Shown: in pieces, positions 1 to 64,000 of the stretch
Layout: every line of letters begins with the position of its first letter
Position numbering within the stretch: the first letter of the stretch is position 1
NCBI GenBank assembly: GCA_017499595.2
Contig: CM039000.1
Location: 2,232,001 to 2,296,000, forward strand
Reading direction: 5' to 3'
Origin: Psilocybe cubensis
Lineage: Eukaryota
DNA length: 64,000 bases
Made by a program: the position numbers and the translations under genes
The notes under the pieces: generated by a model
What the model was told of the DNA's origin: nothing
The model's database searches: none
The model's input: only the letters and a program-made list of their open reading frames with translations

Positions 1-447
1 ATCAAGGACAGGGAGTTCAGAAGCAGAGATTTGTATACATTCGCGCGTATCTCTGAGTCCCTGCAGTTGGTCCCACAATCATGCAGAGGTTGATCACCAC
101 AGTTGATATCAGCGCCAATTTTGGCGAGTTGAAAGCATATGTCCATGCGTGTTGTCGGTCGCATGATCACCATAGGAATGATTTAAATAAAAGTGATTTA
201 GCATTCGGCGGTGAGCGAATGTGTATCGAAATGGGGAGATGTAATATTAAACGCACCCAGCCACAGCTGTCAGAACCGCTCCCCAGCGAAAAGAATCATA
301 AATCCCCCTCCACGCCCAAGTAAGCTGTAGGAGCACTGAGTCCTGCACAGAGAGAAATGCTGGGTAAGTGGACCGCGACGAGACCCTCGCTGGTTGTCCT
401 GGGTATTGGAACGACTGTGGTCGGGCTGCATATGGCGCTGCAGACAT
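1..447 (-). CDS. EI24 (etoposide-induced protein 2.4)-like membrane protein, 5' part; runs off the left edge
   Basis: ATG at 447 (MSAAPYAARP...LQLTWAWRGIYDSFRWGAVLTAVAG), intron 256-61 (GTGCGT...CTGCAG), next exon GDSEIRANVYKSLLLNSLSL, which resembles fungal EI24-family N-termini. An upstream in-frame ATG at 540 is possible. Confidence 0.65.
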
Positions 448-962
448 CAGTGGGATAATGTTGTCTGGTTGGCTGCAGAGAACTGGTAGGCTACGTGGTG
501 AATGAGGAGAAAGGCTGGAAATGCTAATATTAGAGCGCATGCTGTAGACCCTAACCCTAGATTGGGAGATGTCAAATGACTGGCAGCTCAAACACTTAAA
601 CTCCTTCATAATTTTAAATTTTCTAGTGTTTTAGATATTCAATCTCGTACGGTAGGGGTACATAATACGAACACCCTATCATTTGACCAGGAAATGCTAC
701 GCAGAATAGTAAAGTACGGTAGCAGAAGAAAAATGAAGTACATCGTACACCTTGGCTCCAATAAGTTAAGAGTACAAATAAAGAGAAACAGGAAGGAAAG
801 CAACAGACAAAAGAACTAGTAAGACAAAAAGACCAAAGGCGATAACGGACACAATATCGAGTAGACAGCGGCAAAGGGAGAAGATCACCGGGATGGGATA
901 GGCGGAATGAAAGATCATGCATTAGATGAAAAAGAGGAAAAAGGAATCCGGAGTCAAAATAT

Positions 963-2176
963 TTATGATCGCTTGGTCGTCTGTTTCTTGGGCGCTTTGG
1001 CAGCAGGTTTGGCGGCATCCTTCTTTGCGGGAGTAGCTTTCTTTACGGACGCTTTCTTAGCGGCGGTCTTAACCTTGGTGGTGGTAGTTTTGCCAGTAAC
1101 AGCCTAAAAGAATAAAAATAAATATGCGAAATCTAATTTAGGAGTTAAAGATGCACGAGCCTTCTTTGCTGGTGCTTTCTTGCTGGCAGCCATTGTCTTC
1201 TTTGTTGTGGATGCGGTTTTAGCTTTGGGTTTGCCAGCCAAAACTTTCTTGGGGGCGGGGGTCTTCTTCACGGCTGTGGTGGCTTTCGGTTTCGCGGGGG
1301 CAGCCTTCTTGGGAGCGGCCGTCTTCGTGGTGGAGGGTTTGGAAGCCTTGGGTTTGGCAGTAGTCGCAGAGGCCTTAGCAGCCTTAGGTTTAGACGCAGC
1401 GGCTTTGGGCTTGGTAGCGGGCTTGTTCTATACAAAGTAGATTAGCAATGAAGTGAATTGCGAAAGAAGTACATACCTCTTTGGCGGCGGACGAATCAGC
1501 AGCAGGTTTGGACTTGGGAGCAAGTTTGACTCGCCCAGAAAGACCTAAGTAACGGCGAGCATTAGCATACAGAATGATGTTATAGCCGGGTGGGCATATG
1601 CATACCCTTGGGCAGGAAGAAGACACCCTTCTCGGCGCCAGACGTAATAGCCTTGGATAACTGGTTGACCTGAGCAGCACCAATTTCAAGCTTATACTTG
1701 GTCTCAACATATCTACGAGCCGGGTCAGGCAAGTGCAATTGGATTGAATACGAAAAGCATGCACATACTTCTTGATTTGTGGGCGTGAGACTCCGATACG
1801 AGCATCCTCAGTGTTGGCAGCAATGCACTCCTATAGCAGATAGCAGAAGCGTTAGCTTATTATCCTCAAATTATATTAAAGCAGTGGGAGTGGTGCAGGA
1901 TGCATAATATAAAAACAATGATTGAAATACTAGATTTATGTGTCGATACACATACCCTATGCCCAGAGGCCAGGTATACAGTAGTAAAGATAAAAAAATA
2001 AAAGCAAGAGAGAAGAGCGGACATCAAGAAACTCTGATATATAGGGTACAAGATGGATGAATACCGACCTTAATCATATCAACCCATGTTGGGTGAGATG
2101 CAGCGGGCTTTGCGACAGAAGACTTCTTGACGGTGGGCTTAGCAGTGCCTGAGGCTTTCTTTGAGGCGGTGGACAT
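963..2176 (-). CDS. HHO1: Linker histone H1
   Basis: Spliced product MSTASKKASG...HPTWVDMIK/ECIAANTEDARIGVSRPQIKK...FFLPKG/LSGRVKLAPK (winged-helix globular domain), then a long K/A/P-rich tail ending KKQTTKRS* (TAA at 965-963). Confidence 0.93.
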
Positions 2177-2642
2177 TGCAAAATAATAAGTGGAGTTGAT
2201 AAACAGGTAGGGAGATTGGGGAAGATTAACGCTTAAGGCAGAGTAGCGGTGGTTTGAGTTGAACCTGGGGCGCAGAGGGGGGTCTGATAACAATTCTCGT
2301 CCTCCGTCTATTTATACTAACACGATCGCGTCGGTCACGTGTATTGAACTATTTCAATCAACAAACAAATCTCCGAGCTTCTAATGCAGCCAGTACTAAA
2401 CATTTTAACAAAATTTTTGCACATTCCGATAGCCAAGATAATAAAGTTTTATATCTGAAAGTTTTATACATCTCACTTTACAGATGCTGCTGTTAGCAGA
2501 TTTCTACGATCATTGTTGATTCAGAAACGCGGTAGAACGCGTAGACAAGCGAGGCAGTCACATGACCATCGGGATCCCTCCACCCATCCCAGCCAATCAG
2601 CGTTCTCCAGTTTTCGCCCCGTTTCTGCCTCTCCACCTCCCC

Positions 2643-3251
2643 ATGTCCATCGCCCCTGCTCTCAAAGCCGCTACCCGCTCTGCATATCGGGATGTGCTTC
2701 GCGCCGCATCGGTGACCTTCTCTGGTACATGGCAGTCATCCCATATTGTGTTCTGAACTGACAGATGTTACACAGGAGATCAGCAAGTGCTCCAAGGTTG
2801 GTCCTTACCTTGATACCCCTTCTTGGAGCTAATGTTTGTCCAGCTTTCCGTTTAAAAATTCGGAATGATATCAGTCAGAACTCAGCCACAGACCCGGAAG
2901 CATACCAGAAGCATAATCAATTTATAAAAGATGTTGCTCAGGTTTTGCGGAAGAACGTCGTTCAAGGCGTCCACATAAAGGAGCCGGGTGAGCATGATGG
3001 AGGCTCGCTTTATCGTAAGTGGGAATTAACTTCAAACATATCTATCCTGACCTCAGATATCAGGCATACGTATGACTAAGGATACTGAGCTTGGAGACAA
3101 TGATTCCATCAAGAACCCTCCACCCATTGAGTCCAGTCGCAGCGCCCGTCGGAAAGAAAAGGGCCAGCCACACAAGTGCGGATGAGCCTTATCTTAGCTT
3201 ACAACTGGAACGACCATTGATCAGGCATTTGTTAGATGCTGTTCCAACTGA
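2643..3251 (+). CDS. MZM1: Mitochondrial zinc maintenance protein 1 / LYRM7 (complex III Rieske chaperone)
   Basis: Spliced MSIAPALKAATRSAYRDVLRAASVTFSGD...VAQVLRKNVVQG...[17 protein letters not shown]...HKCCSN*. LYR-like AYR, LRKNVVQG and TELGDN motifs are typical of Mzm1. Last intron 3176-3235, stop 3249-3251. Confidence 0.9.
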
Positions 3252-3829
3252 TACTGACTTACCCTCTTCTTCTAATTCCCCTCCCCGTTATTTCTCTGCC
3301 CTCAAGAAAGCCCACAAAGAGCGTGTTATCCCAGAACTTCTAGAAGAAGACTTGGAAGAGCAATTTGTCAGAGGTACGCTTATATATTCCTTATAGTATC
3401 TTGCAGACGTTCAAATTTCCTCCAGGTAGTGGACCGGTATGTTCATGTCTGGTATCTTAGTTGGACTCAAAGCCATATTCGTGATAGGGCGGACAATCAA
3501 TCAATAAAACTGAAAATAACGTCCAATTGCTTCATAAGCCAACAGGTATCCGTGTGTCTTGTCAGGATACTCGTTCTCTTTCGCAGAATAGAAAATTGGC
3601 TCGAAAATGGCTCCTTGAGAAGGCGTGTTTGTCTCTATATTCCCTTCACGGACAAACAAGTTAACGCAATGCATTGCTGGTTTAGCTTGACCAATTAGCG
3701 AACCCGGGTCTGTCGAAAGAAGCGATGAAGGCTGCCAAACAACGCGAACGCGAGCGGCAAAGGAGAAAAAAGGCTAAGAAAAAAGCGCTGCAAAAGAATG
3801 CGCAGAATAGTAAAGATGATGCGGATTGA
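3100..3829 (+). CDS. Mitochondrial codon-independent peptidyl-tRNA hydrolase (RF-1 domain; C12orf65/mtRF-R/Pth3-like); start uncertain, interlocked with MZM1
   Basis: Spliced [69 protein letters not shown]...basic tail...DDAD*. GGQ motif intact; 11-nt micro-exon 3426-3436; TGA 3827-3829. Confidence 0.85.
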
Positions 3830-4023
3830 TAGACTATGAGGCTTCAATGATACTGGAGTTTAATGTTTACCGTAATCAATGGTTGCTAGTGAACTATTTC
3901 TAACCATTCTGTGCTACGGCATATTCCGACTGACTTAAGTCTTAAGTTACAACACTCCTATAATGTGCTTATATCCACATTACTCTTCGGGATCTGTAAT
4001 AAACTCCTCCAAGATCGACAACG

Positions 4024-6064
4024 ATGGCGAACGTGAATTCGAGCGGATTGCATTCGCTCGCTACCATAATTAAGCGGTAAGTTTCTTCCGATCGTCACTA
4101 GGATTTTAGAACCTATAGCTGAAGCCTGACGTGTCGCTGAAGCCTTGAAGCTGCGGCTTCCCGATTCGAAGATATCGCGCTCGCTATTGATCCATCGACT
4201 GGTTCGAATAGAATAGAACCCGTACAACAATCCAAGTCACCCGCTCAGGAGACATCTACTCCCCATGTCCCCTCAGCACCTCCACCACCTCCACCCCCAG
4301 CACCAGCTGTCGCGGCTCCTGCGGTTCAAGAGACACCAAAGAGTGTACTTTCATTCCATGAAAAGGTCGTCGATGCCAAGGTCAAGCCCTTCCTAGACTT
4401 CACCAAAAACTTTGCTGGTCCTAATGTCGTTGAGATTGTGCGTCAATTCTATCAGAGCGAATCCGTCGTCAAGCTGACAATGATGTTGACGTTTTGAAGA
4501 GTGCTCTAGTTCAAAAGCAGTATGAGATTCTAGGTGATTTCTTGGAACTGGTGTCATCCTGCACAAAGCCGGAACAGAAAACATTGGAGAATATCCTCGG
4601 TCCATTCCTCAAATCCATTGAAGCTATATCTCGTGCCAAGGAAGCCAACAGGCGTGACAGGGACTGGTTCTCGCACTTAACTATCCTAGCAGAGGGTGCA
4701 CCAATCATTGGATGGGTTATCAATGTGAGCATTTGCAATTATTACGTTCTGTGGCGCTAAATGACCATGGTTTTCGTCTAGCCCAAACCTGCACAATTTG
4801 TCGTCGATATCAAGGACACAGTCGTATACTACGGAAATAGGGTGAAACAAGAATACAAAGATAAGTAAGTAGATTGTCTCTTTCCGTGATTGTCATGCAA
4901 GAGTAACCCATGGTACCAGGAATCCTAAACACGTTGAATGGGTTAACCTGTATGTTGCGATCTTCGATGCCATGCAGGCATACATCAAAGAGTATCATGC
5001 TGCTGGCTTGGTGTGGAATTCGAAGGTGTGTAGTTATAGCCAAGTTAATGACGATTTCCTAATACCATTTCACCTCTACTAATCAAGGGTATCCCTGTTC
5101 AAGAATACAAAGCTCAGGGTTCAGCCGAAGCAGGTGGTGCTCCACCACCACCACCACCACCTCCTCCTCCTCCTGCCCCGGTACCTGCACCTGCACCCGC
5201 GACCGCACCTGCAACTGGTGCCGCAGCAGTATTCGCCGAACTCAACCGCGGAGAAGAGGTTACCAAAGGCCTCCGCAAGGTCGACAAGAGCGAAATGACG
5301 CACAAAAATCCGGCGCTAAGAGCTAGTAGTGTTGTCCCAGCATCAACATCGAGTTCAGCAGGTCGGCATTTTATCATGCTTTTTCAATATAATCCCTAAT
5401 CGCTTTACCGACTTTTATTCCAGTTAGTAAGAAACCTCTCAAACCATCCAAGCCACAGGCTCTTGCGGGGAAGAAACCCAGCAAACTTGCGTTGGAAGGA
5501 AACAAGTGGCTAGTGGTAAATATGGTGATCTATTCTTTCCGCAGCTTAGTTGACCTCTGTTCTCAAGGAATATTATGAAAACGAGACTTTGACGATCGAC
5601 CAAACGGAAATCAGCCAATCTGTCAACGTGTACGGTTGCAAAAACACAATCGTTATCATCAAGGGGAAAGTCAATGCGGTCAATATTCGTACGTTCACAA
5701 CCTTTGCCTTATCTGTTTCATACTAATACACTATCATACCCCAGTCAAGGGCTCGAAGACCTCCGTTCTCGTCGATTCGGTTGTGGCTTCTATCTCCATT
5801 ACGGACTCACCATCCTTCCAACTGCAAATCACCGGAACTGCGCCAATGATCCAACTTGACTCAACCGACTCTGGTCAGATTTACCTGTCAAAGCACAGTC
5901 TCAACGCCGAAATCACAACCGCCAAATGCAGCGCGATCAATGTTAGTTTGCCTGTTGCTGGAGAGGAGGAGGGTATCTTTGAAGAGCAACCTGTTCCTGA
6001 GATGTTCAAAACAGTTATTAAGGACGGCAAGCTTGTCACCACAATTGTGGAGCACGCTGGCTGA
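4024..6064 (+). CDS. SRV2: Adenylyl cyclase-associated protein (CAP)
   Basis: N-terminal LATIIKRLEAAASRFEDIA (RLE motif), helical domain, poly-Pro, WH2-like AVFAELNRGEEVTKGLRKVDKSEMTHKNP, and C-terminal CARP domain ending IVEHAG*. Confidence 0.95.
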
Positions 6065-6476
6065 ATTTTCTTTGCTAATTATACCTGATCAGATATCCTT
6101 CAAATATTTCTCTGGAACAAAATAGTATATGCTTACATTGCTCTGCTCATAATGATTATACCAAATCCATTTCTTCTTTGGCCTGAAAAAGATGCCTTTC
6201 CCTGCCTTTATGCCGAGTCTGAACCATTGAATATGTAGCACAAGCCACTGCTCCAGGATGATTGGTAGATACCATAGTGCAGAATTGTGCGGATACCTCT
6301 GAGGCTTGTGGACGCGTGTTGGTCACATCACGTGCTCTTGTTGCGACGCGCGAAGTTTGATCGCGAAGGTGAGTCAACTTCAACTCGTTCAACACGGTTC
6401 GAAGTTCCTACTGCCTTTCAAGTACATCCGCTTCACATTTTTCATACATAAGCGCCTGGTATCTCAATAGGAAACG

Positions 6477-7301
6477 ATGATCGACGTTCAGGATGCAACG
6501 TAAGAACGTCCAACCCAAGGTCAAAAGTTTGCCTAAACAATCTAATTCTAATTTCTTTTCCAGGAAACTCATCCGGGACATGTTGCCTATCATAGATCCT
6601 GATGAAGATTACCTTACTATTGTTGCTGCAGAGGAGCAAATCAGTGCATCTGAGGCACGACGCAAGAAGGAATTCGAGGAGGCCCTTACAAATCTAAAAG
6701 GTCAAACCACTTGGTCCAACTCGTTTCTTGCTCACACGCATCACCTTTGAATAGCCCTATCAAAGGTTTTGGAGGCAGCACGTATATCATCTACAAGACC
6801 CGGGTCTGTTCCTTCCGAACAAGCTCATGCTACTACTTTGAATGAGCTTGATGGTACCAAGATATCTCTCGCCAAAGCCATCAGTGATGCAGAGACTGCA
6901 CTGGGTAGCAAAGAAGCAGAACTGTCCGCTCTGAAAGAGGATGCAAGAAAACTCGAAGTGTATGATCCTGCAGCGGAACACGAGAAAGAATTAGATGGCA
7001 GCACGTAGGTGTTTTCGAACTTGACATGCGATATAGTGTTACTCATTCAATCACGATATTCTTCTAGCCTGAGACTGGCGATTTACAAAGCAATTGGATT
7101 TGAGCCAATACTGGATAAGAACGGAAATATCAAAAAAATGCTCGTCAGTGCGTGTCCTGTTTGAGCCAATATCACTGTCCCAATACCAATTTTGCTTCAA
7201 TCACAGCCGCGCGATCGGGCGATGTCCATTCAGTTGACTTTAACACTGAGAAAAGCGACCTAGAATGTACAGAACTCCTATGGAAGCTCGTAAACTCGTG
7301 A
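6477..7301 (+). CDS. SPC24: Kinetochore Ndc80-complex subunit Spc24-like
   Basis: Spliced MIDVQDATKLIRDML..., coiled coil, then LRLAIYKAIGFEP...GDVHSVDF...ECTELLWKLVNS*, matching the Spc24 globular C-terminal pattern. Start approximate. Confidence 0.75.
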
Positions 7302-7537
7302 TAATCCTCGGACCCTTCCCCATACAATGCTACCCATCATTTCCTTTTGAAACTATCTTTATTTGTATTCCTGTAGACAACTGTAACATAAGAAAATGGA
7401 TGTACTACCAACGCAAAGTTCGGGATAAATTAAACCGTGGAGAGAGCAGAAAGTGTTGTGTAGAATGAATATTTGGCGAGGAAACATATGTCACAAAAGG
7501 TATAGATCTGACGGTCTCTACGTGTACACATTATTGT

Positions 7538-10431
7538 TTAAGATTCTGTTTGCTGCTGCTGGTTCGATGTGAATGAGCATCCAGTCAAGTGCCAAATTTG
7601 CAGAGAATGATTCACCAGCAATGCAGGTTTGATTATCCAAACTTTCTTCTCTTTGCACTTTTCTCCCACTTCCCGAACTTTCGCTTCAATAGCAGTCTTC
7701 TTCACTTTGTGCTCTTTGAGGTCCAAATAAATGGATTCCACAAGAGCTGTGATACTTGAAGCTTGTATTTGGGTGAATTTTGCCATAAGTAATGGCATAT
7801 ATACTTCCGGAAAAGTAAACTTCGTTGTAGGTTGCACCTTTTTGGCGACCAGAGGGGCGATAGTGGGTGTATTTGTCGACAAATCTGTACCTGAGTTCCC
7901 TATCGAGGTATTTGTTATTGACGTCAATCTGGGAGGAAGAGCTGGAATAGCAAATGCTGATTCAGTGGGGACAGCATTATTGATTGCATTTCGCGAGCGA
8001 TAGTCTTCAATGCATGTGGACACGAAGGTAAATGGATCGATAGATAGAGGCGTATCTAGTGTCCATGTTGAGAAGTATATGCACAGATGAAGGTAAAGTA
8101 ACTGACCATTAAAAAGTTGAATGGCATACGGTCTGAACGGTTCATAATCGCATTGACCGATAACTGTCTCCAAAACAGGTCCCTTCGCAAAAGGGACAAG
8201 AGGCACAACCACTTTCCGCCTTTTACCGATTTTTCTCTCTCCCTCATCAGCCTTTCTTTTCGATGGTGCGGACGTAGGGAAATCAAGTATGGGTGGAGGA
8301 GAGGAATCATGAAGTAGGGCCAAGTTTGGATCTTCATCATCGTCTACAAGCCAACTATCCAGGTCAGAATCCTGTTCATCTCCGTCTACATCTTCTTCGT
8401 CTCCGTCGTCAACCACATCTTCTCCGACTGGTTCCTCTTCCCACTCCTCTCCGCTGTCGTACGCGTAATCGAAAACCAAAGTATCTTTGGCAAACGGTGT
8501 CCGTGGTCCAATGATACGTGAACTACGGGTCCAGGTTCCAAAGTAACCGGGACGAGCGTCAGTGTGGAAACAAAATGCTTTTGCAGGTAGTAGTTCGCGG
8601 TCATTAAGTTTTGCCAGTAACGACCTGACCAGATCGTCGTTGCCACTGACTTCAGCCTCAGACAATTCCGCCATGAGATCCCGCACAGTCACAGGATTGT
8701 ATACCCGAAACCCAGCCTTTAAGGCATCAAACCGCCGATGCAGCACGCGCGTAGGCGTAGCACCAGGCGGTAGGGAGGCCAGTATACTATTTAGATGCTC
8801 TGACGAAAATTCTTCAGGTCATCGTAACATTAAGCCGACTAAGATTCCCACCTTGATTTGACGCCCCTTCCAGGTTGGTCTCTGTGGAAGACGAGCCTTG
8901 TTCCTCATCTTTCATGTCTTCATCGCTGTCTATAACAATCACTTCTTGTCCAGTAGGAAGGGCCGCTTTCCTTTTACGTCTCTTCTCATCCAAGAACCAA
9001 TTAGCCGGCGCCATGACCTTGTCCTTCTGCAGTACAAAAGGTTTGAAAACCTTCTCGAAATCGGACTGTATCCTCGAAGGGCCAGCAACAGCACTTTCAT
9101 ATTGAGATTTTGTTACTCGCGATGGTGACTTCGGTTTGACAAAAAACTTCGCCATAATAGACTGAGACTTAGAGTGCGCATCCTTTTCTTTCTTCTCCTT
9201 CTCAGCTTTAGCTGCTTTCTTCTCCAGTTTCTCTTTTTCCTATACCGTCGTTTAGCTTGATAATGAACTATGTAGATTGTAGATCTGACCTTTGCAATCT
9301 TTTCGGGGTCCTGGACCTTTTCTTTCTTAGGTCTGGGTTGCTTAGTGGTGGGCTTCATGCCGAGACATGGTAAACGATCTGAAGAACTGTTAAGAGGAAA
9401 ACGTACCGTTTCGCTTTCAGGCTCCTCCTCCCTTTTCTTGCCCTGCTTTTTGGAAGATTGTGGTGTGATTTTGGTGACATCCAATTTACCATCTACCGTC
9501 GAGATGCTGGAATCTTTTGCCTGAACTTTGCCTGCACCCTTGGGGTCGATGATTGCGTCGCGTTCTTTCTGTGAGTAAGTTTCAAAAATAGCTTTGAGTT
9601 CTTCTTTAGCCTATATAGCTGTCAAAATTGTTTGCATATCCACAATGCAACGACATACTTGGATGCGCTCTGCCTGTCGCAACTCGGCTTTCCCTATGCT
9701 GTTCTTAGGCAACCAGCTAATGTGGTCAGGCTTCACCTCCCATCTCCATACACAAATGGCGGCAGGTGGTTTGACTCCCAAAGGTACGTCAATCCCGTAG
9801 TTATTACGAGTCATTATCTCTTGAATGGCACATTCAATGAGATGAACAGGAAGAACAGCAGATGTGGCGGGCGCGACAGCGTCGTGTGCAGCTGGTAAGA
9901 GCTCTTGATGTACATATTTTGCAAGTGCATTCAGGGTTTTGTCACTAAGGGTCATGTGAGATGGGATTGGATTGGTGCCACATCGTTAGGAGCACGGACC
10001 TTTCATGTGCTAATTTCGCGATTAGAGGTTTGAATTCCTCCGGGAAAACAGAAAAGGATTCTTTGGCATTAATTTTATCCTCCAGCATGGATCGAAATTT
10101 GACTATATCTGAAACGAATAGAATAAACATCGCGGCCATACACCGGCCGGAATGGACATACCTTGTAGGGTCTCCGATTGCTTCTCGAAAGAGACAGGTT
10201 TCTGTCTGAAAATTACCTTTCCATTCTTTAATTCAGCAATTGGTTGTTTGTCCTGTTTCTCTGCAGGGGTATGACGCGTTCAGAACATCGGTACGACCAT
10301 TGGTAGGCGCGCTCACTCACTCTCAGTCGAAGGCGAAGGTTGTTTGTTAGCTAGATGACACGCATATTAGAGTTCTGTGACGCGCAATTCATTGTGATAA
10401 CATTACCTTTGGGCGTTTCGGGGCCCGACAT
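7538..10431 (-). CDS. RLF2: Chromatin assembly factor 1 large subunit (Cac1/Rlf2/CHAF1A)
   Basis: KER-rich stretch, PIP-like MAKFF, FHTDARPGYFGTW and FDYAYDSGEEWEEE motifs, acidic ED region, C-terminal winged helix. ATG at 10431 (MSGPETPK). Confidence 0.9.
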
Positions 10432-10530
10432 CGCGACAGAGTGCACGGTGACGAGAAGGAGGATGTGGATTAGGCTCAACACGACGCGGGACGGCCAGAT
10501 GTGTCAAAAAGTATTCGTGGGAATCACCAA

Positions 10531-10560
10531 ACGCGTCGTGACTACGTCTTTGTCACGCGT
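10531..10560. promoter_or_regulatory. MCB (ACGCGT) elements in the CAF-1/RFC2 divergent promoter
   Basis: Perfect ACGCGT at 10531-10536 and 10555-10560, inside the 162-bp gap between two replication genes. Confidence 0.6.
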
Positions 10561-10593
10561 TCGTGACACCACTCTACTCAACCGCGTACCACT

Positions 10594-11945
10594 ATGGCGT
10601 CCAGCTTTTTCGCAGCAAAGGCAACGTCTTCCTCAAAATTAACGTCAAAGCAACGGGTAGAACCTGCTCTACAACCATGGGTAGAAAAATAGTATGGTTA
10701 CCTGTCTTTTGATCCGGAAACTCACAGCTCAACTTCTAACAGTCGACCAAAAACAATTGACGACATATCTGCTCAAGAACACACTGTTGCGGTTCTTCGC
10801 AAAACACTCACTTCTACTAATGTGTGTACATCATTACTGTACAAAAGCTATGCTAATGTATGTTTTTTTAGCTGCCCCATATGTTATTCTATGGCCCTCC
10901 GGGTACGGGCAAGACCTCAACCATTCTCGCTCTTGCACGTCAGCTCTTCGGCCCTGACAACTTCAGAAATCGTGTTCTGGAACTAAACGCATCCGATGAG
11001 CGAGGTATTAACATTGTACGCGACAAAATAAAAAACTTCGCTCGTCAAACACCCAGAGCAGAGACAGTTGCCTCGGACGGCAAAGTATATCCATGTCCGC
11101 CTTACAAAATCATCATCCTTGACGAAGCCGACTCTATGACACAAGATGCACAAGGTGCTCTTCGACGAATAATGGAAACCTACGCTCGCATCACACGATT
11201 CTGCTTGGTATGTAATTACGTGACCCGGTGTGTGACGATTTATTTATTCTTTGCAAGTTGTTTCGTTCGAGTCTAACACACAAGATCATAGAATTATAGA
11301 ACCGTTGGCTTCCCGCTGTTCGAAATTTCGGTTTACACCACTTGATTCCGATTCGGCTGCCCTTCGTCTTTCACATATCGCACAAGCAGAGGAAATAGAT
11401 GTCGACAAAGCTGTAATCGACGAACTCATCTCAACATCTGCTGGTGACCTCCGACGCGCAATTACCTATCTGCAGTCCGCGTCACGGTTATCCTCTTCGT
11501 CAACCCCAGCGACCAAGATCAAACCGGTCGATATTCAGGAAATAGCTGGAGTTGTTCCAACAGCTGTCATCGAGGATTTCGCGAGAATCCTTGGTATCGA
11601 GGTGCAAAACGACATGGTTGTAGACGATTCCCCACCACGTGTTGATGGTCGAGGTGGATTTGAGCCCATAAAGAAATACGTCAAATTTCTAATGAGAGAG
11701 GGCTACTCTGCTACCCAGATCATTTCTCAAGTAAGTATTGGAACTGTTGTTTATAAGATGCCTGTTTAACTGTATCCTCGTAGGTACATGATTTAGTCAC
11801 CTTCCACCCTACTCTTAACGGGCGCAAAAAGTCCAAATGCGCCCTTGTCTTTGCAGAGGCCGATAAGGCACTTTGCGATGGTGCAGATGAGGAACTATGG
11901 GTAATGGAAGTTGGATTGCGTGTCAACAAAGCCGTTCTTTCATAG
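10594..11945 (+). CDS. RFC2: Replication factor C small subunit (yeast Rfc2 / human RFC4)
   Basis: [47 protein letters not shown] and GDLRRAI motifs; ends KAVLS* (TAG 11943-11945). Confidence 0.95.
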
Positions 11946-12207
11946 TCCCATCTCAAAGTCCTTAGCATAATCTAGTTTGCGCTAATTGGTCATACACTAT
12001 GAACTCATTAGAAGACAAGGCAAAGCGCTTTTTTCATTCATCATTTCATCATGGTATTACACAGCGCCTCTGTCAATCTGGTACTGGTAGATCATACACG
12101 ACCGAAACGTCTTTTTGATATGCAAAAATTGAATTGAAGAAAGCAAACGACTGAAGTAAAAAAAGCGACACAACAAGATCTACACTCCCCTGACCAAACC
12201 AACTGAT

Positions 12208-13818
12208 TTACCGGATACCAGCCGTAGCTTTTTGGAGAGCACGCTTGATGCCGAGCTGAGCTTTTCTCAGTTCGTCAGCAGTCGAATCCTCAATCTCGAG
12301 CTTCTCGAGAGCGCGGGCAAGCTCGGCCTCGACCTGGGCCTTAGCTCCACGCTTGAGCTTCATGCCAATTTCAGGAGAAGTGATGGTGCTCTCGACCTGG
12401 TGGACGTAGGCCTCAAGGTCAGACTTGGCTTCGTGACGAGCAGAGAACTCCTTGTCAGCAGCTTTGAATTGTTCAGCATCCTTGATCATCTGGTCAATCT
12501 CAGCATTGGAGAGACGACCAACGGAGTTGGTGATGCCTGAAATGTATTTAACATATGATCAGCACATGTATATAAGATAAAAACTTACTGATGGAGGCCT
12601 TGCGGCCGGAAGCACGGTCCATAGCAGAGACTTTAAGGAGACCATTGGCGTCAACCTCGAAGGTGGTGACGAGCTCGGCTTGGCCACGGGGCATGGGAGG
12701 AATACCAGTGAGCTCGAACTCTCCAAGGAGACGGTTGTCGCGGCACTGTGTGCGCTCGCCCTCATAACTAAAGTGATATTAGTTTAAGTGATCAATCGAA
12801 ATGTGTGAAACTTACACAGGGAAAGTGACAGTAGTCTGGTTGTCCTCGACGGTGGTGAAGGTACGGGACTTGTTGGTGGGAATGGGGGTGTTGCGGGGAA
12901 CAACAACACCGAAGACGTCACCTTGCATGGCAACACCGAGGGAGAGAGGAGCAACGTCGAGGAGGACAAGATCCTTGGTCTGATCGGAGGTCTGGCCAGT
13001 GAGGACAGCGGCCTGGACAGCGGCACCATAGGCAACAGCCTCATCGGGGTTGATGGACTTGTTCAGTTGTCGTCCACCGAAGTACTCGGACACAAGGGCT
13101 TGAATTTTGGGGATACGGGTGGATCCACCAACGAGAACGATGTCATCGACCTTCTCGCGAGGCATCTTAGCATCCTTCAAAACCTTCTCGACGGGGTCGA
13201 GAGTGGACTTGAACATGGCAGCGTTGATTTCCTCAAAGCGGGCACGAGTGATGTTGGCGGAGAAGTCCTCGCCCTACAAAGACAAATATGTTAAGATTAG
13301 AAAATAAAAAACCAAGTCAAGGCACAAACCTGGAAGAGAGAGTCAACTTCGATAGTAGTCTGAGTGACGCTGGACAAGGTCCTCTTGGCACGCTCGCAAG
13401 CACTGCGGAGACGACGAAGAGCACGAGCATCCTCAGTGATGTCGAGCTTGGTCTTCCTCTTGAACTCATTCTTGAAGTGCTCCAAGAGTGTGTTGTCAAA
13501 ATCCTCACCACCCAAATGGGTGTCTCCAGCGGTGGCCTTGACAGCAAAGATACCGCCGCTGATGTTCAAGAGAGAGACATCGAAAGTTCCTCCTCCAAGA
13601 TCGAAGATGAGAACGTTCTTCTCGGTCTTGGATTGACGGTCAAGACCGTAGGCAATGGCTGCAGCGGTGGGCTCATTAATGATACGGAGAACATCGAGAC
13701 CAGCGATGGCACCAGCGTCCTTGGTTGCGAGACGCTGGGAATCGTTGAAGTAGGCAGGGACACTTAATAAGAGAAGTAGATGTTAAGCACGGAAAAGAGG
13801 AATTTTTCACAAATATAC

Positions 13819-13851
<33 letters not shown>

Positions 13852-14499
13852 TCCGAGCTTGGCCTCTGAAATTTCCTTCATTTTCATGAGGACCATGGAG
13901 GAAATTTCTTGAGGGCTGAAGGTCTTGTCCTCATTGAGGTAGTTAACCTTGATGAGGGGGGAGCCCTCCTTTTCGACGACCTCAAAAGGCCAGTGCGACA
14001 TATCCTGGACAGTACAAGCATAATAAACATAGGTTCCGACATGCGCGCTCCAAACAAATACCCACCTTCTTGACATCAGGATCGCTAAAAAAGAAAGAAA
14101 GCTTCAGTAAAAAAAAAAAACAAAAAAGAATTACGGGATCGACCCACTCGAATCGGCGACCAATCAGGCGCTTAGCGTCGAAGACGGTGTTGCGGGGGTT
14201 CATGGCGGCCTGATTTTTGGCAGCATCACCAATGAGACGCTCCTCAGCAGAGAAGGCGACGTAAGAAGGTGTCGTTCGGTTACCCTCTGGATAGAGAAAA
14301 ATGTTGGGGAAGATATTGAGGTAAAAAAAGAATATACGAACGGTCATTGGCGATGATTTCGACACGGTCGTTTTGCCAGACACCAACACAACTGCGAGAA
14401 AAAATAAACACAGGGAAATGTGGGCGGTGATTGAGTAACGTACGAGTAGGTGGTACCGAGATCAATGCCAATGGCACCGTCAAACAAATCTTCGGCCAT
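12208..14499 (-). CDS. SSB1: Ribosome-associated Hsp70 (Ssb type)
   Basis: [49 protein letters not shown]-terminus [12 protein letters not shown] lacks EEVD, as in Ssb proteins. Confidence 0.93.
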
Positions 14500-14645
14500 T
14501 TTTTTTGTATAGAAAGAAGGGGGGAAGAGGTCGTGGGTGGTGGTCAAGATGAGAGTGAACGAGGGACGGAAAAAAAATCGATGGATGAGGTAAGCAAATG
14601 ATCTAGAATGTAGCACAGCCACAGCCATCCTCTTCCGACTTAACC

Positions 14646-15610
14646 ATGTCCCAGCCAGCACTCCGCCCATGGCTCGCTGCTGCCCGCTGTTCCTCTCGAA
14701 AATGCTCCCTGGGCGCGAATATCATCGCTAGACATCAGTCGACTCATCGGGAGGCGCTGCTAGAGACCCCTGAGGATTGGGCTAACTTCAGAAAAACTCG
14801 AGAGGAGCGAAAGCTACAGTGTTTGTGCTTCATGTTTTTCCCTGGTGTGGATAATACTTATCACATTTGACCTTAGTTAGCTTCTTTGAGCCGTATGGCT
14901 CAACTACAACCTCGACAAACACTTTTAAATACCGTGATGGTCTCGTCAAACCTCCAAGAGATGCTACAGTATCCGCGCTTTTGGCCGCTGGTGCCCATTT
15001 CGGACATGCTGCTTCGCGAATGAACCCCAATTTCGTGCCCTATGCATACGGAACGCGTGCAGGCATCACTATCATTGACCTAGATCACACTCTTCCGATG
15101 CTTCGACAAGCCGCCAGTCTTGTGCGAGCCATTGCACGCGCTGGTGGTTTGGTTGTCTTCATTGGCACGCGTCCCGACCTTCGCCCAATTGTGACTAAAG
15201 CTGCTGAAAGACTAGGGCGACAAGGATTTTACGTTGGAGAGCGTTGGCTTCCGGGCACTCTTTCAAACAGACGTCAATTCTTTGGTGACCACGTTGTAGA
15301 TAAGGAAAGGATGCTTCCCGACCTCGCCATCATCCTCAACCCTCTCCAAAATACCATCGCCATCAATGAATTTGCCGCCGAAAATATACCCACTATCGGA
15401 ATCATTGATACGAACGTGGACCCTCGGCTAGTCATGTACCCCATACCGGCCAATGACGAAAATACGAGGACAGCTGAACTTATTGGTGGAGTTCTGAGCA
15501 TTGCAGGCAGAGAGGGTGTAGCTTTGTTTGAACGGGACAATGTGGCGACGCTCAAACAGCAGGGTAAGAAGCAGCGGCAAAGAATTTCCTCTTCTATGTC
15601 CAACGAATGA
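14646..15610 (+). CDS. MRP4: Mitochondrial ribosomal protein uS2m
   Basis: Presequence-like N-terminus, one intron, S2 motifs LLAAGAHFGH, IIDLDHT, RWLPGTLSN, IPTIGIIDTN and YPIPAND. Confidence 0.9.
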
Positions 15611-15660
15611 GATAGTAATTAATACATGTTTTGATACATTAACCAGCCATTATCATTAAT

Positions 15661-17492
15661 CTATACATTCCGAGGGTTTGCCTTCTTCGTGCCCTGGTTT
15701 TGCTGTACCTTATACCAATATTCTGCAAAATAACTTTTATTAGGCTGACTATAAAAGAAGAATTTACAACCAACTCACCCTCGGCCTCTTCGAGAGCTCG
15801 AACATTGCCCCCCAGTTTGTTAATTGTTTCGATATATTCGTCCTCTTCGACGCTATCAAACACGATGCCTCCACCCGCTTGAAGATACGCAATGCCGTCC
15901 TTGAAAGTCATGGTTCGGATGGCTATACAAGTATCCATCTCGTCTTCGGCAAAATCAAACCGACCGACAGCACCAGCGTATACTCCTCGTCGTTCCTGCT
16001 CAAGAGATGATATGATTTCAATGGCCTTGATCTTGGGGGCACCAGAAACAGTTCCGGCAGGGAATATCGATCGGAAAGCATCAAACCTACAGAATCAGTG
16101 AGCAATCTGCCAAAACGCGTCGATGAAGACCGAACCTTGTTAGGCCGTCTCTTAAAGTTCCGGAAACTTGAGACGTCAGATGGATGACATGACTGAATTT
16201 CTCGACTTTCATTAGATGATCAACCTTCACCGTCTTCGGTTGGCATACACGATTGACATCGTTTCTTGCCAAATCGACGAGCATAATGTGTTCAGCTCTA
16301 TCTTTTTCAGACGCGAGAAGGACGGCACCAAGCTTCTCATCCTCTTTACATCATGATTAACGTCTTCGAAAATAATTATCATTGCAAAAAAAATACTAAC
16401 CTTCAGGAGTTTTCCCTCGTTTGATGGTACCAGCAATGGCATGGTTGTAGACGACATTCTTCTCTACTTTACAGAGTGTTTCAGGACTTGCACCAACAAT
16501 TTGAAGATCTCCGCAATCCAGGTAAAACATGTACGGCGAGGGGTTGATTTGACGAAGATGACGGTAGGCGTTAAAAGGATGCAGTGAAGTTGGTCTGCTG
16601 AGTCTTTGAGAGGGTACAGCCTGAATGATGTCTCCAGCGACGATATGTTTCTTCAAAGACGTAACAAATCCTTCGTAGCCATCTTTTCCGACGTTGGACA
16701 CCCCCTCATTCCCCAAGGTTATGGGAGGTTGTGGAGGCTCAGGAGTAGCGGTTGACAAAAGAAGTTTGGCCAACCTGCGCGCCTTCGACACAGCAGTTTG
16801 GTATGTAAAGGCAAGATTTCCTGTTCCAAATGATTTCGGAATGAAGACGTGTGACACAACCTTCAAGGTCTGGAAGATGTGATCGTAAATGAGAAGAGTA
16901 TCGACAAGCATGAAGACAGCCTCTGGAATCCCAAGAACATCTTTGAGCTCGGTTTTTGTCTTTGGTTCGAAATGTTGGATGCAGTCGTACGACACATATC
17001 CGATGGCGCCACCAGTAAAGGTTGGTACTTCAGGGATTTTAACATATTGATGAAGTGCTAGCTCCCTCTGGAGCGCAGTCATAGGATCGCCCGTAATTTC
17101 CTCTCCAGGGCCAGTTTTGATGACCTTCAGAGGATCTGCCAGAAGAAAGTTGAGATGTAAGTATAATGCCTTTGTAAGGTCCGTGATTCGATTCAAATGT
17201 TGTGAACGTACCAGCTCCGATGAAACTGTATCTGGCGACATTCTCTCCTCCAATAACCGATTCCAAAAGAAAACTGTACTTAGAATCCTTCGCGATGCGC
17301 AAGTAGGCCATACATGGTGTAATCAAGTCGGCTGGAAGTTCCACGTAAACCGGGACACAGTTGCCTCGTTTTTCGTTGAAGATTAAGTTCTCGACAGTAG
17401 CAAGAGTAGGTAGCGCGGGTAATGTCTACCGAAAGAAACATTAGTAACAGTGAGGAGATACCTTATAGAAGTGCACATACCAATGGATCCAT
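15661..17492 (-). CDS. TRP2: Anthranilate synthase component I (TrpE)
   Basis: MDPL/TLP..., [63 protein letters not shown] and [13 protein letters not shown] at 15663-15661. Confidence 0.96.
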
Positions 17493-17807
17493 AGATGTAA
17501 ATTCGAGAGTTGGGTTAGTATGAAGTTAGAAATTGTACAATAGAACGATTATATAGCAAGCTGAGAAAATGGAAGGGTACAGAAAGGGTGGACTAGATTA
17601 TCGGCCGCGGGTTGCTATTTTTGCAACATATCGGACGCGGGAATTTAGCGAAGCGCGACCATGTCTCTCCAACTTGCAACATAACTGAAAATTCACCCTC
17701 CTAGACCGCGACCACATATTCTAAGATATCTATCTTCAAAACTATTATAATTCTCCTCGTCTCATTAATTTTTCACTCCTTGCACCAATAATTCTCTTAC
17801 ATCTGTT

Positions 17808-19486
17808 ATGATTACTCCTCGTTTTAGTTGCGGCCAAACGGACGAAGCGGTTATTGTTTCGTTATACTGCCCATCTATCCGTGTACGTTATATTCATGTA
17901 TCGCCATCGAGTTTCCGGCTTATTGTCGAACGAAGTAGGCAGCAGATGTCGAAATAAACGTCGACGAGACTCTAGTCACTATTCATGTTAATCCATATTT
18001 TCTGCGACTCAATTTTTCTAAGCCTGTGCTGGAAGATGATAGTTCATCGGCTCAGTACGACCCAAGTACTGGAAACCTTACCGTCACCTTGACGAAAGAA
18101 AATAAAGGAGAGCATTTCGACGACCTTGATCTCCTCGCAAAATTGCTGGCCCCGAGAAAGACTGTCTCGGAACCACCTTCGATTGAAGTAATCTCGTCTG
18201 AAAGCCTTTCAGAAGACGAACTGACGTCCAAAACCGAGTCCCTTTCGATCGAAAATGATGAATTCATAAAAGGTTGGTTCCACCAATATGTACATGATAA
18301 AACTCTGACCCTGCGCTCGTGAACTTTCCAGCCTCCGAGAATGATTGGCAATTACCCCAAGAGATCCCATCCCCGTTGCCACCTTTGAACACATCCGCGC
18401 AAGTTCGCTATGGATTCTTAAGTATACATTCAGGCTATCTGAAGTATGCGAGCCACACCGAAAATGAGGTCAATGAACTTGGTGATGACGCTGAAATATG
18501 TACCAAAGCCGAACGCCGTGTTAAGAGAGTGAAGCATGAGGACGATAAGTGGGATGAAGAGCACTACATGTAAGTACCTCATTCCAATGACATACCACGT
18601 ATTCAATCACAGATTTTTGCAATAGGGCAGACTTCGTCGACGATGAATACATTCAAGAATTGATCCACTGGCCACATCCCTATATCACCTCCCATGATCC
18701 AATTGTGTACACGGAAAAAGAAAACTTGGCGATGTTGCGCTTGCCTCGGAAAGAATGTGAATTGTCGCCTAAAATATTCCACTTACTTTTTTGAAACTAA
18801 TCTATTCATGGTATACAGATCTTGCGACGGAAAATCAGACTCACGACTTGTACTTGACCCTTGTCACATTGCTCTTCTCTTATGCTTATGATTCAAGGAC
18901 TTCGCAGCTTGACCCTACCCCAGAAAGCGCATGGACAATTTGCAGCTTGACACCTGCATTTACGGCCTTGGACCCGCCGCATTCTTTCCGCTACAAGGGA
19001 GGCCCTCATGTTTTCCCGGCCGATGAATTGGAGGAAGTACTCGTACCGTCTTACCGGCGCTCCCTGGCTTTCCCCTTGTATCGCTCTTTTGCATTGGCCG
19101 AAAGATGTCGGCAAGATGTGGCTAGTTTTTTAGCCAAAGGAAAAAGAATGGTCATTAGATGTCTTTTGGAGATGAAAGACATACTGGACCATCATGAGGT
19201 ATATTACATATATAGCAAAATCTGGCTAGACGATTTCTGTGTATGGATCCAAGCCGATGCGAGGTATGTAACTCAAACATTGGAATTTTGTAAACCGCTA
19301 CCGACGCTTCACATTACCAACAGCGACGAAACTTTAGACCTCTTGGGGAAAGCCTTAATGGAGGTTAAAGTCAGAAAAGTTGCCATTGGATGGGGCCTTC
19401 CAGATTTTGAGCAAGCAGCGAAAGAGGCACTTCAAGGAGAGAGAGAAAGTGACAGTGATGATCAGACCACGGATTCTGACGCATGA
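17808..19486 (+). CDS. SHQ1: H/ACA snoRNP assembly factor Shq1
   Basis: MITPRFSCGQ N-terminus, CS domain with PYFLRLNF, YGF motif, WDEEHYMAD, RRSLAFPLYR, C-terminal RESDSDD. Confidence 0.92.
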
Positions 19487-22400
19487 TTCATTTTGACTTG
19501 ATATTCTCTTGCTAACACACCCTCTTTTGCGATCAAAGCCTCATCCGACACGCCTTTCTTGTGGAGAGGGTATCCGCGTGGCTTTTCTATCGTCTTTATA
19601 ATGATATATCGACAGTTGTTCCACTCTGTTTCTCCGTGATGACGCTTTGGACGGACGTGTTTAGTGCAAGACGGTCCTCGGAAAAGAGTACACTGTTTCG
19701 AGGTTGATAAATTCCGAAGATCACGAACGTAGTTTCGGCGAGAGTCGATCGAGTAGAACATTCGGCTGAGCAACACAGGGATTTTCTCCATTAAATTGCC
19801 AAGCAAGATGACCAACATGCCTTTCGAGAAATATAAAAAAATTGAGTTGAGTCGTTCAAGGTATCTGGCATGATATGTTTGCAGATCCGTATCCGTGAAC
19901 CACGAAAGCAACATATTGCATACTCGTGGGCATGCTCAATCAATATTTTCATGACTCGAATCTCAACCTGTAAACAAGACTATGAGTATCTCAACGATAT
20001 AGTAAATGTCTATTATATTCTAAGATATTTTACACCATTGACAAGCACCAGGTCTACCCCTGAAGGGCTCAATCGGAAGCCATTGTCAATTTGGGTACTG
20101 GAAACTGGGTATGTTGTGTGTGCATAACGGATGGTTTAAACTTTAGCTGACGAGAGAAATGTAATTTTTAATTAATGCAGATTTACAACTACAAGCGCTA
20201 GTTGTTGGGTGCCGATAGTAGCCATCACAATCATGAATTACAAAAGTTCAAAGTGTCGCCAGCCTATTGCCAGTACTTGAGAATAAGATTGAAAGCCATT
20301 GAAGTGGCGTATCTAGTTATCGATCAAATCGTAACTTGTGATTCCACAGAAAGCCAAAACCACATATTACCGTCGGTAAATTGCTTGATTCTCGTCTTTG
20401 CGGATGAAGGACCGAAACCACATAGTAATGGTATGGGTTGTGACAACTTGAAGCGTCGCGGAATGCGATAAATGGTAGATACTAGAAACCCCCCCAAGTT
20501 GATATTGACGGAGAAGCAAGGTAAATAAGAAAGACTCCATGTTTCTATAGTGATGAAGGAAGATTATTCATTTCCTTGGGGAGGGAAACGCCACACAAAA
20601 TATGTTTATGTTATCTCGGCTCCGGTTAGCGGCGCCGGCGTCACACGGATGTGACTCCGCATTCTATCCATTTTAGGGTCTTTTCTTGATCGCCCTCCGT
20701 TTTTGTCTTTCTTCCATTCAAGGAAGTTGCTTGAAGGGGTATTATCGTCTTTTATCGTTCTCAGCATGAGGCTTCCCATCCAACTTCTGCGAAACTCGCG
20801 AACTCAAACCTAAAATACCAGTCTGCACCCGTACGCTTCTCGACTATGCATAAACAACTCTACCTTGATCTTCTGACATTGTCAAGTCGGGTTTGAACAT
20901 TCAAGTTCCCCTATCCTTCAATTCATCGACTTTGTATTGTTTTCTCCACCTACTCCTTTTTCGACGACGCATTTCATATTTGATATGGATTGCAGATGAC
21001 TACAGATAGTTGGCCGGGTCGAGGCTGAGATATCTCGAGATCTGTCTTTCTGTACCACCACATGGGCATATTCCCGATCCGCTTGTCTATGACATCGATT
21101 GGTACGTTTTCTGCCCGATATGAGATCTCCAGATCTCTCATCCCTATATACTATTTTCTTCCTGTGAGTGCAGTATTATCTGCTTTACACGCTTCTATGA
21201 AAGTCTTTTACGTTTCGGAAAGCTATTGGCTAAGTTTCCGTATGTCATTCGGAAAAGACTAACGTGACACCGTTTCAGCTCTCGACAGCTTTGGCTGAAT
21301 GGAATATGTCATTATACAATGGCAGGCGCTTCTGCCGCAACACTCCAGCTCTATCGTGGCCAATGCAGGAATGGTCGGTTATATTCGTCACATCCAATTA
21401 AAGTTGATGGAATATACGAATCATTCAGCTGTAACTGGCCTCAAGTCTGTAGTGACGCACAAAACTGGTTAGTAGAGCAAAGACAGCAATATTTATCGAC
21501 GGTCAGCGATCTGTCTCCTTTCTTATCCACTCGACTCTGAGGCCGAGCTTCTATTTCTTCCCAGATATATCTTTTTTTCATGCTTTCGGTTCTCCGTTCT
21601 CCCAACGCACAATGCGAGATCAGTGGCTGAGAATCTGAGTCAAACTCTAATGCAACAGAATGAACTACGTTCTGTATTCATCTAATGAATTGTGCACGGC
21701 AAGCGGATAAACATTCCGTGATATTCCAGGCGATGTCAGAAAGTTCGCAAAGATACTTGCAAGACCACACTGGACGATTGTCAACACACATCTTACAGCT
21801 GTTAGCTGTCCATTGCTTATTTTTACTCCTCCATCATGTGCGTGGGATATCCCCGACTAAAACCTCCTTTTCTTTGCTCAGTGTTTTGACTCTTAATCGG
21901 AACAGTGTCAGACGCATGTGAACGCGAAGAAACAGCGATATGGGTTCTTCTTCTCTTTCTCCGCAGTCGTGTATGAATTCGTGATCATGAGAAGAGGGTC
22001 ATTGTATATATCCACTCTTGCCTCCATGATAATGAATAGCTAAGAACATCTTTCAGGATGTAATTCGTGGCATGCTATGTCCATACAAACGATTTCATTC
22101 ATTCAAGGAAGTGCAGCGGTGTCTTTCCTATTTTCACGACCCGCCGCTTTTCATCGAGAATATAACCGCATGTCGTCCAATAGGCACTCTGGACAAGTCA
22201 TCGATCCGGAGATATTACTTTGGGATAGTCGGATCCGACCCAAGCTGTGGCGCACAGGACATCAACACACTGCACAGATAGTAGTTGTGATTCGACACCC
22301 GACGTCAAGGGAAATGTGGACTTTCCGTCTGGCTGTCTGTGGATCCACGCGCACAACCTGCGCACAATAGATGTTATACCTTTCCACTCGCTCTCATCAA

Positions 22401-24437
22401 GCCTCCGCGTTATGGCTCCCCTCGACAAGACCTATTAAAAGACATAAAGTCAATAACATTATTCAAAACGCATTCCCATGCATTCACTTCGATCAATCAT
22501 GATGAAGACCCACGGTGTCATGAATCCAGACCGATGCTCACCGCTTAATTATCACTAAATGGAAGACGCGCGCAACAAAACTGTCACGTCCGGGAATAGC
22601 GGCAAAGGAATAAGAGACATGAAAAATACGCAGAGTTTCCAGCCTGTATTGCAATAAAGCCAGTCAAAAATATGCGGCAATTTTCAACGTCTCCAATTCT
22701 ATGGCTTGGTGCAGAATTTGGCAGTTTTGAATGCAATGTCGTCATGTAGGAAAGAACCAAATTGCGTAGACCATGCAGTTTATGGTTAGTCGATTTAAAC
22801 AAGCGCCCGTATCCGCGAGTCTACAGTGAGTTATTCATTGAGGCATTTATAATTAACTATTAAGATATATACTTTCGAATACGATTTACTTGCTGGTCAT
22901 TAACGACCAAACGCTGAACTTACGAATTTATAAAATGGCCGTCATCATCTTCTGCTTTGAAAGGGGCGGTACTGGCCGAAGAGGTTGTTCATCATGAAGC
23001 ATCGTCAGCATTGTTAGAATCTCTTTGATTGCTTAGCCGTACGAACGTGAGACCTGATAACTCGAACACTGCAGCTTCGCAGTTAGAAAGTAGACGTTGA
23101 ATGATCCAAGTTCATCAACGTTTGGAGGTATAACACCAAATCCTACATCTGTAACGACATCTAATCCGCTATATCCTTCCCACTTTCACCAGCACGCAAA
23201 AATACAAGAATGATCTTCGCGAACCCCTGTATACTGGGATTCGCGCAGATTGGGTTCCATGTGGGCGATGTAATTGCAATGCAGCAAGGTTGGAAATTGA
23301 AAGGTTCTTCGATCCACCCCTTGTAACACGTCAAATTGGTGTTCATTAGCGAGCTCGGAGCGGAGCTTCATCACAAAAAAATAGTCTCATTTTCAATTTG
23401 AAAGGTAATGCATAATGGACCACTTAAACTTTCAAAGTGGCACTGTCGGACTGCTTTCCTCGGAGGTTGTCATCTGGGGACTTTCATTTCGTTTGAAAAC
23501 ACTAGACGAAATTTGTATTTACAACAGCTATTACAAAAAATACAAGAGCTAGAGGAGGAGACTCCAGGTGATCAGCTCGCAGGACCATCGGCATTCTCGG
23601 GGTAGCTATTTGATCGACGACACTTTGCATTCTGGAATCCAGACGAGGTTTTGCATACCACCATCAGTACAATTGATATATATTGGTACCCCGGTATTAT
23701 GAGAGTGCCATCTCTTCCGACTGGGAAGCTCATCATCGGATCGCCTTGCATGTTATTAATACCGATTGGTAAGGCTGACTGGGGTGCATTTCACAGCATT
23801 CTGAGGGTGCATGCAAGTTGTGAACCCCCCACAAGCTTATGTACTCTTCACCCAAACTGTGGACTCGCCACGGACCGTGATATTCGGCTGGCCAGTGAAG
23901 ATGATCAGATGCGTTACAACAAACACCCCCAGTCCCCTCAACCGAGGTAAATTAAAATTTCCCTTAATCTTTGTTCTATCTATACTACTTGCCGCCGTGA
24001 TACACATGGCGCAGCGGTGCCACACAAAAATCCTTGGGAATGACGTCCACAAGCCATTATTACTTCTCATTATCCGTTGGCTCCCAAAATTAAAAACCAA
24101 GAAAAACCAGCATTTTGCGGACCTTGTGTCAAGGCTTCCAAGAAAAAAAAATAAACAAGATTTACGATCATCGCTGCTGCGCGGTAAAATTGCATAATGT
24201 CGTCAGAGTCTGATGTATCATGCTAGTTGGATTGCGAATGAGCACACTCTAAGCCCTTGTACTTAGGACTTGTCTACGCTGATCTATACCAAGGATTGAA
24301 ATATATCTTAAAAAGATATCAGTCATCAGAAAGAAGAGAGACGGACAAAATATACACAGCAAAACAAAAAGAGTACACCCTTTATGATATATCATCACAT
24401 CCATAAACACAATAGGACATTAAACAATAAATCAATT

Positions 24438-26537
24438 CTAATCCGAGTGCGTTGTCGACGTCTTTGTGACATGTACCCCTTGTGCAAGGGCATGTTGACC
24501 TGGGGGCACGACATCGAAGCCACTCTGGCCTAGGTCTGCGGGAAGTGCCGCCGTCTCGTCAAGCGGACCTGTCAAGAGACCTTCCCGTTCCTCCTCGTCC
24601 GACACTCGTGAGAGTGCAGGCTCATGGCGAGGAACAGGCAAGTACGGAGGTGGTGCAACGAGGTCGTTGAACAGGAACTAATGTGCAACAAATCCCATGA
24701 GTTAGAGATAATTGGTAAAACTCTATTTAGATGGGGAAAGAGTTCGCATACCGTGCCATAACTGTTGTGTTTGCACGCGCAGCCAGTCGGTAAGAAGAAG
24801 ATCAATGGGAGAAGAACAAGTCAGTGATTATTCCTTGACAGAAGAGGGTGGGCGCCCCCGCGCCACCGAAGTGTGAAAGGAAAGCTTACACAAGAAGAGA
24901 GAATCCGAGAACTTGGAGCAGAGAAGTCGGAAAGACGAGCTTCTCCCAGCCAAGACCAAGACTGATGATCCAAATAACAAGAGTTCTGCATGTGTCGGTA
25001 AGTGACCGTGCCGTGGCGCTGACATGCCGAGTAACGCTCAGTCCGAAGAAGTTGAAAAGAGATATACTGAGACAAATGGCAAGCCCAGAGTATAGAACTG
25101 TTGGTGTGTAGATCATTTGATACCAGCCGCGGGGAAGGTCAAAGAAGGGAGATATTGCAGATATGGATGGGATGGCCATAATGGGAACAAACATGAGAAC
25201 GGAGATGGTACCAAAGAGACCCTCAAAACCGACGGCGACAAGGGGGGACACGGAATATCGGCCTGCAAAAAAATTAAGCCAACGAAGGTGACCTGATAGG
25301 ACGTAATGGAACTAACTCATGATCTTTTCTGCATATGCAAGTGTATCAGCGTGCGAGACATTTGGAGATGAAAAGTGATGAGAAACGAACCTTCGACAAC
25401 AAACTGAGTGGCAGTGCTAGAGTTTACGTGCGATATATCAGTATGAACATCAACCGAAGAAGAATCGGACATGTGTCAGAGATGAAAAGATGTACACTTA
25501 CAATACCTGCGCAAACAAAACGAAGAATATACCTAGAGGAAAAAAAGGGGAGAGATGTGATGGAGAAAGTGAGTTTGGAATCAAACAAAATCGGTCATTT
25601 AAACTGACCGACAAGGACGCTGGTGACTTGAGGATCCTCGATTGCTTTGGTATGGGGATCGTGGTAGAGATTGAGAGCACGAGCGAGATTATGAACAATA
25701 GACTCTTTGACGGCATCCTTGATGAGTGAACCGCTCCAACCTACCAAGCCAACGCCGGCCATGACGATAATGAGGGATACCCATCTAAAGATTGATAAAA
25801 GTAAGTGAGTGGAGGTGGTGGTATATAATTAACAAAATAAAGCTCCATACTGATAGAGCCAAAGGCGGCGTCGGAGAAACATGACACTAAACACACCAAC
25901 AAACAAGACGAGAGCGCCCCGGGTCATCTGGTAAATGGAGACGGGGGTGTAGAGGAGACCGACATTCATCAACTGGAGATGTAGATGAGGATAAACGGAT
26001 TATGACAAGTAAATCGGGAGGAGACATACGGTTGTGCCAGTGAGATCACAAGCTGCCGGTATCCAAAGGAGGAGGACCTTCCAGCCTTGGAGAGGCTGGG
26101 AAGCGAGCTTATTGAGAGGATCATGATCGGAATCGTCCTCGAGTTGGACGGAAGATTGCCGCCTAGTATTTAACCACGTGTATATAACGGGCAAAAAACC
26201 TAAGCACATGGTTAGACAAGAGAAGTAGAAGGAGATTGTGACTGACATAGCATTTCTCCGACTAGTTCGGTAGATGAGGGTTAAACAAGGAACAAAAGGG
26301 GAGGAGAAGGACGAACTGAACATCTGCAGCGTCTGCCAGACTGGCTGCTCGTAGAGGACATGGTTGGCGGGATTTGGATCAGAACAGTTCTCGACACACT
26401 GCATGTCCTGATACTTGGACCATATAGAATTGCTGGAGCCCTGGAAAGGGTGAGATAAAGGAGAGAACAAGGAGAGATAAGGGTACCGTGAGGAGCATGC
26501 CAACGAGGAGAAAGGGCACATAGAGAGAGGAAGGCAT
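24438..26537 (-). CDS. SLC35F6-like drug/metabolite (nucleotide-sugar) transporter
   Basis: Spliced MPSSLYVPFLLVGMLLT/GSSNSIWSKYQD...QPVWQTLQMF...PAACDLTGTTLMNVGL...SIYQMTRG...QFVVEEKIM...GFEGLFG...FNFFGLSVTRHVSATARS...DTCRT; multiple TM segments. Confidence 0.85.
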
Positions 26538-26741
26538 GGTGGAGGTAGGGAAGAGAGGGGAAAGAGGGGTGGCGTGACGTGACGAATATAATAATAAAAT
26601 ATATAAAATAATAGGAGAGATATTCCCAGGAAGAAGAGGTCCCCGGATGTAAAGAAGCTAGCGTCGACAGATCTTGCTTCTGACGTCCAAGGGTTTTTAT
26701 TCAGATGGCCAACCCATCCGGCTCTCTTTCCTCTCCCCACA

Positions 26742-27704
26742 ATGGTCCAGCTCATCCTCTCCTCCGCCAAAGGTCCTTCGTTTTTCTCTTTGCTCGTTCT
26801 CTACTGATTCTGCTCCTACGACAGGCAACCAGGGCCTCAAATATTTCCCATATGTCGGCTATCTGGGTCTTACCCCAATACGCGTCGAAGGCAGTCAGTC
26901 CTCTTCTTTCTGCTCCTCTCAATCCCCCACATCGCTCACTCATTTTTCTAGTCGTCCGCACCCGTCTAGATGCAGATCTAAAGCCTCTTAGCGCAAGCTC
27001 TCTCACCGTCTCTGTTCGCTGCTACGAGTCTCGCGTAGGTCGTATCAACACACTGCAGTCCAATGTCCTCGTAGACTACACCCAGATTCTCTGGTCAAAA
27101 TCAGACGCTCTCGAGCATGAGCCCATCTCAAATCTCGAGTTTCCGTTTCGCATATCCATCCCCGCAAAGGTCGCCGGGTTCAGTACAGCTCAGTTTGTAG
27201 ATTACCGGTGTGTGTGGAGGGTCGAAGCTGGTATGTTTTGAGGTCCTTTTTCCTTCATTTCTCCTCATCTTTTTCCAATAGTCCTCAACCACGTCCCCAT
27301 AGCCGGAGTCGGGTCTCGTCAGATACGCCACTTTGATCTCCCTCTCATTCGCTATGACCTTCCCCCATTCTCGTCTATCACACCCTCGCCAGAACCCATG
27401 CTTGGCCAGGAAATTAACAAACCTCGCACTCCCCGTTTGCGCTATTCAATCCATCCTCCAAAATCACCTATCGGGCCCTTGGATCTCGTGTCCATCCCCA
27501 TTCATCTCCATCCACTTGATCACGCCGTTTCAATACGAAGCGCAAGTGTCATTGTCGAGCGCCGTATAACTTTGCTTGATGTACCCCAACAGTCTGCGTC
27601 CACCACTCCCATCGTCCCATCCTTGCAACAAAGTCATTCATCTTCGTCTCTCAGCAAAGCATTGTCTCCAAGTCCTCATTTGCCATCATCATCATTTCCA
27701 AGCG

Positions 27705-27740
<36 letters not shown>

Positions 27741-28987
27741 ATCCTGCATATTCCCATTCATATCAAGACTCTGAACCAGTGGCTTCTACTTCAAATCTTT
27801 CAATATCTTCTTCTAATCCTACTATTACACCCGGCACAGTTTATCCTTCATCTGCGTCAATAACATCAGAGACGCCTCTGTTTTATAACTCGATTAATCA
27901 ACATCCCTCACCTCTGACACAGGGTTCATCTTCCAAAGCCGTTGTCAACCCTATCGCTGGCGCAGAATCCTCCGGTCATTTTTCTCATGATGGTAGGGGA
28001 ACATGGACAAAAACACTAACCCTTCAGTGGCCGGCTGCAAAATCACATAGTCGGTGGGCTATCGGCGAAACCATTTCTTCTGAGATTGTATCAGTAAAGT
28101 ATTTCATCCGCACAAAGGTAGCTATTACATTTCTCACTTTCTGTCAAATTCCATTCTTACATTCTTCTTTCTCCAAGATAGTTGTCACTTCCCCTTCTGG
28201 CACAGAAACTATCGAGCTGGCGGACCAAGAACTTCTTGTAGTATCCACAAACGACGCTGAACGACAGCTTGCTCTCGCCAAATATAACGAACTCCAAGAT
28301 GCTATGGTCTCTGACGGTTACTCGAGATCGAAATCCAAGTCTCCCAGACGCTCACGGCCCGAGCGCGACGATTCTGCCATCCCCCCATCACCGGCTCCCA
28401 ACAGCAGCCTCACTACCACTGCAACACCTTATAATAATAGAACCAAGTCCAGCAACCGGCGACCTCACACCAGTGCGGGTCCGCGTGATAAACCCGTGAA
28501 TTTTGCCGGAGGCGCATATGGACGCCCACCACGCGGGCAAGAAGGCGAGGCGACGTTTGGTCAGGCGTCACTGGGAAATGGTGTAGGGACAGGTTCGGGA
28601 AGCGGCCTCGGGAGTACGTCCACAAAACGGCGTTCAGATGTGGTAGTGATGCGCACGACGCAGCGGCCGGACAGCAAGCGTGGGTTTTTGAGTGGGAACG
28701 GGAACGGCAAACTCAGCAGCACTAGTTTCTGGTCAACAGTGCATTCAAATGGTGTGGCACCCCGTGTAAAGGCTGCGCCGAGCGGGAGCAGCACAAGTAC
28801 GACGGCCAGCTCATCGAGTGTGTCGAGCAGCAGTCATGGCGGGGACTCTGAAACGTCGGAACACATGCGCGAATGGGAAGAGGAACTTGCAAAAATTGAA
28901 GTGAAGAGCCGTCGCTCAAGTGACTTGCTCGGTTTCTCCGGAAAGAGAAAACGACCTGGTGTCGCGAGGGTGATAGTCCCTAACTGA
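26742..28987 (+). CDS. Hypothetical protein with arrestin-like beta-sandwich N-terminus and Ser-rich disordered regions
   Basis: Spliced MVQLILSSAKG/NQGLKYFPYVGYLGLTPIRVEG/IVRTRL...VSVRCYESR...LEFPFRISIP...YRCVWRVEA, followed by the long ORF 27398-28987. The arrestin fold is an inference. Confidence 0.6.
27705..27737 (+). repeat. (CAT)11 microsatellite encoding poly-Ser
   Basis: 11 perfect CAT units, read as TCA (Ser) in the coding frame. Confidence 0.9.
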
Positions 28988-29416
28988 TTCCTTGCGGGTG
29001 TTTTTTTATTTTCTTCCTTGTTTTTCTCTTTTCTTTTTTCGTTCTGTAGTCTTACATTTTATGCATTATTCCTCTTGTTTTCTTCTTCTGCTCACCTGCA
29101 TTTGCTTACTAGTCGTCTTCATCGTCGCTGTCCATCATCTCATTATTTTGTTCATGCCTCTTGGATCTGTTCTGCATAGCTCTCTTGTACCATCTTTCGT
29201 CATGCATATCACGACTTGATACCACGCGCACATTCTGGCGTCTTAATAAATAATACCTATTCTGCACATCCAAAATCAATGCATTGTTGCCGGTGTGGGC
29301 TAGCTTCCTTGTCGCGTTCGCGTTCGTGACTGTGACCCGAGTTACAAGACGTGAAATCTCCGCATCGTCTCGGAATGTCTCAACCAAGGACTCTAACTCT
29401 TACAGTCACCACCATC

Positions 29417-31287
29417 ATGTCGGGCAGCTTTCCATGGGTCAGATTCACAGGTTTCTCGCTAGCTCGTGCGTCCTGATGCCTTCCATATTATCTCTGCTAA
29501 TATTGCCTCGTTCTTTTCTTGAATTCTCTTCCTGAACCCTGTCTTCCGAAATTCTGAACCACACAACCCATTCGCCTTCTTTCGACTCGTTGCTGATATA
29601 TATTGCGCATACATTTACCAATTGTCGCTTCCTTTCCTCTCTTGGCGTGTCGGCTTTTCGCTCGTTCGGCGTGGCGATGGCTTCGTGAATGCCTGACAAT
29701 ATGGCCCTTTCAACTCTTACCACCACTGGTGCGGCTTTTGGCTTTCCGTCAATTGCCTTCTTTTGCGCTTCGCCACGGCTTCCGGGCTGTGTATGTGCTT
29801 GGTTCACTGAAACGATAAATGACGATCTCGATATCGTTAACCCTCTACTGGTGGCTGAATGGGTGTGGTGTGATGTAATCTGTCCATGGGGTGCCGTGTT
29901 GCGGTCTCGTGGACACACGACGCGACCTCGGCGTATCCACTTCCAATGCTTGCTACCAATCCCGGGGGAAATACCGACGCTATTACGACGACTCTAATAT
30001 CTTTGTTCGTTCCATATCGACTTTTACTTCCTTCGGCATCGTATGTAGTGATGGGTGTAGGTTATGGACTTATGAAAGGTTCGTCATTCTCGGACTAGAT
30101 TCATATACACTATCGCTAGTTCGTCGAAGAACTTGGACTAGTAGAGCAACCATGAAGCCATTGGAACTGTTCTGATGACGCTTCATTTTCGCTTTATGCT
30201 CTATCTTGCACTCTTTGTCTCTTGCTTTGCTCAACACTTCTTTTTTAATCTCCTGCTAACTCGCTATGCCATTCAGCCACAGTCCCTACAGAAGAACAAC
30301 TCTATAACGTGAGTTTTACCAATTCATTCAATCTTCTCGTTCATTTCTCTGTGTCTTGCTTATTTATTCGAATATTGTACCTCAATTGGGTAGTTGGCGC
30401 ATGCCTTCTCTTATCTTGATCTCTGTATGGATTGTTGCTTTTTCAGTGCGCGGTGGGATCCTTCCGTATACGCATTCTTCGGTGTATGTGGCGTTGTACA
30501 CCGGAAAGAAAAAATGACGATCTCTCCACATGCCTAGCGCTGCGGATTCCCTGCCCTGCGTTCTTAGGGTTGCTCTGTAAGCCATAGGACGGTGGGCAGA
30601 GGGGTGTCTTCTTTTCTATTGGGGAGTCGTCATCATGCTTCTCCCGGATGCCGCGAACTGGCTATGCTTTCATCTTACACCCAATTCCGGACTTTCAAAG
30701 TTGGCTTCATGTCACGCTCTATTTGACTTCTTCATATGCGCCTCGCCTTGAAGAACAAGCTTCTGTTGTATTTTTATTCTGCTTTTTAAATAACTTGCTT
30801 ACATCCACTCCTTTGCATCATCGGACCTACATTGGACTCTTTTTTCTGACCTATCTTCTTTGACTTTTTTTTTCATCGCCTGATATTTTGGGCGTTTGTG
30901 GAAATATGCAGGAAATGGCCCCCGATCTGAGGCGTAAAGTAGACGCTAATCGTGCCGCCCGCCTTGCCCGAGAGGCCGAAATGAAGAGACAGGTGGATGC
31001 CCAAGTGAGTGTTGGTATCTCTTTTAAGGTTATCGCTCCGCCCAAGGAGATGCTATCGATAGCATTCAAAGTTTCCACGTTTTGTGTCTTTCTTCTTCTT
31101 TTGCAGTGTCAATCCTTTTTGAGGATGTTGGAATAAGAACGGAGATTTTTCGTTCCATTTATGTCTTTCTTAAAATATATCGCATTCTTCTACTAATCCC
31201 AAGCTCTGCAACTTGTAGGTTGCAGGTGTAAACAACCAAGAGGCGGCGAAACCTATATGGGCGGATCCTCCTTCTGTCAAAAAATAA
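29417..31287 (+). CDS. CBP4: Cytochrome b / complex III assembly factor Cbp4 (5 exons, 90 aa)
   Basis: Exons 29417-29465, 30049-30078, 30277-30308, 30912-31004 and 31219-31287 splice in frame with GT-AG ends to MSGSFPWVRFTGFSLALMGVGYGLMKATVPTEEQLYNEMAPDLRRKVDANRAARLAREAEMKRQVDAQVAGVNNQEAAKPIWADPPSVKK*. N-terminal TM, (T)PTEEQL...PDLR and PIW are Cbp4-family hallmarks. Confidence 0.85.
29555..30035 (+). ncRNA. Candidate structured intronic RNA in CBP4 intron 1 (class unknown)
   Basis: Long-range stem 29558-29576/29853-29869, hairpin 29893-29932, a motif shared with intron 3, and 18S-antisense segments. Boundaries are a guess. Confidence 0.4.
30384..30690 (+). ncRNA. Candidate structured intronic RNA in CBP4 intron 3 (class unknown)
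   Basis: Closing stem AATTGGGT 30384-30391 / ACCCAATT 30679-30686; hairpin CGGTGTA...TACACCG; helix ATGACGA(T)CTCTCCA from 30514 with TGGGGAGTCGTCAT 30620-30633; nested hairpin CTGCCC...GGGCAG. Confidence 0.45.
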
Positions 31288-33956
31288 CTGCATGCCTGCC
31301 GCACGCCACTGGTCTGCAGAGATCTTTGCGATTCTCTTTTGCGTAAAGCTACTCTTCTCGTTGTATGCCATTCGGGGACTGACCCAGAAAGACCATAGAT
31401 TGTCGCAAGTCCATTATCCCAAAAGTCTTTCTTATAGTTGTTCAACACCCCCCCTCATTTATGTACGAATATCAATTCTAATTTTTTTTATCTTGTTTTC
31501 CCATCATTCATTACTGTGACACTCGGGCCTAACTCTAGGCATGCTAAAATTACAGCAGGATATCAACCGTCGCTGTCGTCCATCGTACGAATGTTCCTAC
31601 TTTGCATCGTCAGTGGCCCGACGCGAGTGGATCATGAATGGGTCACGGAGAGATTGATACATATGGTTGCCACACACACGTAGATGCTAATGTCCGAAGT
31701 TGGATATAACAAGGCGCGCAGGCAAACAGACAGACAGGTTGAACGAATTTCCATCTACGATTCACGCGTGGTTTCCCAAGCGACTCTCGTTCGCGTTGTC
31801 GACTCCCATCTCACACGCACTTACGCGGCTCCGGAGTTGCCACTACAGCGTCCGCCCTGTTTGACAGTATCAGAACGCCGGTTGAAATTCTGCCGGCTTG
31901 CAGCCTGTGGGTGTTCGATGTGGAGTTGCTGCTTCGTCTAGCGCGTTGTTTGCCTCAAGGCCAACCTTAGTACAGGAGTCAATCTAAAGAGTCACACTAA
32001 GGGTTATAAAATTTGGCTGTGCGTTGGTTTATGGGGTTTTCTTGTGGGTTCTTAGTCTTGAGTCTATTTAAGACTCAATCAATGCATTCAGCATCACAGA
32101 ACCGTTGGAAATCGCGAGCGATGTCCATATCTCGTCAAGTTACATACTACTTTACCGGCCAACCATTGATCCTTGTTTCTCCGTTTGTTTTAGCGTACTT
32201 TGGTACTCTGTTGCTCAGGAGTCAGAAGGCAATGATGACTTGCAATGCTGAATCGCGCACCTACTATACTTACTTACGAATCGCAGCCCACTTGTTTGAC
32301 TTGCCTCCTTCTGTCGACTTGGGGCATTGCAGGGAGACTAATGTATTGAAAAGCAAAGTTAACAAGTACGCATTGTCAATAATAATTACCAAGTAGTCCC
32401 TCTGTCTGTATTGCACATAAATGGGGTATAAGAAGTACATGGCTCGGTGTCCGCTGCAAGGGTATCCTTGGATTCAATTGTTGCTGTTCTGCATCATTAT
32501 CTGGATTTCTGGAAATTTGGCGGCCGCTGTGTGTGGTAGTACCCGTAGCCTTCTCGACTTGTTACTTTTAGGGTTTTGTCCAGTGCCATAGCAGCACTGT
32601 AATCAGTAATTTGAGAAAACCTTTGTCACAGTATTTCCATTCAATGGTTATATATTTGATAAAAGGCATATATGTATAGAAGAATAATAACATTGGATGG
32701 TGCAACTTCAAGTTCCTGCTACCATGGGCATTCAAGCGTCCAAAGTCAAACGACTGCGCCATGGCATCTCTGAACCTCTGGTAAAGCGAATATAAGGCAT
32801 AGTCCGCTTTTTTGAAATTTGAGTTTAAGCATTATGTACGCCAGCCGTGGAAATGGTTCAAGGATGATCGAACTAGCAGCTTAGCCGCGCCGCGGAGTGA
32901 GGAATTGGGAGACGTCTCAGCTGTCAGTTCACACTGTCGCCTTGCTTTGTCGTCATATCGCCCAAATGCTAGTTCTTTTCCACGGCTAGTTTTATTCAGA
33001 AAGGTGCGCTGATAGCTGATTGACTTTGCCTCGGAAGTAGCGTTCCGTAAAGACGCTACAATGCGTGGACAGGTAAGCGCATGCACCCACGCGTACCGCT
33101 ATCTTAATGCTAACTTACCTACTCCGGCCAAACTTCAGCTACGACTATGAATGCAAATCAAAAGTTGTAGAGACATTGGCAGACGTTAATGCAAGAGTTG
33201 CACTAAGCTAATCCATAGCCACTATTCGCTAGCGGTGACATCAAAACTGCCACAGCGGCGTATGACAGCGTATGACTAAGATCATCGCCCGCGAGCGGTT
33301 GCTGGGAGCAGTTATATTTAGAACAATTGCCAAGTTGTTGCTATTCATGGCGTAATCCGGCGGCAAGTCGACTCTCAGGCTGGCGCCCGGTATATTGTTT
33401 TTGATTTACCCAAGTTCATATTCAACTTGGGAGATAAGTATTTATACTGTTTCTCTGGCCCAGGCAATATTAACCTGCTCATATGTCACTTATTGGAGTA
33501 CGACCATCGTAATTTAAGTTCAAGTGAGATAGTAGTCGTGGCTCATGAAGGTCGTCTAAGGTCGTAACGTTTTGCCAAAAACGTGCCTGCAAATGGTAGC
33601 AAAGGAGCGACATCATAAAATGCAGTGAACTGGGGTCGAACGATAGGAATGCTGAAAAGAATGATGCCAGGTCGATAATACAGTAGATGGAATAGAATGC
33701 AGCTCATTTCAAGCACATATGCACGCAATGATAGATGTGACTGCGTCCGACTTCATCTCGAGAGTAAAGTCACGCACACAACTCAATGGTAGTTAGTGAC
33801 ATATGAAGTGTGGGGACGCGCACTGTAGATAGTGCAGTGGAGCTTATTGGGTACAGTAATGCATAGAATAAGAGTGAAAGCTTCCACAGATAACAAAATT
33901 AAAATGAATAGAAGAAAATCCGCAACATCGTCTCACCTCACCAGGCTCACCTCGCC

Positions 33957-36130
33957 TCACCTCGATAGTTCTTCTACAACGGTAGATACAGCAGCCGTCT
34001 GTCCATTCTTCGACGGGTCTTCTATAGTGGTTGCCGAATGCGACAATTGTTCATGTGACATTTCTGATCCAGGCGAGGAGGGTAGAAAGCCATTAGAAGA
34101 GGAAACTCCAGTACCAGCACCCGTTTCACTCTCGACCGTTGTTATCGAGGAAATTGGGGATGATGACTGAGGTGCTTCCGCGTTAATAGCGGGTGCATGT
34201 GGCTCTGCAGGAGGAACAGAAGGGGTAGAGGAGTTAACCTCAATGGGGTCAGGAGAAGGATCAACTATAGCAACAGTCGGTGTAGCGTCCTCCACCGTGA
34301 TCGGCAGAGGTAAAGAGTGTATATCGTTTGTTGTAGTTGGTAAGGAGGCCTGAGCAGGTGTTGGGTGCGAAGGAATCGACGACGAAGGCGTAGGAGCATG
34401 GGTTGGTTCAGGGGTAATGGATCTCGACTTCCTCTGCTCGTCAGAGGGACCAAGGAAAGCAGCTGCAGTCGACGTTGAGGTCAGAGCAGCGTTCAAAGTA
34501 CTAAATGGAGGAGCGCCGCTAGACCTATCGCGCCAAGCAGCTTGGTTATCTTCGCTCAGTGGTAGGTTTGGCACAGGATTAGGTGGAGGAGTTCGGCTTC
34601 TCGAAATTGACCATGACCTTCGGCCTGGCTGTTGTGATTCCTGCGAACTCAACGTAGCTTGCTTAGGAGGAGACGGGCTTCCGGATCTGGATAATGAAGA
34701 AACGGGCGATGATACATTAGGCGAATTCGAGGGGCGAAGGGTAGACGTTGCTTCTAGTGTCGATGGTCCCGGACCAGAGGTTGCTTGTGAACCTGCCGCG
34801 TTTTCTAACTCGTTGGATGCGTTTCCTCCGCCATTATCTCCTGCTGCTTCCTCAGCTGCTTTCTTCTTCTTTTCTTCCGCCTCCTTTCGCTGATGCTCTT
34901 CATGATCCAACAGAGACAGTCGCATCGCTTCCATCAACATGAGCTATATTGCGTCTAGTCAATATCGATGATCGCCTTGTGTATATAATCACATACTTCT
35001 TCGAGATCCTGTCCAGCCATACCCATAAATTGTTCGAGTTGTCCATTTTGAGGGCCTTGTCTTCGGCGGGATCGTCGACTTCCGGCAGTTTCATTTCCTA
35101 AAGCAGCAGCTTCTTCGGGAGATAACGCATGAACTCGTCCACTGGTCACACCCACAGGGATGAGGCGGTCTCCAACTTGTCGCATTATGATTCTTCTATT
35201 CGCGCGACGCGCTACAGCAGCACGAACGGCCTCAAGTTTCGCTTCCCAATCTGGACGTATTTGATCTGAAATTTATCGTAAGGTGAACACCTCAAGATTA
35301 CGAACGATGAAGAAATACCTGTTGTTACAACTTCAGGACTATCAGCACTGAAACTCTTCTGGCGTCGTTTGTGAGTAGGAACGGTTGTGGGCTCCGAGGA
35401 GGCGCGTTGAGAGTCTGACCAAGGAGAACTCTGATTAAACCATGACGTCAGATTCATATGAAAGGCAGGGGTTGAAGGATAAATAAGACGCACAGAACCA
35501 TCACTCCCAAGACCAGTACGCCAGGGGGGAGGGGTGTACACAACTCCGAAGTTCTCTTGGACACAATACGGGCACGCTGCGGGTTCGGATACCAAGTGGG
35601 TTGTGGTCGGTTCAGCGCGTTTTATTTGAACGAAGCATTCAGTACATATGGCCTGATCACAGCATCTGGAGTGGTTGATGTTTGGAGGATAGTACTTGGT
35701 ACGAGGAGAGATGAAATCAGTCACACGGAAGGAGAGCACATGTGGCAGCACTGACGAGAAAGCAAATAGGACATTCTACTGCACCCCTGTAAATCTGAGC
35801 CTCTGGTTTTGCCGGCTCCTTTAAAGCACCTGGCCGCTTGGATTTGTGGGGATTTGAGGGAGCATTGGTGGCCTCTATTCGTGTGACGACATCAGCATTA
35901 TCGGGATCTGGGAGCTCCTTCCTGGCGGCCAGGATCTGGTCATCGTCCCAATCCTCTTCGTAGTCTTCCAAAGGGCGGTAGAAAGGGGCGAGTCTACGAG
36001 CGACAATGAGCTGGGAGACGATGGCTTGATTCCAGTCTCGTGGACCTGTATAGACACCCTGAGGCACCAAACAGCCGTAATCGACTGTTTCGTCGTGATG
36101 ACCTCGCCCCGACGAAGAAGAGTTGCCCAT
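33957..36130 (-). CDS. SIP5: Sip5-like protein (RING-like zinc finger; Snf1/Reg1-associated in yeast)
   Basis: MGNSSS myristoylation-like start, VDYGCLVPQGVY, RRLAPFY, ECPICFLYYP...SRCCDQAICTECFVQIKR...CPYC, UIM-like LMEAMRLSL. Confidence 0.88.
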
Positions 36131-37010
36131 GACGGCTGTATTCTAGTTACGCCAGGCTTTACGAGTATAAATGATAGCAAAGACAAGCAAGAAAGCGGAG
36201 AACCTTACGATAGGGTCCGAGTCAGTCTGCTAATTGCCAGGGCAGCCTCTAATCTTTGTTGGCCTTTGTTTATCTTGTGGCGTTTACTGGCGCTGCTTAC
36301 GATTAGCCTCCGCGACTTGGACTTGTGGCAGAATCATCAACAGGCGCCCATCGTTCAGTACATATCGACTTGCCTCTGCCACCCAGTTGACAATGGGTCT
36401 GCTCTGGCTGGGAAAGTTGGGAATACTCAGGAATCGGGAATAGTTCCGGGCATCACTGACGGATGAGACTGAGAATGGAGAGGGGCTGAGGGCGGCACGC
36501 CACTGACGCCAGGATAACCATCCCGCAACGTTGAATTACAGCACTGTTGTCATACATTTCCTGGGTAAAGCGACGTCTTGAAGCAGTCCACTTAATGGTC
36601 CAAGTTGCGCTTTCGAAGATCTTATCTTTGCGAGATAAGGCATATTTCTAAGACCGCCAGGAGCCCAATATGGTCAGGCATCGTGGAACCGGATAGCGTC
36701 ATTTGACAAGACGCAAAGCTCGGGTTCTCGAGGACATATGATATACCGAGGCCAAATCGTCCCAGACGCGTTGTTGGTACACACTGTGAGATAGGCGTTC
36801 CCCTGCAGAACATGATGGAAAACGGGTTAATCTTTTCACTTCGCCACGTCAGCTTTCGCACGTGGGCTCCTTATTTTTGCGGCGAACAGCCAGGACGTGT
36901 TTCCCCCGAGTCCCATATTCTTTCTCTATACCCCTTATCCATTAACCACGACGTATTCTCTACTTTTGTATATTTAATTGCTCTCCTTTCTGCCTCAGTC
37001 GCAGTACTTC

Positions 37011-40549
<3,539 letters not shown>

Positions 40550-40937
40550 TTGTTTTGTATGACTGTAGTAACAATCTTCTGTACTAGATATGCAGTGTTG
40601 TCAAGAAAAAGTATACAATCTACATCACAGTTTTTGTAAATTGTGCAAGGCTCAAATCAAGTATTTTCGTCGAACGGAAAGTTGTCTGGACATCAATCAG
40701 GCTGCCCATTCAAGTGTCAACAAGCCGGCAACCACAGAAACCTAGAGACACTTGTAAGTATTTCTTCCTAGTTGTTCTTTTAAGTATTTTTTGACGTTAA
40801 ATCTGTAGCATTGTGAGCAAGGTTTATATTGCAAATTAAAACCTAATGGAGCTCTGAAATTCAATGGGAAGTTGATCGTCTCACCAATTTGCGGCGATCA
40901 CTCTAGTCTTGAAACCTTAAAACTGGGCTCAGATATG

Positions 40938-41045
40938 TGCCCCGTGGCTTAGTTGGTTACGGCGTCCGACTGTTAGACCACGTGGTCGTGAATGTCACGT
41001 GATGTTGTAATCGGAAGATCGAGAGTTCGAGTCTCTCCGGGGCAG
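40938..41045 (+). tRNA. tRNA-Asn(GTT) with 34-nt intron (40976-41009)
   Basis: Acceptor TGCCCCG/CGGGGCA plus discriminator G; D arm GCTT-AGTTGGTTA-CGGC; anticodon arm TCCGA-CT-GTT-A[intron]A-TCGGA; T arm GAGAG-TTCGAGT-CTCTC; T-run terminator downstream. Confidence 0.93.
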
Positions 41046-41269
41046 TTTATTTTACTAAGTCCAAAATTCATCTTGAATTTATTTTCCTCCCCCGTAAACA
41101 TTACCAGCGAGGAAGATTTTTTTCAAACTCGAGCCATAGTGTTGGCAAAGTAAAGAAAGCATGACCACCAGCTTATGTAAGTTTGCTGGAGCACAGACCT
41201 TACATATAAACTCTTCAGAAATCAAATTGCACACATTTGATTATTACATTAGAGCCGTGTGCTTTTGTC

Positions 41270-41796
41270 ATGTCCGCATCCCCTCCCAAAAGGATCTGTC
41301 AGGTCATCAAGGTATGTTACTTGCATTTTTATCGCAACTTTATCGCCGTAGTTTTTGGCAGCCATCACTGTCGCCCACCAGTCAAGTACTGAACAACTTC
41401 ATGGCATACCATAGCTTAAACCCGAGGCGGAGGATGAATATATAGCAATACACAAAACTGTATGGCCAGAGGTGCTTGCAGCCCTTGAGCGGGCACATGT
41501 CATCGACTATTCGATCCACTACTATAAGCCACTCCAACTCCTTATCGCCAATTTCAAGTACACTGGAAATGATTTTGAAAGTGACATGAATAAAATAGCT
41601 GAAGATGAAGATACAAAGAGGTGGTGGAAAGTGACAGATGGGATGCAGGAGAGTTTTGAGGAGGGCGCTACTGGCAGTGGAAAGGAGATCCCGTGGTGGA
41701 CCGTAAGCCCTAGGAATAATAATTTTGCTTGCTACTCTTTGACTGTCTTCTTTGTAGAACATACCGGAGGTCTTTAGGTTTGAGGGGAACAATTAG
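41270..41796 (+). CDS. L-rhamnose mutarotase family (DUF718/RhaM-like)
   Basis: Spliced MSASPPKRICQVIK/LKPEAEDEYIAIHKTVWPEVLAAL...DYSIHY...TKRWWKVTDGMQ...WWT/NIPEVFRFEGNN*. Confidence 0.85.
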
Positions 41797-42053
41797 TAAA
41801 CATTTAATCGGCGTTTCGTAGTGACCACAATGTCAAAGGAGGACAGAAAATTATGTGAATTAGTGAAAACGAACTACAAGCATTGAGCACATATGGTACA
41901 GATGAGTGAGGTAATAGATGTAAGACAAAGAGCTGTTGGGTATTGAATTGATACTATACAGTAAGTGCGAGATTGTAGCTGGGTACCGGGTCTGTGTTCT
42001 AATGCAATAAATGATGAGTTCAAAAACAGAATCGGAATTTGGGAGGGGTAACA

Positions 42054-42830
42054 TCAACGCATCATGATAAACTGGCTACCCACTCCGTATAGTGTATTCC
42101 CCTGTAGGGTTTTCTCCTTCATTCGCAATCGGTGTTCGAGTATGATGAACGAGGTGATGATTTCGATCCGGTCATTATCTGAGCAGCTTCTCAAGCAGAG
42201 AGCGAGAGTAGGAGGGTCTTGAAGTTTTTTTGAATATGCAATAGGAAAGTCTGTCTGATTTTCAAGGTAAAGCTGCGGCACAAGTCACAAATTTGTGCAA
42301 TGGGCAGAGTGCGGATATGACATACAGCAAGTCTGTGCCTATCATCTGACCTCCAAGTAAAATGCCCAGACGGTGTCACCAAGTCATTGACAGTCGTCAT
42401 CCTAGAACGAAAATCAACTGGTATTCATACAAACCAAATATAGAAAGAAACGGACTCACTGACTTCCTTGTGCAACTCTGCGACGCTTAAGCCATTTATT
42501 AATCTTCATCGACTTGCCGTTTCGATGAGCAAAAACGACAAGATTAGGCAAAAAGTCGCGTCTTTTGATAGTGGCCACAATATTGTGGTCCGTCAAGTCG
42601 CATAATTCCGTCCGATTGACTTCGCTGTTTGTGATGATTCTGTACGCAGGACCAGACCGGGTGTAGAGCGTAGCACTGATAACGCTGTTACGGTCAAAAA
42701 TATAGTTGACAGGTGGGTCTGGATTGACGAGTGTAGAGGTAGATGCCCAAGGCTCCTCACGACTCTCTTGCGAATCCTGCATGGTGTCGTTCAGGTAGTA
42801 CGCAGACGGCAAAGAATCACTAGAGGCCAT
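42054..42830 (-). CDS. Hypothetical protein, DUF6593-like (Agaricomycete-expanded family)
   Basis: Three exons join ORFs 42456-42830, 42191-42400 and 42054-42281 through GT-AG introns; pattern ATLY...PAYRI...VATIKRR...KWL...FTWR...IITSFIILE. Confidence 0.55.
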
Positions 42831-43797
42831 TGTAGCATATAGTCTTGACGGAGTTTGGGGAGGGATAGCGATGTTCTCCTTGGTGAACTGTCATTACGCC
42901 TTTATATACATTCGGCAATCGGTTTTCAGGCACCTGAAAATGGATTCATCGACCCTCTTTAATGCCTTGTTCGTGATAAGTTTATGACTCCAAAGTCAAT
43001 ATGGGCAATGGACATTCCGAGGCAATCGCCAGAAGAATTGGCGCCCGTGATAAAGATTCTGATGGGAGCTATTACCCCAATGAAAAGATAGCGACTTTGG
43101 GTTGGGTGGTGCGCAAGCGTTGCAAACAGACACTTTGTGAGGTACCTTGTTCGATCAGGATAGACTTGTCTTGACTCTCGACTCCATGTCCGGTCAGGCA
43201 CGTGCATGAATAACCCATAGAGTAATAAATTGGCCAATTAGTCCTGACGATTAGAGGAGACGCAGTGACCCTGGAGGAAGTCTGATCCGAAGCTTGTTTC
43301 GCTAATAACCCTTTCCCTTTTATTTTAAACGATCTTCCCGTGGTCAATAAAAGCGCATCGTCATAAAGATAGATCATTTACTTTAACCATGAATCGTTTT
43401 GCAGCTCAACACCCAATTCTTCATACTGCTATAGACGCGATCGGCGACCAAGGTCCATATGCTGTGCCATACGAGACGAAATTGGGTGAAAGCCCGCGCA
43501 TTGTTGGGAGGAAGGACAAAGCGATGAGAAATGACAACGACTGTTCATCGGTCAATCCAACTTGCGGCTGCATGCGTAAATTCGCTTTCATATAGTCGGG
43601 ATGAAGAGAGGAAGCGTGGTTGTTGTCTTTTTGCTTAGGTAACATGGACTAGAAGATTTATGTTGGAGTGGCTTTTGATCTTTCCCGTCTCTTCCTCTTC
43701 CCCCTTCCGTGGTATCGTCTCCGCTCTTTTCTAGGTCCTCGTATTCACCGTCAACGCTCGCTTTTATATCTGTCTTTTCCCCAGTCCGTTTATCGAC

Positions 43798-45045
43798 ATG
43801 TTCTCTTCTCGAGTTATCAATGTTATCGTCCTCCTAACTCTTCTTGTTGTCTTGTCCGATGCCCGTCCAGTACGACGACGGACCTGCCGGGCTCCAAGCT
43901 CAGCAGCCCAGTTGTCAGCTACACCATCACCTTCTGCCACCGTTTCTCCATCCCAAGTTGTATCAGAATCTTCTGCAAGCCAGGCTGCTTCAACTTCACC
44001 CATTGTTATCCCCTCAAGTTCCAGCGTCCCTTTGTCCTCCAAGGCTCCTACGTCTACATCAAGTGTACCTGCTACTTCACCAACAGGTGTCCTTGGTGGA
44101 ATGCTCAACAGGTTGTTCCCCGTCTCCGGTTTCAGCAAGTCATGGACAACGTCACCCCTATCGGGCCAGGCTTTGGCCCTGTCGGATGCCGCATTTCGTC
44201 CCACCAACGTTCTGACATCGGTCCCGCATACGTATGTAAATGCCCCCGATGGTAAAAGGGCAATGAAAGCACACTATCCTAAGGGTTCATACACATTCGG
44301 TTTCAATCCTCAGGGGGGATTTTCTTTCTACGCCCCTGGACATGAATCCGTCGATCTGACCACTGCCAAAGAGGCCACCTTTGGATACTCTGTGTACTTC
44401 CCCGCTGGTTTCAACTTCCAACTTGGTGGCAAATTGCCCGGCTTGTGTGAGTATTTTAAATGTGAGATGTCAATACCGTGACTTCAATTATTTTCCATAG
44501 ATGGGGGAAACAGCGCCGAAGAATCTATCAATTGCTCTGGAGGAAGCCGATCTTCCGCTTGCTTCTCTGCCCGGCTCATGTGGCGTTCTGAAGGTCGCGG
44601 CGAATTTTACACATACTTGCCACCATACACCGAACCTCAGTTTGCTGCAAACAAGGCAGTCTGCAACGTTGCCCCTCAGTCCGACTGCAACCCAGTTTAC
44701 GGTGCTTCTGTTGGCCGTGGCTCGTTTGAATTTGCCACTGGTGCATGGACAACTATCAGCGAGCGTGTCAGACTCAATGATGTTGGGCAAGCCAATGGGG
44801 AACTCCAGCTTTTCGTCAACGGCAAGAGTGTCATTAACGTTGGGGGTCTTATCTTGCGAGACAGCGCCGCTGGCCGAATTAGGGGAATGCAAATGCAGAC
44901 ATTCTTCGGCGGTATGTACTTCCGTTGATTGTTTATCATTTTTATTTAACATTCATTTGCAGGTTCTAAGATTGAGTTTGCGTCACCGAAGGACCAAGAT
45001 GTCTTCTTCTCCGATTTCTCTGTAGCGATCACCAAGGCTCTATAA
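43798..45045 (+). CDS. Secreted polysaccharide lyase family 14 protein
   Basis: Signal peptide, S/T/P linker, YPKGS, GGFSFY, YSVYFPAGFNFQLGGKLPGL, CFSARLMWR, YGASVGRG and QTFFGG; ends TKAL*. Confidence 0.9.
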
Positions 45046-45624
45046 AGGACATCCGACAACCTAGAAAATCCCATACCTAAACCCAACGTCCTCACACTAT
45101 CTACTCTACACATCAACACCACGGAACAAATTAACCAAACACGCAAGGCGTGTTTGATCACTATCTTTTCAAACTCGCTCTTTAATCCTAGGCTGCTGAG
45201 CCGACCGTCCGACTAGATGATCATGAAGCATCTTCGCGTCGTCAACAATCTCATCTCACGGGAGATGCTAGCAATGATTTCACCTTGCAACTGGGTTGCT
45301 TCTTTATTCGGGTCTTGATGACCCTTTACGATTCCCCGTACAGCACTGCGCTAGTACGCATGTCTGTGTGGATTAGAATGCGTACTATACTTACTCATGG
45401 TCTCTTTCACGTAGCATGATATAATGGATTGTGTCTATTGTATCGATACCTCATCACGACCGTTGTAACATTTGAATATGCATAGTAGACATATGTAAAA
45501 TAGACATACTGAACACACACGAGTACCGCTTCGGTCACCGGAATCACTGCTTTCCTATCTGAGAGATAGCTTTTTGGATTTTGTACAAGCTCGCTGCTCA
45601 ACGTTACTTGAATACCTATAGAAC

Positions 45625-46546
45625 ATGTCCCACCACCACCATGATCATGGTCACCAACATCCACATATACATGGCTCAGACTCCAAGGACTACGCTACTG
45701 CCAATAAGGAGCACTATGCAGATGCTGCGTCCAGTCAAGAAAATCCAAAGTGGATTGAACTTGCCAAAAGGTTTCGTGCAGATATGTTTCATGATCCCAG
45801 CCAATGGTATTCATTAATATCATATTGTTAATACTAGATCAGCGCAAGCGATTCTTGCTCGTTATCCCTTCGATGAGGAATCCACCAGTGTGATGGACTT
45901 TGCATGCAATAGAGGTACTTTCCTGTCAGGTGGATACTTGGTTCATTGATTCTGACTTGCCAACTTCTTTCAAGGCCTTCTCTCCAGAGAGATTGCTGGC
46001 TACACCAAATTATTAATCGGCGTGGATATCAGCCAGACACCTGTTGATTTGTTCAATGAACACGTTTCAAACCAGGGTATTCCTCCAGATGAGATGCGCG
46101 CGGTCTGCGTTGAGCTCAAAGGAGAAGAAGGGGAACTTGATGGACTAAAATTCGATGTGATAACGGTATGCTTTCGTGTTCCAAGTACCAGCACATTTCT
46201 CATCGTGATGCAACCTGGATAGTGTGCATCCTCATATCATCATTTCGAGTCCATCGACGACATCACCAAAACTCTTGCATTTTTCTTAAAACCTAAAGGA
46301 GTTTTGTTTGTAGTGGACGTCACTCCGAAAGAATCAGACGGTATTTCTGCCTCGGACAACAATCTTTTCCCAGAAAAGTTCCATCATGTCGTGGCACATC
46401 AACACGGTTTGTCCGAAAGTGCAATTAGGACTGCATTCGATGGTGCTGGTTTATTGTCTTTTTCGTTTGAACCAATCTCATCAGTGAAAGTCCACGAACG
46501 AGAGGCTACTCTTTTCATTGCAAAGGGAGTCAAGCCAGAGGTGTAG
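45625..46546 (+). CDS. Class I SAM-dependent methyltransferase with His-rich N-terminus
   Basis: MSHHHHDHGHQH...ANKEHY...VMDFACNRG...IGVDIS...FDVIT/CASSYHHF...LKPKGVLFVVD...HQHGLSE. Confidence 0.85.
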
Positions 46547-46709
46547 TACATTTCTGCCTTACTAAATACATGATCTATGGATATACGGATGCTGTAAATG
46601 GATACGAGTACATTGAAGGAGATACAAATAGAAGAACCCGGAAATGAAAACAGGAATCGTGGCGATAAATACATGTAAATTAGGAAGAGCGCGCCAACCC
46701 TTTGCGCGT

Positions 46710-49700
46710 CTATTTGTAGGAAAGTCGACCCCCGAACCTCTTCGCAGTGACATTATCCATTTCATCTTGCACTCCATATAAAGCATCCCACCAAGCTTCC
46801 CCAACAGTGTCTCTCTGGCTACAAGCAAGGTCGTCCTCATCTAGATACTCAGAAGTGGGAAAGAATCGTCGGAGCAAAACCATCCACCACTTCATCACTG
46901 CCACTGCCCGCTCAACACCTACGTCCGTCGCTTTCGAACGGTCGACAGATTGCACCAAAAATTTTGACAAGAACTCAACGTCCTTGTTACGAGGTGCCCA
47001 ATGCCTGTATGCCATAACCCACTTTTCCACAACAGCCTGAATATCATCTGTCTCCGTAAAGTACAATTTTTCCCCTTTATTGGGCCCTTGTTGGCGGAGA
47101 AAGGGTGGCGGAGGATGATTCGCCTTCGGTTTGGGAGCACGATAGGGTACAAAATCCGGAGGCAGTTCGTGCTTGCGGGGCTTCAAAATCTTCTTCTTTG
47201 GGGGAGGTTCCGGAATGGCGCCTTTTTGCTTGATTAGGCGTGCCCTCACAAGTTGCTCGCGCTGCACCTTCAAGGGCAACATGAAAAAGACATCAGGGTC
47301 AAGGTTCAGATCCCTCAAGGCCACATTTGTGATTCTGACACCAGTCGGCTTCTTCTTTTCCTGAAGTTTCTTTGCCCACGTGTATATGGAACTCTTCTGA
47401 GGCGAAACACTGGCACCAGTGCGAGGTGCGAGCTGCTGCGCGATTCGCTTGTAGTTTGACCCTCTTCCTTCTGGTTTTTGAGGGAAAACGGATGGAGTAA
47501 CAGACCTTCGTTTGGTTACCTGAACTTGTTGAGGAGCAAGACTTTTCATAGGGTCACCAATAGGACCTGCAGAAGTGAAAGGGGAGGCTGAACGGCGCTT
47601 GTACTCGGTCTCGAGTTCCTCCCGGACATCCCTAGGAAGAGCTTCAAACACAGACATATCAACTTGAGAAAAAGATGGCAAGTCAAAATCAGCATGTGTG
47701 TGTGTCGTTGGGTTCGCTAGAGCAAAACCAGCGTCGCTGCTCCTTTCCGGAGTTTGCTTATTATACCCAGCGGTATTGGAGGCATCTGTTGAACTTGAAG
47801 TTTTACTTTTAAAGGGAAGTAATGCTTGCCCTTGCGGTACCATTATGGCAGCCGTACAGGATTCAAGCTTCTGTACTTGTATCCCAATGCCCCTTAATTC
47901 TTTTGGGTCGAAATGAAATGATTTCAACAACTTGCAGGCGTGATTCCCAATGATTTCTGCATCACTCGTTGCCTTTCCTCCGGGATCAATGAGAGGCATT
48001 TGTTTGTTGAAGAGATCGCATGCGCCATGCCCTAGAAACTACGCACGAAACGGTTGCTCAGAAAAGTTTGGAATGAAAATTTAGAAAGCGACAAACTTTT
48101 GGTGGCTCGACTGGGGCTGTCGGATCACGTTTCATAATCTTCAAAGTTATCGATCGGCCCACCATGTTAATTGCATCCAATCTTTTTTTTACTTCAGTTG
48201 CCATTTGACGAATAAATGATTCAGCCTGTTCATTGTTCTCGAAACGAATGCCATACTGCACAACCAAATAGTCAACATTCACGACTACGGAGCAGAGTAA
48301 TGATACAATTACTTACGTTTATCTCGCATGATACTGATTTCCTAGGTTTATCGGATTCCAACTTCTTGTCATCAACACCACGGATAGCGTTGTATAGCGT
48401 TTCGCCTGTAGCCTTTCCAAGGGCCTCTATCAGAACGCCTTTGCTTTTCTTCGCCAGTTCTCCGAGAGTGATTACTCCAAGCTTTTCTTGTGCTTTCCGT
48501 TTGGTTGACCAACCAAATCCATGGAGATCGGAAATTTGTAATGGAGCCATTATTTCTGGGATATTTTCAGGTAACAAATGATAAGAACCTGCTGGTTTAG
48601 CGCGTCGTGTAGCAAGCCGAGCCAGTAGTATGTTGTGTGATATACCGATGCTGACTGGCGATGGATTGAATTTACGTATGATTTCGTCTGAGGACGTAAA
48701 ACTCACTTTCGCATTTTGTCGCGTAGTGCACCTGAGCACGAATTATTTCTGCAAAGTCTTTTGCTGGATTGTGTGCGCCACTTTGTACCCGTAATTGGTT
48801 GACGGCAGTAGTTACATCAATAAGCGCTTCATCGACGGAGACAGCTTGAAGGTCATCGGCGTGTGCCATTAAGACTGTGTAGAACTTGAGAGAATATTCC
48901 TTATAGCTGGAGGACGTTAGTCAAATGTTAGTGCGGAGTAGATTCCATGGAACACATACCGATCGAATTCATAAGGTATAGTTATGATATCAGGGCATAA
49001 TTGACGAGCTTGCTGTAAGCTAGTAGAGGAATTTAAAATGCTATAGAAAATCAAGAAATCAGGGGCATACCTCATACCGTTCTTGATACCAAACCCCCTG
49101 GCTTCATAACTGGCACTAGCAATTTCGCTAGTGCTGGAAGCCCCGCCCTGACTACCTTGCGAGTGACACACTACAACGGGTTTCCCTTTCAATTCCGGAC
49201 GGGAAACCAAACCAGCAGACACGAAGAAACAGTCGAAATCGCAATGCATGATAACTCGGTCCTCATCGCCTGTAGCTCTTTCTTTACCTTTCCACTTTTT
49301 TGGAGACCTCATGACGAATTCAGATCCTTTCATACTGAGGCCACCAGAGAATCCTTCGTGTTGCTCAGAAGCTATCTTTCCAACACGTTCCGATGACGAG
49401 CCAGATTCAGCGCGTTCTTGTGCTTCTTGAACAAGATTCTTCAACTCAGACTTCCAGGTAGATAAGTGATGGAGACGCGAGTTTTTGTAATAGCCATCAA
49501 TAAAGTCTGTAGATACCGAGGTATGAGCTTTTCGCCATTCAGGATTGGCCATTGCCCGTTTCGCGTTTGGGTTAGACTCGTCAGCAGCATAGCTGGGTAA
49601 CCGTGGTTGATCTCCTTTGTTGCATGGATCGCTACCAGGTATGGAATCATGGGCTGAATGCTGTTCCTCGGCATTCAATTCCGCGGATACTGGATGTTTG

Positions 49701-50552
49701 AACGCCAGTGGTGTAGTGTTGCTTAGCGGATCAACCGGCGGGATCGTTGATGGTGCAGATTTGGTGGCTTGAAGAAGGCTTTCTTGATTGCTCTTGGCCC
49801 CTTGAGTAGGTTCAATGCGCTCCTGATGCACATATTTAAAATCTTTCCATGACAAAAGTTTCCCGTTCTTAATGCTTTCAGTAAGCCATTCAGGACGAAC
49901 AACTTTCATATGCTTAAACTCTCGGATTTTCGCAGGAGTGAGGGAGCATGTGATGATATGGGTGCTGCAAAAATCAACTTAGACCAAATAAATGCACTGA
50001 GAAAGAGAACTCCTCACACAACGGATTTTTTTGTAAGATAGGCCTGAAAAACACCACCATGCTGAACTATCATCTGTCGCAAGTGTTGCACAGATGGACG
50101 GGTCCATCCATTGACCTAGAGTTTGGTATTGAATAAATTTCATGAACAATCATAAATTAACTCACATATATCGACAGACCCTTGAATATCCCAGATTCAC
50201 GGGACTGCGCCAGATCACTGTTCTGTATTTGAAGTTTGGCCCTCTTCCTTCGCATATACTCTCCAAAATCTCCAAAATGAGCTGGTCCGTAGACCTCATC
50301 TTCAGACGGGATTTGTACCCCATCCTTTTCTTCTGGAGATTGAAAATCGTCACGACGTCGCTTTGTAGAGGGTTGGGTTGGGGGAAGGGTGTCACAAGTT
50401 TGAGATGGTACTAAAGACTGATCTCTTAGAGGACTGCATATGGGCACATCTCCAGGGAGTACAGTGGTATTCAGAGCTTCCAAAAATTGAGAGTCGTCGT
50501 CATAGTAGTCTGAAGAATTGGTCTGGGACGCTATGGGCACCGCAGACTCCAT
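46710..50552 (-). CDS. REV1: Y-family translesion deoxycytidyl transferase Rev1
   Basis: FGDFGEYMRRKRAKLQ, BRCT domain, YYKNSRLHHLSTWK, MHCDFDCFF, SASYEAR, VSVDEA, RKSVSCEIN, UBM-like LPRDVREEL, Rev1 C-terminal domain. Confidence 0.95.
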
Positions 50553-50857
50553 GTTGAACTTGCATCCTAATCCAGAAGTGAAATTTCAAAATAATAGAGA
50601 GGCTGGTAAATGATATCGGAAAACCTAGACCCACAGTAGCAAACGTTGACAAAGAGCAAGTACTATCATGATAGAGGACCGTTACTCCAGTGACACTGAT
50701 GGATGCCAACCGTGATAATTAAGTCACGTGTACGTGTGATAACATAATAGTCGAAACGCGACGTGAGTGCCAGAACGAAAGTTAGGTGCTGCAAGTAATT
50801 ATTTCCAGCTTACACTTTCAACAACTCTAATTGACATGATTTTTTCGTTTCATTCTA

Positions 50858-51831
50858 TTACATGTCGAATTCGAAATCTGAATCTGAGTCGTCCTTCTTT
50901 TTTTGAGACCTAATGTTCCTGGGAGCGCGCGCATTCGTAGATGTTGCGGCTGAGCGCATCCTAGATGAAGGGTCACCATCGTCTTCCTCAAAATCTTCAT
51001 CTTCTTCCTCGTCTTTTCCTCCTGTTGGCTCTACACGATCTGGGATATCAAGAGCACCCGTTACTAGTAAAATAGCTTCGAGTTCTGCGTTTCGCAGGTT
51101 AGTCTCGTACAAGACTACAACAATAGATTCTCACCCTCTTGACGACGTTCACGATCAGCACCCCATGCAACAATTTGTTGTCTGATTTCCCCTTTTCTGT
51201 ACACGATCAACATGGGGACTCTGGAATCTGGAAGGTTGGGGATACATTTATCTCCAACTATCGAAACAAATTTGCTACGAGGGTATTTTCTTGCTAAGCC
51301 ACGAACGTGCTGAAAGGCGCGATCGCTTCTAGGTATCCTGAACATTTTATTTCACGTTAATAATGATCCTCAATAGAAAGGGGTGATAAACGCACCCATC
51401 TTTATACAAAAAACATATCACACCTGTACCCTTTTCTTCGTTGTCATCCTCCTCATCTACTTTACTTGCATCTGTGACTTCTCTAGTGTAATCTTCCCTT
51501 CCGATAGGATAGACTTCTCCAAATCGTGCTCGGAGTCTATCCCTACGTTCCTCATCAATCCTTTTCTGCCTATAAACGGCTATTAAGCGTTCAGTTTCTT
51601 CATTATTGACATCCTCGCTTAATTCTTGAAGTTCTTTTGCCGTAAATTCGTCTAAAACATCGTCCAAAGTTGGCGACGGTGGCGGAGACGGGGAAGGGGG
51701 GGTTGACTCCCTGGGACCAATGATTCCATACTTCCTGAGCGCATCGTTGCTGGACCACGGTGTTCAGCGGTGTCCAGGATATTAGCATCGTTTACTCACA
51801 ATTCGGTGTCTTCATTTGGGTTTACAGCCAT
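50858..51831 (-). CDS. PLP2: Phosducin-like protein (Plp2/PDCL3)
   Basis: MAVNPNEDTEF/NDALRKYGII, RFGEVYPIGREDYTREVT, KFVSIVGDKCIPNLPDSRVPM, acidic tail. Confidence 0.88.
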
Positions 51832-52271
51832 GGTCACTGATCGGGTTAAAGGAGTCGCAGTGTCGAAACGATTAGATTTTGGAGTGTTTGATCGATATGA
51901 TTGTCGAGAGAGCAGGTAATACAGAGATACAACTTTTCTGTTTCCTAAGATTTATCCTTGTAGGTTAAGTATATTAGAAATAGCTGCGGCAGACGTTGCG
52001 CAATTGACATTTTCTGCGGAATCTCCAGGACATGGAATGCCTGATGTGGCGCCAGAGGCATAATCAAAATCTCTACAACACGTGATTTGTTGAAACTGCC
52101 GGACCGCGTGCGAGACAGACTTCTGTCAAAGTTCCAACGTCCAGGGTCATGGACAGGTCCACAACACTATCATGCCATTAAATCAGGCTTCGAGTCGAGC
52201 GCTTAAAACCACTGATCGATATCGTGGTCTTAAGGTTTTGCCATCTTCCTGTAAGGCATCGTCAACTCAAA

Positions 52272-55200
52272 ATGAGTGCCGACGACCTGATTAAAGAGTC
52301 GCTGCTGCCGAGGCGCTATCAAGAAGAAATATTCTCAAGAGCACAACAAGGTTCGATTAGCAAACTTTGATAGGTTTAAACAATCTTGACATTTACGGTA
52401 GGGAATGTTATTGCGGCGATGGATACTGGCTCTGGTAAAACCCTCGTCAGTTTACTCCTCATCAAATGGATTTCTTCGCAGGAAAAATCCATTGGTAAAC
52501 TTATAGCCTTTCTGGTCCCGAAGGTCGCGCTCGTGGAACAGCAATACGCGTTCATCCTTAATAACTCGTCCCTAAGAGTCGCAAAATTCCATGGAGCACT
52601 AGACTTAGATTTAAGTGATAGAATCGGGTGGAAGGAACGTCTCGAAGGCTGTGACGTGGTTGTAATGACTGGTACCTGTCCTCTTTTTGCAATTTACGCA
52701 AGTCTTATTTTTTTGGGTAGCCCAGGTATTCCTCAATATCTTGACCCATTCACTTTGGGCTCTAGATAAGGTATCGTTGATGATTTTTGATGAATGTCAC
52801 CATGCTCGAAAGAATCATCCATATAATGGCGTTCTACGCGAATATTTTCATAGTCCTACTCATCTTCGCCCGAAGATCTTTGGAATGACGGCTTCTCCTA
52901 TCTGGAATGTAAAGGATCCACGAGGATCTCTAGCTAGTCTGGAAAAAAATTTGGACGCGAAAGTCACTGCAGTCCGCGATCACGTTCAAGAACTCGTTGC
53001 TCATTCTCCCAAAGCCACGGAAGTAAGGATACTTGGAATATTTCTCGCATGTACTGACTTTCATCAAAGTTGGTTAGAGTTTACTCCCGTCCTCCTGCAG
53101 AATATGACTTCCCTTCACCCACCTTATTCCAGTGCCTCAAAGTTATTGATATCCAGCTCTGGAATCAGTTGGACATCCCTTGGGCAAATATAGAAAACCG
53201 CTATCTTGTCACACTGAATGACCTGGGACCATATTGTGCTTCTTTGTTTCTCTATCAAGAAATTCATTACCATGCTTGTAGAGTGATTGTCGAGAACAAG
53301 CAATCGATCGTGGCAAAACTTGATGATGTGATGGCAATGGAGGGAATTCTACCTGTTCCTCCTTCATGCTCGACGCCTTTTCCAGATGACTTCTCCTTAC
53401 TTGCTGATATCCTTTATGAATACACGGATATATTTCCAACTGGGACTAGCGGTCTGCCACTCTCAACGCATGTGCCATTGGCTTGGTGCACACCAAAAGT
53501 GAAGCTACTGGTCGACATCCTGGTACATTACTGCGCCAATATGCCAACGTTTCAATGCATTATCTTTGTTGAACAACGGCAAGTGGCTTCTTGCCTATCG
53601 AAAATCCTTCCGTCTATTCCGGAACTTTATGGGAAAATTCAGTGTGCCTTTCTCACTGGGCAAGGGACAAATAGCGATGGAATCTCAAAGCAAACAGATC
53701 GCACTCATGGAGACCCTGTGAAACGTTTTAGGGACCGCCAAATTAATATTCGTGAGCCTTATATCCATTTAAAAAATATCTTCGCCTATAATTCACTGTC
53801 CGTGGATCTCTTTTCTTCTAGTCGTTGCGACATCAGTTGCTGAGGAAGGGTTAGATTTTAAGGTAATTGTTGTTTTGAAACATAAAGAGTATTATCATTT
53901 ATGCACATTCAGGAATGTGATCTTGTTGTCCGGTTTGATCCTCTTCAACATATGGTTGGATATGTTCAGTCCCGAGGCCGAGCGAGAAAGGATGGGTCAA
54001 CATATGTTGTGATGATCCAAGAGAACGACACAGCCCAGCTCGAAAAGTATCATGCTCTAAAACAGAAAGAGCCTGAAGTCAATCGCGTCTACCAAACTCG
54101 TCATATGGATATTGATGATGATGAATCTGGCAGCGACGATGAAACGGACCCTGTCGATATGATGGCACGTGAGAGATATGTTGTACCATCCACAGGAGCT
54201 GTACTCAACTACGACAACTCCCTGAACCTCCTCAATTATCTTTGTTCCCTCATTCCTTGTGACGCATTCACCACCGCTCATGTTCCTAAGTACGGAGGTG
54301 ACTTCCAGGCTACAGTCCAGCTTCCTCGAGCTTTACCTCTCTCACCTGAGGACCTTTTCTTTTCTGGCCCAATCAGGCGGTCCAAAAGGGAAGCTCGACG
54401 AGCTGTCGCCTTCAAGGCTGTAAAACGGTTAAAAGAACTCGATGTCTTTGATGAATACCTCCTTCCCATGGCGAAACACTCGGAAGATGGAGAATCGATA
54501 GGAAAAACCCACCGTCCCCAGAAAACTAAGCGTCCTGAAATACCCGTGATTATGAATGTGTTGATTCGCGACCCATGGTGTATTGGAAATAAATTATGGA
54601 TTCATCCTATTGTCATCGGTGAACGGCTTGTCGCAGGACTGGTAACTGGTACTCCACTGCATCCGGAAGAAATAACCATTGCTGGGCAACCGGTGAAAAC
54701 ACTCCCAGCAAAACTTCTCACTTTTGAAAAGGATGATGAATACGACCAAAGAGCAGTTATGCACGAATTCACCAAATTAGGAATTTGGTATACCATCACT
54801 TCAAGACCCTTAACTTCTTCTCTCAGCCTTTACCTCGTGCCGGTCACAGCTGCACTATTGCCCGACTTCCATGCAATGGAGCTACTCTTGTCGAACCCTC
54901 ATGGCATTAGCGACTGGAGTCAAGTATCGGAAGAAGATTACGAAAAGTTAGTTGTCATCTCCGTCAATCACTGGGGGAGTATCCATCTGCTCCGAAGGAT
55001 TCGTCATGATTTGTCTCCCATGTCCGTGCCTACACCCGGTTCTCGAGAAGCTGCGGGCGCAACCTATTATGAATACTGGATGGCAAAATGGGCAAGAAAA
55101 AAACGTCCGGCTCTCGTTCCATGTGACGGTCCGCTCTTAGAGGCTCTACGTCGTCCACGTTCAAATATGGGGGCGTATTCCATGGATCATACTTCGGCCA

Positions 55201-56876
55201 ATACCGTCATGGTCTCTGTGCCGGATGGTCGTTTATTGCCACTGAGGAAATGTAACTGGTTGCCAATTTCTAGCTCGATTCTTGACGCCTTCGACGTACT
55301 TCCTGTCTTATGTCGCCGCATGACAGATTGTTATAGAGCACAATCAGCACGATTTGAATTGGGATTACCAGCTATAACAACTAATCTAATTATCGAGGCT
55401 TTCACAATTCCGTCGGCCACGATGCCGTTTAACAATCAACGAATGGAAACCTTAGGCGACGCTGTCTTGCAACTGTGCACTACTGTCCACCTCCTGAATA
55501 AATATCCTAACCGACACGAAGGCCAACTGTCTAATTTGCGACAAAGATATGTCCAAAATCAATTTCTTTTACGCAGAGCACTGGACCTTGCGTTCGGACG
55601 CTTTGTAAATTCAGAAATTCCGAGTATTTTCAAATATAGATATGTGCTGCAATCTCCGCTTTACACAGACAGTATAATTCCTCAAAGATACTACAACAGT
55701 GCATATCCGCGACGTAGTTTGCAAGATTGCATGGAAGCAATTTTAGGGGCCAGCTTTCTTGCGGGCAGCATTCCACTTTCTTTGCAGACAGGAACCGCTT
55801 TAGGTCTTGAGTTCGGAGGATCACTTCCATGGTTCATGCGCTATAGTCAAAACATTGAACCAACGACTATTGCTCCTCTATTTTCTAGCTTGGAGAAAGA
55901 TCTCGGTTATAAATTTCGCTATAATCATCTTTTACTGGAGAGCCTCAGCCATCCCTCGTGCACTAACTCGAACGTTCCTTCATACCAGCGTCTAGAATTT
56001 TTAGGAGACGGTGCGTAAGAACGGTTATTATTCTTGCCCCTTCTGATTGTCTCTCAGCCATCCTCGATTTGGTGGTCATTTATTACCTATTTCGCAAATT
56101 TCCTGATGCGACTTCTCATCAGCTAGCTTTGCCGAGGACAAAGGCTATTTGTTCTCCCAGCCTGGCTTATCTAGCTGTTCGCAAATTGGCACTACATAAA
56201 GTGATGCTGAGCAACAGTATCAACTTGACCACAGCCATTGACTTTTATTCACCGCTGTTGGAAAACCTTTCGGGAAAAGAAATCGTCAAAAATGGGTGGA
56301 AATATGATCCTCCTAAAGCCCTTAGTGATGTCTTTGAGAGCGTCATTGGAGCGGTGCTGGTGGATTCTGGGTACGACTATGAAAAGACAGCTAGCGTTGT
56401 AGAGCATGTCATGTCAGATGTTTTGGAAGCCCTTTCTCCAGCTGTAGACAAAGATCCTGTTAGTGAACTCTTGGAGTGGACTGCGGGTGAAGGGTGCAGA
56501 ATGGTTTCATTTGAGTAAGTCCCATGTGTAATCTGTATATAACGACGAGATGTTGATAGTGTCTGCCAGAAAAAAGAATAAAACCTATGATATGGTGGAG
56601 CAGGAGGGGATTGCAGTCACAGTACATGGGACTATGATAGTCGGACCGATTGTCTCGGCAAGCTTGACGGTTGCAAAGTTTGCCGCTGCCGAAAGAGCTC
56701 TGACTGTTCTCAAAGATCCCATGTCAGAGAATTCGCTTCTCTGTCTCTGTGATTGTGCATTCACAATGAAAGTGATGCTGCCTCCTATTGCGAATTTACA
56801 ACAATGCACAGAGAATAATTTCCCGCAGGACAATGCATCGGATGAAGAAGACGAAGCGATGGAAGTCCAAACTTAA
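52272..56876 (+). CDS. Dicer-like protein
   Basis: PRRYQ, DTGSGKT, DECHH, GMTASP, AEEGLD and QSRGRAR helicase motifs; Dicer dimerization domain; RNase IIIa RMETLGD...DCMEA; RNase IIIb RLEFLGD...DVFES; C-terminal dsRBD-like region with CxC. Confidence 0.95.
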
Positions 56877-57278
56877 GAATGTTCTACCAACCACTGAAAA
56901 AGCTGGGGGACAGGATTTTTTGGACAGGATCAGGTACCTTGAATGGATGTAGCAATCTAACCATGTGTTCGTTTGCCTATCTTCGTTCAACATATCAGAT
57001 ACTGTATTAGGTTACTATAGCCCCTTTATCAAGTAGTAGGCGTATATGCGCATACATGAACACGACATTTGACAGTGACCCGATCCTTTCCTTGTACAGT
57101 GCTTAATCAAAATCAATCTTCATTCTTGCCCTATTTCAACAAGTGTTGACGCTGCTTGTACAATGCGATCGGTCGATGTCGTTGATTGTCGATAAGGCAT
57201 TGCCGATTTAGGCCTAGTTCTGGTGACCGCACTCGCGGGCTGGAAGTCGACTGTCTGCAACTGCAAATCTTTCCACTA

Positions 57279-58296
57279 ATGGCATCCATCATTTCATCGA
57301 CGTTTCTAAATTCCCTAAAACATCTCTTTCCAGGATTTAACAAGGTTGATGGCAGGCATGGAGCTACTAGGATGACTGCAGGCGTTCGTTCTGGAGACGT
57401 CTCAGAATCTCCTGGTGAGTAAATGTTGCTTTAGAACCGATAACTTGGTAGCATCGTCCTCGCAATCGCCCATGAGTGATAAATTTTCTAGTCTTTCAGA
57501 ACCCTTGGTACATCGTTGCCACTGTCGTATTCAGTGCAAGTAATCAACCGGAGGGAGTGAAGTATGTTTTGGAGAACGTTCTCGAAGATCTCGGTCATTA
57601 TCACGAACAAGAGGACCTTGAAAAACAATCCAAGAAACTTGCTCAGAAAATGCGCGAAGCCATCTTCAAGTCCGGAATGATAAGTGGTTATTCAAAGGTA
57701 TTCCTCATTGATGTTAATTCATTAGCACTGCAAAGAATGATATTAGTCGTGAAGGCTATCAACTCTCTGCAAGTATTGAATACAGCAATTCCAGATGAGT
57801 GGAAAGTAACCGAGATACAAAGGTTTCTCCTCAGTAGTTCATTTTTCACCTCCCCTGACTTTTCCGCCCAGAGATACTAGTATTTCGCTTGCGGAATATG
57901 AGGCGAAGGGGATGTCTACGTTTCGTTCAATCTATGGAGAAACCGCTGATTCTGTCGACGGATTACTCACTACCATATATCCTGATCTTGGTGCGGTCAT
58001 CCATTTAACACCGGCCTTGGTTTTTCCTAAAATTTTATATAGGATGGTTTTCAAGAACGATTGCGTACGGAATAACGTATGGACACGGAGAAACTTTATC
58101 ACAACTTGAAACATCATATACGTTGGTTGCAGCTCTGATTGCAAGCGATACGCCTCAGCAAATAGGATGGCACCTTGACGGCGCCAAACGAGGCGGAGCC
58201 ACTACAGAAGAAGTGAAAGCCATCAGGCAAATATCTATGGAGGTTGCCAAATTTTCGGGAATTAAATGGAAACACGGTGTGCCAGAGGTGACCTGA
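57279..58296 (+). CDS. AhpD/carboxymuconolactone decarboxylase-like protein
   Basis: Spliced NPWYIVATVVFSASN...MREAIFKSGMISGYSK/AINSL...FRSIYG...YPDLG/WFSRTIAYG...QQIGWHLDGAKRGGAT...VPEVT*. Confidence 0.75.
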
Positions 58297-58843
58297 TACG
58301 AGTTAACGGACCATAGTAGTGCACCATTTGTGGATACAGTATGACACCTAAGATCAGTCGTAATTATATAGGTCGTACTGATGTTCACACGATGTGACAA
58401 ACAGAAGTGACTAGTCACGCTATCGTGACCTGGTAGGCGCTGGAGGCGCGCACTGCCCCACTGCCGCAGTGCGCCAAGTGTTATTTTTTGGGCTGCCTAA
58501 TAATTTTTAGACCGCATAGACAATATTCTGTCAATTACAATTGTTGCAGTCTGAATTGTATCTCAAATATAATTTCACCACCATTGAAGCCACTTTGCAG
58601 TGCCGTTGAACCAAAGTCCGGCACTGCAGCAGTGTACAACGGCGGGTGGACCGTGACACTGCGCCGGCGGGATGCTTAATTGGAGTCAGTGCTACTAGTA
58701 CTTTCAAATTCTGCTGAGTGAACTTGTAAATCGTCTACTTTGTTTAAGAGGTCATATAAAAAATCTACAGATTTGAGGTCTCAATACTTAGGACTTGCAC
58801 TTGCACAACTTGGAAGTTCAAGACAACAAGCGCATCAACGCAA

Positions 58844-61800
58844 ATGGCCTCGGATGGATGGTGTGCACGTGACATAATAGCACCCACTTTCTGGCCTTTA
58901 ACTTCTTGCTTTTCTGTTTCCTCCACCATCAGTATTGTATTCTCCATATTCGTACCGCCCCAATATTCAAGCGGTTCTTCTTGTTTAATCTGCATGGGAG
59001 ACTCAAGCGCTTCAGATGCTGGGGCGCATGTGTCCTACGACGCGCTTGCCTCGCTTCTTGGAGTCAAGGGTCCTCTTCGCCTGGTGCCTCAAGGCTCAAC
59101 GCCAAAAGCACACGTCGTAATCAAACGAGACTACATTAGAGAGAAATCAGACTCAGGTGAATCCTCTACGAGTATAGCGCGCTTCAGTTTTATTGCAGGG
59201 AAGAAATTCGCCATCAACAAGGGACAGCCACTACTGTTTGCGGTGGCCGCGCCAACAGATCAAGATGGAAAGACTCTGCTATGCGACGACAATACCTTCC
59301 TTCTAGAAGCGGATGTTGCGAGCGTTTCTGATGACAATGGCGAAGAAGACATTGGGAATATTTTATCCAAAAAGGAGCAAAAGAAAGAGCAGGGCAATGT
59401 AGGTGGTCTTCCGCCGAAAATGCGAAAGAGTTACTCGAGGAAGACGTCATATGCGAGTTATATCGAAAGTCAGCTTCAACGCATTCGTTTATAATTATTA
59501 CCGTCTCTTCTTATTCATCACATTTGTTTCAGACGAACCGCCATCTTCTATTGGATTTCTTGGATACCCATTGGGCGCGCCTACTCCGCGCGTCTACACC
59601 TCCGCCTCAGTACAGACCGAAACCCGTTCTCCCCCATCCCCTTCACCTGCATTCGGAACCGCACCTCTCGAAACCATACGTAGTCCTTGTATTCCACTTT
59701 CCATCATTGACATTGTCGAGCAGTCGCCTGTCCAACTACCCTCACCTGTATCTGCCGATCATGCTCGTGAGCCGACCTCAGAATCTTTGACCCAAATTGA
59801 AGGCGAAGAAATGGATGATGTACGTTGCAATTTTGAAGTTAAGAACGGAGACCTAATTGAAATTATAGTTCTCGCGCGCAGAACGCAGCCTTTCGCCCAT
59901 GGACTTAAGTAGCGCGAGTTGTTCTCCAGCTAATTCCCCTCTCCCAAAACACGATCCTTTGCCGGATGAAACGACTCCAAACCGCTCCGAAAGAGAATTT
60001 CTTTCCTTTGAATCTCTTGCTAGAGATGTGTCTTCAGGGCCTCATGCACAAGATGAACCCATTCCTTGTCCTCCTGGTGAAGCCATACCTTCTGGTTCTT
60101 TGCTATGTAATACGGTCTCTCCTTTGTTGTCACCAATACACCCTCCATCCATTCTGTCCCCACCTCCTTTACCCTCTCCCTCTCCGGCAGCCTCTATCAT
60201 TACGTCAACCAACCCCTCGAGTAATATCTCATTCGACAACCTATCTGTGGAAACCATTCCCCCAACTACGGTCAGTGACAAATCTAGGTTAGAAAATGTA
60301 TCAATGCATATTCCGTCTGTGAACGTCATATTTTCCACAACACGTCTTCCTTCTGAGCAGCCTTCGTCGTCTCTGGAGAATGGTAGCATCCCTCCCTTTT
60401 TTCACAAGTTTTATACCACTAAGGATCAAATTATAGATTACAGAGGTCTTGAAGTACAAGATGAAACCAAAGTCCTTGACGAGGTACCTATCGATGAGAA
60501 GACTGTTCAAGAGACACAGAATGAGAGGACTGTCCACGCAATTCTCAAGGAATCCAGTTCGAATGTGTCAAATCCCGTCAACAAACAATCAGCTGAGATG
60601 AAGGCGGTTCCACAAGCTGCAATGTCCCAGGAGGAGGTTATTTCAGTACGTGGACCCATCAAGCTAACGCGACCGTTATATTGACCGAATTTCTCTATAG
60701 CATTCAAAGAAAACTCCACCTACAACCCCTAATGCTGTGGCTTCGAGTAGTAAGATGACCGAAGATTGGTCAACTGTTGACCGTGATTCTTTGACACGAA
60801 ACCCAGGCGTCCCTATCAATTTACGAGCCATGCGTTCTGCACATTCTCAAGAAAAAGCGCCAGATTTGCTACCTACGCCATTATCCTCAAGAGTTTCTGC
60901 TTTACCCATTCAACCCAGAAATTCCTCGCCTCCACCTGACCCGAAATCTCTGGCATATATTCCTTCTGGGTCTTCAACCAATCCTCTTGGAATTCGACCT
61001 TCCTCTGGGCGCATTCTTCCTATCACTTCGCAGAAATCGGTCCCCAAAGGCCCGCGATCTCTTGTAGGTCCCGCTCCACCAACGCAGCAGCCCAAAAAAC
61101 CGGTTGTGGTTGGTGCAAAATGGTCAGCAGCGAGAAGTTCTGGCTCCAGCTCAAATGCATTACATGGTAATGTCTCTACAGCAACTAACTCTTCCACGAT
61201 ACCAGCAACATCTACGACCTCGTCTCATACCACTCCGACCTCTTCATCGGTGAAAATAGGACTATCGCACATCATGCGTTATGCATCACCCTCACCGCCT
61301 CCTCCGCAGCCTGACCATCCACCTCCTACACCACCCGTACCTCCTCAAACTGGATTAGTGAAGTGGAAAAGGATATCGTGTGTTGACGAAAAACAAGCAA
61401 ACGTACCTTCATCCATACCTTTGGATCCCGAGTCAAGTAGTCAAGTGACACAAATCTCGAATGAAACCTTCCCTTCATTACCTTCAAGTTCTTCTCTAAA
61501 ACGGTCTCGCGATGTGTTTACTGAAGATAATTCTCAACTACCTGAAAATAGCAAAGGGCCAACTCCTAAGAAGGCCAGATCTACTTCTCCTCTACCCCTT
61601 CCCCTTCCACAGTCCCAACCCACTCCCACTTCTAATGACAATACATCACTGTTCAAAGTTCCGCCTGTCCTTTCTTCTCCAATCAAGACTGCGAACACAC
61701 CGCCAAAAGGTACATATCTTGTATTTCTTGTTACTTTTTGTTATGGCAGTGCTAATAATTATTACCAAAGTCCCACAACCCATGACTCACCCTTTACCAC

Positions 61801-63397
61801 CAAAACCAGTCGCGACAGCCTCATCGTATCGTCCGCCATCAGGGAAACGTGAGCGCAGTCTAGAGCCTGCAGAATCAAAGCGACCGCCTCCTCGTACAGA
61901 TTGGCCAGCTACTCTTTCTAGCGCAAGCTATCAAATGCAAAGCAGTAGATCGGGTGTGAATGTCGGTATACAGAGAATCGTATTTAGCTCAGATGGGACT
62001 CAGATCGCTGTAGTTTGTAAGTTGTGTCCATCAATTCAAATTCGAATAGTCTTACTGAAGGTAAAATAGGCGCCGATCGCACTCTGCGGATATGGGAAAA
62101 CAAGCAACCTGCTGCTGAGGTTGCCAGGCTGTCCCACAATACTGCTGTTGTTTGTGTATGCTGGATGCATGCAGATTCAGGCGTGCTGACATTAACGGCG
62201 GACGGTATGATCATGAAGTGGACACGGAACGTGAGTCTTATTCTGATGTGAGATTTATCTGCCAACATAGTCATGCAAATTTAAAGGGCAAGGAATGGAA
62301 GTTCACCAAATTGTTTCTTGTGTCAGAGGTAGCAATGCTAGATATTCCCGTCTGTATGGCATACGCCAAGGATCGCATTGCTGTTACGACACCTTCTGGC
62401 GTTAAGGTGTGGATACTTAACAATGGTAAGTAATCTTTTTTTGGTTGGTTAAAATTTGGAGGCTATTCAATTCAATGATTTTAGGAAGCTGGCAGTCTCA
62501 GCGTGACATTGTTCGGTCAGGCGTAACTGCTATCCGGTTTGTGTTCAATGGAGACGCGCTTATTGGAGGTTGCCGTGACGGAGTTTTGTGAGTGCAGTTA
62601 AATTTGGAATTCAAAATAAGCGACGACTGACAGCGTTATACTTAGATGGTATTCCGAAGTACCAAATGGAACTCTCCGTGCCCATGTTTTCTTCCCGTCC
62701 AAAAAACCCATGTTATTAATTTTACCTTCTTTCTGTAAATCAATAACTGACATCATTTCCAGCACGTCTATTGACCTGCCACCTACTGGTACCTATCTAT
62801 TAGTTGCGCAAGAGGGCGGGCAATGTCATTTGGTAACACTGAAACCAAGTGAGAGCAAAGGCGTTATCGAGCGAACATATACATCGGAAAAGCTCCAATC
62901 TCTCAAGCAGAAGAGTTTCCCCGCCGTGTTCGCCACCAGGGGCCAAGCAGTTCTCTATGGCACCGTAAACGGATGTGCGCTTGTGTGGGATAGGAAGAAA
63001 GGAGTGATTGTATATGGGCTTAAACATCCAGAAGGTATGGATCGTGTGCAAATGTGCCGTCTGTGTTTGTCCTCACGCACTGGCCTTTCTTTCTCTAGGC
63101 GACCTAATACAGGCTGCAGCTGTGAGTAGTATATGTGGTAGATCCGGTGTAACTTCGGGAGCTGACTTCGCCTGTTGTAGACATTTGACGGACGGCCTGG
63201 CGTGGAAGGTTTGATGGTCACTGGGACGACTCAAGGACGACTGTTTTGGTGGCCGCAACCTGTTGCAGCAGCACCTAGTAGTACCCACAATGGGACTGGG
63301 ACGCGTGCGTGTAAGTTCATACATGTGATGAGTGTCAAGACTGATTGAAGTGATGCATTACACAGAGGATACCTCTCAGAGAAAGCGTGCACAATAA
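58844..63397 (+). CDS. Large hypothetical protein: disordered P/S-rich middle, C-terminal WD40 repeats
   Basis: Consecutive + strand exons with GT-AG introns. WD-like segments IVFSSDGTQIAVVC/ADRTLRIWE, DGMIMKW, GVKVW and GCALVWD; probable TAA 63395-63397. The single-gene model is uncertain. Confidence 0.6.
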
Positions 63398-64000
63398 TGG
63401 GATATGATAGCTTAGTTATTCGTATAATAGTATAGTTGTTGTTTTGTTAGGGATTTTGTATCATATTTAGCATCAGTGCAATTGTTATCATTATCAGGGG
63501 GCAAGTGATTGTGTTGTATGTTGTTTGGCATTATGCCACGGACAAGGCCGTGCTCCTTTACCAGAGCGATCAAGTCGTTGCAACCAACGCCTTCACCGTC
63601 AGTGACAGTCATATCTTAAACCAGTCCGTTCAACCCCACCCGTTCGCTCCCAAGGTGCTCCTTTCGCTTTCTTGTCCCCGCCTTTACCGTGCTTACTTTG
63701 CTTCCAGCTCCCTGTCTATTTCATACAGCCCCTTGCCTCATTTCGGTCCACGAGCCTGCATAAGCCAACGGTTCATTCTATCGTGTAACTGGTTCGTTCA
63801 CCCACCTATCTCTTGCGCCTATCTACAGAACTTGTTAAAATTCCTTTCTAGATCTGTGAGTTGCCTGCCTTTCGTCCTTCTTACCGTCTTCTACCCTATG
63901 AAACACAGCCACGAGGCTCTGTTGCCACGCCGCCAATGTCTTCAGGCGATAAGAGACGGCTCAGAGGGATAGTATTGCTTATGAGTACTGACTTATCTTT

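What the first reader, a model, noticed from the sequence alone, without database searches (positions are those of the whole stretch)
2643..3829. MZM1 and a GGQ release factor interlocked: alternative 3' splice sites switch between Mzm1 and an Mzm1-RF fusion
Seen: the donor at 3176 (CAC AA|GTGCG) has two acceptors. TTAG at 3235 gives ...HK-CCSN* (stop 3249-3251), a plausible Mzm1 end. TCAG at 3224, 11 nt upstream, gives ...[11 protein letters not shown]..., in frame with the whole RF-1 domain. Each has a branch-like site (GCTTAC 3197-3202; TTGAT ~3217-3221). There is no intergenic space or separate promoter region for the RF gene. Known: tandem mitochondrial precursor fusions exist in fungi (S. 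pombe Rsm22-Cox11), and Mzm1 and mtRF-R both act in the matrix. Inference: the ribosome-rescue factor is imported piggyback on, or co-regulated with, a complex III chaperone through a splice switch.
Basis: partly seen in the sequence, partly recalled or inferred. Interest (0 to 1): 0.75.

Follow-up and report, generated by a model that had tools for sequence, protein, structure and literature searches.

The report
One mRNA, Mzm1 and mitochondrial rescue factor
A mushroom gene for a respiratory-chain chaperone (Mzm1) and a gene for a mitochondrial ribosome-rescue factor are copied into one messenger RNA, and a choice between two splice points 11 bases apart probably decides whether the chaperone is made alone or fused to the rescue factor.

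Summary
In two RNA-derived assemblies, one spliced contig spans both genes (2618-3858) and uses only the distal acceptor (3175/3236). That gives Mzm1 of 133 aa ending CCSN*.

The fusion junction 3175/3225 was not seen, but contigs drop rare forms.

- 57 of 80 related loci keep Mzm1 directly upstream of the factor.
- In 22 of 22 loci of the window's type, the main acceptor gives a short CCSx* tail and an upstream AG lies in frame. The nearest AG is 5, 8, 11 or 14 nt away in 17 of 18 distinct sequences; control acceptors show no such bias.
- 26 of 26 Russula-type loci keep a different two-AG design with the same logic.
- The factor's exon usually has no ATG of its own.

Verdict: interpretation partly supported. 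It is a new variant of known kinds, and the fusion isoform is not yet shown.

The parts
2618..3858 (+). Extent of the single spliced transcript that carries both reading frames
   Evidence: contig of X1 covers 2618-3824 and contig of X2 covers 2620-3858. The exon lengths sum to 866 nt, which equals the X2 contig length (with exon 5 corrected to end at 3373).
2643..2724 (+). MZM1 exon 1, with ATG at 2643 and the AYR (LYR-type) motif
   Evidence: joint 2723/2775, cut +1. The translated exons are 100% identical to NCBI protein P0121, named Mzm1.
2776..2796 (+). MZM1 exon 2 (21 nt)
2844..3014 (+). MZM1 exon 3
3064..3175 (+). MZM1 exon 4, carrying the TELGDND motif and the basic stretch [15 protein letters not shown]
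3100..3102 (+). ATG of an overlapping frame (+1 relative to Mzm1). On the main mRNA it would give a 167-aa factor starting [24 protein letters not shown]
   Evidence: Not conserved: only 2 of about 20 distinct relatives have an ATG in that frame.
3176..3235 (+). Intron 4 (60 nt) as removed in the observed mRNA; donor GTGCGG
   Evidence: joint 3175/3236, GT..AG, seen in both RNA contigs.
3183..3185 (+). TGA that ends Mzm1 (...PHKCG*) if intron 4 is retained
3217..3221 (+). Branch-site-like TTGAT, 2 nt before the proximal AG. The equivalent YTGAY sits at this place in relatives.
   Evidence: sequence contexts
3223..3224 (+). Proximal acceptor AG. Its use would give the in-frame Mzm1-factor fusion of 274 aa.
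   Evidence: It is used in NCBI model P0121. It was not seen in the RNA contigs.
3225..3235 (+). The 11-nt alternative segment (GCATTTGTTAG), which codes HLL in the fusion
3234..3235 (+). Distal acceptor AG, the one used in the observed mRNA
3236..3251 (+). Dual-coding start of exon 5. It encodes the Mzm1 tail CCSN plus TGA in one frame and (D)AVPTD of the factor in the +1 frame.
   Evidence: The tail and its stop are conserved in 22 of 22 loci of this type.
3236..3373 (+). Exon 5: the factor's N-terminal region, ending ...EQFVRG
3426..3436 (+). 11-nt micro-exon GTAGTGGACCG, supplying the S-G-P of GSGPGGQ
   Evidence: (7 letters lie between joint 3376/3487)
3488..3622 (+). GGQ exon of the RF-1 domain
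   Evidence: (PF00472, E 1.6e-14)
3623..3685 (+). GC-AG intron
   Evidence: joint 3620/3684, which can slide by 2; context GAGAAG|gcgtgt ... tttag|CTTGAC
3686..3829 (+). Last coding exon, a basic C-terminal tail, with the stop at 3827-3829

Best explanation
MZM1 (the LYRM7-type chaperone of the Rieske protein) and the fungal counterpart of human mtRF-R/C12orf65 (a GGQ ribosome-rescue factor) form one transcription unit that is conserved across Agaricomycetes.

All transcripts start at the MZM1 promoter. Intron 4 has one donor (3176) and two AGs 11 nt apart.

- The distal AG (3235) lies about 15 nt after the branch-like TTGAT and is the main acceptor. It puts five codons of exon 5 (CCSN, stop) in the Mzm1 frame, so the common mRNA makes Mzm1 alone (133 aa) and the factor's frame becomes untranslated trailer.
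- The proximal AG (3224) lies only about 4 nt after the branch-like site. It is presumably used rarely. Its use adds 11 nt, restores the frame and yields a 274-aa Mzm1-factor fusion.

The fusion would carry the factor, which has no start codon or presequence of its own in most species, into the matrix on Mzm1's N-terminus.

Shown:
- co-transcription and use of the distal junction;
- conservation of the tail, its stop, and an in-frame upstream AG.

Inferred:
- that the proximal AG is used at all in this organism;
- that the fusion is imported;
- whether the fusion is then cleaved.
For: 1; one spliced contig in each of X1 and X2 covers both reading frames, with joint 3175/3236. DNA-like runs X3 and X4 are colinear with the window.

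2; the distal junction gives 133 aa ending CCSN*. The proximal junction gives 274 aa through GGQ to the stop at 3829.

3; 57 of 80 metagenome loci have the Mzm1 TELGxN motif 246-426 nt upstream of the factor's FVRG motif on the same strand.

4; in 22 of 22 loci of the window's type, three things hold.
   - Exon 5 starts at codon position 2 of the factor's frame.
   - The Mzm1 frame stops after 4-6 codons (tails CCSS, CCSA, CCSN, CCPA, CSSS, TCCSA and similar).
   - At least one upstream AG is in frame and open.
   The nearest upstream AG is at 5, 8, 11 or 14 nt in 17 of 18 distinct sequences. The 11-nt spacing is kept in 9 distinct sequences whose spacers differ in sequence.

5. (controls): at two other acceptors of the same loci, the nearest AG falls in mod-3 classes 13/10/14 (n=37) and 12/5/3 (n=20), and it lies further away.

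6; 26 of 26 Russula-type loci (19 distinct) keep a different design. The donor is GA|GTGAG. A proximal AG is followed at once by an in-frame TGA or TAA. A second AG 12 nt later gives the in-frame fusion. The logic is the same although the sequence solution differs.

7; on the virtually spliced main mRNA, an ATG in the factor's frame upstream of the junction exists in only 2 of about 20 distinct loci. There is no in-frame ATG between the Mzm1 stop and GGQ in the window.

8. L001, a spliced cDNA-like contig, shows the same out-of-frame main junction (...GGQR|TCCSA*), and its factor frame has no ATG.

9; 60 of 72 NCBI gene models among the best 120 hits join both motifs. Two Russula models use exactly the predicted distal junction (VTVD-SDVQ).

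10. P0156, a contiguous ORF on an unannotated contig, runs from the Mzm1 C-terminal peptide MRRKEKDE straight into the factor.

11; the factor's best solved relative is human C12orf65 (7a5h_C, E 4.6e-22).
Against: - The fusion junction 3175/3225 was not seen in either RNA contig. Contigs drop rare forms, so this is weak evidence, but it leaves the central claim unshown.
- Of 21 spliced ORFs from unannotated contigs, 20 are not fused, and 0 of 48 unannotated ORFs carry both motifs. If the fusion exists, it is a minority form.
- The NCBI fusion models are automatic predictions with evident errors. P0121, P0123 and P0135 skip the GGQ exon, and others insert AC[LYF] at the GC-AG intron.
- An AG 4 nt after a branch point is normally a very poor acceptor (general knowledge, recalled). 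The proximal AG would need another branch site such as CTTAC at 3198-3202.
- The conserved peptide-like LTSS.DA upstream of the acceptor in Polyporales ORFs may simply reflect branch site, pyrimidine tract and AG.
- This species has its own possible route from ATG 3100.
- The DNA of P0156 was not seen, and its ORF starts internally.
- Three models (P0036, P0042, P0105) carry the CC motif in frame with the factor, so the design is not uniform.
Confidence: 0.55

Rival explanations
1. The two proteins come from overlapping genes, not a fusion. In this species the factor would be translated on its own from ATG 3100. That frame is 167 aa, overlaps the end of MZM1 by 92 nt in the +1 frame, and starts with a presequence-like peptide. 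Translation would come either from a shorter transcript that starts inside MZM1 or from internal initiation on the bicistronic mRNA.
For: -: the frame is open from 3076, with an ATG at 3100 in a good context (A at -3). The 60-nt intron keeps this frame intact.
- The N-terminus [24 protein letters not shown] is basic and has no acidic residue.
- spliced unannotated ORFs of other taxa also begin with a Met in this overlapping frame (P0043 MIRSKTHHQW..., P0012, P0063, and P0158).
- Gordon et al. 2015 (PMC4503453; abstract and passages read) report that genes in Agaricomycete polycistronic transcripts are also transcribed independently.
Against: -: seven ATGs precede ATG 3100 on the mRNA, so leaky scanning is unlikely.
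- in most relatives the ATG is absent (Asn codon AAC, or the next codon is not GAx), or it is followed by a stop within 3 codons. Only 2 of about 20 distinct loci have a usable ATG.
- L001 has none at all, so this cannot be the conserved route.
- By rough estimate, a 34-codon open +1 frame is expected by chance about one time in five.
- No 5' end inside the gene could be seen, because contigs cannot show starts.
Confidence: 0.22
2. The factor would be made from the main mRNA by translational recoding: a +1 frameshift in or at the end of the CCSN-stop tail in the window's type of locus, or stop-codon readthrough in the Russula type. This would resemble the frameshift-dependent synthesis of bacterial RF2 (recalled).
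For: -: in 22 of 22 loci the factor's frame is exactly +1 of the short Mzm1 tail.
- in the Russula type the factor follows the stop in frame, often in a TGA-C context.
Against: -: the codon before the stop and the stop itself vary (for example AAC TGA, AGC TAA, GCC TAG, GCA TAG), and no shift-prone motif is shared.
- the stop is TGA or TAA, with varying next bases.
- The two locus types would need two different recoding events, whereas alternative AG choice explains both.
- Recoding gives no reason for the conserved in-frame upstream AG.
Confidence: 0.05
3. The fusion reading is an annotation artefact and the factor's frame on this mRNA is never translated. The mRNA would be simply MZM1 with a long 3' trailer, or a read-through product.
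For: -: only the Mzm1-only junction was seen.
- Gordon et al. 2015 describe read-through transcription as widespread in Agaricomycetes.
Against: -: the GGQ exon is 80-98% identical across orders of Agaricomycetes.
- its introns, including an 11-nt micro-exon and a GC-AG intron, are spliced precisely so that the frame is kept.
- No other start for the factor exists in most loci.
Confidence: 0.03

Closest known systems
S. pombe Rsm22-Cox11 tandem mitochondrial precursor (as described in Angerer 2015, PMC4381221; passages read)
   Same: Two unrelated matrix proteins are encoded head to tail, so the second could enter mitochondria on the first one's targeting signal. Expression of the two is coupled.
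   Different: Rsm22-Cox11 is a constitutive fusion that is cleaved after import. Here the common mRNA stops after the first protein, and the fusion would need a minor splice choice. Import and cleavage were not tested.
Predicted LYRM4 / RF-1 (C12orf65) fusion proteins in five insects (Angerer 2015, PMC4381221, text and Table 2 passages)
   Same: A LYR-motif protein is joined to the same GGQ factor family (PF00472, human counterpart C12orf65).
   Different: The LYR paralogue differs (LYRM4 there, Mzm1/LYRM7 here) and so does the kingdom. Those are unreviewed database models for which no splice switch was described. Pfam does not detect the LYR domain in the fungal models, which may be why they were not listed.
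Polycistronic transcripts of Agaricomycetes (Gordon et al. 2015, PMC4503453; abstract and passages read)
   Same: One polyadenylated transcript carries two conserved same-strand genes, in the same fungal class.
   Different: That screen required non-overlapping ORFs of at least 100 aa that matched separate annotated genes, with stops in all frames between them. Here the ORFs overlap or abut with no spacer, most annotations merge them, and the second has no start codon in most species. The terms release factor, RF-1, LYR and Mzm1 do not occur in that paper's main text. Its supplementary PDFs were not seen.
Tandem alternative 3' splice sites, and fungal dual targeting by alternative splicing or readthrough (recalled, from no call)
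   Same: Two AGs a few bases apart change the reading frame or the C-terminus of the product.
   Different: Here the choice does not merely alter a tail. It decides whether a second, complete protein domain of another family is attached.
Human mtRF-R (C12orf65), PDB 7a5h chain C
   Same: It is the best solved relative of the factor (E 4.6e-22 over residues 31-126 of P0008). Both have a GGQ motif and a basic C-terminal tail and lack a codon-recognition domain.
   Different: The human protein is a stand-alone gene product with its own presequence (recalled). The Agaricomycete one has no start codon of its own in most species.

Membership tests
mtRF-R / C12orf65-type GGQ rescue factor (RF-1 domain, PF00472) | RF-1 domain with a GGQ motif | tested here: met
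   PF00472 at E 1.6e-14 on 3488-3622, which begins with the GGQ of GSGPGGQ. E about 1e-23 on full models.
mtRF-R / C12orf65-type GGQ rescue factor (RF-1 domain, PF00472) | Closer to C12orf65 than to RF1/RF2, ArfB or ICT1; a short protein without codon-recognition domains | tested here: met
   the top two PDB hits are C12orf65 (4.6e-22) and its mouse homologue (1.5e-19), and the next hit is RF2 at 7.6e-13; the ArfB model scores 40.6 bits against a cutoff of 100. The factor part is about 140 aa.
mtRF-R / C12orf65-type GGQ rescue factor (RF-1 domain, PF00472) | Mitochondrial location and rescue activity on the large mitoribosomal subunit | not testable with these tools
   No experiment was possible. 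Location is inferred only from family membership and from linkage to Mzm1.
Mzm1 / LYRM7 (LYR-motif protein) | N-terminal LYR-type tripeptide (A/L-Y-R in the LYRM7 subfamily) with a downstream Phe | tested here: met
   SAYRDVLRAA is present. Y14, R15, F25 and F35 are invariant in 19 aligned sequences. PMC11293456 (passage read) says that Leu is replaced by Ala in the Lyrm7 subfamily.
Mzm1 / LYRM7 (LYR-motif protein) | Recognised by the Complex1_LYR profile or by sequence relatives named Mzm1 | tested here: inconclusive
   Pfam finds no LYR family at E<=0.1 on 5 models, and there is no PDB sequence hit at E<=10. Against that, NCBI and UniRef name P0121, P0123 and P0135 Mzm1. The Atlas nearest clusters are Complex1_LYR (0.92) and 'Mitochondrial zinc maintenance protein 1' (0.91, 0.89).
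Mzm1 / LYRM7 (LYR-motif protein) | Three-helix LYR fold | tested here: inconclusive
   the model of P0129 (mean pLDDT 73) has three helices (3-24, 29-44, 51-70) followed by a hairpin; no Foldseek match at E<=0.001. The best low-rmsd rows are small subunits of mitoribosome assembly intermediates and of complex I (6sga_Fb, prob 0.99, rmsd 1.2 over 62 columns; 6y79_P; 6gcs_P). I recall these to be LYR proteins, but no call named them as such.
Tandem alternative 3' splice sites | Two AGs downstream of one donor, each giving a defined product | tested here: met
Tandem alternative 3' splice sites | Both junctions observed in RNA | tested here: not met
   only 3175/3236 was seen, in 2 of 2 RNA contigs. 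Contigs drop rare variants, so the test is weak. Raw reads were not available.
Agaricomycete polycistronic transcript (Gordon et al. 2015) | [quoted passage not shown] | tested here: not met
   there is one transcript, but the ORFs overlap by 92 nt (133 aa and 167 aa). In most relatives the second ORF has no ATG.
Tandem mitochondrial precursor (Rsm22-Cox11 type) | A fused polypeptide is made, imported and cleaved | not testable with these tools
   Only the coding potential for the fusion is shown.

The most novel reading that the evidence does not exclude
The LYR domain is not just an import vehicle: the Mzm1-factor fusion is the working form of the rescue factor in mushrooms. LYR proteins dock on acyl-carrier protein, and by recall the human rescue complex of mtRF-R forms on large subunits that carry a LYR protein/ACP module. 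A covalently attached LYR domain could therefore tether the GGQ factor to that module, or link mitoribosome rescue to the Fe-S/complex III assembly state. LYR/C12orf65 fusions predicted independently in insects and found here in a whole fungal class would then point to a conserved physical partnership. The splice ratio would set the stoichiometry, and the conserved CCSx tail would be a functional end of free Mzm1.
Probability: 0.12. Interest if true: 0.85.

Novelty: new variant of a known kind. Interest (0 to 1): 0.62.

Why it matters
If the switch is real, a whole class of fungi makes an essential mitoribosome-rescue factor only as an appendage of a complex III chaperone. The dose would be set by the choice between two AGs 11 nt apart, and a 16-nt segment would be read in two frames.

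That would be a compact, conserved example of three things at once:
- alternative splicing that decides whether a second protein is attached;
- import of one protein on another's targeting signal;
- coupling between respiratory-complex assembly and mitochondrial translation quality control.

It also has a practical side. Public annotations of this locus are inconsistent: there are fusion models, models without the GGQ exon, and models merged with the neighbouring CAP gene. The micro-exon and the GC-AG intron explain why.

Tried and rejected
- **RNA runs.** No RNA holder is listed on record. X1 and X2 are only guessed to be RNA; I treat them as RNA-derived because every intron is removed. Contigs cannot show rare isoforms, transcript starts or expression levels, so the missing 3175/3225 junction and any internal start remain open.
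- **Own genome.** It is not held, so no search for a second mtRF-R or MZM1 copy was possible.
- **Searches with Mzm1 exons.** The search for homologous proteins returned few proteins: 11 and 2. The representative search gave 30 hits, mostly fragments. One of them, P0129, is a spliced Mzm1-alone ORF ending CCST.
- **LYR membership.** Pfam, NCBIfam and PDB sequence searches did not detect a LYR domain. Foldseek gave nothing at E<=0.001.
- **Earlier findings of this scan.** None.
- **Literature.** Searches for 'Mzm1' + 'release factor' + 'fusion', 'C12orf65' + 'LYR' + 'fused' and 'Psilocybe cubensis' + 'alternative splicing' found no description of this locus.
- **Reinitiation after the Mzm1 stop.** Rejected: there is no in-frame ATG before GGQ.
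- **Intron-4 retention as the fusion route in the window.** Rejected because of the TGA at 3183-3185. Retention is in frame and open in the Suillus-like loci L072, L014 and L023, but not in L008.
- **Intron-3 retention in the window.** It runs into a stop at 3077-3079.
- **P0129 and P0156.** Both sit on contigs of 1492 nt. I could not fetch the DNA to see whether they are one record or two isoforms.
- **Unclassified loci.** Nine loci with both motifs were not classified: L015, L016, L018, L022, L025, L027, L030, L032 and L064.
Full report
**What is in the window**

Reading 2000-4600 and translating candidate exons gives a plus-strand gene with these parts:
- MZM1 exons: 2643-2724, 2776-2796, 2844-3014 and 3064-3175.
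- Exon 5: 3236-3373, or 3225-3373 if the proximal acceptor is used.
- An 11-nt micro-exon at 3426-3436.
- The GGQ exon at 3488-3622.
- A GC-AG intron at 3623-3685.
- A last exon at 3686-3829.

Exons 1-4 encode a 129-residue LYR-type protein. Its translation is 100% identical to the NCBI protein P0121, 'Mitochondrial zinc maintenance protein 1 [Psilocybe cubensis]'. The downstream exons encode an RF-1/GGQ domain (PF00472, E 1.6e-14). Its best solved relative is human C12orf65/mtRF-R (7a5h_C, E 4.6e-22).

- The donor is CAC AA|GTGCGG at 3176.
- The AGs lie at 3223-3224 and 3234-3235.
- The distal junction gives ...PHK-CCSN, followed by TGA at 3249-3251.
- The proximal junction gives ...[12 protein letters not shown] in the factor's frame.

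**RNA evidence**

One search for sequencing runs gave two runs guessed to be RNA (X1 and X2: one study, two samples) and genome-like runs X3-X5. I laid X1-X4 on 2200-4300.
- X3 and X4 are colinear with the window.
- X1 and X2 each hold one contig, of 834 and 866 nt, running from 2618/2620 to 3824/3858.
- Every intron is removed in those contigs, including 3175/3236 (GT..AG, skipping 60 nt), the micro-exon and the GC-AG intron.
- The exon lengths sum to exactly 866 nt (after correcting the end of exon 5 to 3373).

So both reading frames sit on one spliced mRNA, and the assembled form uses the distal acceptor. On that mRNA Mzm1 is 133 aa. The proximal junction was not present. Contigs drop rare variants, so this does not exclude it.

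1. Unspliced RNA ends Mzm1 at ...PHKCG, with TGA at 3183-3185.
2. The factor's frame is open from 3076 and has an ATG at 3100. Because intron 4 is 60 nt, the main mRNA carries a 167-aa ORF in that frame. This ORF starts [24 protein letters not shown] and overlaps the Mzm1 ORF by 92 nt. Seven ATGs lie upstream of it on the mRNA.
3. The fusion is already the public automatic model for this locus. P0121 uses the proximal acceptor but skips the GGQ exon, evidently because of the GC-AG intron.

**Relatives: proteins**

A search with the GGQ exon found 358 proteins, of which the best 120 were listed.
- Of 72 NCBI-sourced models among those 120, 60 contain both the Mzm1 TELGxN motif and GGQ in one protein. 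Of these, 57 also carry the N-terminal xYR motif.
- They come from Agaricales, Polyporales, Russulales, Boletales and Hymenochaetales, going by their names.
- None of the 48 unannotated ORFs (JGI, ENA, Logan) carries both motifs.
- 21 of the unannotated ORFs are spliced, with RGSGPGGQ contiguous. Of these, 20 are factor-only ORFs whose N-termini read the end of MZM1 in the +1 frame or are truncated.
- The exception is P0156. It runs from the Mzm1 peptide MRRKEKDE in frame into the factor.
- P0129 is a spliced Mzm1-alone ORF of 127 aa ending ...KEKDECCST.

The non-fused mRNA is therefore the common form in many taxa, as it is in the window.

**Relatives: DNA**

A scan of metagenome contigs returned 80 loci. 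In 57 of them the Mzm1 motif lies 246-426 nt upstream of the factor's FVRG motif on the same strand. The other 23 lack one or both motifs. They are short contigs or factor genes of other organisms; some of the latter are stand-alone genes with their own Met and presequence-like start, and others are fused to a different N-terminal domain of about 450 aa.

Three-frame views and tabulations show four things.

1. **The window's long overlapping ORF is not conserved.** On virtually spliced main mRNAs, an ATG in the factor's frame upstream of the junction exists in 2 of about 20 distinct loci, namely the window and L070. One donor (L014) was mis-picked by my rule and L065 is cut by its contig end; neither changes the count.

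2. **The window's type of locus keeps a fixed geometry.** I picked 22 loci, including the window, by the motif AG-N(1-4)-TGYTGY, plus L002 by eye. In these loci:
   - Exon 5 always starts at codon position 2 of the factor's frame.
   - The Mzm1 frame always ends after 4-6 codons. The tails are CCSN, CCSS, CCSA, CCPA, CSSS, CCSAQ, KCCSA, TCCSA and GCCSA.
   - The stop is kept through a T (or TA) at a third-codon position of the factor's frame, even though the factor's residues there vary.
   - All 22 have an upstream AG that is in frame with the factor and not separated from it by a stop.
   - The nearest upstream AG is at 5, 8, 11 or 14 nt in 21 of 22 loci, or 17 of 18 distinct sequences. The exception is L080, where AGs lie at 3 and then 14 nt.
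   - The 11-nt spacing recurs in 9 distinct sequences whose spacers differ.

   As controls, I looked at two other acceptors in the same loci. Before the last exon, the mod-3 classes of the nearest AG are 13/10/14 (n=37). Before the GGQ exon they are 12/5/3 (n=20). Offsets at these acceptors are mostly 12 nt or more.

3. **Russula-type loci solve the same problem differently.** I selected 26 loci (19 distinct) by eye from the ...VE* tail. All 26 share this design:
   - a donor GA|GTGAG;
   - an AG followed at once by an in-frame TGA or TAA;
   - a second AG 12 nt later that gives an in-frame fusion.

   NCBI models of two Russula species use exactly that distal junction (VTVD-SDVQ).

4. **L001 is a spliced cDNA-like contig with the same main junction.** Its Mzm1 ends ...GGQR|TCCSA*, and its factor frame has no ATG.

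**Mechanism**

In both designs, the AG about 15 nt after the branch-like YTGAY gives the Mzm1-stop product. The other AG gives the fusion; it lies either very close to the branch site or 12 nt further on.

This fits the RNA data, in which Mzm1-only is the major form. It also explains why an in-frame AG is conserved although the factor lacks its own start.

Translational recoding fits less well. The codon before the stop and the stop itself vary with no shared shift site. The two designs would also need different events: a +1 shift in one and readthrough in the other.

In this species initiation at ATG 3100 remains a real rival, at about 0.22.

Whether a fusion is imported or cleaved, as Rsm22-Cox11 is (passage in PMC4381221), is inference only.

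**Family membership**

The factor meets the tests for the C12orf65 type.

The Mzm1 assignment rests on four lines of evidence:
- names given by NCBI and UniRef;
- the AYR motif with invariant Y, R and F residues, which matches the LYRM7 variant described in PMC11293456 (passage);
- Atlas neighbours;
- a three-helix model.

Pfam, PDB sequence search and Foldseek were not decisive.

**Literature**

- Gordon et al. 2015 (PMC4503453; abstract and passages read) describe widespread polycistronic transcripts in Agaricomycetes. Their screen required non-overlapping ORFs of at least 100 aa matching separate genes. Their main text does not mention release factor, RF-1, LYR or Mzm1. Their supplementary PDFs were not seen.
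- Angerer 2015 (PMC4381221; passages read) lists LYRM4/RF-1 (C12orf65) fusion models in five insects, and notes that Rsm22-Cox11 is cleaved after import.
- Searches found no description of an Mzm1/mtRF-R unit in fungi.

**Verdict**

The conserved single transcription unit, the dual-coding CCSx tail and the frame-conserved second AG are solid. The fusion isoform itself is still predicted rather than observed.

Noticed in passing
window 3426-3436: An 11-nt micro-exon (GTAGTGGACCG) supplies the S-G-P of the GSGPGGQ motif. It is spliced in both RNA contigs.
   Followed up: partly
window 3623-3685: A GC-AG intron lies after the GGQ exon. It probably explains two kinds of annotation error. Public models P0121, P0123 and P0135 skip the 135-nt GGQ exon (GSGP|LDQ). 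Other models carry a spurious AC[LYF] insertion (P0003, P0013, P0017). Spliced ORFs P0008 and P0015 show the clean LEK|LDK junction.
   Followed up: partly
window 4022 onward (+ strand): The next gene encodes an adenylyl-cyclase-associated (CAP) protein, and its first intron (4076-4141) is spliced in the RNA contigs. The NCBI model P0124 (Panaeolus cyanescens, 700 aa, Pfam PF08603) merges Mzm1, the start of the factor and CAP into one protein. The gene order is therefore conserved, and this locus is prone to merged models.
   Followed up: partly
window about 2024-2341 (- strand): A Lys/Ala-rich ORF (MSTASKKASGTAKPTVKK...) starts near 2176 on the opposite strand and is covered by RNA contigs up to about 2341. 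About 275 nt (2342-2617) separate it from the MZM1 transcript start, which suggests a short divergent promoter region. The protein was not identified.
   Followed up: no
L025:1486-2295 and L027:532-1332: In a more distant, unnamed lineage, one uninterrupted ORF contains three parts: the Mzm1 C-terminal half; a linker of about 95 aa with a presequence-like stretch (AITRSFSTSARCAKSK); and the factor, with GSGPGGQ contiguous. This could be a hard-wired tandem precursor, or it could hide an in-frame intron.
   Followed up: partly
P0039 versus P0040 (Coprinopsis cinerea models): The AmutBmut model P0039 reads MZM1 exon 4 in the +1 frame (KLNWATTSLSSHHLP instead of ETELGDNESIKSPPP) after an apparently retained intron 3. 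The older model P0040 is an in-frame fusion. The two annotations of one species thus disagree in exactly the way the two junction types predict.
   Followed up: partly
P0036, P0042, P0105: In three NCBI models (Schizopora, Obba, Gelatoporia) the CC motif of the Mzm1 tail lies in frame with the factor (for example ...GTGCCQADGKSAVPRFY). In those lineages the main junction might itself give a fusion.
   Followed up: no
L042, L045, L047, L050, L053, L055, L059: Other eukaryotic contigs encode the same GGQ domain at the end of proteins of about 490-590 aa. These carry a conserved N-terminal region (LYREWTLE..LLWEN..RGLRGVE.RL.KL) of unknown nature. This is another independent fusion of this factor.
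   Followed up: no

Follow-up and report, generated by a model that had tools for sequence, protein, structure and literature searches.

A long CBP4 intron without AG before its acceptor: a probable footprint of selection downstream of a donor-proximal branch-site motif

Why should an intron of 583 nt hold no AG other than that of its own acceptor? Intron 1 of CBP4, in the window analysed here (the whole 64-kb stretch of DNA), raises this question, and the answer bears on how 3' splice sites are found, which is still debated between linear scanning, distance-limited diffusion and assistance by RNA structure. The first AG lying more than ~8-12 nt past the branch point is described as the one selected, and AG exclusion zones as marks of distant branch points (PMC1431707, PMC7969005). 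Fungal distances above ~30-120 nt are described as inefficient or structure-dependent (PMC9508853, PMC3239191, 10.1101/224170).

Judged by protein alignment, the gene is CBP4 of an Agaricales fungus, a mitochondrial complex-III assembly factor. A search with exon 4 returned annotated CBP4/PF07960 proteins, including ones from Crassisporium, Agrocybe, Flammula, Lyophyllum, Coprinopsis, Psilocybe, Paxillus and Gyrodon, and the 90-aa spliced product aligned end to end with Agaricales CBP4. Single CBP4 exons gave no significant match in a Pfam search because they are too short. The gene model is as follows.

29417..29465, + strand: CBP4 exon 1, coding part (ATG at 29417; 16 codons plus 1 nt)
29466..30048, + strand: CBP4 intron 1, 583 nt, GTGCGT...TAG (RNA-like contig joints; its sole AG is the acceptor)
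30047..30048, + strand: intron 1 acceptor AG (dinucleotide count and contig joint)
30049..30078, + strand: CBP4 exon 2, 30 nt (contig joints and protein alignment)
30079..30276, + strand: CBP4 intron 2, 198 nt (contig joints)
30277..30308, + strand: CBP4 exon 3, 32 nt (contig joints and protein alignment)
30309..30911, + strand: CBP4 intron 3, 603 nt (contig joints)
30912..31004, + strand: CBP4 exon 4, 31 codons, with the conserved MAPDLRRKVD block (protein search and alignment)
31005..31218, + strand: CBP4 intron 4, 214 nt (contig joints)
31219..31287, + strand: CBP4 exon 5, coding part (TAA 31285-31287; the exon extends to 31342)
31343..31398, + strand: CBP4 3' UTR intron, 56 nt (joint 31342>31399 in X1 and X2)

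Intron 1 is a genuine spliced CBP4 intron. The joint 29465>30049, which skips 583 nt bounded by GT..AG, was carried by contigs from the runs X1 and X2, and it was the only joint leaving 29465 in those contigs. Both runs are RNA-like by behaviour, since their contigs contain spliced joints and leave the silent stretch 32350-33500 uncovered; as assembled contigs they carry neither expression levels nor strand, and lariat-type joints and loose ends were absent from them. These contigs join exon 1 to exon 2, and the conserved N-terminal helix of CBP4 requires both. Low-depth unspliced contigs from X1 and X2 also covered parts of intron 1, so its splicing may be incomplete; intron 3 was covered likewise, and retention is therefore not specific to intron 1. 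DNA contigs X3 and X4, from another strain, were colinear over the region, which shows that the intron is not an assembly artefact.

The base composition of intron 1 (A 100, C 161, G 126, T 196) predicts 21.6 AG, and one was found, at the acceptor. GA occurred 25 times with the same expectation of 21.6, and the remaining 14 dinucleotides were near theirs. The resulting zone was delimited as follows.

29463..30046, + strand: AG exclusion zone, bounded by the exonic AG (29461-62) and the acceptor AG

The AG-free run 29461..30047 (586 nt) compares with 152 and 131 nt for the next longest on the + strand of the window, where the longest run lacking any other dinucleotide was 300 nt (GG). Within the intron the zone is 582 nt, with 21.3 AG expected, and as an AG-free stretch of at least 100-150 nt beyond what composition gives it has the defining property of AG exclusion zones. 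When the 545-nt tail was shuffled 20000 times by mononucleotides, no AG-free sequence arose (mean 20.3 AG). On either strand of 221 kb of sequence, from the window and 25 related loci, this was the most improbable AG-free run, and the second most improbable lay in the orthologous intron of locus L003. The earlier note on this DNA, which had estimated that about 20 AG were missing while GA was common, was thus right in its counts; the GTGCGT donor at 29466, the CTAAT motifs at 29497-29501 and 29994-29998 and the 29465/30049 junction that it gave are likewise all present, the junction as joints in X1 and X2 and the identity as CBP4 by protein alignment.

For comparison we used CBP4's own introns, the 64-kb window and 25 metagenome loci. 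Intron 3, which resembles intron 1 in size and composition, holds 14 internal AG (22.6 expected), from which it follows that long introns here are not generally AG-free; its CTRAY motifs lie near the 3' end only. In intron 2 the 7 internal AG equal the 7.0 expected, and intron 4 has 12 including the acceptor against 8.8. Seven orthologous versions of intron 3 of at least 100 nt together carry 71 AG beyond +40, with 83.0 expected.

Matches to a branch-site consensus in intron 1 were found at four places.

29497..29501, + strand: CTAAT branch-site motif, intron +32; putative branch A 29500 (motif match)
29593..29597, + strand: CTGAT (CTRAY), possible alternative branch site, +128 (motif match)
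29693..29697, + strand: CTGAC (CTRAY), possible alternative branch site, +228 (motif match)
29994..29998, + strand: CTAAT, candidate proximal or relay branch site, ~50 nt before the acceptor (motif match)

The putative branch A 29500 (+35) lies 548 nt from the acceptor G. The stretch after the first CTAAT is 80% pyrimidine, so that at the level of motifs a branch consensus and a pyrimidine tract mark the upstream end of the zone. None of 10 long control introns has a CTRAY at +28..45.

In 18 metagenome orthologs intron 1 interrupts the same codon position. Ortholog introns were bounded by homology and reading frame, not by RNA, through one frame-consistent GT..AG pair, set automatically at 17 loci and by hand at L001. 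Intron 1 is short (54-72 nt) in 14 loci, and was read by eye as ordinary and short in L011 and L013 also. Long versions occur in the window (583 nt), L003 (301 nt), L001 (156 nt), L004 (122 nt) and L005 (104 nt), on contigs that are Agaricales-like in the first three cases and Boletales-like in the last two. All five long versions carry a CTRAY at +32..+39, and their internal AGs are confined to +4..+35, upstream of this motif; in L004 and L005 they reach +35, directly before it. The tails of 582, 282, 151, 86 and 72 nt hold no AG, where 21.3, 10.2, 3.6, 4.1 and 2.6 would be expected, or ~42 when pooled. Upstream of the motif there were 8 AG in 166 positions and downstream 0 in 1055 (Fisher, p = 1e-7); the short tails are weak when taken singly, AG-free sequences arising in 133 to 1146 of their 20000 shuffles. 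The A of the motif lies 66 nt from the acceptor in L005, 82 in L004, 120 in L001, 259 in L003 and 548 in the window. Thus a long AG-free zone after the +32..39 motif recurs in all five versions of 104-583 nt. A blastn search (word 7, E <= 1) of the window intron against the window and all loci returned the self match only. Since no sequence is shared, and since the long versions span Agaricales-like and Boletales-like contigs, the absence of AG is not inherited sequence identity. With no AG, a CTRAY motif and no detectable similarity among the ortholog tails, we infer an absence that is maintained by selection and anchored near the 5' end, at the putative branch site.

We therefore read the absence of AG as the footprint of purifying selection, with branching ~35 nt after the donor and first-AG choice across the spacer, and put the probability of this reading at roughly 0.7. 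On this account the ancestral branch site (CTAAT 29497-29501) would have been kept ~35 nt after the donor, as in normal 55-70-nt fungal introns, while the spacer from branch site to acceptor expanded to 548 nt. Exon ligation after branching would use the first downstream AG, so that a new AG in the spacer would be taken as the acceptor, with loss of the 90-aa reading frame. AG-creating mutations would be purged and for that reason only AG-free sequence could accumulate. The spacer would then be an unstructured, scanned zone like that of vertebrate introns with distant branch points, and no conserved or specially structured RNA. A29500 would be a branch point, either the main one or one of several; the first-AG rule would presumably hold in this organism, and the spacer would probably have grown gradually. 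Taken as distant-branch-point or AG-exclusion-zone architecture with a putative branch site, intron 1 would be new in being fungal and very long.

The pattern suggests that the spliceosome's search for the first AG can extend over hundreds of bases. A more tentative claim, to which we give slightly less than even odds, is that Agaricomycete spliceosomes branch ~35 nt from the donor and then carry out a directional, structure-independent search for the acceptor over more than 500 nt. If true, this would be ~20 times the usual fungal distance from branch to acceptor and beyond the vertebrate examples cited below. In Cryptococcus neoformans, also a basidiomycete, early or distal branching is described as common in introns over 150 nt, and there the typical distance is given as 15-30 nt, with more than 50 nt called one that 'may be prohibitively large' (10.1101/224170). 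Counter-evidence comes from Schizosaccharomyces pombe, where reporters with spacing of at least 30 nt were poorly excised (PMC9508853), and from Saccharomyces cerevisiae, where extension of ACT1 to ~120 nt abolished splicing (PMC3239191). In the two longest versions the main branch may have moved to a CTRAY nearer the acceptor (50 nt in the window, 65 nt in L003).

Such a move leads to the strongest alternative, a relay in which the productive branch is proximal, at CTAAT 29994-29998 or a looser motif nearer still, and +32, +128 and +228 are used occasionally. Such a relay would cut the working distance from 548 nt to ~50 nt and would still exclude AG, because an intermediate that had branched early would either stall or be joined to an internal AG. 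Consistent with this, the CTAAT 50 nt before the acceptor is followed by pyrimidine-rich sequence (70% over the final 30 nt before the AG), L003 has a CTGAT 65 nt before its acceptor, long introns of basidiomycetes often branch early (10.1101/224170), and fungal spliceosomes are described as handling long distances poorly (PMC9508853, PMC3239191, 10.1101/224170). However, L001, L004 and L005 have no CTRAY closer to the acceptor than the motif at +33..+37 (L004 has an additional one at +11), even though its A is separated from the acceptor by 120, 82 and 66 nt, respectively. The extra CTRAY motifs in the 545-nt tail number 3, about what chance gives (~2 by a rough base-frequency estimate). Exclusion of all ~20 expected AGs would be hard to achieve if few transcripts branched early, and the +35 motif has been kept in 5/5 long versions while the remaining intron diverged beyond recognition. 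We consider a relay unlikely, although clearly the best placed of the alternatives.

A function of the tail itself is improbable, whether a regulated or slow second step (thermosensor-like or factor-dependent) that tunes CBP4, or an RNA borne by the lariat. The low-depth unspliced contigs over intron 1 would fit it, as would the regulatory elements often found with vertebrate distant-branch-point zones (PMC1431707) and the dedicated factors of S. pombe for branch-distant acceptors (PMC9508853). Against it, only one joint leaves 29465, unspliced contigs cover intron 3 as well, and the orthologous tails vary from 72 to 582 nt in length without sequence conservation. An Rfam scan of 28900-31200 (E <= 1) gave a single chance-level match, outside intron 1. 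The minimum free energy of the intron (z = -1.02) and of its tail (z = -0.61) did not exceed shuffles, nor did that of the five ortholog tails (z from -0.72 to +1.20 against dinucleotide shuffles). The effective branch-acceptor distance in the window tail was 41, with a shuffle median of 16; the fractions of dinucleotide shuffles with a graph distance at or below that observed were 0.97, 0.76, 0.20, 0.97 and 0.01 for the five tails, with no consistent compaction of the branch region towards the acceptor. A structured-RNA reading of the tail was accordingly rejected. The earlier note had proposed ~550 nt of structured RNA in the lariat tail, as a means to host or release an RNA, and this part of its reading found no support in folding, in Rfam or in conservation among orthologous introns. 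Its real intron, its selection against AG and its anchoring at a 5'-proximal branch-site motif have all held, through the ortholog tails (0 AG against ~42), the intron 3 control, the absence of shared sequence and the 0 of 20000 shuffles; a comparison of orthologous CBP4 introns, as it had called for, showed AG absence after the motif in both Agaricales-like and Boletales-like contigs.

Chance, composition or an opposite-strand feature (either an antisense element free of CT or the minus-strand ORF of 157 aa, 29445-29918) is highly improbable: intron 1 is 61% pyrimidine and the ORF is present, but composition predicts 21.6 AG, no shuffle was AG-free, intron 3 with matching size and composition has its 14 internal AG, the ORF has no Pfam match, and the pattern recurs in unrelated ortholog sequence anchored at a sense-strand branch motif, so that shuffles, intron 3 and orthologs all contradict this explanation. 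In a repeat search of intron 1 only a 14-nt imperfect direct repeat came up, and nothing pointed to expansion through tandem duplication or to a mobile element.

The proposed selection on a spacer searched for its first AG has parallels in vertebrates. Gooding et al. 2006 describe PTB exon 11, nPTB, GABBR1 exon 23, HTR4 and alpha-tropomyosin exon 3, with lengths of 438 for nPTB (predicted) and 381 for PTB exon 11, whose branch was verified at -351 (PMC1431707). As in those zones, CBP4 intron 1 has a long AG-free region running from a branch motif and pyrimidine tract through to the acceptor, with AGs returning directly upstream of the motif and the zone conserved in orthologs (PMC1431707). Human zones are described as looking unstructured (PMC3239191), and the CBP4 spacer is so too. 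Unlike them, the CBP4 zone belongs to a fungus of short introns, takes in its entire intron and measures 582 nt (548 nt when counted from the putative branch A to the acceptor), compared with 438 and 381 (PMC1431707). The CBP4 intron is also apparently constitutive, whereas the vertebrate cases concern regulated cassette or mutually exclusive exons.

In OGDH the branch site likewise lies tens of nucleotides after the donor and nearly the entire intron is AG-free, with long evolutionary conservation and AG-creating changes thought to be purged (PMC7969005); the CBP4 branch site, putative, falls within the OGDH type of placement, ~25-46 nt from its own donor, with the motif A at +35. The OGDH branch is too near its own donor, which enforces mutually exclusive exons 4a/4b and restricts intron length (PMC7969005), whereas the 35-nt spacing in CBP4 is normal for fungi, both flanking exons are included and the intron has expanded. 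A mutually exclusive pair of homologous exons of the OGDH type was rejected for CBP4, exons 1 and 2 being joined in the RNA-like contigs.

Among fungal cases, S. cerevisiae COF1 and UBC13 also have branch-acceptor distances beyond the usual (>50-60 nt), but there a stem-loop shortens the distance and masks silent AGs (PMC3239191). A structure-dependent distant 3' splice site of this type was rejected for CBP4, there being no AGs to mask and folding no stronger than in shuffles. The yeast spliceosome is stated not to scan (PMC3239191). Early branching in C. neoformans and S. pombe similarly falls near the 5' end of unusually long introns, and is described as non-canonical and possibly unproductive (10.1101/224170); the CBP4 footprint implies that in one gene, over evolutionary time, early branching has been consequential and probably productive. 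Among the literature matches listed we found no paper on AG exclusion zones in filamentous fungi or basidiomycetes; supplementary datasets may list longer zones.

CBP4 intron 1 would then record selection against every AG over 548 nt, with orthologs that offer graded spacers. If this is true, the distances of 66, 82, 120, 259 and 548 nt form a natural 'ruler series' on which scanning and diffusion can be tested against each other, and early branching in long basidiomycete introns would be productive and no dead end. The locus could serve as a natural system for first-AG choice at extreme distance, for the productivity of early branching in basidiomycetes, and for second-step factors such as orthologs of Slu7/Prp18 or Sde2/Cactin/Tls1. 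Any variant that creates an AG within intron 1 is predicted to be deleterious; 223 of the 1743 possible single substitutions would do so. X3 and X4 differ from the window at three positions inside the intron (29727, 29835 and 29847), and none of these substitutions creates an AG (sequence context read by eye; three sites, too few to inform). In gene prediction, search windows for the branch site that are tied to the acceptor would miss fungal introns of this kind.

Two minor observations concern a second candidate AG-free intron, on the minus strand within positions 1-400 of the window, and CBP4 intron 2, where an AG-free zone of 119 nt begins just upstream of a CTGAT at 30172.

The stretch 29466-30048 is a spliced intron, the first, of CBP4. 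Two sequencing runs were treated as RNA on the basis of spliced joints and of absent cover over the silent stretch 32350-33500. Contigs of both runs joined 29465 to 30049 and skipped 583 nt bounded by GT..AG, which is the junction predicted in the earlier note. The same runs gave joints for four more CBP4 introns of 198, 603, 214 and 56 nt; introns in the neighbouring gene measured 51-60 nt. The 90-aa spliced product aligned over its full length with annotated Agaricales CBP4, and orthologs retrieved with exon 4 are annotated with Pfam PF07960 and with names including 'Assembly factor CBP4', in agreement with the original naming of the gene.

CBP4 coding exons and intron 1 motifs (window positions, plus strand)
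29417-29465, coding exon 1
29466, start of intron 1, donor GTGCGT
29497-29501, CTAAT
29994-29998, CTAAT
30049-30078, coding exon 2
30277-30308, coding exon 3
30912-31004, coding exon 4
31219-31287, coding exon 5, stop codon at 31285-31287

Unspliced contigs covered parts of introns 1 and 3 (29476-30078 and 30394-30941), one stopping precisely where exon 2 ends (30078). Their depth in the RNA-like runs was 6-13 versus 45-184 for spliced contigs, bearing in mind that contigs do not quantify. Some unspliced RNA therefore exists, and the intron-covering contigs fit partly spliced pre-mRNA. DNA contigs from another strain spanned the intron region colinearly, so the intron sequence is real. The four introns within the coding region of this 90-aa gene (583, 198, 603 and 214 nt) are all unusually long. 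The 56-nt intron lies in the 3' UTR, its junction (31342/31399) being 55 nt past the stop codon; in other eukaryotes, nonsense-mediated decay can be set off by a junction roughly this far downstream of the stop.

From the base composition of intron 1 (A 100, C 161, G 126, T 196; 583 nt), 21.6 AG dinucleotides were expected and a single one was found, the acceptor at 30047-30048. GA occurred 25 times and the remaining dinucleotides were close to expectation. The earlier note, working from the sequence, had described an intron lacking internal AG where about 20 were predicted, with GA common and with the donor and two CTAAT motifs listed here; each of these descriptions held. The AG-free run (29461 to 30047, 586 nt) was the longest run without any given dinucleotide in the 64-kb window, followed among AG-free runs by ones of 152 and 131 nt; of the other dinucleotides, GG was absent over the longest run, 300 nt. 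Mononucleotide shuffling of the 545-nt tail, the stretch downstream of the branch-site motif, gave no AG-free sequence in 20000 trials, and 223 of the 1743 possible single substitutions in the intron would create an AG.

Intron 3, which at 603 nt nearly equals intron 1 in size and composition, carried 14 internal AG. Intron 4 had 12 including the acceptor (8.8 expected) and intron 2 had 7 internal AG (7.0 expected). As these three introns carry AG, the pattern that would have counted against the earlier note, long introns being commonly AG-free, did not appear in the material available. Seven versions of orthologous intron 3 of at least 100 nt held 71 AG beyond +40 (counted from the donor) versus 83.0 expected, and of 10 long control introns, none had the branch-site motif CTRAY at +28 to +45. 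Expansion has likewise affected the remaining CBP4 introns of the lineage, but on the upstream side of their branch sites, where AG can occur without constraint. Two of the longest plus-strand AG-free runs of the window, ranking second (152 nt) and seventh (119 nt), stop precisely at acceptors, those of intron 3 and intron 2 respectively; in intron 2 a CTGAT at 30172 lies shortly after the start of the AG-free zone.

A CBP4 alignment was used to scan metagenome sequence and retrieved 25 loci. Intron 1 was placed by one frame-consistent GT..AG pair, automatically in 17 loci and by hand in L001, and its codon position was identical in these 18. L011 and L013 had a short intron 1 when read by eye, L010 was a cDNA-like contig without introns, and L002, L016, L024 and L025 stopped short of the intron. 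An ordinary intron of 54-72 nt was present in 14 loci and a long one in four, which are listed with the window intron.

Long versions of intron 1: length; motif and position; tail past the last internal AG; AG in tail, observed versus expected; AG-free shuffles of 20000
Window: 583 nt; CTAAT at +32; 582 nt; 0 versus 21.3; 0
L003: 301 nt; CTGAT at +39; 282 nt; 0 versus 10.2; 1
L001: 156 nt; CTGAC at +33; 151 nt; 0 versus 3.6; 530
L004: 122 nt; CTGAC at +37; 86 nt; 0 versus 4.1; 133
L005: 104 nt; CTAAT at +35; 72 nt; 0 versus 2.6; 1146

All internal AG lay within the first 35 nt in five of five long versions, and in L004 and L005 an AG directly precedes the motif. Pooled, 8 AG were counted at 166 positions upstream of the motif versus 0 at 1055 downstream (Fisher p = 1e-7). 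When AG-free runs across 221 kb (window plus loci, on both strands) were ranked by improbability, the top two were intron 1 in the window and intron 1 in L003. The window, L003 and L001 versions came from Agaricales-like contigs, and L004 and L005 from Boletales-like contigs with best named matches to Paxillus, Gyrodon and Hydnomerulius. By blastn the window intron showed no similarity to any ortholog. As the tails have diverged beyond recognition yet are AG-free after a motif at +32 to +39, we infer that AG absence is kept by selection and not inherited as sequence, in line with the selection against every AG proposed earlier. The statistical and comparative case is strong. Elsewhere in the gene, L004 intron 2 (about 4752-4863, 112 nt) lacks internal AG and carries a CTRAY at +38, and the sole internal AG of L009 intron 3 (136 nt) is within the donor. 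Agaricomycete introns may repeatedly lengthen in this way, by gaining an AG-free tail behind a branch site anchored near the 5' end.

In the best-supported reading, the intron would have kept its branch site where an ordinary short intron has it, some 35 nt past the donor, and the spacer from branch to acceptor would have expanded to 66-548 nt, differing by lineage. For comparison, intron 1 of L009 is 68 nt long, and its acceptor follows the branch motif (+45) by 20 nt. If ligation uses the first AG past the branch, spacer mutations creating AG would be purged and accumulation limited to AG-free sequence. A relay, in which a proximal site would carry most of the splicing and the lack of AG would stem from leftover early branching, appears rather unlikely: CTAAT 50 nt from the acceptor in the window and CTGAT 65 nt from it in L003 could serve as such sites, but the three mid-length orthologs (L001, L004 and L005) contain no CTRAY nearer the acceptor than the +33 to +37 motif, extra motifs are no commoner than a rough base-frequency estimate, and the +35 motif is kept in all five long versions. 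L004 has an additional CTRAY at +11. Common to both models, and the core claim, is that a putative 5'-proximal branch site drives selection against AG.

The tail as about 550 nt of structured or hosted RNA carried or released from the lariat, as the earlier note suggested, was rejected, with an ordinary intron MFE (z = -1.02; 17 of 100 shuffles fold as well; z of -0.72 to +1.20 for the five tails), no match to Rfam families, no meaningful repeats and no sequence conservation among orthologous introns. The graph distance from branch region to acceptor in the MFE structure was not consistently shorter than in dinucleotide shuffles (41 for the window tail versus a shuffle median of 16). Shuffled sequences likewise bring their ends within a few tens of steps; generic through-space shortening is therefore available without selected structure. 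A 157-aa antisense ORF with a GTG start (29445-29918, minus strand) lies within intron 1; it matched no Pfam family and shows no sign of being a gene.

In vertebrates, reported AG exclusion zones reach 438 nt, and one branch was verified at -351 (PMC1431707); in OGDH the branch points lie 25-41 nt past the donor, and AGs are purged from a zone of about 280 nt (PMC7969005). These data support the first-AG rule and its vertebrate footprint. Long distances are problematic in fungi according to the work cited here: S. pombe reporters with a spacing of at least 30 nt were poorly excised (PMC9508853), and in C. neoformans the typical distance is 15-30 nt, introns over 150 nt often branch early and distances over 50 nt are 'possibly prohibitive' (bioRxiv 10.1101/224170). 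The branch-to-acceptor distance implied for CBP4 is surprising for a fungus. A literature search found no paper on basidiomycete AG exclusion zones among the matches listed; longer zones may stand in supplementary tables. With the sequence-level features of the class, CBP4 intron 1 probably works like a distant-branch-point, AG-exclusion-zone intron. It resembles the vertebrate type in being unstructured and AG-free, and is unlike the structure-dependent type of budding yeast in folding no better than shuffles. Nor is it a mutually-exclusive-exon device as in OGDH, since both flanking exons are included.

Upstream of CBP4, the transcribed region 26500-29290 has four short RNA-supported introns and reads as one serine-rich, low-complexity ORF of 529 aa (27398 to 28987). 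Contigs break at its poly-Ser/His stretch (27697-27745), and its last 270 aa had no Pfam match. At the window edge, 61-266 on the minus strand contains an AG-free run of 204 nt (9.9 AG expected), the third most improbable in the 221 kb; by a rough estimate, a run this improbable arises by chance about once in that length. A donor-like GTGCGT lies about 13 nt after the start of the 204-nt run, branch-like CTCAC and CTAAA follow about 45-57 nt past the donor-like site, and the run ends at ...CTGCAG. It may represent another intron wholly devoid of AG, about 190 nt long, belonging to a minus-strand gene.

Follow-up and report, generated by a model that had tools for sequence, protein, structure and literature searches.

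A short repeat resembling splice signals in two long introns of a Psilocybe cubensis gene, one of them free of internal AG dinucleotides

Long fungal introns often host snoRNAs. Those of the box C/D type have a C box (consensus RUGAUGA) close to their 5′ end, a D box (CUGA) at snoRNA distance, a terminal stem between the outer flanks of the two boxes, and, before D or D′, a guide of 10 to 21 nt that is complementary to rRNA; those of the H/ACA type have pseudouridylation pockets and an ACA three nt from the 3′ end. Other kinds of unusual introns have been described at the level of splicing itself. A long AG exclusion zone in a human gene is the sign of a distant branch point and often contains regulatory elements, as set out in passages of Gooding et al. 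2006 (PMC1431707), where the largest zones quoted measure 381 and 438 nt. The introner-like elements of fungi are presented in published descriptions as longer-than-usual introns with mutually similar sequence (PMC3609843, PMC4457414), and stwintrons as one intron-like unit within another (PMC9024468, PMC5639578). For yeast, a structure-dependent choice of the 3′ splice site is reported in the account of Gahura et al. 2011 (PMC3239191). Here, we compare these systems with a gene of Psilocybe cubensis located in a 64-kb window (64,000 nt, the whole stretch of DNA that was analyzed), in which two long introns carry copies of a common motif of ca. 42 nt and one of the two has no AG before its acceptor.

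The gene model was derived from the RNA contigs of two public RNA runs, which provided four GT..AG joints (Table 1); read across them, the gene product comprises 90 codons. Its N-terminal half presumably resembles Cbp4, the translation of exon 4 taken alone has DUF4748 as its sole domain match (E value of 0.21), and an Atlas search retrieved no usable match. The gene is expressed and correctly spliced, and both motif copies are truly intronic, sitting in the two long introns of the gene, which flank micro-exons 2 and 3. Introns 1 and 3 were covered by RNA contigs at a depth of 6.1 to 13.1, compared to 45 to 184 in the exons, and since these contigs continue into the next exon by as much as 30 nt, they correspond to unspliced precursors. 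Neither run yielded contigs over introns 2 and 4, an absence that was not used as evidence. The contigs of a related organism gave matches to exons only, at a likeness of at least 80%, a level at which a conserved island of 42 nt would probably escape. An antisense open frame over intron 1 (29445-29993, 182 codons) was rejected as a gene, given that it had no Pfam family, no homologues among 70 candidates of near length, and low Atlas recognition. The window, eukaryotic and fungal in character, also carries the Dicer, REV1, and CAF-1A genes.

Table 1. Positions within the window of the exons and introns of the gene, the motif copies, and the splice-signal-like elements
Feature	Position	Strand	Length (nt)	Details
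Exon 1, coding part	29417-29465	+		ATG to donor; RNA joint 29465>30049
Intron 1	29466-30048	+	583	GTGCGT..AG, without internal AG; RNA contigs
CTAATAT, branch-site-like	29497-29503	+		31 nt from intron 1 donor, upstream end of the AG-free zone
Predicted partner of the copy 1 GUGUAUGUG block	29606-29614	+		9/9 paired in the MFE, probability 0.98
Motif copy 1	29789-29829	+		Intron 1; GTGTATGTG + 19-nt spacer + AAATGACGATCTC
CTAATAT, conventional branch-site candidate	29994-30000	+		51 nt before intron 1 acceptor
Micro-exon 2	30049-30078	+	30	RNA contigs
Intron 2	30079-30276	+	198	CTAAC at 30256; RNA contigs
Micro-exon 3	30277-30308	+	32	RNA contigs
Intron 3	30309-30911	+	603	GTGAGT..AG; RNA contigs
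Motif copy 2	30482-30524	+		Intron 3; GTGTATGTG + 21-nt spacer + AAATGACGATCTC
Intron-like unit nested in intron 3	30484-30537	+	54	GTATGT, TGAC at 30515, AG at 30536-37
Predicted partner of the copy 2 GUGUAUGUG block	30495-30503	+		Local hairpin, 9/11 paired, probability ~0.74-0.78
Branch-like sites of intron 3	30846 (CTGAC), 30880 (CTGAT)	+		
Exon 4	30912-31004	+	93	RNA contigs
Intron 4	31005-31218	+	214	RNA joint 31004>31219
Exon 5	31219-31342	+		Stop TAA at 31285-31287
3′UTR intron	31343-31398	+	56	Inferred from loose ends at 31342 in both runs
Short intron	53864-53913		about 51	Read by eye
Short intron	60648-60700		about 53	TTGAC or CTAAC; read by eye

The absence of AG from intron 1 is a more striking feature, and a stronger signal, than the motif. 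Not a single AG dinucleotide precedes the acceptor in 581 nt, where 21.3 would be expected; the minimum in 20,000 shuffles was 9, and the Poisson P value was 5.6e-10. The AG-free run of 586 nt is the longest run in the window lacking any of the 16 dinucleotides, followed by runs without GG (300 nt) and AA (280 nt), and the second-longest stretch without AG covers the last 152 nt of intron 3. CT, the complement, shows no such shortage in intron 1 (58 versus 54.3 expected), and therefore the constraint on AG is confined to one strand and operates at the RNA level. By our own arithmetic, CUGA appears in this intron 7 times, versus ca. 2 predicted by composition.

Regarding the motif, its sequences, coordinates, and spacing proved exact on the + strand as originally predicted: both the 9-nt block GTGTATGTG and the 13-nt AAATGACGATCTC are the same letter for letter in copies 1 and 2, with 19 nt between them in the first and 21 nt in the second. 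The notion of a paralogous pair likewise holds, with 34 of 43 columns identical (79%) in a local alignment. All nine mismatch columns fall inside the middle 21 of the 43, a clustering in the spacer with a chance of ca. 0.01 to 0.05 if divergence were uniform (own calculation). Outside the motif, a permissive alignment of introns 1 and 3 scored 23 (shuffle mean of 16 and maximum of 24), so that the remainder of the two introns aligns only at shuffle level and the flanks are dissimilar, as had been stated. No further copies were found within the 64-kb window. Conservation at the protein-coding level was rejected because the blocks do not keep the same frame from one copy to the other. A metagenome scan with the bipartite pattern recovered 20 loci, approximately the number that we estimate chance would give for 20 fixed bases; all were unrelated on inspection, lacking the A-rich linker and differing in GC content and contexts, and eight of them belong to one eukaryotic repeat-protein gene family in which GTATGT opens its own short intron.

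The reading that we tentatively favor, as a possibility still short of probable, is that the motif represents a duplicated pseudo-intron or decoy-donor module that acts in cis in the pre-mRNA. The two copies would share a common origin as a short direct repeat within two long introns, and the motif would be made of pieces that look like splice signals, unlike an RNA gene with a fold of its own. Block 1 matches the fungal 5′ splice-site consensus exactly (GU/GUAUGU). Within intron 3, the pattern GT[AG][ACT]GT is restricted to the motif, and within intron 1 to the motif and position 30041, which adjoins the acceptor. The UGAC core of block 2 is located 29 nt (copy 1) or 31 nt (copy 2) past the donor-like G, and this spacing is the donor-to-branch layout of the 51- to 56-nt introns that are usual in this genome. 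The short introns of the window, read by eye, combine a GTRNGT donor with a CTRAY branch site, and in the 56-nt intron at 31343-31398, also read by eye, CTGAC lies 36 nt from the donor. The nested unit around copy 2 ends in UAG, its AG coming 20 nt after UGAC, and copy 1 is without an acceptor after UGAC because intron 1 has no AG. Neither use of the internal donors nor removal of 30484-30537 was seen in the RNA contigs, in which rare forms are dropped. A recursive splice site was rejected, since no AG comes before GTATGT in copy 1 or copy 2.

The GUGUAUGUG block is predicted to form a 9-bp helix in both introns, with a different partner in each. Its pairing probability was 0.98 in copy 1 and ca. 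0.74 to 0.78 in copy 2, compared to mean values of 0.54 for intron 1 and 0.56 for intron 3. U1 snRNP could bind GUAUGU, which in both copies would be masked by the predicted 9-bp helix, and the module, if active at all, might act in cis on a slow removal of the introns flanking micro-exons 2 and 3. Against the module, AUGAC is a poor branch site and lacks the C of CTRAY that every verified intron of the gene carries, and the 13-nt identity reaches well past the branch core, which the module does not explain. In addition, one donor-like hexamer inside 600 nt is close to the estimated 0.9 that composition predicts, complete pairing of a 9-nt block is unremarkable in a fold with 55% of its bases paired, and the likeness of the two copies is at background level when the whole window is considered (E value of 3.5).

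It is somewhat unlikely, in our assessment, that the motif is a neutral relic, i.e., a stretch of ca. 43 nt copied between the introns by local duplication, template switch, or gene conversion that later drifted to 79% identity and in which the identical blocks have no function. This would agree with the short extent of the common segment between unrelated flanks, with neither a common structure nor a family match having been found, and with an excess of close short direct repeats, since five direct pairs scoring at least 28 within 2 kb, some of them low-complexity, were detected in the window versus 0 to 1 across six shuffles. However, all the differences gather in the spacer, and an unmasked perfect donor within an intron should be selected against. 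Moreover, the introns of a related species are less than 80% alike, and more erosion would therefore be expected in a neutral copy that old.

Whether the motif goes beyond chance depends on what it is compared with, and a chance similarity between two pyrimidine-rich introns appears unlikely. When the whole window was compared with itself, the motif pair ranked 6th among 14,986 pairs, with five unrelated pairs of equal or higher score, its BLAST E value was 3.5, and each of six block-shuffled windows yielded two to four pairs at its score or above, all of which would be expected of chance. However, the alignment of intron 1 to intron 3 scored 37, versus a mean of 21.8 (standard deviation of 2.2) and a maximum of 29 in 200 shuffles. 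The written bipartite pattern, defined post hoc, had two matches compared to 0 expected (100 shuffles). Two pairs scoring at least 33 within 2 kb were present in the real window and in none of the six shuffles, which likewise contained no pair of the score of the motif pair within that distance, and the copies agree in strand, block order, and near-equal spacing. The level of similarity of the motif pair is ordinary across the window, and the unusual part is the placement, with the copies lying within 700 nt of each other, on the same strand, in two exceptional introns of one gene. This placement is unlikely to be accidental.

We consider it decidedly unlikely that intron 1 is spliced from the CTAATAT at 29497, with an AG search of ca. 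550 nt, and that the shared motif regulates that choice and the partner intron. Intron 1 does have the features of an AG exclusion zone: there is no AG from this candidate branch site to the acceptor, an absence that exceeds what composition would give, and a branch-site consensus (CTAATAT, 29497-29503) stands at the upstream end of the zone, with an alternative copy at 29994. Judged from the sequence, a donor-proximal branch point would explain the purging of AG over the whole length of the intron and a conventional one would not; were the first AG to be reached only after ca. 550 nt, all 21 expected AGs would have to be purged. If the 586-nt zone is indeed of the distant-branch type, it would be, to our knowledge, the longest AG exclusion zone. 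The motif would in that case be akin to the regulatory elements inside mammalian AG exclusion zones.

The original prediction had proposed a pair of snoRNA-like ncRNAs. It seems quite improbable that paralogous stable ncRNAs, resembling snoRNAs or forming a new class, are encoded one in each long intron with the motif as their conserved core. Introns of ca. 600 nt are exceptional where 51 to 56 nt is usual, introns 1 and 3 are both covered by RNA contigs, and the segment 30500-30645 folds better than expected (z of −2.48, 1 of 200 shuffles as good), all of which would fit such RNAs. However, the intron contigs continue into the downstream exon, like precursors. The comparison with Rfam that had been suggested as a check was run, and the motif matches no family: over the 64-kb window a tRNA alone reached the threshold, without any snoRNA family at its gathering score, and over the gene only noise appeared at E values up to 10. 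The best weak match, SNORD81 (19.1 bits versus a gathering score of 50, E value of 6.4), aligned the AUGACGAUCUC letters alone and skipped 51 model positions.

Compared to the C box, AUGACGA is one letter off, keeping both GA steps and having C in place of the central U. Intron 3 lacks a D box (CUGA) in the 320 nt that follow the motif, the only CTGA being those at 30846 and 30880, and in intron 1 the flanks of the CTGA at 29855 are not complementary, so that no C/D terminal stem is formed. The H/ACA architecture (hairpin-H box-hairpin-ACA) is not displayed by either copy, and ACA is absent after the downstream hairpin in both. The linker does fit ANANNA, taken earlier as an H box, and this fit is trivial because any A-rich linker would give it, so it carries almost no information.

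The predicted folds also argue against this possibility. Each copy had been placed in a folded domain of ca. 300 nt within a long-range closing stem, with TGACGA opening a helix. In the whole-intron fold of intron 1 both elements were recovered, namely 16 of the 19 nt of the closing stem 29558-29576/29853-29869 (mean probability of 0.79) and 6 of 7 of the UGACGA/AUCGUU mini-hairpin (0.81), and the hairpin after the linker of copy 1 has a 7-bp stem and a 6-nt loop. In intron 3, on the other hand, neither element was recovered when the whole intron was folded (0 of 8 nt of the closing stem, probability of 0.28; 0 of 14 nt of the UGACGA/UCGUCAU helix, probability of 0.10), and the helix of copy 2 belongs to a non-robust 120-nt domain that is gone in the whole-intron fold. 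Whole introns are no more structured than shuffles (z of −0.87 with 25 of 120 shuffles as good for intron 1, and z of −1.22 with 14 of 120 for intron 3). The immediate surroundings of the motif gave z values of −0.29, −0.22, and +0.65, and the chosen domains of ca. 320 nt, whose boundaries were picked on the stems, gave −2.34 and −2.16. The two copies fold differently and have no common fold; a sequence common to both with a structure that is not argues against a structured ncRNA core. The snoRNA-like pair is left with no Rfam family, in-register D box, ACA, or common fold. The motif may be a repeated RNA element that is read by its sequence or bound by some factor.

A DNA-level element, such as an intronic transcription-factor site, is very improbable: the core ATGACGA (at 29819 and 30514) and its complement TCGTCAT (at 29197, 30081, and 30627) do recur around the gene, with these five sites in ca. 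1.5 kb compared to 20 in the whole 64 kb, but the common segment, of 42 nt and strand-oriented, is far longer than such a site.

Taken alone, the motif is a modest finding, a possible cis-acting module similar to splice signals in two unusual introns. Its interest lies mainly in the access it gives to the way in which two introns of 600 nt, placed around micro-exons of 30 nt, are removed by a fungus adapted to introns of ca. 50 nt. The AG-free intron of 583 nt shows strand-specific selection at the RNA level on the choice of the 3′ splice site over more than 0.5 kb, and it bears on whether first-AG scanning works over such distances in filamentous fungi.

Among the known systems, intron-hosted box C/D and H/ACA snoRNAs resemble the motif in being intronic on the sense strand and in the C-box-like AUGACGA and the A-rich linker that fits ANANNA; the motif differs from them by the lack of an Rfam match, an in-register D box or terminal stem, an ACA tail, a guide pocket, and a common fold. 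An introner-like element was rejected, because the alignment covers no more than 43 columns and the 64 kb contain no additional copy. In contrast to these elements, as their published descriptions present them, the likeness here amounts to 42 nt in mid-intron that do not include the intron ends, and the folds are not unusually stable.

Nested introns find a parallel in the complete 54-nt intron-like unit inside intron 3. However, unlike stwintrons in the form in which they are described, the nested 30484-30537 interrupts neither the donor, the branch site, nor the acceptor of the outer intron, its distances to the outer splice sites being 175 nt (donor) and 374 nt (acceptor), so that a stwintron was rejected; intron 1, without internal AG, cannot hold an internal intron. 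Similar to the structure-dependent 3′ splice-site choice outlined for yeast (PMC3239191), the stem 29558-29576/29853-29869 could shorten the path to the acceptor. Nevertheless, compaction of the introns by structure was rejected, the distances between splice signals being no shorter than in shuffles: from the branch candidates of intron 1 to the acceptor, the structural distance was 33, compared to an average of 34.1 in 120 shuffles, 58 of which were no longer than this.

The decoy-donor module would come close to masked cryptic or decoy 5′ splice sites, with which it shares an intron-internal donor that matches the consensus exactly and is predicted to be paired. It differs from them in that no use of the site appears in the contigs and in that the 13-nt block has no known counterpart, the likeness being one of prediction only. 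Finally, intron 1 resembles the AG exclusion zones of human genes, as portrayed in passages of PMC1431707, in being AG-free with a branch-site-like CTAATAT at its upstream boundary. Unlike the human distant-branch zones described there, it also has a conventional CTAATAT 51 nt from the acceptor, both being candidates only, and its zone, in comparison with the human ones, extends for 586 nt over the whole intron in a fungus of short introns.

Intron 1 of the small host gene contains no AG dinucleotide in its 583 nt, against 21.3 expected (P ~6e-10), and the AG-free stretch, which extends from 29462 to 30046, is the longest run in the window lacking any dinucleotide. Since CT is not depleted in the same intron, the loss of AG points to a constraint acting at the RNA level. 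The heptamer CTAATAT occurs twice in this intron, at 29497 and 29994.

Opposite nearly the whole of intron 1, the minus strand holds a frame of 182 codons without stops (29445-29993), a length reached by 0.1% of 3000 dinucleotide-preserving shuffles. The first internal start of this frame falls only within its final 13 codons, the Pfam family search returned no match, no homologue was found among 70 candidates restricted to near lengths, and recognition by Atlas was low. This antisense frame is probably not a gene.

A segment of intron 1 (29851-29862, GTGGCTGAATGG) is perfectly complementary over 12 nt to the intron 2 acceptor region listed in the table, and the same segment is also used in the predicted closing stem of intron 1, where it would pair with 29558-29576. 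At the other end of intron 2, donor positions +3 to +10 read TCGTCATT (30081-30088), the complement of AATGACGA, which is present in both copies of the bipartite motif (introns 1 and 3). Further TCGTCAT sites lie at 29197 and 30627.

Among the 20 metagenome loci matching the motif pattern, eight are near-identical and come from several samples (L004, L007, L014-L018, and L020). They are part of a repeat-rich eukaryotic gene, in which the matching segment covers the start of a short GTATGT intron belonging to that gene, with a (TC)n run after it. Their fit to the pattern is a chance match.

Downstream in the host gene we infer an additional, short intron in the 3' UTR. Elsewhere in the window, the length of the tRNA gene implies that it carries an intron.

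Coordinates of features in the host gene and elsewhere in the window
Feature	Position	Length	Remark
Intron 2 acceptor and first bases of exon 3	30269-30280		complement of intron 1 segment
Perfect palindrome	31050-31065	16 nt	inside intron 4
Putative 3' UTR intron	31343-31398	56 nt	two RNA runs share the same loose ends
CAF-1 subunit A domains	7538-8818		neighbouring gene
Imperfect palindrome	13868-13908	41 nt	78%
tRNA gene	40938-41045	108 nt	Rfam, 49.9 bits
REV1 domains	46710-49978		neighbouring gene
Dicer domains	53058-56018		neighbouring gene
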